A stretch of 64,000 nt of DNA from an uncultured Clostridia bacterium. Lineage in GTDB: Bacteria; Bacillota; Clostridia; Christensenellales; UBA1242. Both the position numbers and the translations under genes were made by a program. The DNA lies in contig CALVIT010000001.1 in the NCBI GenBank assembly GCA_944331845.1, forward strand, positions 48-64,047, given 5' to 3'. Within the stretch, counting starts at the first letter, position 1, and each line of letters starts with the position of its first letter. Shown in pieces: positions 1 through 64,000 of the stretch. Under the pieces are notes generated by a model. The model had not been told where the DNA came from. It worked only from the letters and a program-made list of their open reading frames with translations, and made no database searches.

Positions 1-1
1 C

Positions 2-1525
2 ATAACTTATACTTGTGCCGATACTGTTGAAGCAACTGTCCGCTGGACACCTATAGGTACATCTTCGAGTTCAACACAAAGATTTACTGGAACATTTGAT
101 GGTAATAATTATAGTATTACCTTTACTCAAACTATACATATCACAAGTGCTTCAGGGGATGTCTATGGCGGACTATTTGGATATACTAGTGGCGCTACAA
201 TTTCTAATCTAGGAGTCAACTGGGCAGGCACTGATAGTGTAGATATTGAGATAGAAGGGGAAACCAAATCATACACAGGATTAATAGTATCATCATTTTC
301 AAGTACTGTTTATGCTGGAGGAATCGCGGGGTATGCTGGGACCATCAGCAACTGCTACAACACGGGAGCAGTAACGGCGGAGTCTACTTCAAAGTATGCC
401 TTTGCCGGAGGGATCGCGGGGTATGCTGGGACCATCAGCAACTGCTACAACACGGGAGCAGTAACGGCGGAGTCTACTTCTTCTTATGTCTATGCCGGAG
501 GAATTTCGGGGGTGGCTGATTCAACAACCATCAGTAACTGCTACAATACGGGCGATGTGAATGCGGAGTCTACTTCAAAGTATGCCTGTGCCGGGGGAAT
601 CTCGGGGGAGATTTATGATACAACCATCAGTAACTGCTACAACACGGGAGCAATAACTTCTTATGTTTATGCCGGAGGAATCGCGGGGGGGGCTGATTCA
701 ATAACCATCAGCAACTGCTACAACACGGGTAGTGTGACTGCGACTGATTCAAATTTTACCGGTGCCGGGGGAATTTTGGGGTATGCTTATTATTCGACAA
801 CCATCCGAAACTGCTATAACACTGGAGCAATTACGTCTTTAGACAGTGTCGGAGGAATTTTGGGGTATGATGATTCTGATGCAACCATCAGCAACTGCTT
901 TAGTATAGGTACAGCACCTAGTGCAACAGGTAGTACAACGAAAGTAGGTGGTATAGTAGGAAGTGGCGGAACTGTAAATAACTGTTATCATAATTATGCT
1001 TCAATATATGAATATGAATCAAGTAATCAAATTACAGGTAAAGGTACATATGTAAGTAATCTTACAGATTATCTAGTATATTCAAGCGCTAATGCAAATT
1101 CAATCGTTAATAACTATACTCAAGGGTTTGGCGGTAATCAATGGTATACTGATGAGACCGAAGACTATTCTTGGGACTTTGATACAGTATGGGCGATAGA
1201 GAGCGGTATCAATGGTGGTTTACCATATTTAATAGCCATTCCGCCACAAGGAGAAGGGACACAAGGAAGTACTGTACAGTTAACCATTGAATATAGCGGG
1301 AGTGCTAAATTCTTAATAGTGGTAGAATATGGAGATAGTGCGTGTGCATTCACATATAGTGGAACATTTACATTTAATGTAGTAGGTGCAGAGTGTAAAG
1401 TAGCGATAATAGGATACAATGGTGAAAGCACATTGACATTGAATGATGCTTTACAAACAATAAGTAATAATACTTACACAATAAGTCTAGAGGATACTAA
1501 TAACATAGTACTAACATTAGGATAA
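2..1525 (+). CDS. GLUG-motif repeat surface protein, C-terminal part (5' end lies outside the window)
   Basis: The frame is open from the window edge to TAA at 1525. Upstream of the track start (512) the same frame reads WTPIGTSSSSTQRFTGTFDGNNYSITFTQTIHITSASGDVYGGLFGY, colinear with the module heads of the 58021 ORF. Repeated ISNCYNTGAV...YAGGI(A/S)G units match the GLUG motif type. Confidence 0.85.
   Translation: MTYTCADTVEATVRWTPIGTSSSSTQRFTGTFDGNNYSITFTQTIHITSASGDVYGGLFGYTSGATISNLGVNWAGTDSVDIEIEGETKSYTGLIVSSFSSTVYAGGIAGYAGTISNCYNTGAVTAESTSKYAFAGGIAGYAGTISNCYNTGAVTAESTSSYVYAGGISGVADSTTISNCYNTGDVNAESTSKYACAGGISGEIYDTTISNCYNTGAITSYVYAGGIAGGADSITISNCYNTGSVTATDSNFTGAGGILGYAYYSTTIRNCYNTGAITSLDSVGGILGYDDSDATISNCFSIGTAPSATGSTTKVGGIVGSGGTVNNCYHNYASIYEYESSNQITGKGTYVSNLTDYLVYSSANANSIVNNYTQGFGGNQWYTDETEDYSWDFDTVWAIESGINGGLPYLIAIPPQGEGTQGSTVQLTIEYSGSAKFLIVVEYGDSACAFTYSGTFTFNVVGAECKVAIIGYNGESTLTLNDALQTISNNTYTISLEDTNNIVLTLG
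323..480 (+). repeat. Exact 68-bp direct duplication (323-390 = 413-480, 90-bp period) inside the GLUG gene
   Basis: The string atcgcggggtatgctgggaccatcagcaactgctacaacacgggagcagtaacggcggagtctacttc occurs twice, 90 bp (30 codons) apart. Confidence 0.9.
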
Positions 1526-1536
1526 GGAGATAGAAT

Positions 1537-2355
1537 ATGCAAAAGAATACAATGAGTAGAAAGCAATTAAGCATAATAGGGTTAAGTATAATGTTAGTGC
1601 TAGTGTTAGTATTAGGAATAACGCTAGGAGCGTTGAAAGACTCTAAGACTGCTACGGGAACGATAGTATTTACAGGTAATCTAGCGGTGGTGTTAGACCA
1701 CGGTAGTACAAGTGGTACAGTGAATGGGACAAATTTGGAGTTAGACTTGATACCTGACTATACTACGCTAAAGGAAGCGAGCGAGAGTGGGAATATATAT
1801 TTACAAGACAAAGAAGGTAAAGTTGTATCACTTAAGTGGGAAGATAGCGCAACGAGTGGTAATGCCTTAAAATTTAGAGTAATATCAGACGGTGCGACAA
1901 ATGCGTACATAAAGATGACTTTGACATTACAATACACAAGTGCAGACAATGCCCCAGCGACGGCGCAAGAATGGCAAGTTTATCCAAAGTTTGGAAGTGA
2001 ATCATACGAGTTAAAACCTACAATGATAGGGGACGGAGTGAATGAAGAGTACTCATACTACAATGCTACAGATGGGTTAATGATAAGTTACCCATTGATA
2101 ACCAAAGAAGGTAACACAGTTAGCAAAGTATATGAGATGTACTATATAGATACAGTAAATAGCGGACTCAAATACTTTGAACCAACAGATACAACTGCAA
2201 ACATCGAAGGGTATACAAAGTTAAATAAAGAGATAGTAGTAGGTGACATAATAAGCGACATACAATTTTTGATAAGTGGTGTAAATTCAGTAAGCACAGG
2301 CGATGAATTCAAACTCAATATTAAGTGTGAAGCGACAACATTTGTATCATTATAG
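1537..2355 (+). CDS. Hypothetical secreted or membrane-anchored protein, probably co-transcribed with the upstream GLUG gene
   Basis: AAGGAG RBS 11 nt after the GLUG stop. N-terminal K/R region followed by the hydrophobic stretch LSIIGLSIMLVLVLVLGITLGAL. No recognisable catalytic motif. Confidence 0.6.
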   Translation: MQKNTMSRKQLSIIGLSIMLVLVLVLGITLGALKDSKTATGTIVFTGNLAVVLDHGSTSGTVNGTNLELDLIPDYTTLKEASESGNIYLQDKEGKVVSLKWEDSATSGNALKFRVISDGATNAYIKMTLTLQYTSADNAPATAQEWQVYPKFGSESYELKPTMIGDGVNEEYSYYNATDGLMISYPLITKEGNTVSKVYEMYYIDTVNSGLKYFEPTDTTANIEGYTKLNKEIVVGDIISDIQFLISGVNSVSTGDEFKLNIKCEATTFVSL

Positions 2356-2815
2356 GTATAGTGTTATACACTGTAGGTATAGTTTTATACATAAATGCGA
2401 TTTAGAATTATTTTATAACAAGACTTTAAATATTGTAAGTATAGATAATTATTAATGTTATTTACAATATGGTTACAAAATAATATAGTTATGGAAGTTG
2501 TAAAATAGATACACAATAATAATTTTTCACAAAAAAATTATGCAGTTTATTGTAAGTTAAAATTTTTATAACCCAAATTATATTGATAATATTTGTTTGT
2601 TGTTGTGAGATAAATGTACAAAATAGCGTATTCAAATAGATTTTGTCAACTTAAATGCAACGCTAAAAAAATATAATTGTTAATTAATAGTTATAATAAA
2701 AATTGTAGATATGGTTGTCTACAATTTTTATTATACAACATAATATAAAATGTTTTGTTGTATTTTTTGTTATAAGAATTATTATTTGTGATAACTATTC
2801 GAATAATAACATAAC

Positions 2816-2872
2816 AAAAAAGACCAAAAGTTGAGCAAGTCCCTATGGGGTATTTCAAAATTTGGTTTTTTT
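2816..2872. terminator. Bidirectional rho-independent terminator candidate
   Basis: A-run, then the stem ACCAAAAGTTGA...TCAAAATTTGGT (two internal mismatches), then a T7 run. It lies between convergent genes ending at 2355 (+) and 2971 (-). Confidence 0.5.
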
Positions 2873-2970
2873 AATAATTTATATAATAGATAGAATTTAT
2901 TAATAATTAGTAATATACGATAGTTAATAATTGATTAATAGTTAATAATTTATACAATAGTTAGTTTTGC

Positions 2971-3693
2971 TCATTCACTTCGTGCGATAAAAACAAGTAG
3001 AAGGAATCTTAATAATTCAAGCACTGCAACAACAAAGGATGCGACATAAGTTAGAGCGGCGGCTTTAAGCACTTTGGATGCTCCAGCAAGTTCTGTCTCT
3101 GTCATAAAATTGCCACCTTCAAGCATTTTTAAAGCACGGGAAGATGCGTCAAATTCTACAGGTAGTGTAATAAGATTTAGCAGTACTGCTAGTCCGTAGA
3201 ATGCTACTCCTGACCATAAGAAAATCGAACCTAATACTCCGCCTGTTGCACTGAATGCGCCTAACAATATACCTATGATAACAAGTGGCCACAGTAAGGT
3301 AGATGCGAAGTTAGTTATAGGAACTAAAATTTGTCTAAAACCTAAGAACGCATAATGTTCTTTTTTTTGTATAGCGTGACCTACTTCGTGCATAGCGATA
3401 CCTAGGGCTGCAACTGAAGTGCTGTCGTAGACACCTTCTGACAATGCGATATATTTCTTCTTAGGGTGGTAGTGGTCGGTCAAATGCCCGTTTTCTCTTC
3501 TAAGTTCAATATCTTGTAGGCCTGCATTGTCAAGGACTGCTCGTGCTAACTGCGAAGCGGTCATACCGTTCTCTGTATCTATTTGACTATAGGTATTGTA
3601 AGTCTTAGAAACTTTTGTTTGAGCGTAGATACCTAGCACAATACCCGGTATCAAAAGTACGCCTAATAGAATATATAAAAAATATAAAACCAA
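2971..3693 (-). CDS. Membrane zinc metallopeptidase, YugP / Zn_peptidase_2 family
   Basis: N-terminal TM segment, HEVGH (HExxH) motif in AALGIAMHEVGHAIQ, C-terminal TM helices, size about 240 aa. Confidence 0.8.
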   Translation of the reverse strand: MVLYFLYILLGVLLIPGIVLGIYAQTKVSKTYNTYSQIDTENGMTASQLARAVLDNAGLQDIELRRENGHLTDHYHPKKKYIALSEGVYDSTSVAALGIAMHEVGHAIQKKEHYAFLGFRQILVPITNFASTLLWPLVIIGILLGAFSATGGVLGSIFLWSGVAFYGLAVLLNLITLPVEFDASSRALKMLEGGNFMTETELAGASKVLKAAALTYVASFVVAVLELLRFLLLVFIARSE

Positions 3694-4060
3694 TTCAAAA
3701 CTCCTTGCATATAATATATGCTAAATACTAAATATAATACTAATATTTTACATAAAATGTTTGTTATTGTCAAGAATTAATAGTGATAAATAATATAAAG
3801 TAAATAATTAAGAGTAGGTAAGTGCAAATTTTGAATATTTCTAGCATAAATAATAGTATTACAACACACACTATATAGCGGGAATGATGGTTAATTATGA
3901 TTGATTGAAGGCATATCTTACTATCATTAATTGAAGGCACAAATAAATTTATTAATCGTACTATTACAAATGATAGAGACTATAATATTATCAATTATAT
4001 GAGCAGTACTTCTGAGCAGTACTTTGATAATATCATAGGCATCACATCATACTAATAATT

Positions 4061-4160
4061 TATAGAACTATGCTATGATAAAGTATAGAACTATGCTATG
4101 ATAAATTGTGTACATTATATTATGATAAATTGTATTGTTGTATTATGATAGATTATGGGC
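4061..4160. repeat. About 24-bp degenerate tandem repeat (4 units ending in TATGATAAAttg)
   Basis: tatagaactatgctatgataaag / tatagaactatgctatgataaattg / tgtacattatattatgataaattg / tattgttgtattatgatagattat. The first two units are nearly identical. Confidence 0.7.
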
Positions 4161-4381
4161 GAAATATGTTCCGTGCGAGTACAATAATTTATGATAATTC
4201 TGTTATTACAATTTTGATATATAATGACAACATTTTATAAAATATTAATATTTTAGGGCAATGTATTCAAAAAATGCGTCTTTGTTACTCAAATAATGCT
4301 ATATAGTGGTATTTTATGTGTATATTGCTTGACAAAAGACGATAATATTTGATAAAATTGCATCAAAGGAGTTAGAATATT

Positions 4382-5134
4382 ATGGATTCAACATTGTTAA
4401 TCATTCTAATAGTGGTAGGCATACTATTTGTGATATTTTGCATAGCAGGGTTCATAAAATGGCGTGCTAATTGGCTTACTACTTGGTTTAATGTCAAAAA
4501 ATTAGACATCAATAAACCTATATTAGAATATGTAGAACTTTTGCTCGCTGAGAGAAATTTAGCAGATGTTCAAGTTAAGAAAGTAGGATTTTGGGCATCA
4601 CTTTTTATTGGAAATACCTACAGCGTATCCAAAAAATTGATAAGGGTTAGTTGGTTCGCGTCCAAACATTCATCAGTTGTTACTTTGGCGCAGGCTTGCC
4701 GTTTAGTGGGACTTGCCCAAATGCACGCTGATGGCGTGAAAGGAATTAAAGCAGTTGAAGCGTATAGATGGCTTAACTGGTTACCTATATTGTTATTGCC
4801 GTTAATAGTCATAGGACTAATTGTTGACCTTGTGGCATTTGAAAGTGTTGGTTTATACACTATAATATTTAGTGCGGTAGGTGTGGTATTAACTTTGATA
4901 ACATTTATACTAGGACTTGTAGCGATGAAGAAGAACTTTATGGCGTACAGAATAGGTGAAGAAATTATCACAGGATTGGGCGTACTCAAAGACACTGAAG
5001 AGAAAAAAATGCGTCAATTATTCTCCGCTTGGAAGAGTCTAGAAGTAGTCAACGCATTCTTGAACGCATTTGAATTAGTGTACTTTGTATTAAAAATTGT
5101 TTTTTCGAGCATAAAATTATTTGGGAGAAAATAG
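4382..5134 (+). CDS. YugP-like membrane protein lacking the HExxH catalytic motif
   Basis: Same topology and local similarity to the 2971-3693 product (LADVQVKK vs LQDIELRR; SKKLIRVS...VVTLAQACRLVGLAQ vs KKKYIALS...VAALGIAMHEVGHAIQ), but HEVGH is replaced by CRLVG. AAAGGAG RBS. Confidence 0.6.
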   Translation: MDSTLLIILIVVGILFVIFCIAGFIKWRANWLTTWFNVKKLDINKPILEYVELLLAERNLADVQVKKVGFWASLFIGNTYSVSKKLIRVSWFASKHSSVVTLAQACRLVGLAQMHADGVKGIKAVEAYRWLNWLPILLLPLIVIGLIVDLVAFESVGLYTIIFSAVGVVLTLITFILGLVAMKKNFMAYRIGEEIITGLGVLKDTEEKKMRQLFSAWKSLEVVNAFLNAFELVYFVLKIVFSSIKLFGRK

Positions 5135-5959
5135 ATGGATAATCAAAAATTCTTAAGTCGTGGAACAAAGACTTTTAGTGTGGTTACAAGTGTTCTTTTG
5201 TCACTCGCTATTCTCATTTTGGTCATAATAGGACTCATAGGGGGCGATTTCTTAACAGTATCCCTAATTGGTTCGTGTGTTATAGTGTTCTTGACTGCTA
5301 TATTTATTGGGGCAATGCAAATAAAAGTATTTGGAGACTACAAGAGTCAAAAAAAATACCTTTGTGCTGATGGCATATTCTATATTTGTCTTACAATTTT
5401 AGTTGCTATCACTGCTATTATGTACACTATGTTCAAAGATGCGAATGTAGACATTAGATATTTTATATTTGTATTTACTTTGGCATTTGCAGTCTGGAAG
5501 ATTATAATTGCAGTATTAGCATTTAAGAATAAATATTTCAATGCTTTTGCTGAATTGCTTATCGCTATATTTTGGATAGTTAGCGGTGTAGGCGTATTAC
5601 TAACTATATTTGATAACCTAGAGAATGTAGGACAATATGTATTGTGCATATCTAACTATTTGTTGTGCTTATCTACAATATTCTATATATTGTATTCATA
5701 TTCTTTCAAAGACCCTAACTATCTCATAACTGACAAAGCGCTGGAAATACTTGAGAAGGAGCAAATAGAGCGTCAACAGAGATTAAATAGATTCAATGGC
5801 GGATTTGGTGGGCAAGTGGCACAACAAACACAACAGACAAATTCTGCTGATGATGTTGAATCAAAGTTGAAGAAACTTCAAAATCTTAAAGATAAGGGCT
5901 TTATAACTGAAGAAGAATTTGAAGCGAAGAGAAAAGAAATTCTTAATAGCGAATTTTAA
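5135..5959 (+). CDS. Polytopic membrane protein with a C-terminal SHOCT domain
   Basis: Multiple TM helices. The C-terminus KLKKLQNLKDKGFITEEEFEAKRKEILN matches the SHOCT (short C-terminal) domain pattern. The start abuts the stop of the upstream gene. Confidence 0.65.
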   Translation: MDNQKFLSRGTKTFSVVTSVLLSLAILILVIIGLIGGDFLTVSLIGSCVIVFLTAIFIGAMQIKVFGDYKSQKKYLCADGIFYICLTILVAITAIMYTMFKDANVDIRYFIFVFTLAFAVWKIIIAVLAFKNKYFNAFAELLIAIFWIVSGVGVLLTIFDNLENVGQYVLCISNYLLCLSTIFYILYSYSFKDPNYLITDKALEILEKEQIERQQRLNRFNGGFGGQVAQQTQQTNSADDVESKLKKLQNLKDKGFITEEEFEAKRKEILNSEF

Positions 5960-5976
5960 AGAAAACAAATTATAAT

Positions 5977-6009
5977 AAAAAACTTTTGGCTTTTGTCAAA
6001 AGTTTTTTT
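5977..6009 (+). terminator. Rho-independent terminator
   Basis: Stem AAAAAACTTTTG / CAAAAGTTTTTT with an 8-nt loop and a T-run, 18 nt after the stop at 5959. Confidence 0.75.
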
Positions 6010-6038
6010 GTGTCAATGTAAGAAGTAGGCGTATTTTA

Positions 6039-6520
6039 TGTAAGGGAACTACCCGTTCCCTTACGAACCCTTAGGCAAGGGGTAGAGAGTGTAGGGGATT
6101 TTCCATCCCCTACGACCCTAGTACAAGAGCAGGGCTCTTGACTTGTGTACTAAAAGTACATTAAATGTACTTGAGTACGCAAGACTCAAATTATATTGCT
6201 TTTTGCTAGATGCAAAAAGTAAATATTATTAAGTTTTAAGCACGAGACTTGTATTGTGTGCATAACCAAATAAACAGGTCAAGGACAATGTCCTTCAACT
6301 TCGGGTGTGGGGGATGGGAAATCCCCTACAAACAAAGACAGTGCAAGGGGACTACTCTTATCTAGTACTTTTAGTGTAAGGGAACTACCCGTTCCCTTAC
6401 GAACCTTTAGGCAAGGGGAGTCCCCCTTGACCTGTGTACTATGGGTGCACATACCAAACTTAGGTGCGAAGAACTTATAATATTTTGCTTTTTGCTAAAT
6501 GCAAAAAGTAAATAACATAT
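6039..6520. repeat. Cluster of GC-rich stem-loop repeats (two degenerate units about 290-336 bp apart)
   Basis: The 44-mer tgtaagggaactacccgttcccttacgaaccYttaggcaagggg occurs at 6039 and 6374 with 1 mismatch. gctttttgctaRatgcaaaaagtaaata occurs at 6198 and 6487. The hairpin GTAGGGGAT-loop-ATCCCCTAC sits at 6091, with an inverted-loop copy at about 6309. Further hairpins are CAAGAGC-AGG-GCTCTTG (6124), AAGGAC-AAT-GTCCTT (6281) and CAAGGGG-AGTC-CCCCTTG (6411). Confidence 0.8.
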
Positions 6521-6548
6521 AGTCATACGCACACAAGATGTGCTAAAA

Positions 6549-6705
6549 TGTGGACAAAATAGTTAATTATATAATTATAATAGTTAAGAGATTATTAATT
6601 AGTTAACCAAAAACTTTGGTAAGACTGCACAAATTTAGAACAAATTAAGTATAAATGGGTAAAGTTATCCACATTTTGTGCACATTTGTGGATAACTTAT
6701 CCACA
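6549..6705. promoter_or_regulatory. DnaA-box cluster (three perfect TTATCCACA 9-mers plus one near-consensus box)
   Basis: TTATCCACA at 6665-6673 (+), TGTGGATAA at 6687-6695 (-), TTATCCACA at 6697-6705 (+), and TGTGGACAA at 6549-6557 (1 mismatch). Confidence 0.7.
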
Positions 6706-6878
6706 AATTGAAAAATTTGTATCATTTTGTCAAATATTGTCGCATTTTGATACTGCTATTTTTTGACTTACTAACAAGCAAATACTACATAAATTTATTA
6801 AAATTGTAATACTGATTTCATACATTTGACTTTTTTTGTAAAATGTTCTATTCTTGTATTGTTGAATAGGAGTTAGAT

Positions 6879-8933
6879 ATGAAAGAAAATTTACAACCAC
6901 TTTTTACGCCTTGGAAGATAGGCAATGTCGAGATTAAGAATAGAATTGTGCTTTGTCCAATGGGTGGAACTTCACTATTTGGGTGGATGGAACCTAACCA
7001 TTTTGATGAAGAGTCTGCAGAATTCTTCTTGGAGAGAGCGAGAAATAATGTTGGACTCATTATACCGGGCATTGCACCGCTCAAAGACACTATTGGCGGT
7101 CGTTGGCTTTATCAAAACAAAGGTATGTTTAAGAAATTAAAAGAGTATATGACAGAGATTCACAAGACGGGGGCAAAACTTTTTGTTCAGTTAACCGCTG
7201 GATTTGGTAGGTCATTTGCTATAACTGAGAGTTTAGAATTTTTGTTAAAAAACAAAGTCATTGGAGCGTTAGCGAAACCTATAATTAATGCTTCTTATTT
7301 GTGCGCTAGTCCTAGTGAACTTCCTTCTAGGTGGGCTGAAGACATTAAGGTTAGGGCTTTAACAAAGAAGGAAATTCTAGATATGATTGACGCATTCGCT
7401 AAGACTTCTAAACTATGTAAAGAAGCAGGAGTCGATGGCGTTGAAGTGCACGCTGTACACGAAGGTTATTTACTCGACCAATTCACAACGCAATATACGA
7501 ACCATAGAACTGATGAATATGGCGGAAGTTTTGAGAATAGGTATCGTTTCGCAGTTGATGTCGTAAAGGCGATTAAGAGTGCGTGCGGTCAAGATTATCC
7601 TGTGTCTTTGAGATACTCGGTTGTTAGTAAGACAAAAGATTTCTGTAGTGGGGCGATGCCTAATGAAGAATACAAAGAAGTGGGTAGAGATTTAGCAGAG
7701 AGCGAGAAGGCTGCTAAATATTTACAAGATGCAGGCTATGATATGTTAGATGCTGACAATGGTACTTACGATGCTTGGTACTGGGCGCATCCACCGGCTT
7801 ATATGCCACAAAACTGTAACCTTGAAGAAGTAGCACATATCAAAAAATTTGTTGACATACCTGTTGTTTGTGCGGGTAGAATGGATGTCAATGTCGGTGC
7901 TGAAGCGGTTAAAGATGGTAGAATTGATGGCGTAGGTTTCGCTAGACAATTCTTGGTCGATGGAGAGTGGGTAACTAAACTTATTGAAGGTAGAGAAGAA
8001 GATATCCAACCTTGTATATGTTGTCATAATGCTTGTTTTACTATGGCACACTACAAGGGGGTAGCAAATGACCAAGATTTTGATGATATTAAACATATGT
8101 CAAGATGCGCTTTGAACCCACAAACTATGCAACGCAAGAAGTTTGCTTTAACTAAAGCAAAGCGCCCTAAAACTATCGCAGTCATTGGCGGTGGAATTGG
8201 TGGAATGGAAGTCGCTAGAATTGCAACATTGCGTGGGCACAAGGTAACAATTTATGAGAAGACTAACTCCTTAGGTGGCGTGTTCGTACCAGCGGCAGCG
8301 TTTGATTTCAAAGAGAAGGACAGGGAGTTAATCGAATTTTATAAGCGACAAATTAGCAAGTTAAATATTGAAGTCGTTTATAATACTGAGATAATTGACT
8401 TAAAATCAATCAAAGCAGATGAGATAGTAATCGCTACAGGGTCAAAGCCTAGACAATTAAGACTACAAGGCATTGAAAATTCAATAGAAGCAGTTGAATA
8501 CTTAAGCGGACAAAAGCAAGTAGGTCAAAATGTTGTCATAATAGGTGGCGGATTGACTGGGTGCGAGATAGCGTACGACTTACATAGACACGGCAAGAAC
8601 CCTATCATTGTAGAAATGAAAAATGATTTAATGGCAGTCAAGGGAATTTGTCTAGCGAACTCTTCATATTTGAGAGATTATTTTAAACTACATAATGTAC
8701 TTATTTATTTAGAAAGTTCTGTAAAAGAAATTAAAGACAATTCAGTTGTCATCGTTGATAAATCTAATAATGAGCAAGAAGTCGCTAAGGATGATGTCAT
8801 TGTGTCAGTTGGATATAACCCTGCACCAATCGCTAAAGAAGGTAAGCATATCCATATCGTAGGCGATGCGTATAAGGTCGGCAATCTAAGGACTGTCATT
8901 TGGCGTGCGTGGGAAGTCGCTCGAAAACTTTAA
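6879..8933 (+). CDS. NADH:flavin oxidoreductase of the 2,4-dienoyl-CoA reductase / 2-enoate reductase family (OYE-like FMN domain + 4Fe-4S + FAD/NAD(P) domain)
   Basis: N-terminal OYE-type TIM-barrel motifs (IKNRIVLCPMGG, HAVHEGYLLDQF). Cys cluster CICCHNAC...RCALNP. C-terminal Rossmann motifs (IAVIGGGIGG and VVIIGGGLTG). Confidence 0.85.
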   Translation: MKENLQPLFTPWKIGNVEIKNRIVLCPMGGTSLFGWMEPNHFDEESAEFFLERARNNVGLIIPGIAPLKDTIGGRWLYQNKGMFKKLKEYMTEIHKTGAKLFVQLTAGFGRSFAITESLEFLLKNKVIGALAKPIINASYLCASPSELPSRWAEDIKVRALTKKEILDMIDAFAKTSKLCKEAGVDGVEVHAVHEGYLLDQFTTQYTNHRTDEYGGSFENRYRFAVDVVKAIKSACGQDYPVSLRYSVVSKTKDFCSGAMPNEEYKEVGRDLAESEKAAKYLQDAGYDMLDADNGTYDAWYWAHPPAYMPQNCNLEEVAHIKKFVDIPVVCAGRMDVNVGAEAVKDGRIDGVGFARQFLVDGEWVTKLIEGREEDIQPCICCHNACFTMAHYKGVANDQDFDDIKHMSRCALNPQTMQRKKFALTKAKRPKTIAVIGGGIGGMEVARIATLRGHKVTIYEKTNSLGGVFVPAAAFDFKEKDRELIEFYKRQISKLNIEVVYNTEIIDLKSIKADEIVIATGSKPRQLRLQGIENSIEAVEYLSGQKQVGQNVVIIGGGLTGCEIAYDLHRHGKNPIIVEMKNDLMAVKGICLANSSYLRDYFKLHNVLIYLESSVKEIKDNSVVIVDKSNNEQEVAKDDVIVSVGYNPAPIAKEGKHIHIVGDAYKVGNLRTVIWRAWEVARKL

Positions 8934-8947
8934 TACATTAATTATAA

Positions 8948-8974
8948 CTACAAAGACATTCTTTGTAGTTTTTT
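8948..8974 (+). terminator. Rho-independent terminator
   Basis: CTACAAAG-acatt-CTTTGTAG followed by T6, 15 nt after the stop. Confidence 0.8.
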
Positions 8975-9066
8975 GTAATATCTATAAAATTAACATATAA
9001 AGTGTGCATAAGTGCTTTTTTTGACAAAAAATTTGCACACTTTTTTGTTTTAAAATAGTAAAATAC

Positions 9067-9095
9067 TTTACAATTATTTATTTGTATAGTATAAT
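9067..9095 (+). promoter_or_regulatory. Sigma-A type promoter for the ABC exporter operon
   Basis: TTTACA, 17-nt spacer, TATAAT (9090-9095). Leaves a leader of about 100 nt before the ATG at 9203. Confidence 0.6.
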
Positions 9096-9202
9096 GTAAA
9101 AACATAAGAAATTTCATTCATATATTAATATATGGTGCCGATTTATAATTCGGTTTTCTTCTTTTCTAATAAGAAATAGTTTATATAAAAAAAGGAGTAG
9201 GG

Positions 9203-11026
9203 ATGTTAAGATTTTTGAAATATTTTAGGGGACTAGAATGGTTATTCATAGTCTTATTGATTGCCTTAAATGTAGGGCAAGCAATTTTAGATTTGACTTT
9301 ACCTGAATATATGGGCAATCTTGTTGACTTAGTTTTAGCGAAAGCGGGTACAAGTGAAGTAGTCATTGAAGGGTTAATTATGTTAAGTATAGCATTAGGT
9401 TCTATTGTTCTACTTATAGTGAGCGATTTTATCGCTTCAGTATTGGCTGCTAGGTACACTCGTAGGATGCGTGCGCTTGTGTATGATAAGGTTCAGTCAA
9501 TGTCTCAGGCGACTATGAATAATTTCACTACCGCTAGTTTAATAACTCGTTCTACTAATGATATAACACAAGTAGGTAACGCGTTGTCAATGGGCTTTAA
9601 AGTCGCTATATATGCACCTATTATAGCAATTTTTGCGTTTTTGAAGATTATTGACAAATCTTCTTCTTTGTCGCTTGCGACAGGTGTATCAATTATTGCG
9701 CTTGTGCTATTAATTGTTGTGGTATTTGGCTTTGCAGTGCCAAAATTTAAGAAAATTCAAAAACTCACTGATAAGGTAAATGGTATCAATCGAGAAAACC
9801 TTATGGGGTTGAGAGTTGTTAGGGCATACAATGCTGAGAACTATCAAAAAGATAAGTTTGAAGAGACTAACCAAAATTTAAGAAGAGAGAATACTATTGT
9901 CGGTAGGTTAATGTCTGGACTTAATCCTATTATGAACTTAATAATGAACGGTTTGAGTCTAGCGATTGTATGGATAGGTGCATACCTAATTAATGATGGT
10001 GCGCTAGACATACCTACGATGACTGAATTCACTATGTATGCAATGCAAGTTGTTATGGGCTTCTTGTTATTGAGTATCATATTTATTTTAGTACCAAGGG
10101 CGACTGTCTCATTAAAGAGAATCTATGAAGTACTTGATGCTAAAGAGAGTATTTTTGATGGAAAGGGTATCGAATTAAGCAAGATAAATGCACAAAATGA
10201 TAGTGATAGTAGCATAAATGCTGTAAATGCTATTGATTCTAATAAGAATGTAGAAGCAGTAAGTGAGAAGATACCTATAGTTGAATTTAGAAATGTTTGT
10301 TTCAAATATCCTGATGCGGAAGAGAGCGTTTTGAATAACATTAGTTTTAGTTGTTATACTGGGCAAACAATAGCATTTATAGGTTCAACAGGTAGTGGTA
10401 AGAGTACACTTATTAACTTAATACCTAGATTCTATGATGCGACAAGCGGGCAAGTTCTTATCAATGGTATAGATGTTAAAGATTATAAATTAAGCGAATT
10501 GCACGCTATGCTTGGTTATGTACCACAGAAGGGAATATTATTCAAAGGCACTGTTAGAGAGAATGTAGATTTTGGCGACAACAAAATAAGTGATGAGCAA
10601 ATAGAATGGGCATTAAAGGTCGCTCAATCTTATGACTTTGTCAGCAAGATGGGCGGACTAGATGCGGAGATTTCTCAAAATGGGTCAAACCTATCAGGTG
10701 GACAAAAACAGCGTTTGAGCATCGCTCGTGCTTTGGCGAACAAACCGCCTATATGTATATTTGATGATTCTTTCTCAGCACTAGACTATAAGACTGACAA
10801 AAAGTTGAGGGCTTCACTCAAAAAAGAAATGAAAGACAGTACAAAATTCATTGTCGCACAGAGAATAGGAACAATCAAAGATGCTGACTTAATCGTAGTG
10901 CTTGACAGTGGCGAAATTGTTGGAATGGGTAGACACGAAGACTTGATTAAGAATTGTCAGGTATATATCGAGATAGCAAATTCACAATTAAGTAAGGAGG
11001 AGATAAATGGAACAATCAAGAAATAG
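9203..11026 (+). CDS. ABC exporter, fused permease/ATPase subunit (heterodimeric multidrug-type, YheI/BmrC-like)
   Basis: Six-TM exporter domain, Walker A GSTGSGKST, signature LSGGQKQR, Walker B ICIFDDSFSALD. GGAG RBS. Confidence 0.85.
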   Translation: MLRFLKYFRGLEWLFIVLLIALNVGQAILDLTLPEYMGNLVDLVLAKAGTSEVVIEGLIMLSIALGSIVLLIVSDFIASVLAARYTRRMRALVYDKVQSMSQATMNNFTTASLITRSTNDITQVGNALSMGFKVAIYAPIIAIFAFLKIIDKSSSLSLATGVSIIALVLLIVVVFGFAVPKFKKIQKLTDKVNGINRENLMGLRVVRAYNAENYQKDKFEETNQNLRRENTIVGRLMSGLNPIMNLIMNGLSLAIVWIGAYLINDGALDIPTMTEFTMYAMQVVMGFLLLSIIFILVPRATVSLKRIYEVLDAKESIFDGKGIELSKINAQNDSDSSINAVNAIDSNKNVEAVSEKIPIVEFRNVCFKYPDAEESVLNNISFSCYTGQTIAFIGSTGSGKSTLINLIPRFYDATSGQVLINGIDVKDYKLSELHAMLGYVPQKGILFKGTVRENVDFGDNKISDEQIEWALKVAQSYDFVSKMGGLDAEISQNGSNLSGGQKQRLSIARALANKPPICIFDDSFSALDYKTDKKLRASLKKEMKDSTKFIVAQRIGTIKDADLIVVLDSGEIVGMGRHEDLIKNCQVYIEIANSQLSKEEINGTIKK

Positions 11027-12785
11027 ACATTCACATAGCCGTAATAAATATTCATTTAACGAGTCAATATACAAATTTATCTTGTACCTTAGACCTTACT
11101 ATGTGTGGTTAGTGCTAGCAGTGATATTCGCAGTAGGCGGTACGATTTGTAGTATCATAGGGCCTAATAAAATAGGTGAGATAACAAATATTATTGAAGC
11201 GGGAGTGCTGGGCGGAACGGGAATTGACCTAGCAGAAATTGTTAAGATAGGTATCCTACTTATAATTTTGTATGGTGTCAGTGCGCTTTTGTCTTTCTTA
11301 CAAGGATACATTATGACCGATGTCGTTCAAAGGTCTACAAAGAGAATGAGAACTGACATATACGCTAAGATAAATAGGTTGCCTTTATCGTATTATGATA
11401 GTCATACCTTTGGCGACACACTAAGTAGAGTTACTAACGATGTAGATACTATAGGTTTGTCGTTCAATCAGGCAACTGTAATGCTAATATCTGGTGTAAC
11501 ACTTGTATTGGGTGCACTTGTTATGATGTTCATAACCGCTTGGCAATTAGCACTTGTTGCGTTAATTTGTATTCCTATAGGTTCTGGACTAATGTCATTA
11601 ATTTTGAAGTTCTCACAGAAGTATTTTACGAGTCAGCAACAACAAATAGGCGATATAAATGGTATTGTCGAAGAATCTTATTCTGGACATAATGTTGTAA
11701 CTGCATTCAACGCTAAACAAAAAATGCAAGACAAATTTCAAAACACTAATAACAAATTATTTAAGTCTCAATACAAGTCGCAGTTTGTTTCTGGTATAAT
11801 GATGCCTATAATGCAGTTCGTGGGTAACCTTGGATATGTTGTAGTATGTATTGTCGGCGGTGTGCTTTATCTTAATGGACATATACAGATTGGGGCTATA
11901 ATTAGTTTTATTATATACATTAAATTGTTCACACAACCTTTGGCGACTATTGCTCAATCAGTGTCCAGTATGCAGTCTGTAGCGGCGGCAAGCGGAAGAG
12001 TATTTGAGTTCTTAGAAGAGAAAGAGATGCCACAAGAGACACCTAGACTATACTTAGATAATGTAAAGGGCGATGTCAAATTCGAGAATGTTGAGTTCGG
12101 CTATAGCGATGACAAGATGATTATCAAAGGGTTCAATGCGCACGCTTTGCCGGGTCAAAAAATAGCGCTTGTTGCTCCAACAGGGGCAGGAAAGACTACA
12201 CTTGTTAACCTTCTAATGAAATTCTATGATATAAATAGCGGAGATATCAAGATTGATGATGTATCTATTAAAGATTTGTCAAGAGAGAATGTTCATAAAC
12301 TTTTTGGAATGGTTCTTCAAGATACTTGGCAATTCGAAGGTAGCATATATGACAACATAGCATTTAATACACCTAATGCGACTAATGATGATGTTGTCAA
12401 TGCTTGTAAAAAAGTGGGGCTTGACCATTATATAAGAACATTACCACACGGGTATGACACTGTGCTTGATGACACTGTGTCATTGAGTGCCGGTCAAAAA
12501 CAACTATTGACTATCGCTAGAGCTATGGTTCACAATGCTCCATTGCTAATACTCGATGAAGCGACAAGTAGCGTTGATACTAGAACGGAGATAATTATCG
12601 CTAACGCTATGGATGAATTGTCGAAGGGGAAAACAAGTTTTGTTATAGCACATAGATTGTCAACAATCAAAAATGCTGACCAAATTTGGGTTATGGAAGA
12701 CGGCAAGGTTGCAGAAAGCGGTACTCACGATGAGTTATTAAAACTAAATGGTAGATACGCAGAATTGTATAATTCTCAGTTCTAA
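11007..12785 (+). CDS. ABC exporter, fused permease/ATPase subunit (YheH/BmrD-like partner)
   Basis: Overlaps the upstream gene by 20 nt and has an AAGGAGG RBS. Walker A APTGAGKTT, signature LSAGQKQL, Walker B LLILDEATSSVD. Confidence 0.85.
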   Translation: MEQSRNRHSHSRNKYSFNESIYKFILYLRPYYVWLVLAVIFAVGGTICSIIGPNKIGEITNIIEAGVLGGTGIDLAEIVKIGILLIILYGVSALLSFLQGYIMTDVVQRSTKRMRTDIYAKINRLPLSYYDSHTFGDTLSRVTNDVDTIGLSFNQATVMLISGVTLVLGALVMMFITAWQLALVALICIPIGSGLMSLILKFSQKYFTSQQQQIGDINGIVEESYSGHNVVTAFNAKQKMQDKFQNTNNKLFKSQYKSQFVSGIMMPIMQFVGNLGYVVVCIVGGVLYLNGHIQIGAIISFIIYIKLFTQPLATIAQSVSSMQSVAAASGRVFEFLEEKEMPQETPRLYLDNVKGDVKFENVEFGYSDDKMIIKGFNAHALPGQKIALVAPTGAGKTTLVNLLMKFYDINSGDIKIDDVSIKDLSRENVHKLFGMVLQDTWQFEGSIYDNIAFNTPNATNDDVVNACKKVGLDHYIRTLPHGYDTVLDDTVSLSAGQKQLLTIARAMVHNAPLLILDEATSSVDTRTEIIIANAMDELSKGKTSFVIAHRLSTIKNADQIWVMEDGKVAESGTHDELLKLNGRYAELYNSQF

Positions 12786-12828
12786 TTTTGTGATAAATAT
12801 ACTATAAGCGGAATAACGAATTAGTTAA

Positions 12829-12860
12829 AGCGGAATAACAGATAAGTTATCCGCTTTTTT
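12829..12860 (+). terminator. Rho-independent terminator
   Basis: AGCGGAATAAC...GTTATCCGCT stem (one bulge) followed by T6. Confidence 0.7.
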
Positions 12861-12876
12861 GTATCTAATTTAATGT

Positions 12877-13000
12877 AAAAAAACTTATGTAAGTATAAAA
12901 CATATATGTAGGTATAAAAACTTGTGTAGGTATAACAATTATTAGTAGATATAAAATATATAAGAAGCATAACAAAACATATATGTAAGTATAACAATTG
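12877..13000. repeat. About 20-bp periodic degenerate tandem repeat (consensus TRTGTARGTATAAMA), at least 6 units
   Basis: cttatgtaagtataaaa / catatatgtaggtataaaaa / cttgtgtaggtataacaatt / attagtagatataaaatata / taagaagcataacaaaa / catatatgtaagtataacaatt. Looser copies occur at about 13053 and 13098. Confidence 0.65.
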
Positions 13001-13270
13001 TATACAAGGCTAAATTATAATATATATGCTGTTATTTTTATATAAGTTTATTACTATTTGCGTGTAGGGGTATATACAAATTGTATGAGCCTTTATATGT
13101 GCGTAAGTAAATATAGGGAGTCATTGTACGAGAATACAAAAAAACATTTACTAGCATTATAATTAATTCAAAATAAAATTTTCTACAAAGAAACATTTTA
13201 TGATGGGAAGTTAAAGATAATTTTTTGAGATAAAAATACATATTTTATTTATTTTGACATACAATAAATT

Positions 13271-13741
13271 ATGTTAAATTTTATTAAAGAAAATTTGAGA
13301 CTTATTATTACTTGGGTAGTTATTATAGTTGTTGCAGTGCTTGGAAGTATTTTTGTGAACTTAGGTATGGATTGGTTTGACTCATTAACAAAACCTAGTG
13401 AGTGGGTACCTAATTTTGTTATACCTATTATTTGGACTGTAATATATTTATTATTTGCTATTGTATTTATATTCTTATACAAAAAAGAAGTTGTGAATAC
13501 TAAAATAATTGTTTTGGGTATTTTGAATGCGGTATTTAATGTATTATGGTGTTTGGTTTTCTTCACACTCAATCAACTATTGTTAGGCGAGATTGTTATC
13601 ATTATTAATGTAGTTTTGGGTGCTTTATTAGTTGCTGAACTAACAAAAACTCAATTATGGTATACATTTTTGTTGTGGGTATATCCTATTTGGTTGAGCA
13701 TTGCTACTTTATTAAATACTGCTGTTTGGATTCTAAATTAA
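13271..13741 (+). CDS. tspO: TspO/MBR family tryptophan-rich sensory protein
   Basis: Five-TM protein of 156 aa with family motifs: LTKPSEWVPNFVIPIIWTVIY, NVLWCLVFF, VYPIWLSIATLLNTAVWILN. Confidence 0.8.
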   Translation: MLNFIKENLRLIITWVVIIVVAVLGSIFVNLGMDWFDSLTKPSEWVPNFVIPIIWTVIYLLFAIVFIFLYKKEVVNTKIIVLGILNAVFNVLWCLVFFTLNQLLLGEIVIIINVVLGALLVAELTKTQLWYTFLLWVYPIWLSIATLLNTAVWILN

Positions 13742-14313
13742 TATCATTTAATTTATTTCACTACATAATTTTATCATAATGAATAAAGAGTAGGGAGAGT
13801 GGGTACTTTCTCTATTTTTTATATAAAATAGGTTGTAAATAAAATAACATATAATTGAAAGTGTATTCAATTATTATAAATACCTTATAATAAATATCAT
13901 AACACAAATCATATGATAAATTCTATATTATATATATATCATAATATAAATAATATAGTATAAAAATCATATTATTATAATTGTCATATAATATATACCG
14001 CATATTATATTAAATAATGTAATATTTAGTATTATAATAAGTATTGTTATTAATAAGTGTTATCATAAACACCATATAGTAAATACTATATAATTTATAA
14101 ATAAAATATAATTATAAATAACATAAAGATTATAAAAACACATATTAGATTTAAAGTAAAAAATAAAAACTTTCGTCATTATACACAAAATTTTTGGGAT
14201 ATTGTGTTGTTTTTTGTATAATTTAGGGCAAAATATATCATAAACTTAATAAATTTAGTTAGAAAAATTGTTAATTTATGGTATAATGAAATTTATACAA
14301 AGGAAGAAAGTTG

Positions 14314-16887
14314 ATGTTAACTGCACAAATTATTATAATGGCGGTGGTGGCACCGTTGCTTATTTTAGCATATTTATTTGTCAAATTTTATCTAAAAAAA
14401 GACATACCTTCGTGGCTTATTAAAGTATTTGCTGGAGTTTTGACTGCTGTATTTTTTGTTAGGTTTATGTCCGGTAATGATTTGATTAGGTATACGGTTG
14501 GTGGGGTAAGTGATATTTTTGATAACCCATCTACCAACTATTATGCTGTGATATTAGTTTGGTTTACCTATGTCAGTGTATTATTATTGAGTTTGCAACC
14601 TTACTTTAAGATAAAAACAGTCAATAATGTAATTAAATTTTTTGTACTACCTTTTATAATAATTGCGATGTTCTCAATCGTTATTAGTACTAAAGCAATA
14701 CTTGGGGCAGATGCTTATAGTGGAAATAATTTCCGTGGAATACTTATGGCGATAGAACTAAGTCTTATGTTACCACTTGCTGTTGTTGTATTCTGCGAAA
14801 ATGGTATGTTCAAAATTAGCAAAAGTGAGTTAAAATATTTAGCGATATCAATTATTCCTATCTTATTGGCAGTTATTCCAACTTATGCTTTGCAGGCATT
14901 CATAGGCACACCTATACAATTTAATCATGTCAAAGATTTTAATTTCATACATAGAATTGTATTGTATGGTGCTGTCATACTTCCTTTTTTGATTCATTTC
15001 GGGCTAAGAAAGCAAAATGAAGAAGTTATAAGATTTGCTATGCTATTCTTATGTCTAGGGACTTTGTTATCTTATTCACTATACAAAAAGTTTGATGATT
15101 TCGCTTCTATCACAGGTTTACCACTTCATTTGTGTAATACTGCGATGTATATACTTCCGCTTTGTTTACTATTTAAGTGGAGAAAATTATTCTACTTTAC
15201 ATATTTTATAAATGTTTTTGGTGCTTTCATCGCTATGATGTTACCAAACTATGGCGACAATGTAAATTTATTTAGCAGTGATATTGTTAACTTCTACATT
15301 AATCACTACATAGCATTCTTTGTACCTATTTTGCTTGTGTCATTGAAGGTCTTTCCACGACCAAAACTCAAAGAGTTTATTTATTCTATGGTCGCATTTG
15401 CGGTATACTTCATTGTTATCTTGTTCATTAATGCTTGGTTCTCGAATTATGGAAGCGTCGACTACTTCTTCCTTAACTCCGACTTTATCGCCGACAAACT
15501 AGGCGATTGGGCAGAGCGTACAAGAGACATAGTATGGTCATTCAGTATTGGAGAACTGACTTTCACATTCTATCCACTATATCAGTTCCTATTCTTTGTA
15601 GTGTATGTATTTATAGCACTAGGCGTATGGTTTGTATTTGAACAAAGTTATCAAATGGCAGACTTACATGTGGATATGAGAGCAAGGCAGGCAGAAATTA
15701 AATTAGACAAATTAGCGCTAGAATGTAGAATCGCTAACTTAACTACGGAGGAGAAAATGGAGAGAGATAATGCTGTACCAAAGATAAAACTCATTAACTT
15801 CACAAAAAGGTATGGCGAAAGTAATGTGTACGCTGTCAAGGATGCTAACCTAGAGATTGACGGCGGGGAGATATTTGGTTTCTTAGGTCCAAATGGGGCA
15901 GGTAAGAGTACTATCATAAAGTCTATTGTTGGAATACAACCTATTACAGAAGGGCGTATCGAGATATGCGGTTATGATGTCGAACTAGAACAGGTCAAGG
16001 CAAAAAGAGAGATAGGTTTTGTTCCTGACCACTACGCTTTATATGAGAAGTTAACAGGTAAAGAGTACATTAATTATATTGCTGATTTATATGATGTTAG
16101 TCTAGAAGATAGAAATAAGGCAATAGATAAATATGTCAAATTATTTGAATTGCAAGGTGCATTTGACAACCAAATGAAGACATACTCTCACGGTATGAAA
16201 CAGAAGATAACCATAATAGCAGCACTTGTTCATAACCCTAAAGTGTGGATTCTCGATGAGCCACTTACGGGACTTGACCCTAATAGCATTTATCAGGTCA
16301 AAGAGTGTATGAAAGAGCATGCTAAGGCGGGAAATATTGTTTTCTTCAGTTCTCACATTATTGATGTCGTTGAGAAAATATGCGATAGGATAGCAATAAT
16401 CAAAAAGGGTCAAATCCTATTAAATAAGAAAGTCGATGACATTGAGAAAGAAGGTTTGACTTTAGAGAAATTCTACTTAGACACAATTAAGTACGCTAAA
16501 AATGATGCTATCAAAGTTAATGACAAAGATAAAGAAGATAAAGCATCATTAGATGACAAAAATTCACAAACAAATCAAAAGCGAAGTATATGGGAAAGAA
16601 TTTTTAAACGCAAGGGCAATAAGAAAGGCGAGAATCAAAAAAGTATAGAAATTATCTCGGCTGAAGTTATACAAGATAACAAAAATAATGAAGATAATCA
16701 ACCTATAGACAATAATAGTGAGTCTACGACTACAGTAGATAAATTAGAAACTTCTAATGTAAAAGATGATGAGAAAGGTAAAAAAAATACAACTAAGCGT
16801 AAAACTACTACAAATACAACTAATCAAAAAACTACAAATGCTAAATCAAAAAGGGTAACAAATGACAAAAACAAAAAAGGTGAATGA
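14314..16887 (+). CDS. Fusion protein: N-terminal polytopic YwaF/TIGR02206-like membrane domain + ABC-2-type ATPase domain + K/N/T-rich tail
   Basis: About 470 aa of TM helices including LPLHLCNTAMYILPL. This is followed by Walker A GPNGAGKST, signature YSHGMKQK, Walker B VWILDEPLTGLD, and then a low-complexity basic tail of about 150 aa. RBS AAGGAAG lies 7 nt before the ATG at 14314 (the track starts at TTG 14311). Confidence 0.75.
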   Translation: MLTAQIIIMAVVAPLLILAYLFVKFYLKKDIPSWLIKVFAGVLTAVFFVRFMSGNDLIRYTVGGVSDIFDNPSTNYYAVILVWFTYVSVLLLSLQPYFKIKTVNNVIKFFVLPFIIIAMFSIVISTKAILGADAYSGNNFRGILMAIELSLMLPLAVVVFCENGMFKISKSELKYLAISIIPILLAVIPTYALQAFIGTPIQFNHVKDFNFIHRIVLYGAVILPFLIHFGLRKQNEEVIRFAMLFLCLGTLLSYSLYKKFDDFASITGLPLHLCNTAMYILPLCLLFKWRKLFYFTYFINVFGAFIAMMLPNYGDNVNLFSSDIVNFYINHYIAFFVPILLVSLKVFPRPKLKEFIYSMVAFAVYFIVILFINAWFSNYGSVDYFFLNSDFIADKLGDWAERTRDIVWSFSIGELTFTFYPLYQFLFFVVYVFIALGVWFVFEQSYQMADLHVDMRARQAEIKLDKLALECRIANLTTEEKMERDNAVPKIKLINFTKRYGESNVYAVKDANLEIDGGEIFGFLGPNGAGKSTIIKSIVGIQPITEGRIEICGYDVELEQVKAKREIGFVPDHYALYEKLTGKEYINYIADLYDVSLEDRNKAIDKYVKLFELQGAFDNQMKTYSHGMKQKITIIAALVHNPKVWILDEPLTGLDPNSIYQVKECMKEHAKAGNIVFFSSHIIDVVEKICDRIAIIKKGQILLNKKVDDIEKEGLTLEKFYLDTIKYAKNDAIKVNDKDKEDKASLDDKNSQTNQKRSIWERIFKRKGNKKGENQKSIEIISAEVIQDNKNNEDNQPIDNNSESTTTVDKLETSNVKDDEKGKKNTTKRKTTTNTTNQKTTNAKSKRVTNDKNKKGE

Positions 16888-18592
16888 TAATATTGATATT
16901 GACCAAAGTGCTTTGAAAGATAATTATGTCAAAGTCAAAGCGCTTGTTATGATGCAATTAAAAAATAAATTGAATCTAAATTTTTTGAAAAGCAAAAAAC
17001 AAGCATTTTTGCGAATTTCATTGATGGTATTAGGATTCATTTTATTGACCGCTGTTATATATTTATTATTCTATTTAGCATCAGTTTTTAGACTATTTTC
17101 ATTCGGGACACTGGTTCCTGTGAGTGTGCTTGTCGTAGTATTCTCATTAATGCTCGTATTATCTATAATCACTTGTACCTTTGGAATGATGAAAGCGTTG
17201 TATTTCTCAAAAGACAATCAAGTGTTGTTGACTTTCCCTGTATCTAGAACAAAAATATTTGTATCAAAATTCATTGTTTTCTACATAAATGAACTCATAA
17301 AAAGTGTTACATTTATATTGCCACTATTCATAGCGTTCGGGTTAGTCAATCATTTACCTATTTACTTCTATGTATGGCTGTTATTCTGCCTATTTATAAT
17401 AGCATTGATACCTGTCGCATTGGGGGCATTGTTGAGTATTCCACTTATGGCGATAACTATTGTTTTAAAGAAGAATAGAATCGTCGAGATAATATTCACT
17501 GTTATTGCTATCGCATTGATAACCTTTGTTGTAGTAGAGATTATTAAAGCAATACCTGCTGACATTAATATAGTAGGTAGTTGGGGTACATTATTCTGGG
17601 ATATACAGAGTTTCTTACAATCATTTAGTCAAATTTTTTATCCATTTACTGTGCTAACTGAGATGGTTGTAGGTACGGTTATAAATATGACCCCGCATGT
17701 TTTTACAATCAATACTCTCATATATCTTGTGTCTTACTTGGGCACTTTGGCGGTCATACTGACACTTGCATTATTCATATCAAGACCACTATTTTTTAAG
17801 ATGGCATCAAAACCCTTCGAATACCAGAAGAAAGATATCAAAAAACAAATCAAAAATCACAAATATTCTACAATTTTATCAGGTATACATAAGGAAATAT
17901 TAGATTTGTTTAGAAATTCTAACAAAGCATACAATCTATTATTTGTATTTTTGATTATACCTATAGCAATATTGTTATTAAATAAAGTATATTCTGCTAT
18001 GTCAATAAGGTTAATCGGGTCTTATATGACAATAGCATTCAATATATTGATAATGCTCTTGCTAGCATTATCAAGCAGTACAAACTTGAGTAAAGCATAC
18101 AGCGAAGAAGGGAATTCACATTACATATACAAAGTATCACCAAAACAATATTATCAACTTCTTATACCTAAGATTATTGTCAACGGCGTTGTTGTGATTA
18201 TATCACTTATAATAGCGGTATCAATATTGTGTGCTTTCATTAACATAAGTGTAGGTAATGCGATACTCCTAACATTATTTATATTATTTGCTTATATTGG
18301 GCATTTATTTTGGAGCGCAGAATTCGATATAATGAATCCGCAATTCGAACAATACCAAACAACGGGCAATAATTTTAACAACAAGAATGAAAATAAATCT
18401 GTAATTTCAGCATTCGCTATCTCATTTATAGTCGCTGGAGTAGCATACTTTTTTATGGTAGAGAATGTCAATTCTATGTATTATAAGGTACTTATATTCG
18501 CTACAATATTCGTTATATATAGGTTAGTGTTGTTTTTCAAAAAGGTTAACCTATACTACATTAACCCATACAATAAGGAGGTACACAAATGA
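16862..18592 (+). CDS. Polytopic membrane protein, putative ABC-2-type permease partner
   Basis: Overlaps the ATPase gene by 26 nt. At least 10 predicted TM helices; no soluble-domain motifs. Confidence 0.55.
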   Translation: MTKTKKVNDNIDIDQSALKDNYVKVKALVMMQLKNKLNLNFLKSKKQAFLRISLMVLGFILLTAVIYLLFYLASVFRLFSFGTLVPVSVLVVVFSLMLVLSIITCTFGMMKALYFSKDNQVLLTFPVSRTKIFVSKFIVFYINELIKSVTFILPLFIAFGLVNHLPIYFYVWLLFCLFIIALIPVALGALLSIPLMAITIVLKKNRIVEIIFTVIAIALITFVVVEIIKAIPADINIVGSWGTLFWDIQSFLQSFSQIFYPFTVLTEMVVGTVINMTPHVFTINTLIYLVSYLGTLAVILTLALFISRPLFFKMASKPFEYQKKDIKKQIKNHKYSTILSGIHKEILDLFRNSNKAYNLLFVFLIIPIAILLLNKVYSAMSIRLIGSYMTIAFNILIMLLLALSSSTNLSKAYSEEGNSHYIYKVSPKQYYQLLIPKIIVNGVVVIISLIIAVSILCAFINISVGNAILLTLFILFAYIGHLFWSAEFDIMNPQFEQYQTTGNNFNNKNENKSVISAFAISFIVAGVAYFFMVENVNSMYYKVLIFATIFVIYRLVLFFKKVNLYYINPYNKEVHK

Positions 18593-18987
18593 AAAAATCT
18601 GTTATAGTTGCAATCTTTGCAATCTTTGTGGCATCCATAATCGCTGTTGGGTTCTTTGGAATGAAACAAGTAGTATATAATGAGACTGTGTATGTTAGTA
18701 GTATAACTTGTATTAATGATAATGCTACAGATTTTGGGAACTATAAATTAATTCAAATACAATTCATTGATGGACAAGTTAATGGTGTACAATTAAATTA
18801 TAGAGTAGAACCTAGTAATGCTACAAATAATAAAGTGAGATTTGTCTATGACCCTAATCAAACTGTAGCAGAAGTTACGGAATTAGGGGCAGTCATCTTC
18901 CAAAGACCGGGAGTCATAACGATTGATATTCAATCGACCGATGGAACTATCGCTTCTGAGAAAGTGAAAATTGTAGCGATTAGATAA
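18589..18987 (+). CDS. Small N-terminally anchored protein with a possible Ig-like (Big_2-like) fold
   Basis: ATGA overlap with the upstream gene. N-terminal TM segment. C-terminal pattern VAEVTELGAVIFQRPGVITIDIQSTDGTIASEKVKIVAI resembles bacterial Ig-like domains. Confidence 0.45.
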   Translation: MKKSVIVAIFAIFVASIIAVGFFGMKQVVYNETVYVSSITCINDNATDFGNYKLIQIQFIDGQVNGVQLNYRVEPSNATNNKVRFVYDPNQTVAEVTELGAVIFQRPGVITIDIQSTDGTIASEKVKIVAIR

Positions 18988-19239
18988 TTTTAGATAATAT
19001 AAGGAAATGATTTAGACAATTTTATAAAGTAGATTAATGTTTAGGTTAAAATAATTAATATTGATAATCTATATGCTATAATTAATCTAATTTATATCAT
19101 CTACGCAGTTTTATTTATCTTAATAACCAAAATGTGCAAATCATTTTAATTGATTTGACAATAATTGGTAGTTTTGTTATAATGAGTAGGTTATTAATAA
19201 TATTTAATATTTTACAAACAATACTTAAGGAGAAGTTTA

Positions 19240-21404
19240 TGTTAAAATTTACAAAAATTTTGTTAAGTGCTATGATTATGTGCATACCTTTTGTATTAAT
19301 TGCATGCGGTGGCAAAGATGCAAAATTTGAAAGTATGGCAGTTAAAGCAGGCACAATACAACAAACCTATGTTGAAGGTTCAACTATTAATTATAACAAC
19401 CTTGTTGTCGTGGTTACATATAGCGACAAGTCAACTAAAGAGATTAAAAGCAGTGATTTAGACTACACAACTATCGACACATCCATTGTCGGCGTTCAAA
19501 CAATGACAATAACTTATAACGATGGTAAGGTTGACCACTCAATAGATTATGATATTGAGATTGTCGCAAGAGATGCGATTAGTTATGTACTAGAGATTGA
19601 GAATCCTTCATATTTGAGTAATTATAATTCTAACCAAACAACAGGTGGGTACTTATCTCCACAAAAACAAGAAGCATATTATGTTGGAAGCGCTAATAAC
19701 TTTGTGTATAGACCAGAAGTTACAGCAGTAACTATGGCAAATAGTGCTATTATTCTTAATGAATATGTTAGTGATAGTTTCGTTGAACTCAAGAATGGCG
19801 ATAGTTATCAAAGATTGAGCGATGTCAATGATTATGTTGTAGTTAACAACAATACACAAGAATTTGATTTCACACAAGATGCTGTAGGTAAAATTTTTAG
19901 AATTAATGTAACTATTGATGGTTATGTACCTATGGAAGGAAATCAATATTCAACAATGGAAATAAAAGTTGTTGATGGGTGGAATGTATATTCCGCTAAA
20001 GATTTGTACGCTTTTGATGACAGAGAGATGTCTCAAGGAATTCGTGAACAATACAATATTGATAACACTGTTTCAGGGTTAGTATTACAATCAAATATTC
20101 AAATAAATAAGGAAGATATTTTAGACGATTTCTTATTTAGTGATGAAGAGTGGGCGACAATCGCTAAAGCAAAAAATGAAGCACAATATAACATATTAGT
20201 TGAGAACAATATTGATGGTACACTCAAAGATAAAGTCGCATTATTTGAAAGAACACTTGATAAGAATGAAACTTTCACAATATATGGTAATTATTACACA
20301 ATAAGTTCTGAGAAAATACCTTATGCAACTATCGATACTAAAGGTAATTTTATACCAGGTGGAATCAATGGGCATTCAGAATTATTCTACGCAGTAGGTA
20401 CTAACGATGTAACTCAAGAAGAAAACTACAAGAATAATACAAGTTTTGTTGTTAATAACATTAGTTTCTTAGGAAATGCTAACAAGTCAAATGCTGGAGA
20501 AGGTACTGAAGAATTATTAACTACAGTTAAAGCCGGCGGTATTAGACTGGTTAAAGTTGGTAATACAAATACTGAATTCAACAATACTATTGTTAGGTCT
20601 CATTATATTAGTTTTTTAGCTAATCACGATGGCGATACTTATGAGATATCTCAAGCAAATGCTAAGACAACATTGAATTATGTTATATTTGACGATTCTT
20701 ATAATTCAAATATCTATAGTTGGGGTGGTGGACTTATGTACATTAACAATAGTTCTATCACTAATGCTGGAGGTCCTGCCATCATTGCAGACCATGTATA
20801 CAACAAGAACAAAGAGACAGTGGACGATGGCATAATTTGTGAAATCATCGTCAATAACTCAACTATTGAATCATTTGTCAATGGTACTGAATCTTGGTTT
20901 AAGCAAATGAACGCTACTGAATATGTAAGTTTATTCCAAGCAGTAAGTAGTGGTGTTATCCAACCACAATCAAATAATACTAAGACTTTAGCAGTAACTA
21001 AAGATGGTTATCCTTACATTAATATACAATGCCTATTCAAACATTCTTCCGCTGAGAGTGCTACTTCACTTCCTATTAGAGGTAAATTGACAATCGATGG
21101 AGTTAAAGTGATTGACTTCGAAGAAGAAGATATGGTATTTAAGGCAATGTCAGCGCAAGCATCAGCGAATGGTGCACCATTATTCACAGTTGATGCACAA
21201 AATACTTTGACAAGTGCTATAGGCAATATTGATTTAAGTTCAAATCCAATAACTGGTAGTTTAATAAGTGCACAAGGTGCATTGACCGCTGATAGTCCAT
21301 TCTTTGACACTAATGCTAGTGAAATCGGTTTGTATTTCCCTATTGAGAAAAATCAAGGATTTATGGGCATTGCATTAGGTTACTTTAATGTAGCACAAAA
21401 TTAA
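19240..21404 (+). CDS. Large lipoprotein with an N-terminal Big_3-like Ig domain and a beta-helix-like region
   Basis: AAGGAG RBS 7 nt before the ATG at 19240 (the track ORF starts upstream at 19134). Signal MLKFTKILLSAMIMCIPFVLIAC with lipobox LIAC. The pattern YVEGSTINYNNLVVVVTYSDKSTKEI...VGVQTMTITYNDG is Big_3-like. Confidence 0.7.
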
Positions 21405-21421
21405 ATAATTTTATAAATTAA

Positions 21422-21457
21422 AGGCATATTAGTTATCAAATTAATATGTCTTTTTTA
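21422..21457 (+). terminator. Rho-independent terminator
   Basis: AGGCATATTA...TAATATGTCT stem (one G-U pair) followed by T6. Confidence 0.65.
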
Positions 21458-21746
21458 TTTGATAATCAAGACTTATTGATGATAAAAATTTAGTCCTAAT
21501 ATTTATAAAGAATGTCAAAATTTATTTATTTATATATTTTGACAAAACACTACTTGAAGTTGTGTAAAAGTTAAACTTAATTATACTCTAATAGGTGAAA
21601 TCATAACACGAAGTTTATAATAATTTAAGTGTGTCGCAAATATATTTTTGATACTAATTTCCCAAAAATCTATTAAATACAAAGAATTTTAAGTGTGTTG
21701 TTATAAGAAAAAATTCTATTAATTTAACAAATCGCATTAAAATTAT

Positions 21747-21776
21747 TTGACTAAAAAATAAATATTGTGATATACT
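21747..21776 (+). promoter_or_regulatory. Sigma-A promoter of GLUG paralog 2 (TTGACT, 18 nt, TGaTATACT extended -10)
   Basis: TTGACT at 21747-21752 and TATACT at 21771-21776 preceded by TGa. The same architecture and a 20-nt identical core occur at 57595-57633. Confidence 0.65.
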
Positions 21777-21829
21777 AAAATTAACGAACAAAAGAAAGGA
21801 GAGAGAAATTATGTTACAAGAGAACAAAA

Positions 21830-24640
21830 ATGCTAGGGGGGGGGGGGCGTACTAAGACCCAAGAAATAGGGCAAACTAGCGACAAAATAATACATAATGA
21901 ATTAACCAATAAAAAGGTAAATAGCATTAATGATAACAAAGCAATCAATATTAATGATTACAACAATATAGAGAATAATAACTCTAATAATATTGATAAA
22001 ATCTATAAAATCAATAAGGTAAATTATAAAAATTGTAATTCTAATATAGATACTTATAATAAATTAGTTACAAAAAAGAATAATACATTTATAAAAACTG
22101 CGCTACTTATCGTATCGTGGCTTTTTGTGGTTGTATTAAGTATCTTTGTTTTATGCAGTGCTAATGCAAATTCAAATATGAATAAATTAAATACTCCTAA
22201 CAATGCTATAGCGGTAGGTAGTACAACAGATGATGGAACAACTGCTTCAAGTTTTGCAGGCGGTACAGGAGACCCTGACGACCCATATCAAATAGCAACG
22301 CCTATGCAGTTAAGATTATTATCAATAGATAGTAGTTATTGGGCAGATAGTTTTATACAAACAGCGAATATAACTTATACTACTGATAGTTGGAATCCTA
22401 TAGGAAATGCAACAACCAAATTTACTGGTAATTTTAATGGTGGTGGATATGTCATTAAATTTGATAAACAAATTTCATTTAGTAATTTTACTGGGAAGTT
22501 ATATTCAGGTTTATTTGGATACGTGCAACAAGGAGAACTTCTTAATATTAGCGTCAAATGGGAATCAGGCATTAATGCATCTGTAGATTTGAGTGGTATT
22601 GATGACATTGAACCCGAAGATATGCAGAAAGCAGGGAATTATAATGCTTATGTAGGAGGTATTGTTGGATATGCAATCAATGAAAATATATATAATTGTC
22701 AACTTAGTGTAGGAGAGATTATTGTTCAAGGAAATGTAAATAATATCTATGGCGGTAGCGGATGGGTTTACGCTGGTGGGATTGTAGGTTATGCTGTTTC
22801 AAATTCAATAATTAAGGGGTGTAAGAATGCAGGTATGGTATCTGCCTCTGCTAATGTGAATCCCCCATCTTGGGATCCATATGGCGCTGAAAATGCATTT
22901 GCTTATTCTGGCGGGATAGTTGGCTATGGAGAATGTAATATGTACAATTGTTTAAATCTAGGTGAAACTGATGCTGATTCTCGTAGTACTACTTATGGGG
23001 AAAATTTGTATTCATATTCCGGTGGAATAGCAGGGGTGTTAAATGGTGGAGCAATTTATAATAGTTATAATGCTGGAAATTGTAGCGTGAGTGGAAGTTA
23101 TTATTTCTACCTTGGTGGTATAGCTTCTGTAGCAGAATCTGTTTCCATTGTTAATTGTTTTAATGTAGGTGGTTTTGAGCCTAGTGGCATTGCACTTATG
23201 GCAGGAATATCGGGGAATGCTTCAGGAATAATTCAAAATTGTTTTAATACAGGTGATGTATCTAATTATTATGGAGATTATGGTAATTCTTCGGGGATAT
23301 ACAGAGGAACGGCAACAGCTGAAAATTGTCAATTTAGTAGTCCTAATGAAGAAGACAATATAGATGGAACAACTTATAATGCTGATTTAACCTCTAATCT
23401 TTTTCAACAAGAAAACACTTTTACAAACAGCGAAAATAATATGTGGCATAGTTCTTCTTATTGGGATTTTACAAATGAGTGGAATATTGATACTCGTGAA
23501 GGCATTAGCGAGAGCGAAAGAGTTAATAGTGGATATCCATATCTTCGTGCTATGGAAGAATATGCTATCACCTACACAGCAGGCGAAGGTACTGGGGATG
23601 AGAAACTGATATATTACGGACTTAAATCTTCTTCGCCACAAGCAACATTACCTAATGGCACAGCAAGCGAAATAGAGTTTGTAGCACCCGATGGAATGGC
23701 ATTTGATTGTTGGGTTGATGAAAGTGCTCAAACATATCAAAGTGGGCAACAAGTTACTTTGACAGAGAATTTAGTACTAACTGCTCAATGGAAAGTACCT
23801 TATATCGACTTTAATATTGCATTAGATTTTAATGGCGGAAAAGGTGGTACTGTTACACAACTTGAAGTTAAACAATCAGTACCACAAAAAACACAATTTG
23901 CGACTAATGAACTACCTACAAGAAGCGGGTATACATTTAATGGGTACTATACTTCTCAAACTAATGGTACAATGTATGTAAATAGTGCTGGGCAAGTCGT
24001 AAAAACTAATACAAGTGATTACCTAACACAAATACCAACATTATATGCTCAATGGGTAGCAAATACTTATACTATTGTATTTAATTCAAATGGTGGACAG
24101 GGTCAAACAATGCAGTCAATGTCAATGACTTATGACACACCAAAGAATTTGACAAAGAACGCATATAGTAGAGATGACTACACATTCATAGGTTGGGCGA
24201 CAACTAAAGAAAGGGCAGACAGTGGGCAAGTAGACTATGTGGATGAAGCACAAGTTAATATTGTAACTACTAACAATGATACAATCACACTCTATGCGGT
24301 ATGGAAGTCAAACTATGTAGGAGTTACATTCAATATCACAACGAATGTAGGGGTTATATTCAATGTCTATGATAGTGATAATAACTTTGTACAACAAATA
24401 TATATAGGTAAGAGCAAAAATAATGCAGAGCAGACTATAAGTACACAATTATTAAAAGGTAAGACTTACACAATTAGAATGAGTGCGTTCTCTTCTGCTA
24501 ATATAACATTAGATAGTATTAATTCAATGTCTGGGGTATCAATGAGTGGTAGGACATTGACTATCATAGTTAATGAGAGCAGTAACACAATTACAATGAA
24601 TGTCAGCGGTTACACTTTCGGTAATGGTATCATTGTGTAA
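21830..24640 (+). CDS. Giant GLUG-repeat surface protein with Listeria-Bacteroides (Flg_new) repeats. The likely true start is ATG 21811, out of frame at the G12 tract.
   Basis: N/K-rich N-terminus, then the TM/signal anchor ALLIVSWLFVVVLSIFVLCSANA, GLUG-type units (AGGIVGYA...NC.N.G), and GYTFNGYY / YTFIGWAT Flg_new repeats. The RBS AAAGGAGAGAG serves ATG 21811, which reads MLQENKNARGGGAY-stop with 12 G. Confidence 0.85.
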   Translation: MLGGGGRTKTQEIGQTSDKIIHNELTNKKVNSINDNKAININDYNNIENNNSNNIDKIYKINKVNYKNCNSNIDTYNKLVTKKNNTFIKTALLIVSWLFVVVLSIFVLCSANANSNMNKLNTPNNAIAVGSTTDDGTTASSFAGGTGDPDDPYQIATPMQLRLLSIDSSYWADSFIQTANITYTTDSWNPIGNATTKFTGNFNGGGYVIKFDKQISFSNFTGKLYSGLFGYVQQGELLNISVKWESGINASVDLSGIDDIEPEDMQKAGNYNAYVGGIVGYAINENIYNCQLSVGEIIVQGNVNNIYGGSGWVYAGGIVGYAVSNSIIKGCKNAGMVSASANVNPPSWDPYGAENAFAYSGGIVGYGECNMYNCLNLGETDADSRSTTYGENLYSYSGGIAGVLNGGAIYNSYNAGNCSVSGSYYFYLGGIASVAESVSIVNCFNVGGFEPSGIALMAGISGNASGIIQNCFNTGDVSNYYGDYGNSSGIYRGTATAENCQFSSPNEEDNIDGTTYNADLTSNLFQQENTFTNSENNMWHSSSYWDFTNEWNIDTREGISESERVNSGYPYLRAMEEYAITYTAGEGTGDEKLIYYGLKSSSPQATLPNGTASEIEFVAPDGMAFDCWVDESAQTYQSGQQVTLTENLVLTAQWKVPYIDFNIALDFNGGKGGTVTQLEVKQSVPQKTQFATNELPTRSGYTFNGYYTSQTNGTMYVNSAGQVVKTNTSDYLTQIPTLYAQWVANTYTIVFNSNGGQGQTMQSMSMTYDTPKNLTKNAYSRDDYTFIGWATTKERADSGQVDYVDEAQVNIVTTNNDTITLYAVWKSNYVGVTFNITTNVGVIFNVYDSDNNFVQQIYIGKSKNNAEQTISTQLLKGKTYTIRMSAFSSANITLDSINSMSGVSMSGRTLTIIVNESSNTITMNVSGYTFGNGIIV
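21836..21847 (+). repeat. Poly-G tract (12 G) in the 5' coding region
   Basis: Counted directly: G at 21836-21847. It lies between the RBS-linked ATG (21811) and the long ORF. Confidence 0.95.
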
Positions 24641-25159
24641 GTTGTAAAAAAATTATAAAATAATTATTTAAATATTTGGGGTTATAATAGGTGGATAATA
24701 CAAGGTTGTTATATACAAGAATTTATGGTATTATTAAAAGTATTTAAGCAATATGTTTTTAAGTTGTAAATATAAAAGAATTAGTGATAATACAATTTAA
24801 CAATAATATATTCAAATTATATATGCTACTTTTATTAAATAAAAATATTAGTTTTCCTTATAAAATACTGTATGAAATATTACAGTATTTTTTATAAATT
24901 ATATTATTTAAAATAATTTCAATATAATGGTTTTAAGGTAAAAAATTAAAATATATTAAATTTTTTTTAAAATTGACATATAAGTATACAAAAATATTTA
25001 TTTATGATATAATTATTTATAAATAAAGAAATATTATTTTAAGTTTTATTTGATTTTAGAATAATTTAATTTTTAAATTAATTAATGGTACCTAATCATC
25101 TTAGTTTGTTAATGAGTAATAATTATTGTATATGTTAGCAATATTTGGAGATTTATTAT

Positions 25160-25639
25160 ATGGAAATAAAAAAATTCAGTGAATTAACTATTGAACAAGT
25201 GAAATATATCGCTGATTCGAATTACAATTATTGGAAACAGATTAACCCTGACCTTAATTATGAAGAATCAACTTCAAATATTATTAGTATGAAAGAAAAC
25301 TATAATACTTTACCGCTAGGGCTAGCGTTAGTTGATAATGATAAATTAATTGGTTTTTGTACTTTAAGAACAAATCGTCTTAAACATCATCTTAACTTTA
25401 ACCCTTGGTTATGTAATTTATTAATTTTTGAAGATTATAGGGGCAAGGGTTATGGTAAAACTATGATAAACTATGCTTGCAAAAAAATTAAGGAATTAGG
25501 TTATGATAAGATTTATGCTTGGACTGACCAAGCGCCTGAGTTTTATAAGAAACTCGGTTGGCAATTTGTACAAAATGTTATTAAGAACGAAGGTTGGGAA
25601 GCATTACTTTTTGTGAAAGATTTAACTAATTTAGATTAA
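25160..25639 (+). CDS. GNAT family N-acetyltransferase
   Basis: Motif A YRGKGYGKTMINYACKKIKELGY. The TGGAG RBS favours ATG 25160 over the track start 25145. Confidence 0.75.
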   Translation: MEIKKFSELTIEQVKYIADSNYNYWKQINPDLNYEESTSNIISMKENYNTLPLGLALVDNDKLIGFCTLRTNRLKHHLNFNPWLCNLLIFEDYRGKGYGKTMINYACKKIKELGYDKIYAWTDQAPEFYKKLGWQFVQNVIKNEGWEALLFVKDLTNLD

Positions 25640-25820
25640 TCGAAAATGTATTTTGAGTTATTTTAAGTTTTAAATGTTATTATAAAAACTAAATAATATG
25701 TATTCATTCTTATTCAATTTATTAATACTGCAAGATTTATTAATATTTATAATCATTTTATTTATGCTATAGTTGTATACGATTTTATAATATATCACTA
25801 ATGTTAATAATATATAAAAT

Positions 25821-25860
25821 AAAAAATTGTTAATGATATCTTCTTCATTAACAATTTTTT
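25821..25860. terminator. Bidirectional rho-independent terminator
   Basis: Perfect 14-bp stem AAAATTGTTAATGA / TCATTAACAATTTT flanked by A- and T-runs, between convergent genes. Confidence 0.8.
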
Positions 25861-26047
25861 TAAACCAAAAATACAAATTTACAAAAATACAAATAAGTAT
25901 ATAAGAGTGAAGTCAAATTCTTTTTAGGTTAAAATACACATTATATAAATTGTAGATATTTAATCTCTATATTTTTATATTAATTTTATATTATTTCATT
26001 TATTCAAAAAAAATTATTATTTTGTTAAATGTTATAAAGTTATTAGA

Positions 26048-27310
26048 TTAGTTTTTTAATTTATCTTGTAAATGGGTTAGAGATATTAGTATTCCTAATT
26101 TACCATATTCGTAAGTTAAACCGCCTTGCATATATGCTGTGTATGGCGGGGTAATAGGTCCATCACAACTTAATTCTATTGTTGACCCATTTATGAAACT
26201 TCCGCTTGCCATTATTTCTTCGTGTGGATACCCTGGCATTTCGCTAGGCATAAGAGTTACAAAATTCTCAAGTGCTACGCCTTTTTGTATGCCTCGGCAA
26301 AACTCAATTAATTCTTCTGCTGAATTTAATTTGACTGTTTGAACTATATCTGTTCTTGGTTCGTCGTATTGTGGACTGACTTCGTATCCTAACTTTGTTA
26401 ATAGATAACTTGCTAGGGTCATTGACTTAAGGGCGGAGCATACTACGCTTGGTGCGTGATATATGCCTTTGTAGAATGAGAGTAGTTGATTCATATTCGC
26501 GCCTATGTCTTTAGCGACACAAGGGGCGGAGAATCTCTCGGCGACATCGTGTACATACTCTGCTTTGCCGACTACATAACCGCCTGTTTTTGCTTGGCCT
26601 GCACCTAAATTTTTCATAAGCGAGCCGACAATAATATCCGCTCCAACTTCTATAGGTTCTCTAGTCTCTACGAAGTCTCCATAGCAGTTGTCTACCATTA
26701 TTATGACTTCTTTGTCAACTTCTCTAATCTTTTTGCAAACATTCTCTATTTTGCTAATATCAAGACTTAGGCGGTCGCTATATCCTCGAGACCTTTGAAT
26801 CTCTACCATTTTGACCTTAGACTGCTTAAGTCTATTGATTATCTTATCAATATCAAAGTCATTGTCGACTAATTCTATTTGTTCAAAGTTTATTCCGTGC
26901 GCTAACAAAGAATTACGACTATTGCCTGTGAGTCCTACTATGCTCTTAAGGGAGTCATATGGTTCGCCTGTTATTGATATTAATGTGTCGCCGTATTTTA
27001 GTAACCCAAAGAATGTTATCGCTAATGCGTGTGTACCTGACATTATTTGTGGGCGGACAAGTGCATCTTCTGCCTTAAAGACTATGCTGTATACTTTCTC
27101 TAATTTGTCCCTGCCGACATCAAAGTACCCATATCCTGTGTTCTCGCAAAAATCTGTGGCATTCAATTTGACTTCGTGTAAGGCATTAAGAACTTTGGCG
27201 CTATTAAATAGACAAACTTCATCGTATTTTTTGAATATAGGTTCAAGTTCTTGTTCTGCTTGTTTTGTTAATTCTAATAGTTCTTGTGAAATATTTAATC
27301 CGTTAAACAT
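26048..27310 (-). CDS. YnbB / aluminium-resistance-type PLP enzyme (Met_gamma_lyase family)
   Basis: NSAKVLNALHEV...NTGYGYFDVGRDKLEKVYSIVFKAEDALVRPQIMSGTHALA...GEPYDSL matches the conserved N-terminal pattern of this family. Length 420 aa. Confidence 0.8.
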   Translation of the reverse strand: MFNGLNISQELLELTKQAEQELEPIFKKYDEVCLFNSAKVLNALHEVKLNATDFCENTGYGYFDVGRDKLEKVYSIVFKAEDALVRPQIMSGTHALAITFFGLLKYGDTLISITGEPYDSLKSIVGLTGNSRNSLLAHGINFEQIELVDNDFDIDKIINRLKQSKVKMVEIQRSRGYSDRLSLDISKIENVCKKIREVDKEVIIMVDNCYGDFVETREPIEVGADIIVGSLMKNLGAGQAKTGGYVVGKAEYVHDVAERFSAPCVAKDIGANMNQLLSFYKGIYHAPSVVCSALKSMTLASYLLTKLGYEVSPQYDEPRTDIVQTVKLNSAEELIEFCRGIQKGVALENFVTLMPSEMPGYPHEEIMASGSFINGSTIELSCDGPITPPYTAYMQGGLTYEYGKLGILISLTHLQDKLKN

Positions 27311-27533
27311 AATGTACCTCGTTTAATATATTATCATATTTTGTTCTATTAGTAAACAACTTTGTGTAGGTGGGGAGCATTTTAGTACAATATTTGTTAC
27401 ATTATTTATAAAAATTATAAAATGAGAAAATTATAAAATAATTTGCACATAATATAAAAGAGTCAAAAATTTTAATTAAAAATATTGATTTAATTGTTAT
27501 AGTATGGTATACTAATCTAAAGGAGATAAATTT

Positions 27534-27953
27534 ATGGGAAAGATTACAAGTTTAATATTTTTAGTCGCTGCTGCAGCATTGTTAGTTATCACTTACTTTT
27601 TTCCATTCTTTACATACAATATTGGGTCTTATAAGGGAGAAATGTTAGGACAAGATGTAGCGATAAGTTTTAACTTTAGCGGAGAATGCACTTTCAAAAT
27701 TGACGATAAGAAATATGAAGGTAAATATGAGATTAAAGATGGTGCAATTATTATAACTGAAATTGCTGGCATACCTTCAAATTTTAGTTTTAGCAAACTT
27801 AATTTCACAAACTCTTATACACTAGTTCCTGAATATACAGGAGATTTGTTAGAAGTTAAATTGGTAAATTATGTTGGTATTGGGTTTACTGCTATATATG
27901 CCTTTGTTGGCTTTATAAGTCTATTGGTATTTGTCATAAAGTTAGTTAAATAA
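27534..27953 (+). CDS. Small membrane protein, hypothetical
   Basis: AAAGGAG RBS. N- and C-terminal TM helices flank a domain of about 80 aa. Confidence 0.55.
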   Translation: MGKITSLIFLVAAAALLVITYFFPFFTYNIGSYKGEMLGQDVAISFNFSGECTFKIDDKKYEGKYEIKDGAIIITEIAGIPSNFSFSKLNFTNSYTLVPEYTGDLLEVKLVNYVGIGFTAIYAFVGFISLLVFVIKLVK

Positions 27954-28079
27954 ATTTGATTTATAATAGGTTCAATGATTAATAGTTATATTAGAATTAA
28001 TTACTAGATAAATTAAGTATTTGATGCTTTATGTAAAATTTATTCTTATTATATAAATATTTAATAATTTCACAAATTT

Positions 28080-28102
28080 CTACCGCTATTGCGGTAGTTT
28101 TT
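28080..28102 (+). terminator. Rho-independent terminator
   Basis: CTACCGC-tatt-GCGGTAG followed by T5. Confidence 0.7.
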
Positions 28103-28300
28103 GTTCTATAAATAGTTATTTTGTGTTATAATGTGTAGGCTGTTTAGTCGCGGGGGCGACTTTGTTATAAATACTTAAATTGCTGTAAGTTAATTATTAA
28201 GATATTTATAAGATAAATTGTATTAATATAAATGAAATAAAAATAAGATTAATCTTAATTATAATATGAATTTCGGGGATAAAATTGGTAGGATAAAATT

Positions 28301-30172
28301 ATGGTAGATTATGAGAATTTTGATGCGATTGTAATAGGTGCTGGGCATGCAGGAAGTGAAGCAGGTTTGGCACTTGCTAGACTTGGGCATAAAACTTTGG
28401 TGCTGTCTATTAATCTAGAAGCGGTAGGTTTCCTTGCTTGTAACCCTTCTATAGGTGGGTCTGCTAAGGGGCATTTGGTGTGTGAGATGGACGCATTAGG
28501 TGGACAAATGGGAAGGACTGCTGACCAAACAATGTTACAAATAAAAATGTTAAATGTGGGTAAGGGACCGGCGGTACATAGTTTGCGTGCACAAGTTGAT
28601 AAGGTGGAGTACCACAAATTGACTAAGCAAACGCTAGAAGAGCAGGACAACTTATACCTAAAACAAGGGGAAGCGAAAGAGATTCTAGTAGAGAATGGCA
28701 AAGTTGTTGGGTTGATAACTGCTTCTAATGAGAGATTTAACTGCAAAAGCATTGTTGTATGTACGGGTGTTTATCTTAAGGCTAGAATAATAACAGGCGA
28801 ATACATACAAGAGATTGGACCTAGCGGATTTAAGCAATCAAGTTATCTTAGCGACTCGCTTAAGAAACTAGGGTTTGAGTTAAGAAGATTCAAGACTGGT
28901 ACGCCACCTAGAATAGATGCTAGAAGTATTGACTTTACAAAATTAGAGATACAATACGGCGATGATAATATTCAATCTTTCTCTGTGTTAACAAAGAATA
29001 AGTTACCAAATATTAAACCTTGTTATCTAGTGTATACAAATGATAAGGCACACAAAGTTATTATTGATAACATAGATAGAGCACCGCTCTACAATGGGTC
29101 AATTCATGGTATAGGTGCTAGGTATTGTCCTTCTATCGAAGACAAAGTTATGAGATTTAGGGACAAAGAAAGGCATCAACTATTTTTGGAACCTGAGAGT
29201 GCAAGTACTAATGAATGGTATTTACAAGGATTTGGGACTTCGCTTCCTGTGGATGTTCAAAGAGATACTATTCAATCTATGGAAGGACTAGAGAACGCAT
29301 TTATAATGCGTGATGGTTATGCTATCGAGTATGATTGTATTGATAGTACTAGACTTCTTCCTACACTCGAGAGCAAGGACTATGAAGGTTTGTATTTTGC
29401 TGGGCAGATTAACGGTACATCTGGGTACGAAGAAGCGGGAGCACAAGGGTTGCTTGCTGGTATCAACTGCGCTATGAAGTTACAAAATAAAGAACCGCTA
29501 ATACTGAAACGCAGTGAGAGTTATATAGGCGTGCTTATTGATGACCTAGTAACTAAAGGCACTAATGAACCATATAGAATGATGACATCAAGAGCAGAAT
29601 TTAGACTACAATTAAGACAAGATAACTGCGACTTGCGACTCACAGAGTATGGGCATAGAGTGGGACTTGTTAAGGAAGAACAATATAATATATATCTAAA
29701 GAAATTAGATGCGATTAAAAAAGTCAAAGAGATAGCAAAAACAATTATAAAACCTAGTGAATCAATCAATAACTTCTTGGAGAGTCTTGGAGAAGCGAAA
29801 ATTGTTACGGGGATAACTGTCGAGAACCTAATCAAAAGGGCGAAGGTAGATATATTCAATCTAAATGATATCATACATTTATTCGATGGATATGATTATA
29901 ATGTTTTGAGCGAAGTCAACACTGAGATTAAGTACGAAGGCTACTTAAAAAGGCAATTAGTACAGATAAATGAGCAAAATAGGGCGGAGAATCAAAAATT
30001 GGATGCAGATATTGATTATATGAGTATTGACGGACTAAGGATAGAAGCAAGGCAAAAACTCAATAAGATTAAACCGCTCACTATAGGACAAGCAAGTAGA
30101 ATCTCTGGAGTAAACCCTGCTGATATATCTGTATTGTTAATCTATCTAAAGAAGATGAATAATCAAATATAA
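28301..30172 (+). CDS. mnmG: tRNA uridine 5-carboxymethylaminomethyl modification enzyme MnmG (GidA)
   Basis: FDAIVIGAGHAGSEAG FAD motif, GGQMG, TGTPPR, FFAGQINGTSGYEEAGAQGLLAGIN. Length 623 aa. Confidence 0.95.
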   Translation: MVDYENFDAIVIGAGHAGSEAGLALARLGHKTLVLSINLEAVGFLACNPSIGGSAKGHLVCEMDALGGQMGRTADQTMLQIKMLNVGKGPAVHSLRAQVDKVEYHKLTKQTLEEQDNLYLKQGEAKEILVENGKVVGLITASNERFNCKSIVVCTGVYLKARIITGEYIQEIGPSGFKQSSYLSDSLKKLGFELRRFKTGTPPRIDARSIDFTKLEIQYGDDNIQSFSVLTKNKLPNIKPCYLVYTNDKAHKVIIDNIDRAPLYNGSIHGIGARYCPSIEDKVMRFRDKERHQLFLEPESASTNEWYLQGFGTSLPVDVQRDTIQSMEGLENAFIMRDGYAIEYDCIDSTRLLPTLESKDYEGLYFAGQINGTSGYEEAGAQGLLAGINCAMKLQNKEPLILKRSESYIGVLIDDLVTKGTNEPYRMMTSRAEFRLQLRQDNCDLRLTEYGHRVGLVKEEQYNIYLKKLDAIKKVKEIAKTIIKPSESINNFLESLGEAKIVTGITVENLIKRAKVDIFNLNDIIHLFDGYDYNVLSEVNTEIKYEGYLKRQLVQINEQNRAENQKLDADIDYMSIDGLRIEARQKLNKIKPLTIGQASRISGVNPADISVLLIYLKKMNNQI

Positions 30173-30298
30173 TTTAGGTTTTGTTATTATGTTATTGATA
30201 AACATATTGATTATTAATGATTTACAACATTTGCATATAATTACTAATGATTTAATACAAAAAATTTGTTAATAATAAATATAAGTAATAGGTGAATA

Positions 30299-30955
30299 AT
30301 GAATAGTAAAATTAAAGAATTAATCAAAGACAAGAAAGTGGTATTAATGGATTTTGATGGAACAATCGTAGATACTGAACCATTGAATTACATAACTTGG
30401 TGTAGATGTATGAGTAAATTCAATTTACATTTTGATTTTGAAATATTTAAGAAGATTATTGGATATCCTGTAGACCAAATAGCCGAGATACTAGAGAAAA
30501 TATATAATCAAAAAATATCAAAAGAAGAATTTATGAAGGGTGTACCGTTCTTTGTGCAAACATTCAAAGAAGTAGAGAAAGAGAAAGGAATCAAAGTGCT
30601 TGACTATGTTAATGTGCTTATAGAAGATTACAAAGACATACCAAAATATGTCGTATCTAATCAATCAAAAGAGTTAATTAATATGACCTTATCAAAGTAT
30701 GGTTTGAGCGACAAATTCGTTGGCATCATATCTTGTATGGAAGAGAAAGTCAACAAAATTGACATTTATAACAATACTCTAAAGTACTTCGGGTGTTTAT
30801 CTAATGAATGCCTTTTGTGCGAAGATGCTCAAAAGTACATTGATGCGGGTAAGGCACTAGGAATGTCTACTATTGGTATTAAGCATTGCTACAATAATAT
30901 AAGTGCTGACTATGTGATTGAGATAGATGACATTCATGAGTACAAAGTACAATAA
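30299..30955 (+). CDS. HAD-superfamily hydrolase (beta-phosphoglucomutase-like subfamily)
   Basis: Motif I MDFDGTIVDTE. Cap region and a distal acidic motif (CEDAQKYIDAG). AGGTGA RBS. Confidence 0.7.
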   Translation: MNSKIKELIKDKKVVLMDFDGTIVDTEPLNYITWCRCMSKFNLHFDFEIFKKIIGYPVDQIAEILEKIYNQKISKEEFMKGVPFFVQTFKEVEKEKGIKVLDYVNVLIEDYKDIPKYVVSNQSKELINMTLSKYGLSDKFVGIISCMEEKVNKIDIYNNTLKYFGCLSNECLLCEDAQKYIDAGKALGMSTIGIKHCYNNISADYVIEIDDIHEYKVQ

Positions 30956-31032
30956 ACTTTTGTATAATTTTGTACATTTAGTATTGATATTTTGTAACAA
31001 ATATTATATAATACTATAAACGGAGAAAAATT

Positions 31033-32379
31033 ATGGAAATATTTAAAAAAGTTGCTAACAATATGAAGACACTTGTTAAGCCCGGCGAGATAGTTGGTGT
31101 TGCTTGCAGTGGTGGTAGAGATAGCATAAGTTTACTTCATTATTTGAATTCAATTAAGGAAGATTTAGACATTGAAGTTGTGTGCATCAACATTAATCAC
31201 AGTATTAGGGATAATAGCGATAGAGACTCTCGTTTTGTTGTTGATTTTTGTCAAGAGAATAGAATAAGATGCTACAAATTCGTTATTGACTCTTATAACA
31301 TAGCACGCACTCGACATTTGACACTTGAGCAGGCGGCAAGGGAAGGAAGATACGAAATGTTCCGCACTTTGATTAGAAAGGGACTTGTTGACAAAATCGC
31401 TTTAGGTCATCACATTAGCGACCAAGCAGAGACAGTGCTTATGCACATTTTGAGAGGTGCAGGTTTAAGCGGTGCTAGTGGTATGGCGATGTCAAGTGAA
31501 GGTATCTTTATAAGACCTATGCTCAATATTTCAAGACAAGAAATTAATGAATACATAATAGAGAATGACTTAAATTATGTTGAAGATGAGACAAATGCTG
31601 ATAGTACTTATACAAGAAACTTCTTAAGAAATGAAATTATGCCAAAATTAGAAGAGAAATTCCCTAATTGTCAAGAGAATATCGCTAACTTTGGAAATAT
31701 TTGTCGCAAAGATGATGAGTACATTGAGAGTCTAGTAACACTTGATGCAGTCATTGTTGATAAAGAAAATAAGATTGTTAAATTACCACGCAATTATTTT
31801 GTATACCCTGAGCCTATTGTCAATAGAATGATAAGAAAGGCATTCAATAGTATTGATATTTATGCTGATATTGAATCTAAACATATTGAAATGATTAAGG
31901 CGCTTGCTAAAATGGGTGAGAATGGGTCTAAGATAAGTCTACCAAATAAGATATTTGCAATATGCGAATATGACTACATAACTATCTATAAGAAAGTGCC
32001 GAAAGTTAACACTCAAACTTGGGTTTTTAAGTCTGGTAGAATTAAGATTGATGGTTTGGGCACTTTGATTGTCCGTAAGGCTAAAAACAATGAAGTTGAA
32101 GAAGGCGTATTGAAGTTTGATGCTTCTAAGTTGCCTAAAGGTGTGTTGTGGAGATTTAGAAAAGATGGCGACATTTTCGAGAAATTTGGTGGCGGTACTA
32201 AGAAGTTGAAGAGTTATCTAGTTAATAAGAAAGTACCTGCTAGATTGAGAGACAATATACCATTACTTGCTAGTGATAATGAAGTCTTTGTTATAGCGGG
32301 CGTTGAGATTAGCGAGAAAGTTAGAATTGATGAGAATTCAAAAAATATATATGAGGTTGTGTTAAATAAAAATGAATAA
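31033..32379 (+). CDS. tilS: tRNA(Ile)-lysidine synthetase TilS
   Basis: PP-loop VACSGGRDS, HHISDQAETVLMHILRG. The C-terminal domain with KKLKSYLVNKKVP is typical of TilS. Confidence 0.9.
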   Translation: MEIFKKVANNMKTLVKPGEIVGVACSGGRDSISLLHYLNSIKEDLDIEVVCININHSIRDNSDRDSRFVVDFCQENRIRCYKFVIDSYNIARTRHLTLEQAAREGRYEMFRTLIRKGLVDKIALGHHISDQAETVLMHILRGAGLSGASGMAMSSEGIFIRPMLNISRQEINEYIIENDLNYVEDETNADSTYTRNFLRNEIMPKLEEKFPNCQENIANFGNICRKDDEYIESLVTLDAVIVDKENKIVKLPRNYFVYPEPIVNRMIRKAFNSIDIYADIESKHIEMIKALAKMGENGSKISLPNKIFAICEYDYITIYKKVPKVNTQTWVFKSGRIKIDGLGTLIVRKAKNNEVEEGVLKFDASKLPKGVLWRFRKDGDIFEKFGGGTKKLKSYLVNKKVPARLRDNIPLLASDNEVFVIAGVEISEKVRIDENSKNIYEVVLNKNE

Positions 32380-32842
32380 AGCAAAGGGAATAGTTAAACA
32401 AAATATTAATGAAACTAACAATAAAATCATACAGAAGATATACGATGCTATTAACAAAGATGATTCTTTGGAATTGAGCGAATTATTGAAACATAAAATA
32501 AAAAATTATAATGAGAATTATTTATTCACTGCAGTAGATGCTAAGGCGAAGAAATGTTTTGATATTTTACTTGAAAACAATGCTAACAAAGAATGTTTGG
32601 GTAGAACATACTATGATGGGGAATATTGTGATGTTTCACCTATTGAACTAGCGTGTATGACAAATCAAATCGATTTTGTGCGTAAATTAGTTAACAATGG
32701 CGTGTCTCTTAAGAATAGAAATGGTGAAAATATTTTATATAAATATGGACAAAATATTTATAAAGATGACAAGGAAGAAATTAAACAATTAAGAAAACAA
32801 TTCATTAATAAATGTAAAGATTCTAGTTCAAATCTAGAATAA
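32372..32842 (+). CDS. Hypothetical protein with ankyrin-repeat-like segments
   Basis: Overlaps the tilS stop by 8 nt. SPIELACMTNQIDFVRKLVNNGVSLKNRNGENIL fits the ankyrin helix-turn-helix-loop pattern. Confidence 0.4.
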   Translation: MNKAKGIVKQNINETNNKIIQKIYDAINKDDSLELSELLKHKIKNYNENYLFTAVDAKAKKCFDILLENNANKECLGRTYYDGEYCDVSPIELACMTNQIDFVRKLVNNGVSLKNRNGENILYKYGQNIYKDDKEEIKQLRKQFINKCKDSSSNLE

Positions 32843-33056
32843 TTTCATTTTGTAATATTTATAAAATACGCAAAAAGTAATATTGAATGCTATTGTATTA
32901 TGTAGTATTTATTACAAAAATACAAAAAAATAATACAAATAATCAAAAAAAATGTGAATTCTTTGTAATTATATGCATAAAATAGTTTACAATTTATACA
33001 AAAATCATTAAAATATACCTAACCTAATTATTTTAGGTCTATTATGGAGAAAAGTT

Positions 33057-33629
33057 ATGAAAACAACATATAAAAGATGCCCTAGATGTGAATTAAATTA
33101 TATCAAAAAGGGTGAAGATTATTGTAGCGTTTGTATCAATGAGATGAATTCTAGAAATGATAGTTTGAATTGTGATGTCGACCTTGAGTTGTGTCCTATC
33201 TGCAAAACTAATTACATTACCGAAGATGAGATTATGTGTGCTTCTTGTGCTGCGGAGAAAGAAGCCGAAGGCGAAGATATTGATGATATCGACATCTCCG
33301 AATGGAACGAGTATATCAACGAAGATGGTATAGAGTTAGACAACGAAGAAGATGAGAATCTTGGACCAATGGCATCTATTGGGAATATCGATGATGGGTA
33401 TGATGCAGGTATGACAAATGACCTTGATATGGATGACATTTGCGATTTGAATTTTGATGAAATCGATGATATGGCGAAAGATGAATTCAGCGCTGATTTA
33501 GAAGAAGATGAAGACTACGAAGACGACTTTGAAGACGACTTCGATAATGATAGCGATGAAGACGACGATGATGACTTTGACGATGATATTGATGATGATG
33601 ACGATGAAGACGACGACGATGATAAGTAA
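33057..33629 (+). CDS. Double zinc-ribbon protein with an extreme poly-acidic (D/E) C-terminal tail
   Basis: CPRC...CSVC and CPIC...CASC pairs in the first 65 aa. The last 120 aa or so are dominated by D and E (DDDDDFDDDIDDDDDEDDDDDK). Confidence 0.6.
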   Translation: MKTTYKRCPRCELNYIKKGEDYCSVCINEMNSRNDSLNCDVDLELCPICKTNYITEDEIMCASCAAEKEAEGEDIDDIDISEWNEYINEDGIELDNEEDENLGPMASIGNIDDGYDAGMTNDLDMDDICDLNFDEIDDMAKDEFSADLEEDEDYEDDFEDDFDNDSDEDDDDDFDDDIDDDDDEDDDDDK

Positions 33630-33651
33630 TAAGGTAAATCAGTAATATTAT

Positions 33652-33678
33652 AACCACGGTTTTGAGCCGTGGTTTTGT
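33652..33678 (+). terminator. Rho-independent terminator
   Basis: AACCACGG-ttttgag-CCGTGGTT followed by TTTTG. Confidence 0.65.
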
Positions 33679-33728
33679 CTTATAAATTATATTTAACACT
33701 TTTGAATGATTTATCATAAATTATAGTT

Positions 33729-34787
33729 ATGAAAATAAGTGTTTGTATGATTGTTTTGAATGAGCAGGATACCTTATCTAGAATTTTATCTTGTGCTCAA
33801 AAGTTTGCCGATGAGATAGTTGTAGTGGATACAGGTAGCACTGATAATACTAAAGCGATTGCAAGGGAATTTACCGACAAAGTATATGGTTTTGAATGGG
33901 TAGATGATTTTAGCAAAGCGAGAAATTTCGCTTTCTCTAAGGCGACAATGCCGTACCTTATGTGGTTAGATGCCGATGACTATATAACCGAAGATAACAT
34001 TGATAAGATTTTACAATTCAAAGAGAATAAAGAAGATTTTGATGTCGCATATATGAATTATGCTACCGCATTTGACAAAGATAACAACGCTACCTTTTGT
34101 TACAAAAGGGAGAGAATAGTTAGAAATGCACCACAATTTCACTTTGTAGACCCTATTCACGAAGTCATCATACCTAGCGGTAAATTATTGCATTTAGATA
34201 TCACTATTGAGCATAGGAAAGTCAAACCATCTGACCCTATGCGTAATCTTAACTTATATAGGAAATTAAAAGAGAAGAATGTAAAATTCAGTCCTAGAAT
34301 GCAATTCTATTATGCTAATGAACTATTTTATACGGGAAATTATTTTGAAGCAATATGTGAATATGAGAATTATTTACAGAAGGACGCATTCATTGAGAAT
34401 AAGATACAGGCGTGTTTAAATTGTTCAAAATGCTACTATAATCTAAATAACACATTTAAGGCATATCAAATGTTATATAGTAGCTTTGTTTACGACAAGC
34501 CTAGAAGCGAAATACTTTGTCAAATAGCACTGTATTTGTGCAATGAGAATAAATTTGAACAGGCTAAGTTTTGGCTCAAACTTGCGATAGGCAAACCTAA
34601 TATTAATAGCGGGGCATTCATACTTGTAGATTGTTATGACTATATACCTTATTATAATATAGCGTACTGCGAGTATAGGCTCAAACATTACAAGAAAGCA
34701 AAGCATTATATGGGGCTTGCGCTTAAGTTAAAACCTAATGATGTCGCTACTAAGAAGAATTATGATTACTATAGCAGTCTTTGTTAA
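33729..34787 (+). CDS. Family 2 glycosyltransferase with a C-terminal TPR-like region
   Basis: ISVCMIVLNEQDTLSRIL...EIVVVDTGSTDNT...DFSKARN...WLDADD is the GT2 (GT-A) signature. The helical repeat tail contains NYFEAICEYENYL and YKKAKHYMGLALKLKP. Confidence 0.75.
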   Translation: MKISVCMIVLNEQDTLSRILSCAQKFADEIVVVDTGSTDNTKAIAREFTDKVYGFEWVDDFSKARNFAFSKATMPYLMWLDADDYITEDNIDKILQFKENKEDFDVAYMNYATAFDKDNNATFCYKRERIVRNAPQFHFVDPIHEVIIPSGKLLHLDITIEHRKVKPSDPMRNLNLYRKLKEKNVKFSPRMQFYYANELFYTGNYFEAICEYENYLQKDAFIENKIQACLNCSKCYYNLNNTFKAYQMLYSSFVYDKPRSEILCQIALYLCNENKFEQAKFWLKLAIGKPNINSGAFILVDCYDYIPYYNIAYCEYRLKHYKKAKHYMGLALKLKPNDVATKKNYDYYSSLC

Positions 34788-34885
34788 TTAACATTTAAAG
34801 TTTTAATATGATTGACAAAATATTAAATATATATTATACTATATCGTACACTTGTTGTGCGATTTTTTTGTGTTTTGAGGTTATA

Positions 34886-35506
34886 ATGGCTAATCTTGTA
34901 GTTCATATTGCTATAGCGCAAGAGTGGGCAAAAAAGAACAAAGTTAATAACTTTGATGATTTTGTATGGGGTGCTGTGGCGCCTGATATTATTGGTATAA
35001 TGAATCATAATTCAGTGATAACTCATTATGGAAATGTCGTTAAAGGCGATGACATTCTAGAGCATTGGGCGAATAAAGTCAATATTAATAAATTCTTAGA
35101 TAATAATGACATTAACAATGATTATATGTTAGGATATTTGCTACATTTGGTTGTCGATTATTATTTTTATAATGAATTTTTAAAGAGAAATATGATTTTA
35201 AATATGTGTAGCAGTGTTAAAGAATTAAAACAATACCTTTATCAAGCGTATGATTCAACTACTCAATATGTCAACAATGAATTTAATATTAGTTATAACT
35301 ACAAAAATCCATTAATGAAAGATATTAAATCTAAGTACGGTAATAACAATCTAGATGAGAAACCTATTTTGTATAGTTATGATGAACTTAAAGACTTCAT
35401 AACAAAAATGAGCGAATTTAATTTACAGGAATTAATAACGACAAGGAAAATGCGCAGATTATTTAATACAAGTTTAAGCGAAGGAAAGGACAATTATGTT
35501 AGATAA
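34886..35506 (+). CDS. Hypothetical protein, possibly a metal-dependent hydrolase (His-rich motifs)
   Basis: The GAGG RBS favours ATG 34886 (MANLVVHIAIAQEW) over the track start 34808. HIAIA...GAVAPD...HLVVDYYF resembles zinc phospholipase C-like or YdjM-like folds; this is a weak call. Confidence 0.35.
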   Translation: MANLVVHIAIAQEWAKKNKVNNFDDFVWGAVAPDIIGIMNHNSVITHYGNVVKGDDILEHWANKVNINKFLDNNDINNDYMLGYLLHLVVDYYFYNEFLKRNMILNMCSSVKELKQYLYQAYDSTTQYVNNEFNISYNYKNPLMKDIKSKYGNNNLDEKPILYSYDELKDFITKMSEFNLQELITTRKMRRLFNTSLSEGKDNYVR

Positions 35507-37886
35507 GTATAATTTTAAAGATAGTGAACCTAAGTGGCAAGAATTTTGGCAAAAAGAGCGTGTATATGCCTTCGACCCACAATCAACTAAACCTATATTC
35601 TCTATAGACAATCCACCTCCAACAGTTAGTGGACACATTCATATAGGACACATTTTCTCATATTCTCAAGCGGAATTTATCGCTAGATACAAGAGAATGA
35701 CAGGGTATAATGTATTCTATCCTTTTGGTTTTGATGACAATGGATTGCCAACTGAGCGTTTGGTTGAGAAAATGCGTGACATAAGAGCACACAATTTGCC
35801 TAGAGAAGAGTTTAGAGAAATATGTTTGGATGTCGCAAAACAATTTGAAGATGATTATAGAAGAATTTTCATAATGGCGGGAAATAGTGCTGATTTTGAC
35901 CTTAAGTATAATACTGTGAGTGATAAAGTGCAGATAGTATCTCAAAAGTCATTTCTAGATTTGTACAAAAAAGGACACGTATATTATGGCGACAAACCAG
36001 CGATTTGGTGCCCTGAGTGTAGAACTTCTATTGCACAAGCAGAACTAGAGAATAAAGAAATACCTTCAACATTCAACTATATGAATTTTGAGTGTGAAGA
36101 ATTGGGTAAGGCTTTAGAGATAGCGACAACAAGACCTGAAATGTTATGTGCTTGTGTTTGTGTATTTGTGCACCCTGAAGATGAACGCTTCAAAGAATTC
36201 GTAGGTAAAGAAGTGAGTGTCCCACTATACGGATATAAGGTGCCTGTATTGATGGATGAAATGGTTGACAAAGAGAAGGGTACAGGTGCTGTTATGTGTT
36301 GTACATTTGGTGATGAGACTGACCTTATGTGGCAACAAAAGCACAATTTACCTATTAAATTAGCAATTGATGACGGCGGAAGAATGACAGCATTAGCAGG
36401 CAAGTATGAGGGGATGAAAATTAAAGTTGCTCGTGCTGAAATAATTAAAGACCTACAAGAGAGCGGAAAACTCAATAAGAGCGAACAAATAGTTCACGCT
36501 GTATCAACACACGAGAGATGCGGAACACCTATGGAACTATTGATAAAGAAACAATGGTTTGTAGATTTATTATCACATAAAGATGATTTCTTAAAGATGG
36601 GCGAGAAAGTTAAATGGTACCCAGATTATATGAAGAATAGATACATTGATTGGGTATCAAATGTAGATAGAGATTGGTGTATATCTAGACAAAGATACTT
36701 CGGTGTACCAATACCTGTATGGTACTGCAAACACTGCGGTGAAGTCATTGTCGCTGATGAGAGTCAATTACCTATTAATCCACTTGTGGACAAACCGCCT
36801 GTATGTACTTGTCCAAAGTGTGGTTGTAGTGAATTTGAACCTGAGAGCGATGTATTTGATACTTGGTTTACTTCTTCTGTAACTCCACAAATTAACTGCG
36901 GTTGGGGAACTGAGAATTATGATAAGATGATGCCTATGAGTCTAAGAACAAATGCTCACGAGATTATTAGAACTTGGGACTTCTACACAATTGTTAAGTC
37001 ATTCTATCATTCTAATTGTTTGCCTTGGGAAAATGTTATGGTATCAGGTTTCGTTATGGCGGACAAAGATAATAAAATCTCTAAGAGCAAAAATAACTCA
37101 AAATTCAGCCCCGAGAGTCTATTCAATGAGAAGTCAGCGGACATAACAAGATATTGGGCAGCAACAGGTAGTCTAGGTAAGGACATTATATTCAGTGAAG
37201 GCGAATTTAAGAATGGTGCTAGACTTGTAAATAAAATTTGGAATGCTAGCAAATTCGTTTTATCATTCTTGGATGATTATGAAGTAGTCGAACCTAAGTT
37301 ATTGCCTATCGACAAATGGGTAATTGCTAAGTTTAACCAAATGCAGAAGTACTTTAGAAATTATATGGATAAGTACGAGATTGGTCTTGCTATGGCAGAA
37401 CTAGAGAAATATTTCTGGAACTTCTGCGACAACTACATTGAGATAGCAAAGAGAAGACTATACAATCCACAAATATTTGGACAGGATGCTACAGATAGTG
37501 CTAAATATGCTTGCTTTATGGTGCTTAAAGAAATGCTCAAGATGTTCGCTATATATATGCCTCATATTTGCGAAGAGATATACAAAGAATATTTTGAGAA
37601 ATACGAAGGCAAGAAATCAATTCATATAACTCAACTTCAAGAGATTAAAGTAGATGCGGAAGATGATATCTTAAGTCAAGGCGATGCAGTTGTTGAGATA
37701 GTATCTAGCATTAGAAAATATAAATCTGAGAACAACCTTTCACTAAAATTTGAGATAGAGAACTTAACTATAGCAGGGTACCCAGAATTTGTTAAAACCT
37801 ATGATGGCGACATTAAGGCAGTAGGTTGTGTTAAGAACATAACTTATGTTGACGCACAAAATAAAGAAGTTACAGTTAATAATTAA
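35496..37886 (+). CDS. valS: Valine--tRNA ligase (class I, DDNGLPTE-type)
   Basis: PPPTVSGHIHIGH (HIGH motif), FGFDDNGLPTE, WCISRQRYFGVPIPVWYC, DVFDTWFTSS, KISKSKNN (KMSKS). Assignment to Val rather than Ile or Leu rests on motif flavour only. Confidence 0.7.
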   Translation: MLDKYNFKDSEPKWQEFWQKERVYAFDPQSTKPIFSIDNPPPTVSGHIHIGHIFSYSQAEFIARYKRMTGYNVFYPFGFDDNGLPTERLVEKMRDIRAHNLPREEFREICLDVAKQFEDDYRRIFIMAGNSADFDLKYNTVSDKVQIVSQKSFLDLYKKGHVYYGDKPAIWCPECRTSIAQAELENKEIPSTFNYMNFECEELGKALEIATTRPEMLCACVCVFVHPEDERFKEFVGKEVSVPLYGYKVPVLMDEMVDKEKGTGAVMCCTFGDETDLMWQQKHNLPIKLAIDDGGRMTALAGKYEGMKIKVARAEIIKDLQESGKLNKSEQIVHAVSTHERCGTPMELLIKKQWFVDLLSHKDDFLKMGEKVKWYPDYMKNRYIDWVSNVDRDWCISRQRYFGVPIPVWYCKHCGEVIVADESQLPINPLVDKPPVCTCPKCGCSEFEPESDVFDTWFTSSVTPQINCGWGTENYDKMMPMSLRTNAHEIIRTWDFYTIVKSFYHSNCLPWENVMVSGFVMADKDNKISKSKNNSKFSPESLFNEKSADITRYWAATGSLGKDIIFSEGEFKNGARLVNKIWNASKFVLSFLDDYEVVEPKLLPIDKWVIAKFNQMQKYFRNYMDKYEIGLAMAELEKYFWNFCDNYIEIAKRRLYNPQIFGQDATDSAKYACFMVLKEMLKMFAIYMPHICEEIYKEYFEKYEGKKSIHITQLQEIKVDAEDDILSQGDAVVEIVSSIRKYKSENNLSLKFEIENLTIAGYPEFVKTYDGDIKAVGCVKNITYVDAQNKEVTVNN

Positions 37887-38026
37887 TTATTTTACAATGG
37901 AGTTCTTAAATAATATAATAAATTATTTGTTTTGTAGGTATGTGTGAAAATAATAATAAAATTTATACCTATAATTTAAAAAATGAAAAATATAAATTAA
38001 AATAATTGTCAAATATAACTTTATAA

Positions 38027-38052
38027 AAAATCCTGCATTAGCAAGATTTTTT
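38027..38052 (+). terminator. Rho-independent terminator
   Basis: AAAATCCTGC-atta-GCAAGATTTT (one mismatch) followed by a T-run. Confidence 0.6.
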
Positions 38053-38230
38053 AAGTTAATACAATAGTAATATTAATTATCAAAAAGTCTAATTTATTAA
38101 GTTATATGTAATATTTCTTGAAAAAAAATTATTTTATGTTATAATAATATGTAGATATAAAATTCTTATTTGTTTTTATATGTGTCATTAAATTTTATCT
38201 CGTATTTACTAGGTAGTTTAGAGGTGGTTG

Positions 38231-39880
38231 ATGTTATATAATTATTTTAAAAATTTAAATAGACTGTCACATTTTGTTTTAGTACTCATGATAATAATGT
38301 TTTCTTTTATATTTTTTGCTGGATGCCAAAGCACTGATAAAAAAGAATCATATTTAGATACGACGTATTTTTCAAATATTGAATGTGAATATGATGCTAC
38401 TAAAGATGAAACTGAAATTATTTGGAATGCAAAATTTACAAATAATACTATTTATAATTTTGAAAGTTTTGAAATAACTTTTAAATTGTATAATGATGGA
38501 GAGTTAATTGACACTAAATCTTGCAATTATGATTTTGAATTAAATCACGGGAAGGAATACATAGGAAAATTTCGTTTTTTTTATAATGGAGAAATTGATT
38601 CTGTTAAGTATGTTTCGTGGATAGCAAATTATAGTTCATTTTGGGATACATACAAAATTTGGATTATTGTAACGCTTATAATATCTTTAATTGCTTCAAT
38701 AATTTATATTATTATTATGATTGTTCAAGATTTAGAATTGTATGAGACATATGATTATGTATGTGATAATTTGTGGACTTTACTGATTTTATTGTTACCA
38801 TTTTGTGGTTCAATTTATGGGGTTATAGAATCTTCTTGGGTATCAAGTCTCGTAGTCTTAGCGGGTTTATGTATTACAATACTTATTGCATTGTTTGCTC
38901 ATTTTATTAAGTATTTAATTCAAGAAGTGGATTGGGGCGTAGGTAGAGGTTATAATTACTATCAATATACGAATAATAGTAAAAATAATAAAGATAAATC
39001 TTTTAATAATATAAGTGAGATTAAAGATTGTGTTAATGATTACGACAAATTACAACAATTTACAGTTGAAGAATTGAGAGATTATTGTAGAAATGAAGGA
39101 ATCAAAGGTTTTTCTAATCTTAACAAAAATCAATTAATAGATTTAATTATGTTATCAAATATAGACAATGTAAATAAATCAAAAAAAACAGATAAAGGCA
39201 ATGCTCATCATAAAGTAATAACATTCAATGATATTATTGGACTTGATGAAGCAAAGAATGCTTTTAGAGAAAAAGTAGTATTAGCATTTAAACACAAGGA
39301 TTTGTATGATAAGTACAATAAAAAGGCTGGGGGTGGTATTTTATTATATGGGTTACCTGGTACAGGTAAAACAATGTTTGCTGAGGCGGCTTCTAATGAG
39401 TCGGATTCTTTGTTTATTCCTATCAAATGTTCTGATATTAAATCAAAATGGTATGGGGAATCGGAGAGTAATGTTCAAAAGATTTTTGATAAGGCAAGAA
39501 AGGCAAAAAGGGCAATTATATTTTTTGACGAATTTGAAGCTATAGGGGCTAAAAGAACAGATAATGTAGATAATGGAAATAATGATTTGGTACCACAAAT
39601 ACTTGCTGAAATGCAGGGAATTAATTCAACAAATCAAGATAGTATAATTTTAGTTATCGCTGCAACAAACAAACCATGGGCTATTGATAGTGCATTTTTA
39701 AGACCTGGTAGATTTGATGAGAAAATATACATACCTTTACCTGATTTAATTGCTAGAGAACATATTTTTAAATTAAAATTAGATGGTATACCTCAAGAAA
39801 ATTTGGATTATAACTATTTAGCGGAAATAACAGAAGGGATCAACACTACAGACATTGTAGAATACAGTGATAAAAAATGA
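38231..39880 (+). CDS. Membrane-tethered AAA+ ATPase (classic Vps4/katanin/FtsH-like clade), truncated within the lid domain by a frameshift
   Basis: Lipoprotein-like signal FIFFAGC, an extracytoplasmic domain of about 100 aa, TM helices, a Rho_N/SAP-like segment FTVEELRDYCRNEGIKGFSNLNKNQLIDLI, Walker A GLPGTGKT, Walker B IIFFDEFE, and SKWYGESE. The ORF stops at 39878-39880 right after an A6 run. Confidence 0.8.
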   Translation: MLYNYFKNLNRLSHFVLVLMIIMFSFIFFAGCQSTDKKESYLDTTYFSNIECEYDATKDETEIIWNAKFTNNTIYNFESFEITFKLYNDGELIDTKSCNYDFELNHGKEYIGKFRFFYNGEIDSVKYVSWIANYSSFWDTYKIWIIVTLIISLIASIIYIIIMIVQDLELYETYDYVCDNLWTLLILLLPFCGSIYGVIESSWVSSLVVLAGLCITILIALFAHFIKYLIQEVDWGVGRGYNYYQYTNNSKNNKDKSFNNISEIKDCVNDYDKLQQFTVEELRDYCRNEGIKGFSNLNKNQLIDLIMLSNIDNVNKSKKTDKGNAHHKVITFNDIIGLDEAKNAFREKVVLAFKHKDLYDKYNKKAGGGILLYGLPGTGKTMFAEAASNESDSLFIPIKCSDIKSKWYGESESNVQKIFDKARKAKRAIIFFDEFEAIGAKRTDNVDNGNNDLVPQILAEMQGINSTNQDSIILVIAATNKPWAIDSAFLRPGRFDEKIYIPLPDLIAREHIFKLKLDGIPQENLDYNYLAEITEGINTTDIVEYSDKK

Positions 39881-40020
39881 TGGCAATTAAGCGTTCAATT
39901 AATAATTCTATTGAAAGTCCTATTACAATAAGTGATGTAGAAGAGGTTAAAAAAATAGTAAAATCAAGTGTTTCTTATGATGATATTAAAAAAATGGAAA
40001 ACTTTGTAAAAAATCAATAA
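39877..40020 (+). CDS. C-terminal lid fragment of the AAA+ ATPase, in a different frame
   Basis: MMAIKRSINNSIESPITISDVEEVKKIVKSSVSYDDIKKMENF matches the conserved AAA C-terminal pattern (A.R...It..Df..A...v.pSvs..d...ye.f). It overlaps the upstream stop as ATGA. Confidence 0.65.
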   Translation: MMAIKRSINNSIESPITISDVEEVKKIVKSSVSYDDIKKMENFVKNQ

Positions 40021-40304
40021 ATCTAAGACTTAATATATTAATAATTTTTGTATTTTTTATTATAAAAATTTTTCATACATAATTTATTTTAATTTGTTTA
40101 TAGGGAGATTATAATCAAAGTGCTTAAATATCGTACAATTTGTATGTAAAAAAAAAAGAGTATAACTGTAATTTTGTGCAGGTATACTACTTTTTTTATA
40201 TATTAAAATTAAAGTCTAAAATTATTTATAATTTAATATAACTTATATAAGTTTAATTAATTTTGCTCTTTTCATTATGTTATATAATTTCATAGATTTA
40301 AATT

Positions 40305-40820
40305 TTAATTATTTAAAGTGATATTTTTCTTTTTTGTTGTGCGTTTTTTTGTAGTGCTTTTGGGGGTAGAGATGTTAGATGACTTATTGCTTATAGAATT
40401 AGAAGAAGGAGTGTCATTAGATATTGTCAAAGTTATATTTTGTGGCGAGGTAGTGGCATTTTGTTTGTTACTTATATCCTTAGAATCAACTGATGACTCT
40501 TCGCTTTTTGTAGTTCGTGTATCACTTGTTATATTATCTTCTAATGTCGTATTGACGCTATCTTTTGCATTTTCGTTTCTCATTGAATCAGTTTTAGATT
40601 TTTTCGCTTTTTGGGGAAGCAAAGATAATTGCCCTTTTTTGATTAGCGTGTATGCTAGGAACCAAAGACCCGCTAGTCCTATTATTGTGTAAATGAATCG
40701 ACTAAAAAAATGTGATTGTGTTCCAAATATACCTGCGATTAAATCAAATTGAAATACACCTATACAAAACCAATTTATAGCACCGACAATTATAATTATC
40801 AAACTAATAAAATTAAACAT
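40305..40820 (-). CDS. DUF378 family membrane protein with an S/T/K-rich C-terminal tail
   Basis: The AGGTGA RBS favours the internal start MFNFISLIIIIVGAINWFCIGVFQFDLIAGIFG (DUF378 signature GAINW...FQFDL). The track's upstream extension has no support. Confidence 0.7.
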   Translation of the reverse strand: MFNFISLIIIIVGAINWFCIGVFQFDLIAGIFGTQSHFFSRFIYTIIGLAGLWFLAYTLIKKGQLSLLPQKAKKSKTDSMRNENAKDSVNTTLEDNITSDTRTTKSEESSVDSKDISNKQNATTSPQNITLTISNDTPSSNSISNKSSNISTPKSTTKKRTTKKKNITLNN

Positions 40821-40966
40821 ATTATCACCTACATTAAGTTTTGACATAAATATTTTTTTTAAACAAAATTGTAGGGAATTCGTAGGCTTTGTGTGCTTTT
40901 GTAATGGTAAATAACAAAATCGCATTGATTTACATATATTGATAAAGAAATTTAAGTGAGGTTTTG

Positions 40967-42070
40967 ATGAATTTTTGTAATTATAATAAATGTAATTGTT
41001 GTTGTAATCAATCAAATGTTGATAAGATAATTAAATGTCAAAAAGGTGTTAATGGGGCGACAGGTGCGACAGGGCCTGCAGGTCCTACCGGTCCAATGGG
41101 ACCAACGGGTCCAACAGGCCCTGCTACAATCACTGTGGGGACTATTACACTTCTACCTGCTGGGTCTACTCCAACAGTTACAAATAGCGGAACTAATCAA
41201 GTTGCGGTATTTGATTTTGGCATACCTGAGAGCGTTACGGGCCCAACGGGGGCAACGGGGGCGACAGGTCCAACAGGAGCTACAGGTGAGCAAGGTGAAC
41301 AAGGGGTACAAGGGATACAAGGCGAAGTGGGACCAACGGGCGCTACGGGACCATCAGGTAACAATGTATTTAACCCTTATGAAATATATGTAAGAAGCAA
41401 TACTGTTGGGGGAATAGGAACTCAAAGCAATCCATTACCTAGTATAGAAGACGCATTACAAGTTGTCGCTAATAATGGCACAATATATGTCTACGATGGC
41501 ACATATCCTATAGATACAACTAATACCATATCAAAGAATAATATCACATTGACTGCTAAACCAAATGCGACAATATTATTGACTTCTAATGTAGTTCCTT
41601 TCTTAATAACAGGCAGTGGAAATACGCTTGAAGGATTCACAATGACAAGTGACAATGTATATCCTAATGAGTTCATACAGATAGGTGGGAATAATAATGT
41701 CATACGGCACAACATAATTTATGGTCCTACGCAAAGTGGAAGTTCAGACACTTGGGTAGCGAATAGGGGTGTAGTGACTCAAGCGAGCACGCAAAATAAT
41801 TGGATAGATGACAATATCTTCTACTCTTTAAGACAAAGTGGATACTTGAATCCTAATTCTACAGGATATATAACTCATAATGTTGTATTTAATACAAGGG
41901 GTTGGGTAGTAGACAGTGCATTATTTCAATTCTCTGGGAATTCTTGGGGTGAACCAGAAAATGCTGTTGATATTGCTCTATTGAGTGGTACGACTTCGGG
42001 TGTGCCTTATGCTTCAGTCGCAGATTTACAACAAAATAATAGTAATGCAAATATAAGCGACCAAAGATAA
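40967..42070 (+). CDS. Collagen-like triple-helix repeat protein with a C-terminal right-handed beta-helix-like domain
   Basis: Cys-rich N-terminus (NKCNCCCNQ). Two G-x-y runs (GATGATGPAGPTGPMGPTGPTGP and GPTGATGATGPTGATGEQGEQGVQGIQGEVGPTGATGPSG) flank a spacer of about 35 aa. The C-terminal part carries parallel beta-helix-like repeats. Confidence 0.8.
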   Translation: MNFCNYNKCNCCCNQSNVDKIIKCQKGVNGATGATGPAGPTGPMGPTGPTGPATITVGTITLLPAGSTPTVTNSGTNQVAVFDFGIPESVTGPTGATGATGPTGATGEQGEQGVQGIQGEVGPTGATGPSGNNVFNPYEIYVRSNTVGGIGTQSNPLPSIEDALQVVANNGTIYVYDGTYPIDTTNTISKNNITLTAKPNATILLTSNVVPFLITGSGNTLEGFTMTSDNVYPNEFIQIGGNNNVIRHNIIYGPTQSGSSDTWVANRGVVTQASTQNNWIDDNIFYSLRQSGYLNPNSTGYITHNVVFNTRGWVVDSALFQFSGNSWGEPENAVDIALLSGTTSGVPYASVADLQQNNSNANISDQR

Positions 42071-42483
42071 TTAGTTTGAAATGAAGCAAGTATTATATGA
42101 TTTGTAGTTATAAATAAAAAACTAATAAGTAAAAAATGAAATAGTTATAGAAGCAAGAGATTTGCCTAATAAATAAAAAGGTGAACTCTTGTATTTTTTT
42201 GTAAGCATTAATAATCTATGCGATTAAAAATTAAATATTTTGATTATTAGATTATAAATAAAATGTTCAATTATAAGCCAAATATTGAATAAATTAGTTT
42301 TATTAACAAAATATAAGCATTTATTAGATATAGACAATTAACAATATATGAATAACTTATGTAATATTGTATATTTACGAACAAATATTATTTATGAAAT
42401 ATAAATGAATATGAATAGGGGTATTGAATAACCATAATAGAAGAGTAGATTGTGTCGGCAGTCATTTATAACTTGTAATCTAT

Positions 42484-42511
42484 AAAAAAGCCTTTTGCAT
42501 AGGCAAAAAGC
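42484..42511 (-). terminator. Rho-independent terminator (minus strand)
   Basis: On the minus strand: GCTTTTTGC-ctat-GCAAAAGGC followed by T6, about 200 nt after the stop of the 42716-44305 gene. Confidence 0.6.
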
Positions 42512-42715
42512 ATTATAAATTATAAAATACAATATAATTAACAAAAATAATTCATCTGCATTAATTGTTATAATAGTACAAAAATTGTTATTAATTATTA
42601 ATAACTTGATCATATAATTGACATAAAATACTAAATAATAATTACAAAGCAATACTAAATAATTTAATCAAATTTTATAAAGTTTTGTATACTCCTACAA
42701 TATTTACATCATCAA

Positions 42716-44305
42716 TTATTTGTCTTTGTATGTTTCAAGTTTTGCTAATTTTTTTTGTCTTCTTTCTTCTTCAATCTTCTTTAGTCTTTCATTATTACTT
42801 TGTATTTTTTTATTTCCCACAAAGAAGTCATAACATATAACTCCTAGACCTTGTAATAGATAGATATAATATTGGAAAATTCTATATATAAGCATTGCCC
42901 ACAGAGTCGTACCTGATGATAACGCAAAGTATGCAAACATTGTTGTATAAGTTACTTCCGCTACACCACCAGCACCTGGCCAAGGAATGTATGACAATAC
43001 CGCTTCAATAAGCACACACCATATGAAGACAGCGCTGTATATCTCGAATGAGAAACCGCCTTCATTAAACATACACACTACAAAAGTAGGTATAGCATAT
43101 CTTGTGCAGATGACAAGCAGTGTAGAACCTGCCATCATAAAGAAGTTTGGAATATTAGATACGAAATATCTAAATGTTTTTTGGTATTCGCCGACAAATC
43201 TCATAACCTTGCGATACAAAGATGTGTAGTCTTTGATTATACGCATTTTGAATAACAACTTCAAGATGCCGATTGTAACGATGGGACCTACTTTCTTACT
43301 AAATGAGAGTACGAAAACAAATAACATTATGCAGGTATTAATGACAATGCCCACAATAGCGGCGGAGTATACGCCTTTAGATAACCCGCCTGCAATTTTT
43401 TCGCTAAATATCAACACGCAAACAGATATAATAAATGTTACCATATGATTAAATATATATACAGCAAAAGGCATAGTTGAGGCGGTACTAGCGCGGATTC
43501 CTCGCTTTTTGAGATAATATATTTGCATAGGTTGCCCACCAGTTGATAAAGGTGTGATATTATCGTAGTATTTACCAATCGCTGCTACCTTGTAACTTAA
43601 GAAAGGGCGAGAATGACGGGTTGATTTCCATATCAAAATATAGTATCTCAGACCTTCAAATAACATAAGTAAAATAAAGGCAATAAATGCTAACAATAAA
43701 TACCACAAGTTAGCGACTTTAAACATTTGTGATATGGACACCATACCTTCTTCTTTAGAAGCGGATATCGCTACTGCTACAACAATGATGACAACATTTA
43801 TAATCAAAAATATTAGGCTGAGCGTTCTACTTTTTTTAGATTTTTGTTGTTTTGCTTTTTGTTCAGCGTCTTTGGCTATTTCTTCGGCTATCTTCTTCTG
43901 CTTGTTACGCTCTTCAATGCTTGAGTAAGTGCTAAATAATTCGTTATTAATTTTGGCTTTGTTGCTTAACTTAAATTTGAATTTATGATGAGTTGGTTTT
44001 AAATTTTTGACTATATGATTTTGTGTGTTGTAGAGTATAGGTTTGTTACAAATTTTGATTAGAGTATGCAGAGATTGATTTTGTGCAGGGTCATTATTAA
44101 GTGTTGCAGTGCTAGCATTATCTATATCTATTGTAGGTAAATCATTCGCATTTTGTTTTAAAGTATCTTTAGGTGTTATGTCTTGTGAATTTAATTTAGA
44201 TTGAGATTGGGTTAATTCTTCATTATCTTTAGCATTATTATTTAATTTTAAATTATTTTGTTTATCAACTTTATAGTTGTTCTTTCTCTTTAATTTTTTT
44301 GACAT
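42716..44305 (-). CDS. Flippase-like / LPG_synthase_TM (UPF0104, MprF-TM-like) membrane protein with a long basic N-terminal extension
   Basis: KVAAIGKYYDNITPLSTGGQPMQIYYLKKRG is the UPF0104 signature. About 8 TM helices. A low-complexity K/N/Q-rich N-terminus of about 165 aa. Promoter TTGACA-17-TATCAT and AGGTG RBS upstream. Confidence 0.7.
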   Translation of the reverse strand: MSKKLKRKNNYKVDKQNNLKLNNNAKDNEELTQSQSKLNSQDITPKDTLKQNANDLPTIDIDNASTATLNNDPAQNQSLHTLIKICNKPILYNTQNHIVKNLKPTHHKFKFKLSNKAKINNELFSTYSSIEERNKQKKIAEEIAKDAEQKAKQQKSKKSRTLSLIFLIINVVIIVVAVAISASKEEGMVSISQMFKVANLWYLLLAFIAFILLMLFEGLRYYILIWKSTRHSRPFLSYKVAAIGKYYDNITPLSTGGQPMQIYYLKKRGIRASTASTMPFAVYIFNHMVTFIISVCVLIFSEKIAGGLSKGVYSAAIVGIVINTCIMLFVFVLSFSKKVGPIVTIGILKLLFKMRIIKDYTSLYRKVMRFVGEYQKTFRYFVSNIPNFFMMAGSTLLVICTRYAIPTFVVCMFNEGGFSFEIYSAVFIWCVLIEAVLSYIPWPGAGGVAEVTYTTMFAYFALSSGTTLWAMLIYRIFQYYIYLLQGLGVICYDFFVGNKKIQSNNERLKKIEEERRQKKLAKLETYKDK

Positions 44306-44387
44306 ATTACACCTACACTATCTATAATGATATCAAACCTTATAATTTTTGTCAAGATAATATACTTATTTCTAGCATTTTAACTAA

Positions 44388-44420
44388 AAGAAACTAATTT
44401 AAATTCTAAATTAGTTTCTT
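44388..44420 (-). terminator. Rho-independent terminator (minus strand)
   Basis: Perfect stem AAGAAACTAATTTA / TAAATTAGTTTCTT. On the minus strand it is followed by TTTT. Confidence 0.7.
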
Positions 44421-44468
44421 ATTATTATTTAATTATATACATTATAATTCAAAATTAGTCTTATTATA

Positions 44469-45350
44469 TTAGTCTTTAATAATCTCATCATATAATTTTT
44501 GTACTTGGCTATCTTTAGTATTATCGAAGTCGTCGTACATTGCTCTTTTTTTGTCCCTTTCAATAAATTCATTTACTGAGAAATTCTCGTTTGTGTTCCA
44601 AACTTTTTGCGCATTTAATTTTTTGAACAACAAATAAGTTTTGAATAGAATATGTGGAGTGTTGATTTGGTTATCATAATCATATTCTTTAACATCGTTA
44701 TAAGTTTGAATCTCGTCAAAGAATTCTTTGGCGGTGTTATAATCTAGACATTCTTCTTGAACATTTGTAAGATAATCATTGAAGATGACAACATTTTGAT
44801 TTAAGTATGAATCCAAAAATTTGGCAACTTCAAGTCCACATCTATTCTCAGCATAAGCGGAGAAAGAATTTGGATGTGTGTAGCGACTTAGTCTTAAGTC
44901 TAACATATCATCGTAAGCGAAAGCAAATAATGTCTTGACCTTATCAATATTTCCGCTCTCAATAACCTTGTCAATAGCGTTGTGTAGCACTGGTCTTTTG
45001 AATAAGTAATCATTTACGAACCAACTTGTTTGCCCATCTTCTACCATTTGAGATAAGAAGAAATTAAGTTCTTCAGTAGTAGAATTAGTGATGAAATTTG
45101 CTAATTCAAGTTCTTTGTCTTCATATACTGAGATATTATAGATAATGTTATCCTTATAATACTCGTATTTAGTAAGCATAGGCATTTTTTTGATTAACTC
45201 GATAGTGCGATCAGTATCTTTGATTCTTAAGTGTATAATTTTGTCATTTGCTATCTTATCCCACATTGTAGAGCGAACTTTGTACTGAAGGGCATTTGCT
45301 TTGAGTATACTTTTTTTGTAATCTTCTAATAAATCATTAATATTTTTCAT
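44469..45350 (-). CDS. Hypothetical cytoplasmic protein
   Basis: GGTGG RBS 5 nt before ATG 45350 (MKNINDLLEDYKK); the track's GTG start lies inside the RBS. No motif recognised. Confidence 0.55.
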   Translation of the reverse strand: MKNINDLLEDYKKSILKANALQYKVRSTMWDKIANDKIIHLRIKDTDRTIELIKKMPMLTKYEYYKDNIIYNISVYEDKELELANFITNSTTEELNFFLSQMVEDGQTSWFVNDYLFKRPVLHNAIDKVIESGNIDKVKTLFAFAYDDMLDLRLSRYTHPNSFSAYAENRCGLEVAKFLDSYLNQNVVIFNDYLTNVQEECLDYNTAKEFFDEIQTYNDVKEYDYDNQINTPHILFKTYLLFKKLNAQKVWNTNENFSVNEFIERDKKRAMYDDFDNTKDSQVQKLYDEIIKD

Positions 45351-45471
45351 TTTAACCACCTTTGATTAATATTATAGCATAACTTAAATGATAAGTCAAT
45401 AGGCAAGATGTAGGGCAAAATAGATAATTAATATAAATTTTGTGAAAAATACAAAAATTATAAAAAAAGAC

Positions 45472-45500
45472 TTGACAAACAATCTTTATATATGTATAAT
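45472..45500 (+). promoter_or_regulatory. Consensus sigma-A promoter of rplJL
   Basis: TTGACA (45472-45477), exactly 17 nt, TATAAT (45495-45500), preceded by TG. Confidence 0.8.
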
Positions 45501-45506
45501 ACTTGT

Positions 45507-45667
45507 ACAAAAAATTATCGCCAAAGACAGCAAGTGGTTTATCCGCAAATTGCTTATGCAAACTTGCCGAGGAGATGTATAAGGTAATATGTCGTATGCA
45601 GGGTACGAAAACTATCTCTATGCTATCTCAATGTGGCATAGAGTTTTTTGTAACTATAGAAAGGAGG
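45507..45667 (+). promoter_or_regulatory. Ribosomal protein L10 leader with an intrinsic terminator/attenuator
   Basis: 5' UTR of about 165 nt between the promoter and the rplJ RBS. The hairpin CTCTATGC...GCATAGAG (45616-45643) is followed by T6 (45644-45649). Its position and layout match the Firmicutes L10-leader class. Confidence 0.65.
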
Positions 45668-45673
45668 ATGGAA

Positions 45674-46192
45674 ATGTCTGCTAATCAAGATAAGAAAAAA
45701 CTTATTGTAGAAGAGATTAAAGAAAAAATCGAGAAAGCAAAGTCAATAGTTTTCATTGATTACAAAGGTATTAATGTTAACAATGACATTAAGATGCGCC
45801 GTGATTTTAGAAAGAATAATTGTGATTACAAAGTTTATAAGAATAGACTTGTTTTGCGTGCGCTCAATGACCTTGGCATTACTGGATATGAAGACAGACT
45901 ACAAAATACTTTGTCTGTAGCATTTAGTTACAACGATGAGACAGATGCTGCTAGAGTTGCTAAAAATGCAATGAATGACAATCCAACTATCGCGATTAAG
46001 TTCGGTATTGTTGACAAGAAATTTGTAGATGAAGACGGTATCAAGGCTCTTGCAGAACTTCCATCAAGAGAAGTTTTAATAGCAAAGTTGCTTGGTCAAC
46101 TCAATGCACCTGCTCAACAACTTTGCAGTGTATTGTCTGCTACTTCAAGAAATCTTGTATATGCACTTGATGCTATTGCAAACAAACAATAA
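45674..46192 (+). CDS. rplJ: 50S ribosomal protein L10
   Basis: AAGGAGG RBS 6 nt before ATG 45674. MSANQDKKKLIVEEIKEKIEKAKSIVFIDYKGINVNNDIKMRRDFRKNN...YKVYKNRL is typical L10. The track's upstream extension is leader sequence. Confidence 0.9.
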   Translation: MSANQDKKKLIVEEIKEKIEKAKSIVFIDYKGINVNNDIKMRRDFRKNNCDYKVYKNRLVLRALNDLGITGYEDRLQNTLSVAFSYNDETDAARVAKNAMNDNPTIAIKFGIVDKKFVDEDGIKALAELPSREVLIAKLLGQLNAPAQQLCSVLSATSRNLVYALDAIANKQ

Positions 46193-46231
46193 TTATTTAT
46201 ATTTTATTAAAGTTAATTGGAGGAATTTAAA

Positions 46232-46606
46232 ATGGAAATTAATGAAATAGTTGAAGTTATTAAGGGTATGACCCTTACACAAGTTAGCGAACTTGTTAAA
46301 GCATTAGAAGAAGAATTTGGTGTTAGCGCTGCTGCTCCTGTAGCTGTTGCTGCTCCTGCTGCTGGCGCTGCTGCTCCTGCTAGCGAAGAAAAATCAGAAT
46401 ACTCAGTAGTTTTGAAAGAAGTTCCTGCTGATAAGAAACCAGCTATCATCAAAGCTGTTAAAGAAATCACTGAACTTGGACTTTTGGATGCAAAGAAACT
46501 TGTTGATGGCGCTCCTGCTACAATTAAGGAAAATGTATCTCCAGAAGCTGCTAAAGAAATGAAAGCTAAACTTGAAGAAGCTGGCGCTACTGTTGAACTT
46601 AAATAG
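46232..46606 (+). CDS. rplL: 50S ribosomal protein L7/L12
   Basis: [39 protein letters not shown], an Ala/Pro hinge, then [27 protein letters not shown]...[14 protein letters not shown]. Confidence 0.95.
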
Positions 46607-46627
46607 TCTATCCTATTTCTATAGATG

Positions 46628-46660
46628 AGTACCGACCTATAAGGGTTGGTACTTTTTTTT
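46628..46660 (+). terminator. Rho-independent terminator
   Basis: AGTACCGACC...GGTTGGTACT stem followed by T8. Confidence 0.8.
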
Positions 46661-46886
46661 ATGCCCATTTGTGAATAATGGGGGAGTATAGTTAAATAAG
46701 GGTATAGTATAAGTTAATAATTATAATATTTGTTTTATAACATTTAGTAATATAACTTCAATATACTTAATAGAGTATTTCTTTTTGTTGTCTTTTATAA
46801 ATTAGTTATAATTTTTATTAAAATATATTATATATTGTATCAATTTGGGACTTATCAAAATATATTAATTATATTGGAGGTCTATT

Positions 46887-47396
46887 ATGGATATTAATTT
46901 TACTGCGGGGAGAGAATATCCCGAAATTGTGGACGCCCGACCAAATGAATATTATGTGAGATTATTATACAATCTTAGAAGTTCTTACGAAAGTGAGTTA
47001 ACCGCAATCTTACAATATTTGTATCAACACGATGTACTCAAAGATAGCAATAAGGAAGTATCATATATTATTGAAGAGATTTCATTAGTTGAAATGCACC
47101 ATATGGGGCTTTTGGGCGAAGCAATAGTTGCTTTTGGTGGCAAACCTTGTTACATTAATTCAAATAATGAGAATTTCAATACTTGTTGTGTTGCATATTA
47201 CACTAACATTAAGCAGATTCTCGAAAAAAATATTATGGACGAAAAGAACGCTGTCGAAGCATATAGGCATACCGCTAGTTTAGTAGACAATGAAAGTCTT
47301 AAGAATTTGTTGTTGACTATCGCTGAAGATGAGTGTGTTCACATTAAAATCTTCCAAAGTTTATTAGATGATTTGGATATGTACAAGAGATATTAG
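46887..47396 (+). CDS. Ferritin-like / manganese-catalase-family protein (CotJC-like)
   Basis: GGAGG RBS. RPNEYYVRLL...SELTAILQYLYQ...SLVEMHHMGLLGEAIVAFGGKP and a distal EDECVH give an ExxH-type di-metal pattern, as in CotJC-type proteins. Confidence 0.55.
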   Translation: MDINFTAGREYPEIVDARPNEYYVRLLYNLRSSYESELTAILQYLYQHDVLKDSNKEVSYIIEEISLVEMHHMGLLGEAIVAFGGKPCYINSNNENFNTCCVAYYTNIKQILEKNIMDEKNAVEAYRHTASLVDNESLKNLLLTIAEDECVHIKIFQSLLDDLDMYKRY

Positions 47397-47571
47397 TTTT
47401 AATGAAATAACAAAATAAGATTTTACTTATTATTAACTATGATTAAATATTAAGACTAAAAATTAAATATATTATAATTTGTAATTATAGATTATATTAA
47501 TTTAGAGATAAAAAGTTATCAAATCTATCATATTTAAAATTAAATTACATATATATAACCTAGAGGTTATT

Positions 47572-48117
47572 ATGGAAAAATTTGATGATAGATTAGATGG
47601 TTTTACGGTCGCAGAATATGACGCATTAGCACAAGCATACAATGTAAATTCTGGCAAACAAAATAATAATGGTATTTTGGTAGAGAATAAATCTTTCTTT
47701 GATTCAGCACAAAATGAAAGCAAAATTTTTGGCGGAGATGATTTTGTAGCGACTCTTCCAACACAAGAATCAAATGTTACTAAACAAAATGATGTAGTTA
47801 ATTATGATGATAATGTGGTTGCTCCTGCACCTCAAATCTCTTATAGTGGTTTAAATGACAGTGAGAGAAAGTATCTTAATGACTTGATTCAAGATTTAAG
47901 ACAATATTACAATGATGACTATGGACTTAGTCAGTACTTAGGGCAAGAAGTGCAAGAAGTCGAAAGACCAATATTGTATTTTGTTAGCAAAAATAAAATA
48001 TTATCAAAGATTGTCAATTTGTTATGTTCAATATTTGATAAATCTCGTCTAAATAAAGAATTAAGTGAATTAGTCAATTCTTTGATATCATTATCAAAAA
48101 TTGTAAACGCAAAATAA
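47572..48117 (+). CDS. Hypothetical protein
   Basis: AGAGG RBS-like sequence before the ATG. No recognisable motifs. Confidence 0.45.
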   Translation: MEKFDDRLDGFTVAEYDALAQAYNVNSGKQNNNGILVENKSFFDSAQNESKIFGGDDFVATLPTQESNVTKQNDVVNYDDNVVAPAPQISYSGLNDSERKYLNDLIQDLRQYYNDDYGLSQYLGQEVQEVERPILYFVSKNKILSKIVNLLCSIFDKSRLNKELSELVNSLISLSKIVNAK

Positions 48118-48488
48118 TTATATTTAAGGCATAAATTAAATTAAAAATATACAACTTTTATTAGTTGTATATTTTTAATAAAATCATAATTAATAATATC
48201 ATAGAATATTTGCAAATATTATAGATAATTTATAATTTTATTGCAATGTTATTTTAAATATTAATAATCTAATGTATTTATCATATTATAATAAATATGA
48301 GATAATAGAATTATATCTATGAATTTTAATTATTTTAATATGATAATATATTTTACCTATTAATATTAAATAAAATATTAAATAATGATTATTCATAATG
48401 TGTTAAAGAATAAAAATTACAAAGAATGTAACAAAAATTGGTACAAGATATTAGGTATATTTAATGTGAATTTATCAATACTAATTAT

Positions 48489-48695
48489 ATGAAAGTAATT
48501 GAACAAATAGACAAGGCAACAAGCGAATTAAATGAAGCGGAGAAACAAATCTTAAATGAGCATACTAAGAAGACAGCAAATCAGTTGAGCCATTATCTCA
48601 ACTTAAAGAAACAAAAATTGTATTTGAAGAAAAAACTCAAACACAATCAAGTTGAAGAGATTAAGAAAGAGATTAAAGATGAGACAATATTTTAA
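48489..48695 (+). CDS. Small K/E-rich coiled-coil-like hypothetical protein
   Basis: ORF of 68 aa with no clear RBS. A strong terminator at 48779-48832 downstream suggests a real transcription unit. Confidence 0.3.
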   Translation: MKVIEQIDKATSELNEAEKQILNEHTKKTANQLSHYLNLKKQKLYLKKKLKHNQVEEIKKEIKDETIF

Positions 48696-48778
48696 ATTGC
48701 TATATTTATAGTAAATTAATATTCGATAATTTAATTCTAATATAATATGTAAGTTAAAAAATATTATTGTATTATTTT

Positions 48779-48832
48779 AAGCAATCATATTTAGCAAATT
48801 TTCGCAAATTTGTAGGTATGATTGCTTTTTTT
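48779..48832 (+). terminator. Rho-independent terminator (long compound hairpin)
   Basis: Perfect 11-bp stem AAGCAATCATA / TATGATTGCTT with an inner CAAATTT/AAATTTG stem, followed by T-run. Confidence 0.75.
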
Positions 48833-48926
48833 GTAGAATTTTGATACAATATATCATATACATTTTTGTTTATAACATCTAATTTGTGTTAATAAATTGT
48901 ATATAATAAATTATTGAGTGTGAAAT

Positions 48927-49871
48927 ATGGACAAATACGATATTATTAAGACAACAAAAACTTATCAAAAGGTTGTTGATGACTTTATAAATGGGAAGAT
49001 GAGTCATTGTAGTTTACTTATTACTCCTGACAAAATGTCAAGAGAGATTTTTGGCGTAGTTTTCGCTAGTCTACTCATTTGTCAAGATAAAAACGACATA
49101 ATTACACAAAATATTATCAAACATATTCATCCCGATGTATTTTTCTTACCAAAAAGCGGAATTTTGAAGGTAGAAGATGTAGAATTTGTGCTTGAAAGGT
49201 TGAATTATTATCCTATGGAAGCGGAATGCAAAGTATTTATACTTGAGAATTTCTCTTCTGCAACTGTGCAGGCGCAGAATAAATTACTAAAAACACTTGA
49301 AGAGACACCAAATAATGTGTACTTTTTGTTGTGTAGTGAGAAAGAAGATGGAATACTACCAACAATCAAATCTAGATGTCAAATTTTGGAATTAGAACCG
49401 CTAAGTGAGAATGCACTTAATATAATGTTAAGTGAATTTATGGTCGATGCTAAGACTATGGAAGTTGCCAAATTTTATGGTAGGGGAGAATTAGGTAGAA
49501 TTGAAGAAGCACTTACTGACCCAAATATTTTGAGTATGGTCGATTTGTCTTTTGATATTGTCAAAAATTGTAAGTCTTCAAATGATATTTTAAGTTTTGC
49601 TGTCCGTATAGAAAAATTTAAAAATAGTTTAACTAAATTTGTCCAAATATATAGTGATGTTATTCAGGAGATTTTGAGAATAAAAATTTTGAATACAAGC
49701 GAATACAAACTTTTGAATTTTAACGAACTTGTTAATAATTTTTCGGTAGATGCAATTTTAGTTTTACAAGATAGGTTAATTAAATTTTTAGAAATGTTAG
49801 ATAGATTTTGTAATCCTATTTTGGTTATTGATGAATTATTAATTCAAACTTGCAAATGTAAAATTATGTAG
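48927..49871 (+). CDS. holB: DNA polymerase III subunit delta'
   Basis: HCSLLITPD, HPDVFFL, KVFILENFSSATVQAQNKLLKTLEETP, LPTIKSRCQILEL (SRC motif). Gene order with ricT and rsmI matches Bacillus. Confidence 0.85.
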   Translation: MDKYDIIKTTKTYQKVVDDFINGKMSHCSLLITPDKMSREIFGVVFASLLICQDKNDIITQNIIKHIHPDVFFLPKSGILKVEDVEFVLERLNYYPMEAECKVFILENFSSATVQAQNKLLKTLEETPNNVYFLLCSEKEDGILPTIKSRCQILELEPLSENALNIMLSEFMVDAKTMEVAKFYGRGELGRIEEALTDPNILSMVDLSFDIVKNCKSSNDILSFAVRIEKFKNSLTKFVQIYSDVIQEILRIKILNTSEYKLLNFNELVNNFSVDAILVLQDRLIKFLEMLDRFCNPILVIDELLIQTCKCKIM

Positions 49872-50067
49872 TTAGTATATGTAACTTTATAAATATGTTA
49901 AAATATTCATATTTGATTGTATACATATTGCTACACTTACATATTACATTTTGAACATATCAAAAATTATACATTTGTATAATAATACATATGTATAAAA
50001 TGAATATATGAATAATTTATACATTTGTAAGACAATACAAATGTTAAAAATATATATAGGAGTGAAA

Positions 50068-50937
50068 ATGAGTAAATATTTAATAAAATCGCCTTATACA
50101 ATTCTAGTGAAGGTAGCACAAGCGGGAGATAATGAAGAGTACAGAGTTGGTGATTCGGTTATTATAGAAGATGACAATGGCAAGCACATTGTGAAGGTTG
50201 TAAAATCTTGCGAAAGAATAAATGCTGAACCATTATACACAATCTTACATAAAGCGACACAACAAGAACTTGACAACGAAAAAAATAATCAAGTCAAAAT
50301 TGACAAAGCATTCAAGTTATGTAATGACTGTATAGATAAGATGAAATTGAATATGAAGTTAAAGAAAGTATATGCAAATAATGATGCTTCTAAAATTTTG
50401 TTTTATTTCACTTCAAGTACTCGAGTAGATTTTAGGGAACTTGTAAAAAAACTCGCTAGCGAATTTGCTAGGACAAGAATAGAAATGCGACAAATCACAG
50501 AGCGAGAAGAAGTCGCTATGTTTGGCGGTGTGGGGCAGTGCGGGCGTGTTTGTTGTTGCGCTGATTTCCTAGAAGATTTTGGACAGGTCGCTATCAAAAT
50601 GGCTAAGAATCAAAACATAGCATTGAATCCTAATAAGGTCAATGGTTTTTGTGGTAAATTGTTGTGTTGTCTAGGGTACGAGAATCAAGATTATATAGAA
50701 GCAATGCAAGTTATGCCTAAGGTAGGGCAAGTCTTGAATCTTCCAGACGGAGCGAAGGGAGTTGTACATTTTAACCACCTTATAAAGAAGATTGTTAGGG
50801 TCGAAGTTCAAGATAATGATGAGATGATTATCAAAGATTTCACTTTAGAAGAATTAGCACAATGTAATGATGATTTGCCTAAAGGTTATGAAATAATCGA
50901 TTGTGATTATGACAAAAATAAATTTGAGAATAATTAA
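50068..50937 (+). CDS. ricT: PSP1-domain protein RicT/YaaT
   Basis: TAGGAGTG RBS before ATG 50068. PSP1 core FYFTSSTRVDFRELVKKLASEFARTRIEMRQI and the Cys cluster GQCGRVCCC...FCGKLLCCL. Confidence 0.85.
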   Translation: MSKYLIKSPYTILVKVAQAGDNEEYRVGDSVIIEDDNGKHIVKVVKSCERINAEPLYTILHKATQQELDNEKNNQVKIDKAFKLCNDCIDKMKLNMKLKKVYANNDASKILFYFTSSTRVDFRELVKKLASEFARTRIEMRQITEREEVAMFGGVGQCGRVCCCADFLEDFGQVAIKMAKNQNIALNPNKVNGFCGKLLCCLGYENQDYIEAMQVMPKVGQVLNLPDGAKGVVHFNHLIKKIVRVEVQDNDEMIIKDFTLEELAQCNDDLPKGYEIIDCDYDKNKFENN

Positions 50938-50949
50938 GTATGGTATTAT

Positions 50950-51633
50950 ATGGGAGAACTGAGAGAAGATAGTTTACTTATTGGAGAATATAAAGTATAT
51001 CAAGATGCTGACGCCTATTGCTTTACTAGCGACAGCGTTCGATTGAGCCGTTTTGTCGCTTGCAAAAATAGTGATAAGGTGCTAGAACTTTGCGCTGGAT
51101 GCGGTATTGTGTCTTTGCATAAATTCGCTGAGAACGAACAAAATGGCGACAATGGCAGGGGAGAATTTTACCTTGTAGAATTACAAAAAGTGCTGTACGA
51201 TTTGTTGACAAAGAATATAGCAGTAAATAATCTAAACGATGTTTTCTATGCTATTAATGATGATTTGAAGAACACTTTTAATCATACTAAGAAGGCGTAT
51301 TTTGATGTCGTCATTTGCAATCCGCCTTACGAAAAAAATTCAACAGGGTTCAAAAAACAAAAACAAAGCGATATGATAGCAAGAGCAGAGATTACTACAA
51401 ACTTCGATGAGATAACAAACATTGCTGGAAGTGCATTAAGATTTGGCGGTGCATTTTACTTTTTGTGCAAAAGTGAAAGGTTATTTGAAATATCTAATAC
51501 TATCAATAAATATAATATGATTATTAAGGTAGTTCATTTTATTAAAGGTGGCGGAAGATTTAGACTATCGCTTGTCAAGGCGGTTAAGGGTGCTAAAGAT
51601 GGTTGTCAATTCGATGTGTACAAAGAGTGTTGA
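50950..51633 (+). CDS. N6-adenine methyltransferase, tRNA1(Val) m6A37 TrmN6/YabB-like
   Basis: SAM motif VLELCAGCGIVSL and catalytic DVVICNPPYEK (NPPY). Its position between ricT and rsmI matches yabB in Bacillus. Confidence 0.7.
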   Translation: MGELREDSLLIGEYKVYQDADAYCFTSDSVRLSRFVACKNSDKVLELCAGCGIVSLHKFAENEQNGDNGRGEFYLVELQKVLYDLLTKNIAVNNLNDVFYAINDDLKNTFNHTKKAYFDVVICNPPYEKNSTGFKKQKQSDMIARAEITTNFDEITNIAGSALRFGGAFYFLCKSERLFEISNTINKYNMIIKVVHFIKGGGRFRLSLVKAVKGAKDGCQFDVYKEC

Positions 51634-51931
51634 TATGTGGATAACTGCATATATTTGTAGGGTTTATGTTATGAATTTGTATTATAATTGATAGTATTTA
51701 GTAGTATAGATGTAGATATAGAATAACAATTTTATTTTAAGTATAGTATAATCATATTTATTTTAAGAATGTATAATTATAATTTATTTAATAAATGTAA
51801 TCATTATATTATTATACATTTTTAGTAAAATTGAATTTTAGTTTTAGTAAATTTTAATTGTATCAAAAATTACAAAATAAATTTAGTTTATCTTTAAATG
51901 AAGGTAATAGTACAATTTAGGTAGGGCAATT

Positions 51932-52753
51932 ATGGATAGTAGAGAGTATTCATTTTATTTTGTAGGTACGCCGATAGGAAATTTTGAAGAAATGACATAT
52001 AGGGCAGTAGAGATTCTAAAGTCGGTCGATGAGATTTGGTGCGAAGATACAATTCATTCAAAACCACTTTTGAATAAATTTAATATCAACAAACCTTTAC
52101 AATCATTTCACAAATATAGCGATGAGAGCAAAGTAAATGAGTGTATTAGTAAGTTGTTGAGTGGCAAAAAGATTGCCTATATATCCGATGCTGGTATGCC
52201 TTGCATTAGCGACCCAGGGGCGAGATTAAGTAAAGCGATGATTGATAATAATATTGACTATACCGTTGTGTCTGGGGCGTGTGCGTGCATAAATGCACTC
52301 ATATTGAGCGGGCTAGATTGTGATAACTTCTATTTTGTTGGGTTTCTAAAGGATAAACAAAAAGAGAAGAAACAACAAATTGATAATGTCAAAGACTTAA
52401 AATGTACTTTAGTATTCTATAGTAGCGTACATAATATACAAAAGGATATAGACTATTTGCTAGATAATTTAGGCGATAGACAATGTGCTGTTATGAGAGA
52501 AATAACAAAATTGTATGAGAGTGTTGTGCGTGGTAAACTGAGCGAAATTCAACTTGACGCTATCAAAGGAGAGTATGTCATTGTCGTTGAAGGTAAAGAA
52601 GAAGAGAAGAGCAATTTGACAATGGAAGAATTTTTGTGCGAGAGATTAAAGACGCTTGACGGTAAGACGGCGGTTAAAGAGACTGCTAAAGAATTTGGAA
52701 TACAAAAAAATGAAGTATACAAATTGTATATAGAGAAGTACAAAGATTTTTAA
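51932..52753 (+). CDS. rsmI: 16S rRNA (cytidine1402-2'-O)-methyltransferase RsmI
   Basis: FYFVGTPIGNFEEMTYRAVEILKSVDEIWCEDT and ISDAGMPCISDPG are tetrapyrrole-methylase-fold RsmI signatures. Confidence 0.9.
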   Translation: MDSREYSFYFVGTPIGNFEEMTYRAVEILKSVDEIWCEDTIHSKPLLNKFNINKPLQSFHKYSDESKVNECISKLLSGKKIAYISDAGMPCISDPGARLSKAMIDNNIDYTVVSGACACINALILSGLDCDNFYFVGFLKDKQKEKKQQIDNVKDLKCTLVFYSSVHNIQKDIDYLLDNLGDRQCAVMREITKLYESVVRGKLSEIQLDAIKGEYVIVVEGKEEEKSNLTMEEFLCERLKTLDGKTAVKETAKEFGIQKNEVYKLYIEKYKDF

Positions 52754-52982
52754 TTATAATTATAGAGATATATAATAAGTGTATAAAAGATTAATATATA
52801 AATAATAAATAATTAATTATATTATACATTTTAACTTTCGTATTATATAATTTTTATTATTAATTTGTAAGTTAAGTTATTACAATATTAAACTTAAGTA
52901 TCCCTTATTATGTTGCGTAAAAATATTTTTTATCTAAAATTGTAAGAAAATTTAAAAAAATCTTATAATCATATTAATCTAG

Positions 52983-53011
52983 TTGACTTTTGTAATATAA
53001 TAGTGTATACT
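52983..53011 (+). promoter_or_regulatory. Sigma-A promoter of the lipoprotein gene
   Basis: TTGACT (52983-52988), 17 nt, TATACT (53006-53011). Confidence 0.6.
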
Positions 53012-53055
53012 CTCTCATGAGAGTAATAAGTACTCATTGTAAAAGGAGAAGAAAT

Positions 53056-53763
53056 ATGGAATCAACAAAAACTAAAAGAATAATAGTGTCAGCACTTGTT
53101 GCTTTGATGCTTATTTCAAGTGTATTTATCCTATCTGCTTGTGGATCAAAGGAAATTAAAGTTTCAAATTATGCCGAATTAATCGAGGCTATGTCAGGTG
53201 AATATGAAGTAATTAAACTTACTGATGATATCATCATTGAAGACACTATTGCCGTTGCTAGAGAAGTTGTATTAGATTTGAATGGTAAAAAGATATATAA
53301 CACAACTGATGTATGGGATACACAAAATAATAATTGGTCAGTTATCTCAGTTAGAGAGAACGGTAACTTAACTATTAAAGGGGAAGGAACAATCCAAGCA
53401 AAAGAGAACGACTGCTACGCAGTAGATGTTATGGATGGCGGAAACCTTGTCGTTGAAGGAGGAGAATTCGTTGGTAATATGCACGCAGTATATGTTTATG
53501 AAGGTAGCGCTGAAATAAAAGGCGGGAAATATTCTGTTCAACAAATTTATTCAGCAGAGAAACCATATGAATTTGTATTAAATCTATATGACGCAAATAG
53601 AACTAACGGAACTGCAATCATTACTGTAACAGGTGGTACATTTGTAGGATTTAATCCACAAAACAACCAAGCAGAAGGGCCTGAAACAAACTTTGTTGCT
53701 GAAGGATATGTTGCAGAATTAGCAGAAGGTAGCACAGATACTTATGTTGTTAAAAAAGCATAA
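53056..53763 (+). CDS. Lipoprotein with a small beta-helix-like domain
   Basis: AAAGGAG RBS before ATG 53056. Signal MESTKTKRIIVSALVALMLISSVFILSAC (lipobox LSAC). Repetitive G-rich beta-strand pattern (GEGTIQA...GGNLVVEGGEFVG...GSAEIKGGKY). Confidence 0.7.
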   Translation: MESTKTKRIIVSALVALMLISSVFILSACGSKEIKVSNYAELIEAMSGEYEVIKLTDDIIIEDTIAVAREVVLDLNGKKIYNTTDVWDTQNNNWSVISVRENGNLTIKGEGTIQAKENDCYAVDVMDGGNLVVEGGEFVGNMHAVYVYEGSAEIKGGKYSVQQIYSAEKPYEFVLNLYDANRTNGTAIITVTGGTFVGFNPQNNQAEGPETNFVAEGYVAELAEGSTDTYVVKKA

Positions 53764-54123
53764 TTATCATTGTTAATTTTGTATGAGTAATAAATTTATT
53801 AAAACAAAGCAAATATTAATCTAGAATTATTCGCTTTGTTTTTTTATATAATTTTATTATAGATTGATGTAATTCATTCTTATGATTATTGTATATTTGA
53901 TAAATTATATAAAAATAAGTTAAATAGGTACGAATAATTTTTGTTATTATATATTAAATAGTTTTATAAAACCATTAAAATTATTTGACTAAAAATTAGG
54001 TGTTAAAATGCACTATATTTAATCAAGACATATAATTATGTTTTTAACTCTTTTGCAAAAGTGTTAATAACATATTTGTGGACTAAAAAATTTGGGCGTG
54101 CATATAATATTACAGGTGATATT

Positions 54124-54417
54124 ATGAATAAATTAATTGTTAAAGTGGGGTACAATGATAGTTTATCTAAAATAGCAGAGCGTTATAATTTAACAACAAA
54201 AATTTTGAGTTCCGCTAATAACAATATAACTGAAGTTGAGGAAGGAGATTATTTGATTATTCCTTTTAAGGCGAAGGCTATTCACACTGTGCGACCTCTT
54301 GAGACTTTAAATGAAATTGCACAAAAATATTGTGTAAATGTGGATAAGTTAAAAAGTGATAACAACATTGTTGCTCCGCTTTTTGTCGGGCAACAAATAA
54401 TTATTATGGATGATTAA
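54124..54417 (+). CDS. Small tandem LysM-domain protein with no signal peptide
   Basis: AGGTGA RBS before ATG 54124. Two LysM-type units (VKVGYNDSLSKIAERYNLTTKILSSANN and HTVRPLETLNEIAQKYCVNVDKLKSDNN). Confidence 0.7.
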   Translation: MNKLIVKVGYNDSLSKIAERYNLTTKILSSANNNITEVEEGDYLIIPFKAKAIHTVRPLETLNEIAQKYCVNVDKLKSDNNIVAPLFVGQQIIIMDD

Positions 54418-54784
54418 TTAGATTATTTAATGTTAATTATATTAAATGATTTTAATTATTATAGATTGAGTGTAATTTTATTTTTAATAATTTAACATTA
54501 TTAATCTTTTAGTAATAAGTTTAGATTAATATTAAAATATTATAGAATTAGTATGCATAATATAGAAATAACATTATCATATTTGATAATGCTATTTTTA
54601 TTTTATTAGTTAAATTTGTGTTAAAACATTTAATTTTGTAGAATATGCATTCTATAGATATATTACTTACTAAAATTGTATTGATAATAAAAATTCTTAA
54701 CTTTAACTATATTATTGCTGTCTATTAATAGACTAATTATTGACATTATATTTATTTTTTGATACTATAGATAAGTAGGTTATT

Positions 54785-55522
54785 ATGGAAATTAAAGAAA
54801 ATAATGGTGGCACATATATTCTGTGGGTATTTATAATTGTTGGGTGTCTATTAATATGCGGGGGAATAGCGTTAGGAATTTATAATTGGGTGCAGTCAAA
54901 AAATTATGTCAAGGTCGATGCGGTTATTGTTGGTATAGATGTTTCTTATGATAGTAGTGGGGATAAGCATCATTCTGTAACAGTTGAATTCGAGTATGAA
55001 GGTAAAATTTATAGCAATATTCCTACAAGTTCATATAATAGTGATATGTATGTAGGGCAAGTTATTAGCGTATTGTGCAATAAAGATGACCCAACGAAAT
55101 TGCAGAGTAAGATAATATGGATTATTGTGCCTTGTATTCTTTTTGGAATGGGAATATTATTAGTTTTAATTATTTATATATTTTTACACAAAGTTATTAT
55201 CAAAAAACGGGGCGAAAAGTACGCTCGCAAAAATGGCGAAGTCTTGTATTGTACAATAACTTCAGTTAAACCTGACACTTCATATCGAGTGAACGGGCGT
55301 TTTGTTAACAATATTATAGAATGTGTCCCGTTGTACGAAAAAGCGGAGAAATATATGAGCAATCCTTATAGTATGAAATATAAAGTTATGGTAGGTAGCA
55401 TTGTCAAATTATATCGTGATAGAAATAATCATTCAAATTATTATGTTGATTTAAAGTCTATTGAGCCACCTACCATATATAATGATGACAAACAAAATAT
55501 TAATTCTAATAATGAAATCTAA
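54785..55522 (+). CDS. DUF3592-like membrane protein
   Basis: TM, a beta-rich segment (VDAVIVGIDVSYDSSGDKHHSVTVEFEYEGKIYSN), TM, and a second similar soluble segment. Promoter TTGACA-17-TACTAT upstream. Confidence 0.5.
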   Translation: MEIKENNGGTYILWVFIIVGCLLICGGIALGIYNWVQSKNYVKVDAVIVGIDVSYDSSGDKHHSVTVEFEYEGKIYSNIPTSSYNSDMYVGQVISVLCNKDDPTKLQSKIIWIIVPCILFGMGILLVLIIYIFLHKVIIKKRGEKYARKNGEVLYCTITSVKPDTSYRVNGRFVNNIIECVPLYEKAEKYMSNPYSMKYKVMVGSIVKLYRDRNNHSNYYVDLKSIEPPTIYNDDKQNINSNNEI

Positions 55523-55879
55523 AATAAATATAAATATAATAAATAAATATGTATTTAACTTATTATATTTAATAATATAGATAAAAAATGTAAAAGTGTT
55601 ATAGTGTACATATAATAAAGCAATTTTTTTATTAATAATACATATAAAAAATTACTATTTATTAAATAATTTCTATTATTTTATTTTAATAATTCTTAAC
55701 TTTTATATAATCAATTATATCAGGTATTTTATAGTAAGTTATACTAATAACTAATTTACTAAAATTTTAAGCATTTTAGTTTTTTGCTATGTCATTAAGT
55801 GTAAACTATTTTTTATGTCTATTAATTTTTATATCTATTAATCAATAAGTATTAAAAATTAATTACATATAAATGCTAA

Positions 55880-57436
55880 TTATTTATCGCTTGTTTGTAT
55901 TTGTGTTTGTGGAAGTTCTTTATTCCTTTGTTTTGGTTTGGAGAATTCAAGTAACATACTCTTAAAGTCTATCACTTTAAATATTACTGATAATAATATA
56001 AAGCATACTGCACCGCTGATACTTCCAAATGCTAATGCAAAAAATTTAGGGCAGAAGGCGTCAAAGATATTAAATGTGAATATTGTAAATAGTAGACTTG
56101 GTACTGCTAGACAACTCATTACAAATATTTTTTGTATAATATTTGTTTTGATTTGCAATTTCTTTTGAATTAATCTTATATTCAATGCACTTGATATGGT
56201 CATACAAGCACCTGTGCCTACTATTAATGATAAGACACCTATAAGTTGTGTTGTTGTTAAAATAATTATAATTAGGGCGATAGCACCAATTACATAGTTA
56301 ATAAATGATTTCGATTCCATACCTAGTGCATTAAGAACAGTTGATGAAATATTTGATAGTGCTAATGGTATCATTAACCAAGCGGAGTAGAGAAGAAAGA
56401 GTCCTGCTCTCTCATTATTATACACAAAGAGCCCTATGTCTTGCCACATTCCCATATAGAGCGGTATTATCATCATTGATATGAATAGTGAGAATGTGAA
56501 CGAGATATTGATTTGTGAGGTAACTGTGTCTTTGTTTTGTTGTGCATATTGTGAAGATAATTCCGGCAGAAGCACCATAGCAAGCGACCCTACAAGTGTA
56601 GAAGGGACAAATAGTAGTGGCATAGTCATACCAACTGCGATACCAAATTCTGCTAACGCCTGTTCGTTACTTAGTCCTGCTAGCACTAATTGCATAGGTA
56701 TGACTATAGCGATTATTGGATGTAGAACGCTTGTTGCTACTCTAACTCCTGTGATAGGGGTAGCACTTTTTAGTATCTTGCGGTATTGTAGGTGCGGACT
56801 TGCTAATCTATTTCCTTTGTAGAAATAGTAGAAGATAACCATCAGTGCAGAGAATAGACAAGCGATTGATAGAGATATACCCGCTACGACTCCGCTAGAT
56901 AGAGATTGCCCTACGGTGTAAGCGATAATGAAGAAGAATAAAATTCGAAGCACTTGCTCGACAAATTCGCTTAAGCCGACAATGAAATAGTTTTTTTTGC
57001 CCCACAAGGCACCACGAAACGAAGAATATATGGCGGAGAAAATAACAGAAGGAAGCAAAGTTAGAATAATTATTACAGTTCTAGGGTCGGCAAAAATTTT
57101 CTCTAGTGGAGTATGAAATACGAAAATCAGTAGGCATAGAATGATAGACAGTATGAGAGATATCACTAATGTAGCAGTTGTAGCGCGATTAATGGCTTGA
57201 TTATCCTTCTTTGTCTCATAAATAGCGGTGAACTTCGATAGGGTCAAAGGTAGTCCACTCGATACAAGCATCATAAGCACACCTATGATAGACAGGGCGA
57301 CTTGATAAATGCCTAGCATTTCTGCGCCCATTTCCCACGACAAATATATTCTAAATACAAAACCTAATATTCTTGTTAAGATTGAGAATATTGTTATTAA
57401 CGCGACCGCTTTAATTAAATCACTGAATTTTATCAT
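55880..57436 (-). CDS. MOP-superfamily polysaccharide / lipid II flippase (SpoVB/MurJ-like)
   Basis: About 14 TM helices. The N-terminus LITIFSILTRILGFVFRIYLSWEMGAEMLGIYQVALSIIGVLMMLVSSGLPLTLSKF matches the SpoVB / polysaccharide-biosynthesis-protein pattern. Confidence 0.7.
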   Translation of the reverse strand: MIKFSDLIKAVALITIFSILTRILGFVFRIYLSWEMGAEMLGIYQVALSIIGVLMMLVSSGLPLTLSKFTAIYETKKDNQAINRATTATLVISLILSIILCLLIFVFHTPLEKIFADPRTVIIILTLLPSVIFSAIYSSFRGALWGKKNYFIVGLSEFVEQVLRILFFFIIAYTVGQSLSSGVVAGISLSIACLFSALMVIFYYFYKGNRLASPHLQYRKILKSATPITGVRVATSVLHPIIAIVIPMQLVLAGLSNEQALAEFGIAVGMTMPLLFVPSTLVGSLAMVLLPELSSQYAQQNKDTVTSQINISFTFSLFISMMIIPLYMGMWQDIGLFVYNNERAGLFLLYSAWLMIPLALSNISSTVLNALGMESKSFINYVIGAIALIIIILTTTQLIGVLSLIVGTGACMTISSALNIRLIQKKLQIKTNIIQKIFVMSCLAVPSLLFTIFTFNIFDAFCPKFFALAFGSISGAVCFILLSVIFKVIDFKSMLLEFSKPKQRNKELPQTQIQTSDK

Positions 57437-57603
57437 AAGATAATATATTCTAGTCGATAGGTAATTATGTTTTTTATGTTCAAAATATGAATTATAGATA
57501 CAATGGAAATGATAAATTGTGTGCTATGTGTATTAATATCGCATTAATAAATAAGTTCAAAATAAAATGATAATAAAATTTCTCGAAAATAGTATAAAAT
57601 TAT

Positions 57604-57633
57604 TTGACTAAAAAGTTTTATATGTGGTATACT
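57604..57633 (+). promoter_or_regulatory. Sigma-A promoter of GLUG paralog 3 (TTGACT, 18 nt, TGgTATACT)
   Basis: TTGACT at 57604-57609 and TATACT at 57628-57633 preceded by TGg. Same layout as 21747-21776. Confidence 0.65.
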
Positions 57634-57691
57634 AGCAATAATAAACAAAACAAAGGAGAGAGTGTATTATGTTACAAGAGATGAAAACGCT

Positions 57692-57702
57692 GGGGGGGGG
57701 GG
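57692..57702 (+). repeat. Poly-G tract (11 G) in the 5' coding region
   Basis: Counted directly: G at 57692-57702, 21 nt after the RBS-linked ATG at 57669. Confidence 0.95.
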
Positions 57703-58020
57703 CGTTCTAAGACCCAAGAAATAGGGCAAAATAACACAAAAATAATACATAATGACTTAACTAATAATAAGTTAAATAACAATCAAAGAAACGATATAAT
57801 CAACGATATTGACAACTCAAATTGTGAGAAAAAAACACATACAACTAACATAAATAATGAGAATCAAGCAAAAAGTGTCAGTGAAATTGATTATAAGGAT
57901 ACTTATAATGAAGTTAGAACTCTAAATACAATAAATACAAATAATAAAATAAATAAAAAACTAAATAATGCACACAATATTACCGAGATTGAATTTGCTA
58001 GAGACGGTGCAGATTATAGT

Positions 58021-61000
58021 ATGCGAGCAAACAATGGAGGTAATGAAATGCGCAAACAAGATACATACAACGAAATAATGGATAGAAGAGTAGAAGAGAC
58101 TAGTATAGACAACAATAGTGGTCTTTTTGTGGATACAACAAATGTAGGAAAATATACTAAAAAAGAAGAAAAGGTCTTGTCTAGAGTACAAGCATTACAC
58201 AAGCGAGCAGGACACATACGCTCAAGGGTAGGGCAAAGTGCTAGTATAGGTGTACAACACACAAATACCTTTATGCGCTCTACAGTACAATTAGTATTGT
58301 GGTTATTAGCATTTGTCATGAGTCTAACAATGGTATGTTGTCTTAGTACAAATAAAGGCACTTTGAATGAAGTGAACGCAGTTAGTGGGACTGCTATCTC
58401 TACAGTGGATGAATTGAAAGCGGTGGCAAATAACTTAAGTGGTAGTTATTACCTAGCGAATGACATAACAGTAACTGACAGCACTTGGACCCCTATAGGC
58501 ACATCTTCAAGTAGTACATTTAAAGGCACATTTGATGGTAATGGCTATAGTATCACCTTTACTCAAACTATACATATCACAAGTTCTTCAGGGTCTGCTT
58601 ATGGCGGATTATTTGGTTATCTTACTAGTGCCACAATTAAGAATTTGGGTGTCATATGGTCAGAAGATAGCATAGATATTAATATAAATGGCGAAACAGA
58701 ACCATACACAGGCTTAGTAGTATCTTCTAAATCCAGTGTCCATGCCGGGGGGATCGTGGGGTATGCTTCTGTTTCAATCATAAGTAACTGCTACAATATG
58801 GGTGCAGTGAGTGCAGAATCGGCATCTTCTACTGCCTATGCAGGCGGAATTGTGGGAAATAATAATAATTCTTCAATCATCAGCAACTGCTACAACACGG
58901 GTGCAGTAAAGGCGACTGCTTCTGCTTCTTCAAAGACTGCTTATGCAGGCGGAATCGTAGGGGATTCAGATAATCCCATCAGCAACTGCTACAACACAGG
59001 TGCAGTGAGTGCAGAATCGGCATCTTCTACTGCCTATGCAGGCGGAATCGTGGGGGATGCGGGTAATCCCATCAGCAACTGCTACAACACAGGTGCAGTA
59101 AAGGCGACTACTTCTGCTTCTTCAAAGACTGCTTATGCAGGTGGCATTGCGGGGAATGGTGGTTATGGTACAACCATCAGCAACTGTTTTAGTATAGATC
59201 CTAACCTTAGTGATAGCATTAATACATCACCTAGTGCAGAAGTGAATAAAGCAGTCAATCTTACAAATGTAGGTGGTATAGTAGGAAGTGGCGGTACGGT
59301 AAATTATGGTTATCATAATTATGTAAGTTTAGATAATATCAATAAAGGTACCTATGTAGAGACCCTTGCTAGTTTCCTTGTATATTCAAATAATAATGCT
59401 AGTATAATAATTGATAATTATAAGTTTGGTTTTACAGTTAATACTATTAATTATGGATGGGACTCTGCTTGTACTTGGAATTTTGACATTATATGGAAAG
59501 TAAATACTGATGCTAGTACAAGTAATACTCAACCTTTAATTATAAATATGAGAATTCCACAATTTAGTGGAGAGGGGACCGCAGATTCACCATACATAAT
59601 TTCCAATTCTGACGATTTAAAGTCGTTGTCAAGTGCAGTTAGTGTGGGGCTCTTGAATGATTCCTATTATAGAGTAGAGTCACAAAATCTAAATAAAGTG
59701 ATAGAAATAACTGACAATACCTGGACCCCTATAGGTACATCGTCAAGTAGTGCATTTACTGGAACATTTGATGGTAATGGGCACAGTATCACTTTTACGC
59801 AGACTATATATATAACAAGCAGTTCAGGTGATGTCTATGGCGGACTATTTGGATATGCTAGTGATGCGACAATATCTAATTTAGAAGTTAACTGGGCAGG
59901 TACTAACACGATTAGTAATTATACAGGTCTGATAGTATCTTCTACAACTTCTACTGCCTATGCTGGGGGAATAGCGGGGTATGGTGAGAAAATTAGTAAT
60001 TGTTATAGCACGGGAGCAGTGACTGCGACTTCTACTCATACTTCTTCTAATGCCTATGCAGGAGGAATCGCGGGGTATTGTGGAACCATCAATAGTTGCT
60101 ACAATGAGGGAGCAGTGACTGCGATTTCCACAACTTATGATGCCTATGCAGGTGGAATTGCAGGAAAAGTGGTAGACCTTATATGTAATTGCTACAACAC
60201 GGGCACAGTGACTGTGACTGACTCAAGGTATGCCTATGCCGGAGGAATTTCTGGCAAGGCTTCGTCTTCAACAACAATCATTAACTGCTACAACACTGGC
60301 GCAGTGGATGCAACTTCTACATCTTCTTTTGTCTATGCAGGCGGAATCGTGGGATATGCAGAAGAGGCAACCAGTAGCAACTGCTACAACACTGGCGCAG
60401 TGGATGCAACTTCTACATCTTCTTCTGTCTATGCAGGCGGAATCGTGGGGTATGCAAAAGAAGCAACCAGTAGCAACTGTTTTAGTATAGATCCTAACCC
60501 TGATGATGATATTGATACAACACCTAGTGGTAAAACTGTAGGTGCTATAGTAGGAAGTGGCGGTACAGTAAATTATTGTTATCATAATTATTCATCAATT
60601 AATACAACAACTACTGGAACTGCAACGATTTATAATTCAAATTTGGCAGGTTTAGTAAAACAAAAAGATGAGTTTCTTGCATTAACTTGGGACCCTATTT
60701 ATCTTTGGAACTTCAACATTGTATGGGAAGTAAATACTGATGATAGTACAAGTACTACTCAACCATTGATAATTAATATAAGGGTTCCATTTACAGGAGC
60801 AGGTACTGAAGAATCTCCATATATAATATCCGATTCTGATGATTTAAAGTCATTGTCATATGGAATCAACTTGGGACTCTGGAATGATTCGCATTTTAGA
60901 GTTGAGTCACAAAATCAAAATAAAGTGATAGAAATAACTGACAATACCTGGACCCCTATAGGTACATCGTCAAGTAGTGCATTTGAAGGCACTTTTGATG

Positions 61001-63699
61001 GCAATGGCCACACCGTTAAATTTGCTCAAACTATACAGATTACATGTACCTATGGCGGATTGTTCGGATATACTAAGGGGGCTGCAATCAAGAATTTAGG
61101 GGTCAACTGGGCAGGTACTAATAAGGTCAGTGAGTATACAGGCCTAGTAGTATCTCCTACTTACAGGAATATCTATGTAGGTGGTATCGCAGGATATTCT
61201 GATTCAACAACATTCAATAACTGCGACATCACGGGTAGCATTACTGGTTCTTCGAATGGATATGTAGGTGGAATTGTTGGGCAGGCCATTATTGATACAA
61301 CCATCAGTGACTGTAACAACAAAGGGACAGTAAGTTCGATTTCTCCTGATGATTCTGCCGGTGTAGGAGGAATCGCGGGGTATGCTTCTTCTACAATCAT
61401 CAGCCACTGCGACAATATTGGTAATTTGTTTGCGACTGCTCGTAATGCCTATGCAGGTGGAATTTCTGGCAATGCTTCGTCTTCAACAATCAACAACTGC
61501 AAAAATACAGCGGAAGTAGTTGCAGAATCCACTGATCGTAGTTCTTCTTATGCCTATGCAGGAGGAATCGCGGGGTATGCTTATTCTTCAACCATCAGCG
61601 TATGTGATAACACAGGTGCAGTTAGTGCAGATTCTAATTCAAAAGATAGTGATGCCTATGCCCATGCTGGAGGAATTGTGGGAGGTGCTCCTTCTACAAC
61701 CATCAGTGACTGTAACAACACACCTGTAGATACAAATACAGTGACTGCAAATTCTTATAGTTCTTATCGTTCTAACTATTCTGGGTTCAAATATTCTTCT
61801 GCCTATGCTGGCGGAATTGTGGGGCGGGATGGAAACATCATCAACTGTAACAACACAGGGACAGTAAAGGCAGATGCGTCTAAGCCTGTTAATTATTATG
61901 ACGTTTCCCCTTTTGCCTATGCAGGTGGAATTTGTGGGAGTGATGGAATCATCAGTAATTGTCATAATGAAGGGGCAGTGAGTGCAACTGGTGATTCTGC
62001 TCGTATTTATACAGGCGGTATCGTGGGATATAGTAGAAAAACAATCAGTAACTGCTATAATATAGGCGTTGTAAGTGTAGATGGGAGTTCTTCTGCCGAT
62101 GTCGGGGGAATCGCGGGGTATGCTTATTCTTCAACAATCAACAACTGCTACAACACTGGTTCAGTGACTGCGACTACTCCTTCTGCTACTAATGCCGGGG
62201 GGATCGTGGGGTATGCTTCTTCTTCGACCATAAGTAACTGCCACAATAAGGGTGCAGTGGATGCGACTTCTACTTATATTTCTTCTAATGCCTATGCAGG
62301 AGGAATCGCGGGGTATGCTTCTTCTTCTTCTTCTATTACCATCAGCAACTGCTATAACACAGGTGCAGTGAAAGCGACTACAACTGATTCTTCTGCTAGA
62401 GCTCATGCCGGGGGGATAGTGGGGTATGCTTCTTCTTCTATTACCATCAGCAACTGCTATAACACAGGTGATGTAACCGTGACTATTAATGATTTTTCTG
62501 CTAAATCTAATACTGCCAATGCTGGTGGAATTGCAGGGTATGCTTCATCTTCAACAACCATTAGCAATTGCTACAATATAGGTGCAGTGAAAGCAACTGC
62601 GACTCGTACTTCTTCTAATGCCTATGCAGGCGGAATCGTTGGGCAAAATGCAAACATCAACAACTGTTACAACACAGGTAAAGTGACTGTGTCCGCATAT
62701 TCTTCTGCCTATGCTGGGGGAATTGTGGGAAGTGGCGGAACAATCAGCAACTGCTTTAGTATAGATTCTAACCTTAGTGATAGCACTAATACCGCACCTA
62801 GCGCTACTGGAAGTACAAAAAATGTAGGTGGTATCGTAGGAAATAGTGGGACTGTAAATAATAGTTATCATAATTATAGTGGTTTAAGTACTACAACTGG
62901 TTATGTACTAAATTTGGAGAACTTCTTAAAATATCCAAATAATAACAATAGTATTAATTCTAATGTAATTCAAGATAATTTCACATTAGGTTTTGGCACA
63001 TTATCTAATGGGACTTATCAATATCAATGGGATGATACTTCACCTTGGGACCTTATGAGTGTATGGGGCATAGATACTCGCACGGATATAAATGAAGCAG
63101 ATAGAATAAATGGTGGGTTACCATATTTGAAGTGGTTTGAAGAAGACTATATAACTTATGTTGTAACAAATGGCGATACCACTGAAGAAAAACGTGTATT
63201 TTGCGGAATAAAGGGGACAGTGACTTCGGTAATTGTTGTTAGTGTACAAAATGCTGGGTTAACGATTCCAAATGGTACAATATTTAGTAATTGGGTAGAT
63301 GTGGAAGGGAAGACCTATAATGTAGGAGATACAATACCTTTCACAGAAGGTATAGTATTAAATGCAGTATTAATTGAAATGCCAATGGTAACATTCAATG
63401 TTACAAATAATGTGTGCGCAATATTAAATGTTTACGATAGTAATGATAATTTCGTACAACAAGTATTTATTGATAAGAATTCTTCCCAACAAACTATAAG
63501 TACATATTTATTGAAGGGGGAAGTTTATACTGTAAGGATAAGTGTATTCTATACTGCTAATATAACATTGGATACTGATAATTCAATGACTGGAGTATCA
63601 ATGAGTGGTAGGACATTGACATTCGAAGTTAGTGATAGTGGTAATACAATTACAATGCAGATAACAGGCTTTAGCGGGGGGAATGGTATTGTGGTTTAG
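58021..63699 (+). CDS. Giant (at least 1892 aa) three-module GLUG-repeat surface protein. The frame is open upstream to 57685 and the likely true start is ATG 57669, out of frame at the G11 tract.
   Basis: The frame of 58021 has no stop back to 57685 and encodes RSKTQEIGQNNTKIIHNDL, homologous to the N-terminus of the 21830 ORF. TM anchor VQLVLWLLAFVMSLTMVCCL. Three modules, each with a TWTPIGTSSSS.F.GTFDGNG head and many NCYNTGAV...AYAGGIVGY units. The C-terminal domain is shared with the 21830 product. Confidence 0.9.
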   Translation: MRANNGGNEMRKQDTYNEIMDRRVEETSIDNNSGLFVDTTNVGKYTKKEEKVLSRVQALHKRAGHIRSRVGQSASIGVQHTNTFMRSTVQLVLWLLAFVMSLTMVCCLSTNKGTLNEVNAVSGTAISTVDELKAVANNLSGSYYLANDITVTDSTWTPIGTSSSSTFKGTFDGNGYSITFTQTIHITSSSGSAYGGLFGYLTSATIKNLGVIWSEDSIDININGETEPYTGLVVSSKSSVHAGGIVGYASVSIISNCYNMGAVSAESASSTAYAGGIVGNNNNSSIISNCYNTGAVKATASASSKTAYAGGIVGDSDNPISNCYNTGAVSAESASSTAYAGGIVGDAGNPISNCYNTGAVKATTSASSKTAYAGGIAGNGGYGTTISNCFSIDPNLSDSINTSPSAEVNKAVNLTNVGGIVGSGGTVNYGYHNYVSLDNINKGTYVETLASFLVYSNNNASIIIDNYKFGFTVNTINYGWDSACTWNFDIIWKVNTDASTSNTQPLIINMRIPQFSGEGTADSPYIISNSDDLKSLSSAVSVGLLNDSYYRVESQNLNKVIEITDNTWTPIGTSSSSAFTGTFDGNGHSITFTQTIYITSSSGDVYGGLFGYASDATISNLEVNWAGTNTISNYTGLIVSSTTSTAYAGGIAGYGEKISNCYSTGAVTATSTHTSSNAYAGGIAGYCGTINSCYNEGAVTAISTTYDAYAGGIAGKVVDLICNCYNTGTVTVTDSRYAYAGGISGKASSSTTIINCYNTGAVDATSTSSFVYAGGIVGYAEEATSSNCYNTGAVDATSTSSSVYAGGIVGYAKEATSSNCFSIDPNPDDDIDTTPSGKTVGAIVGSGGTVNYCYHNYSSINTTTTGTATIYNSNLAGLVKQKDEFLALTWDPIYLWNFNIVWEVNTDDSTSTTQPLIINIRVPFTGAGTEESPYIISDSDDLKSLSYGINLGLWNDSHFRVESQNQNKVIEITDNTWTPIGTSSSSAFEGTFDGNGHTVKFAQTIQITCTYGGLFGYTKGAAIKNLGVNWAGTNKVSEYTGLVVSPTYRNIYVGGIAGYSDSTTFNNCDITGSITGSSNGYVGGIVGQAIIDTTISDCNNKGTVSSISPDDSAGVGGIAGYASSTIISHCDNIGNLFATARNAYAGGISGNASSSTINNCKNTAEVVAESTDRSSSYAYAGGIAGYAYSSTISVCDNTGAVSADSNSKDSDAYAHAGGIVGGAPSTTISDCNNTPVDTNTVTANSYSSYRSNYSGFKYSSAYAGGIVGRDGNIINCNNTGTVKADASKPVNYYDVSPFAYAGGICGSDGIISNCHNEGAVSATGDSARIYTGGIVGYSRKTISNCYNIGVVSVDGSSSADVGGIAGYAYSSTINNCYNTGSVTATTPSATNAGGIVGYASSSTISNCHNKGAVDATSTYISSNAYAGGIAGYASSSSSITISNCYNTGAVKATTTDSSARAHAGGIVGYASSSITISNCYNTGDVTVTINDFSAKSNTANAGGIAGYASSSTTISNCYNIGAVKATATRTSSNAYAGGIVGQNANINNCYNTGKVTVSAYSSAYAGGIVGSGGTISNCFSIDSNLSDSTNTAPSATGSTKNVGGIVGNSGTVNNSYHNYSGLSTTTGYVLNLENFLKYPNNNNSINSNVIQDNFTLGFGTLSNGTYQYQWDDTSPWDLMSVWGIDTRTDINEADRINGGLPYLKWFEEDYITYVVTNGDTTEEKRVFCGIKGTVTSVIVVSVQNAGLTIPNGTIFSNWVDVEGKTYNVGDTIPFTEGIVLNAVLIEMPMVTFNVTNNVCAILNVYDSNDNFVQQVFIDKNSSQQTISTYLLKGEVYTVRISVFYTANITLDTDNSMTGVSMSGRTLTFEVSDSGNTITMQITGFSGGNGIVV
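60283..60474 (+). repeat. Tandem 96-bp (32-codon) duplication inside the GLUG gene, about 96% identical
   Basis: Units 60283-60378 and 60379-60474 (NCYNTGAVDATSTSS[F/S]VYAGGIVGYA[E/K]EATSS) differ at 4 nt. Confidence 0.9.
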
Positions 63700-64000
63700 T
63701 AAGTGAGAGTATTTAAGTATAATTAGATTATAATTAGGTATAGTTATAGTGTAAGTATTTGATTATAAGGTATAACATAATGTATACAATATGATAATTA
63801 AGTATTTAATAGCATAATCAAGTATACAATAAGTTAAATTAAGTATACAATATGATAATTATGTATTTAATATTATAATATAAAGTGTTAAATATGTAAT
63901 TAAAAGTATTTATAATACGAGATATTGCTACTAGATATTATCTCTTGCACTCTTAAATATAATATTGTAGTGGTAATAATATTTGTTATGGGTTAAGAAT

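Follow-up and report, generated by a model that had tools for sequence, protein, structure and literature searches.

A poly-G tract near the start of a giant GLUG-repeat protein gene in an uncultured Clostridia bacterium: a probable slipped-strand switch captured OFF

The 11-G tract at the 5′ end of a gene for a predicted cell-surface protein of about 2000 residues, here called paralog 2, is probably a classical slipped-strand (contingency) switch captured in its OFF state (probability about 0.75). The gene lies in the window, the whole stretch of 64,000 nucleotides that was analysed, together with paralog 1, a gene with the same promoter and leader and a 12-G tract. An earlier note on this DNA had offered three readings, namely that both loci were captured OFF, that homopolymers were systematically overcalled, or that expression depends on transcriptional or ribosomal slippage on the G run. 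The first is favoured here by the presence of in-frame, +1, and +2 states within one cassette family and by the existence of ON alleles. Observed directly are the anatomy of the 5′ region, the coding status of the tail that follows the tract, the diversity of tract length and phase among copies and strains, and the natural ON alleles. The following elements of paralog 2 are relevant.

57604..57633, + strand: promoter, with TTGACT, an 18-nt spacer and a TG-extended TATACT (10 of 12 consensus positions, TG before the -10 box)
57653-57662, + strand: Shine-Dalgarno sequence AAGGAGAGAG, read directly, 6 nt 5′ of ATG 57669
57669-57671, + strand: start codon ATG
57669..57710, + strand: 13-codon reading MLQEMKTLGGGAF and stop TAA, the product of the present 11-G state
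57692-57702, + strand: poly-G tract of 11 G, proposed as the slipped-strand switch; 10 or 13 G would be in frame
57703..63699, + strand: gene body of 1998 codons and stop, with tail, anchor, GLUG repeats and C-terminal domain
58036..58050, + strand: internal GGAGGT, 6-nt spacer and in-frame ATG 58048, a possible tract-independent start
58279..58344, + strand: single hydrophobic segment STVQLVLWLLAFVMSLTMVCCL, a predicted N-in signal anchor

The ribosome-binding site (RBS), ATG 57669, the 11 G, and the TAA at 57708-57710 closing a reading of 13 codons had all been claimed by the earlier note, and all are read directly in the sequence. This reading (ATG TTA CAA GAG ATG AAA ACG CTG GGG GGG GGG GCG TTC TAA) consists of the gene's first eight codons and a frameshifted end, in phase +1 relative to the long frame, and the tract occupies codons 9-12 of the gene. 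The long frame (KRWGGGRSKTQEIGQ...) is open back to 57685, as claimed, following the stop TGA 57682-57684, and runs for 2004 codons; it reads KRWGGGRSKTQEIGQNNTKIIHNDL, and its first ATG, GTG, or TTG is at 58021. Frame reading also bears out that 10 or 13 G would join ATG 57669 to this frame, the loss of one G or the gain of two giving MLQEMKTLGGGRSKTQEIGQ and a full-length protein beginning MLQEMKTLGGGR. Tracts of 10 or 13 G yield about 2000 codons, 11 G a stop after 13 codons, and 12 G a stop after 19, a one-unit change in the tract toggling between the full-length ORF and early termination. The G runs of the window are far beyond chance, those of at least eight G giving 10 overlapping matches at three sites versus 0.12 expected from shuffles, and no run of six or more C occurs within the window. 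At 11 and 12 G, the tracts of both paralogs exceed the length, about 7-9 G/C, from which mononucleotide runs are expected to be hypermutable.

The tail of paralog 2 upstream of 58021 is coding, because the 112 codons from 57685 to 58020 contain no stop, versus 10 and 26 in the other two frames, and because a 95%-identical strain (L008) retains the same frame. None of 20,000 shuffles left this stretch open. In L008, the frame persists despite many replacements and an in-frame 6-nt indel, the tail frame having no stops in the window and in L008, versus 7-23 in other frames. Conserved codons are thus orphaned upstream of 58021, as the earlier note held, although their number is 112, with 106 of these after the tract, and not about 105.

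Both window paralogs share a common plan, with a short leader, a Gly run, an N/K-rich tail, one strongly hydrophobic segment, GLUG repeats, and a C-terminal domain, to which paralog 1 adds Listeria-Bacteroides repeats. The N/K-rich tail of paralog 2 has 192 aa, the tails in this plan ranging over roughly 90-190 residues. Against a Pfam cut-off of 20.5 bits, GLUG (PF07581) is matched with 134.9 bits in paralog 2 (E = 1.9e-40) and with 22.7 bits in paralog 1. The hydrophobic segment STVQLVLWLLAFVMSLTMVCCL has a best 19-residue Kyte-Doolittle window of 2.4, versus at most 1.47 elsewhere, and is preceded by 30 aa with five K/R and no D/E and followed by 30 aa with two K/R and three D/E; with this predicted topology, the product of paralog 2 may be surface-exposed. 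The C-terminal residues, about 105 in number, are conserved among family members (…FNITTNVGVIFN…ITGFxGGNGIVV-stop), being present at window 63385-63696 and 24320-24637 as well as in L003, L004, L005, P0222, P0275, P0303, and P0357. Neither the tail nor this domain has a match in Pfam even at E = 1, and the latter may be a putative wall-association or sorting domain.

A third family gene (1-1525) runs off the start of the window and contains an internal, in-frame G8 (685..692, + strand) within a GLUG repeat (GGIAGGAD). At the equivalent A-G-G-I repeat motif, a G14 lies inside a related gene in L001 (765-778) and L002 (782-795), where it is one G too long and the gene is split into two called ORFs in two independent samples. 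Such G runs within GLUG repeats may act as a further switch inside the gene, or may be a site of truncation. The neighbours of the family genes in the window are ordinary chromosomal genes (mnmG, tilS, valS, holB, ricT, and the rplJ leader). Adjoining paralog 2 is a polysaccharide flippase (MurJ/Wzx-like) gene, intact in the window (55880-57436, - strand, 518 aa); in two sister strains (L007 11098-12652 and L008 2639-4193), it has a 2-nt deletion, CAATCTCTATCT becoming CAATCTATCT, and gene calling yields two ORFs, of 179 and 320 aa, in its place. The longest A/T homopolymer of the window is an A10 run at 40148-40157, between the ORFs at 38228-39880 and 40305-41015.

About 170 nt are common to both paralogs and comprise the promoter, AAGGAGAG, ATG TTA CAA GAG, the G run, and CGTWCTAAGACCCAAGAAATAGGGCAA. 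In both window genes, the cassette has the order promoter, RBS, 8-9 codons, and then the homopolymer, and the Shine-Dalgarno sequence AAGGAGAGAG is invariant among aligned copies. The pattern TTGACTAAAAA-N8-TGTGRTATACTA is found within the window only at the two paralogs, versus none expected, and the promoter element recurs in L002, L003, L004, L007, L008, L011, L013, and L014. The homology claimed between the two paralogs extends over promoter, leader, and the first 25-30 or so codons after the tract; beyond these, the similarity of the tails decays. In paralog 1, the corresponding elements are as follows.

21747..21776, + strand: promoter, the same cassette as in paralog 2
21811..21855, + strand: RBS-proximal ATG and 14-codon reading at 12 G, with stop TAA 21853-21855
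21836-21847, + strand: poly-G tract of 12 G, the number that is in frame with ATG 21830; ATG 21811 would need 11 G
21830..24640, + strand: present ORF, read from the second ATG (MLGGGGRTKTQEIGQ...) and 936 aa long, containing GLUG and Listeria-Bacteroides repeats

With 11 G, its in-frame state, paralog 1 gives the junction GGGRTKTQEIGQ, the same as in paralog 2, in agreement with the earlier note. The accompanying claim that both tracts are offset by +1 is correct for paralog 2; for paralog 1, it applies only relative to the RBS-proximal ATG, since exactly 12 G puts the second ATG 21830 (ATG CTA G12 CGT) in the frame of the 936-aa ORF. Paralog 1 is OFF for its main start, whereas its second ATG is in frame, and the gene may be less than completely OFF. 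This second ATG is a candidate start only, because it lies 26 nt from the RBS; this type of ATG is absent in L013 and out of frame in L014, and it was not adopted as the true start. The ortholog contig L011 (97.6% identical, paralog-1 locus) stops inside the tract, its phase being unreadable.

Relatives were taken from ENA and Logan contigs found through protein searches and exact-protein look-ups. All sequences compared are metagenome assemblies, and each tract length is therefore the choice of an assembler. Exact scans with the 21-mer after the tract gave no match in the genome and JGI metagenome contig collections, and scans with the promoter pattern gave none in the JGI metagenome contigs, the genome and JGI metagenome collections scanned thus being without the cassette of this lineage. 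Exact-protein look-ups with the called sequences of both window paralogs gave no entry. The profile of the C-terminal domain retrieved only P0067 in a word-indexed search and one locus, L004, in a genome-contig search. An exhaustive search of representative proteins over all 522 alignment columns was dominated by generic GLUG proteins, and family members among the representatives were chosen by C-terminal domain, anchor motif, and N-terminus. Contigs 100% identical to the window came from run ERR4096348 (L010) and from the sample behind ERZ28614525. The loci and their phases relative to the RBS-proximal ATG are listed below.

L009: same strain, 100% identical; G11 again; +1, counted as not independent
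L010: same strain, 100% identical; contig ends in the promoter
L008: 95% identical, paralog-2 locus; ATGCAACAAGAAATGAAAAATGCTA-G12; +1, although the second ATG is in frame
L007: 96-97% identical; contig ends at the cassette, phase unreadable
L013: other contig from the same sample as L009; ...GCTA-G13-CGTTCTAAG; +2
L014: family member; ...AATGCT-G11-CATTCTAGG; +2
L001/L002: family member in two samples; paralog-1-type cassette, G12 and internal G14; +1
L003: related species, about 29% GC; three family genes with G14, G12 and G14; in frame, -1 and +1
L004: MAG with the 576-aa gene of L003; G15; +1
L005: related species; G15; +1
L006, 60-90: distant member; A11 after ATG AAA TAC GAA AC, where others have poly-G; in frame

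Among cassette paralogs, tracts vary from G11 to G15 between conserved flanks. The same gene differs between samples, the 576-aa gene having G12 in L003 versus G15 in L004, and the same locus differs between strains, paralog 2 having G11 in the window versus A+G12 in the 95%-identical L008, the flank of which is different by 2 nt. The A11 at the same position in L006 indicates that a homopolymer, not G as such, is kept. Three contigs of sister or identical strains (L007, L010, and L011) end at or inside the cassette, as is expected if reads disagree there or if the cassette is repeated. A further G14 (L003 15983-15996) lies about 100 nt from a contig end, outside any family gene. It is preceded by a terminator-like hairpin and followed by DNA of higher GC content, and may stem from an artefact of assembly or chemistry.

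Cassette sequences are also mosaic, with promoter-spacer variants swapped among window paralogs 2 and 1, L008, and L002, and recombination between loci thus adds to the variation. Comparison of L004 2480-2700 with L003 2960-3100 and 5500-5640 revealed that the promoter and leader of the 764-aa gene of L003 are joined in L004 to the 576-aa gene of L003; this join resembles the outcome of a deletion or a conversion involving two copies of the cassette, at or close to the G run. In the related species, a palindrome, (T)AGATAG-N4-CTATCT(A), with conserved stems and a variable loop, stands straight after the tract (L003 3070-3087, 5563-5580, and 9801-9818; L004 2590-2606; L005 2379-2395). It corresponds to a hairpin of 6-8 bp (z about -3 in two of four cassettes, to -3.07) and includes the TAG stop codons that end the two OFF frames; no such palindrome is present in the window cassettes. 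In the +1 state, all cassette types have a 0-frame stop 1-2 codons after the tract.

Natural ON alleles were identified in this family. At L003 3029..5323, a 764-aa protein is called from the RBS-proximal ATG through Gly5, and the database proteins P0222, P0275, P0357, and P0313 start with M-x7-8-GGGG(G), the Gly run being read into the tail. P0222 reads MIEKNKILGGGGVDSYLSTSNN, and its tail resembles the conceptual tail of the OFF locus L003c, being near-identical over about 120 residues; judged by this match, P0222 is the ON allele of a tail seen OFF at L003c. OFF alleles are represented by window paralog 2, L003b, L003c, L004, L005, L013, and L014. An ON allele of the window locus itself was not found, nor was one that is read from the RBS-proximal ATG in an MLQE-type cassette; wherever an MLQE-type allele has its long ORF intact, this ORF begins at the second ATG (MLGGGG[RH]...). 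The earlier note had suggested that homologs without the tract, starting at the equivalent of 58021, would speak against a switch. P0236 and P0228 are called from that position, yet their DNA (L013 and L014, respectively) has both the tract and an open tail upstream, and thus they are not homologs of this kind.

According to the switch reading, transcription would proceed from a strong, conserved promoter, and ribosomes would load at AAGGAGAG and initiate at ATG 57669. With 10 or 13 G, translation would pass through Gly3 or Gly4 into RSKTQEIGQ... and produce a cytoplasmic tail, one anchor, and extracellular GLUG repeats (ON), whereas with 11 G, as sequenced, it would stop after 13 codons (OFF), and with 12 G after 19. 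The gain or loss of a single G in replication would flip the state in a heritable and reversible manner. Family members sharing the 5′ cassette would be set independently, and a population would thereby contain varied combinations of large surface proteins. We infer that switching occurs at high frequency within a clone and that its benefit lies in immune, phage, or niche evasion.

Among the alternatives, a miscalled tract survives best, although it is rather unlikely. The true tract would then have 10 (or 13) G and the gene would be intact, the frameshift being a homopolymer artefact of short-read metagenome assembly. The window does come from a metagenome-derived contig of 64,083 bp, runs of 11-15 G are difficult to call, and L007, L010, and L011 break at the cassette. 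A uniform overcall by one G, if corrected, would bring 7 of 11 loci into frame; the same correction, however, would throw the four ON proteins and the in-frame locus at L003 3029 into frameshift without restoring the frame of L013, L014, or L003b. A miscall confined to the paralog-2 tract is conceivable. In addition, the second assembly of the same strain (L009, 100% identical), the only second look in that strain, agrees with the window on 11 G. Polymerase stutter at mononucleotide runs tends toward shortening, not lengthening, which would also count against a miscall.

The earlier note had stressed a systematic +1 offset in both genes. Phase relative to the RBS-proximal ATG was tallied for 11 independent, DNA-verified 5′ cassettes from this strain, sister strains, and a related species, L003b being read manually; seven were +1, one was in frame, and three were +2. 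The nominal excess of +1 (7/11, P = 0.039) includes the two window loci that prompted it, and falls to 5/8 (P = 0.36) when only OFF loci are considered; the four ON proteins thin it further. A systematic offset, which had stood at 5/5 and then at 7/9, was weakened when L003a, L003b, L013, and L014 were counted. L003 alone has an in-frame G14, a -1 G12, and a +1 G14 in one contig. The +1 offset shared by the window paralogs is most likely a coincidence, because the third paralog from the same sample, L013, is +2 (G13) and because the tally without the two window loci, 5/9, gives P = 0.14; the emphasis on a common offset is therefore unsupported. The poly-G switches of C. jejuni show insertion/deletion biases of 6:1 to 24:1, which reverse with tract length (PMC3401435). 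With such a length-dependent bias, an uneven split of +1 and -1 among OFF alleles needs no special mechanism.

It is a long shot that +1 is a preferred resting state, decoded at a low, tract-length-dependent level by RNA polymerase or Gly-tRNA slippage, with decoding from the second ATG in paralog-1-like cassettes; this would place a graded dial atop a heritable switch, on a portable and recombining cassette. Programmed recoding, with +1 as the normal state, is very unlikely too; the full-length protein would then arise because RNA polymerase slips, or because tRNA-Gly shifts by +1 in the ribosome on the G run, and tract length would tune its level. The +1 phase is the most frequent one (7 of 11 5′ cassettes), it is shared by the window and L008 despite a 2-nt difference in the flank and a difference of one G, a long G run would permit re-pairing of Gly-tRNA in any frame, and the hairpin of related-species cassettes directly follows the tract. 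Phase is not conserved, however, with 0, +1, and +2 occurring among the 11 cassettes and +2 even in the same sample, and the excess of +1 is gone statistically once the two prompting loci are left aside. After the window tracts, no structure stands out, RNA folding being no better than in shuffles (z = -1.65 and -0.81) and Rfam giving no match at either window cassette, and the ON alleles use plain in-frame decoding. Some background slippage on the G run is plausible.

A start downstream of the tract is very improbable as the whole explanation. The real gene would then begin at ATG 58021 or at ATG 58048, the reading from 57669 would be a remnant or would serve as a regulatory leader peptide, and production of the surface protein would not depend on the tract. 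Gene callers do place the starts of P0236 and P0228 at the 58021 equivalent, and ATG 58048 lies in frame behind GGAGGT and a 6-nt spacer. This consensus Shine-Dalgarno sequence and ATG belong to a 21-nt block, AACAATGGAGGTAATGAAATG (NNGGNEM), identical in three paralogs (window 58030-58050, L013 3010-3030, and L014 1546-1566), the tails of which otherwise diverge around it; the block may have a function, a suggestion kept tentative because the surrounding DNA is conserved too. ATG 58048 is thus a possible, candidate start of an N-terminally shortened protein. Against a downstream start, the 112 upstream codons stay open where 10-26 stops are expected, the indels between strains are in frame, the tail is translated in ON alleles, paralog 1 has no Met between tract and membrane anchor, and promoter and RBS are placed for ATG 57669; the conserved open tail would be left unexplained. 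Such a start can, moreover, coexist with the slipped-strand switch, as the internal Shine-Dalgarno sequence and ATG 58048 could make the OFF state leaky through a shorter isoform. Pseudogene decay was rejected, because 2004 codons are open and the locus is retained in sister strains.

Homopolymer contingency loci are textbook examples of phase variation in Campylobacter, Helicobacter, Neisseria, and Haemophilus, and the switch proposed for paralog 2 can be compared with several known systems. In the vlp genes of M. hyorhinis, a promoter poly-A between the -35 and -10 boxes acts on transcription. Like the present family, vlp genes form a size-variable, repetitive, surface multigene family with a near-identical 5′ region, a homopolymer, and independent switching, whereas here the homopolymer lies in coding sequence and acts on frame, and the proteins are unrelated. 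H. influenzae lic1 and S. pyogenes sclB have tetra- or pentanucleotide repeats just after alternative start codons, and in lic1 two ATGs in different frames lead to more than two expression levels. The repeat immediately after the start codon is common to these genes and to the present ones, in which it is a homopolymer instead, and the two-ATG layout of paralog 1 (21811 and 21830, in two frames) resembles that of lic1, use of the second ATG being here a candidate. The genes dnaX and prfB and those of IS-element transposases, known for transcriptional slippage or programmed frameshifting, keep both their out-of-frame layout and a stimulatory element from homolog to homolog. Common to them and the present cassette is a slippery homopolymer with a 0-frame stop close behind it; in contrast to them, phase varies among copies of the present cassette, and no stimulatory element is found in the window cassettes.

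A close likeness in mechanism is with C. jejuni, where poly-G/C genes such as cj1139, cj0031, and capA also carry an intragenic 5′ G homopolymer in an AT-rich genome, with one-G ON/OFF steps, many independently set loci, surface-related products, and a length-dependent insertion/deletion bias (PMC3401435). The modal tract in C. jejuni is G9 (PMC3401435), versus the longer G11-G15 found here, and its products are glycosyltransferases and capsule and LOS enzymes, versus giant GLUG-repeat proteins; the present host is an uncultured, low-GC, Clostridia-like gut bacterium, and its tract is located within a conserved promoter-RBS-leader cassette common to paralogs. In N. meningitidis, hmbR and hpuA likewise have a poly-G in the frame of a surface protein, with both ON and OFF isolates, but they are single-copy genes for Gram-negative outer-membrane receptors, unlike the present genes, and without a 5′ cassette shared by paralogs (PMC3786947). 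Literature searches gave no description of phase variation or homopolymer contingency loci in GLUG-repeat proteins, and the sample accessions led to no relevant paper. The mechanism itself is known; new are the gene family, the bacterium that carries it, and the portable cassette.

Genes for very large GLUG-repeat surface proteins appear to be switched one by one throughout a family, by means of a shared 5′ cassette, which is also exchanged between loci. Automatic annotation of metagenome-derived genomes of this type will systematically truncate or split these genes, as illustrated by the 1892-aa call in the window, which misses 112 codons. The lineage probably varies its surface stochastically, with a bearing on its immune, phage, or niche interactions.
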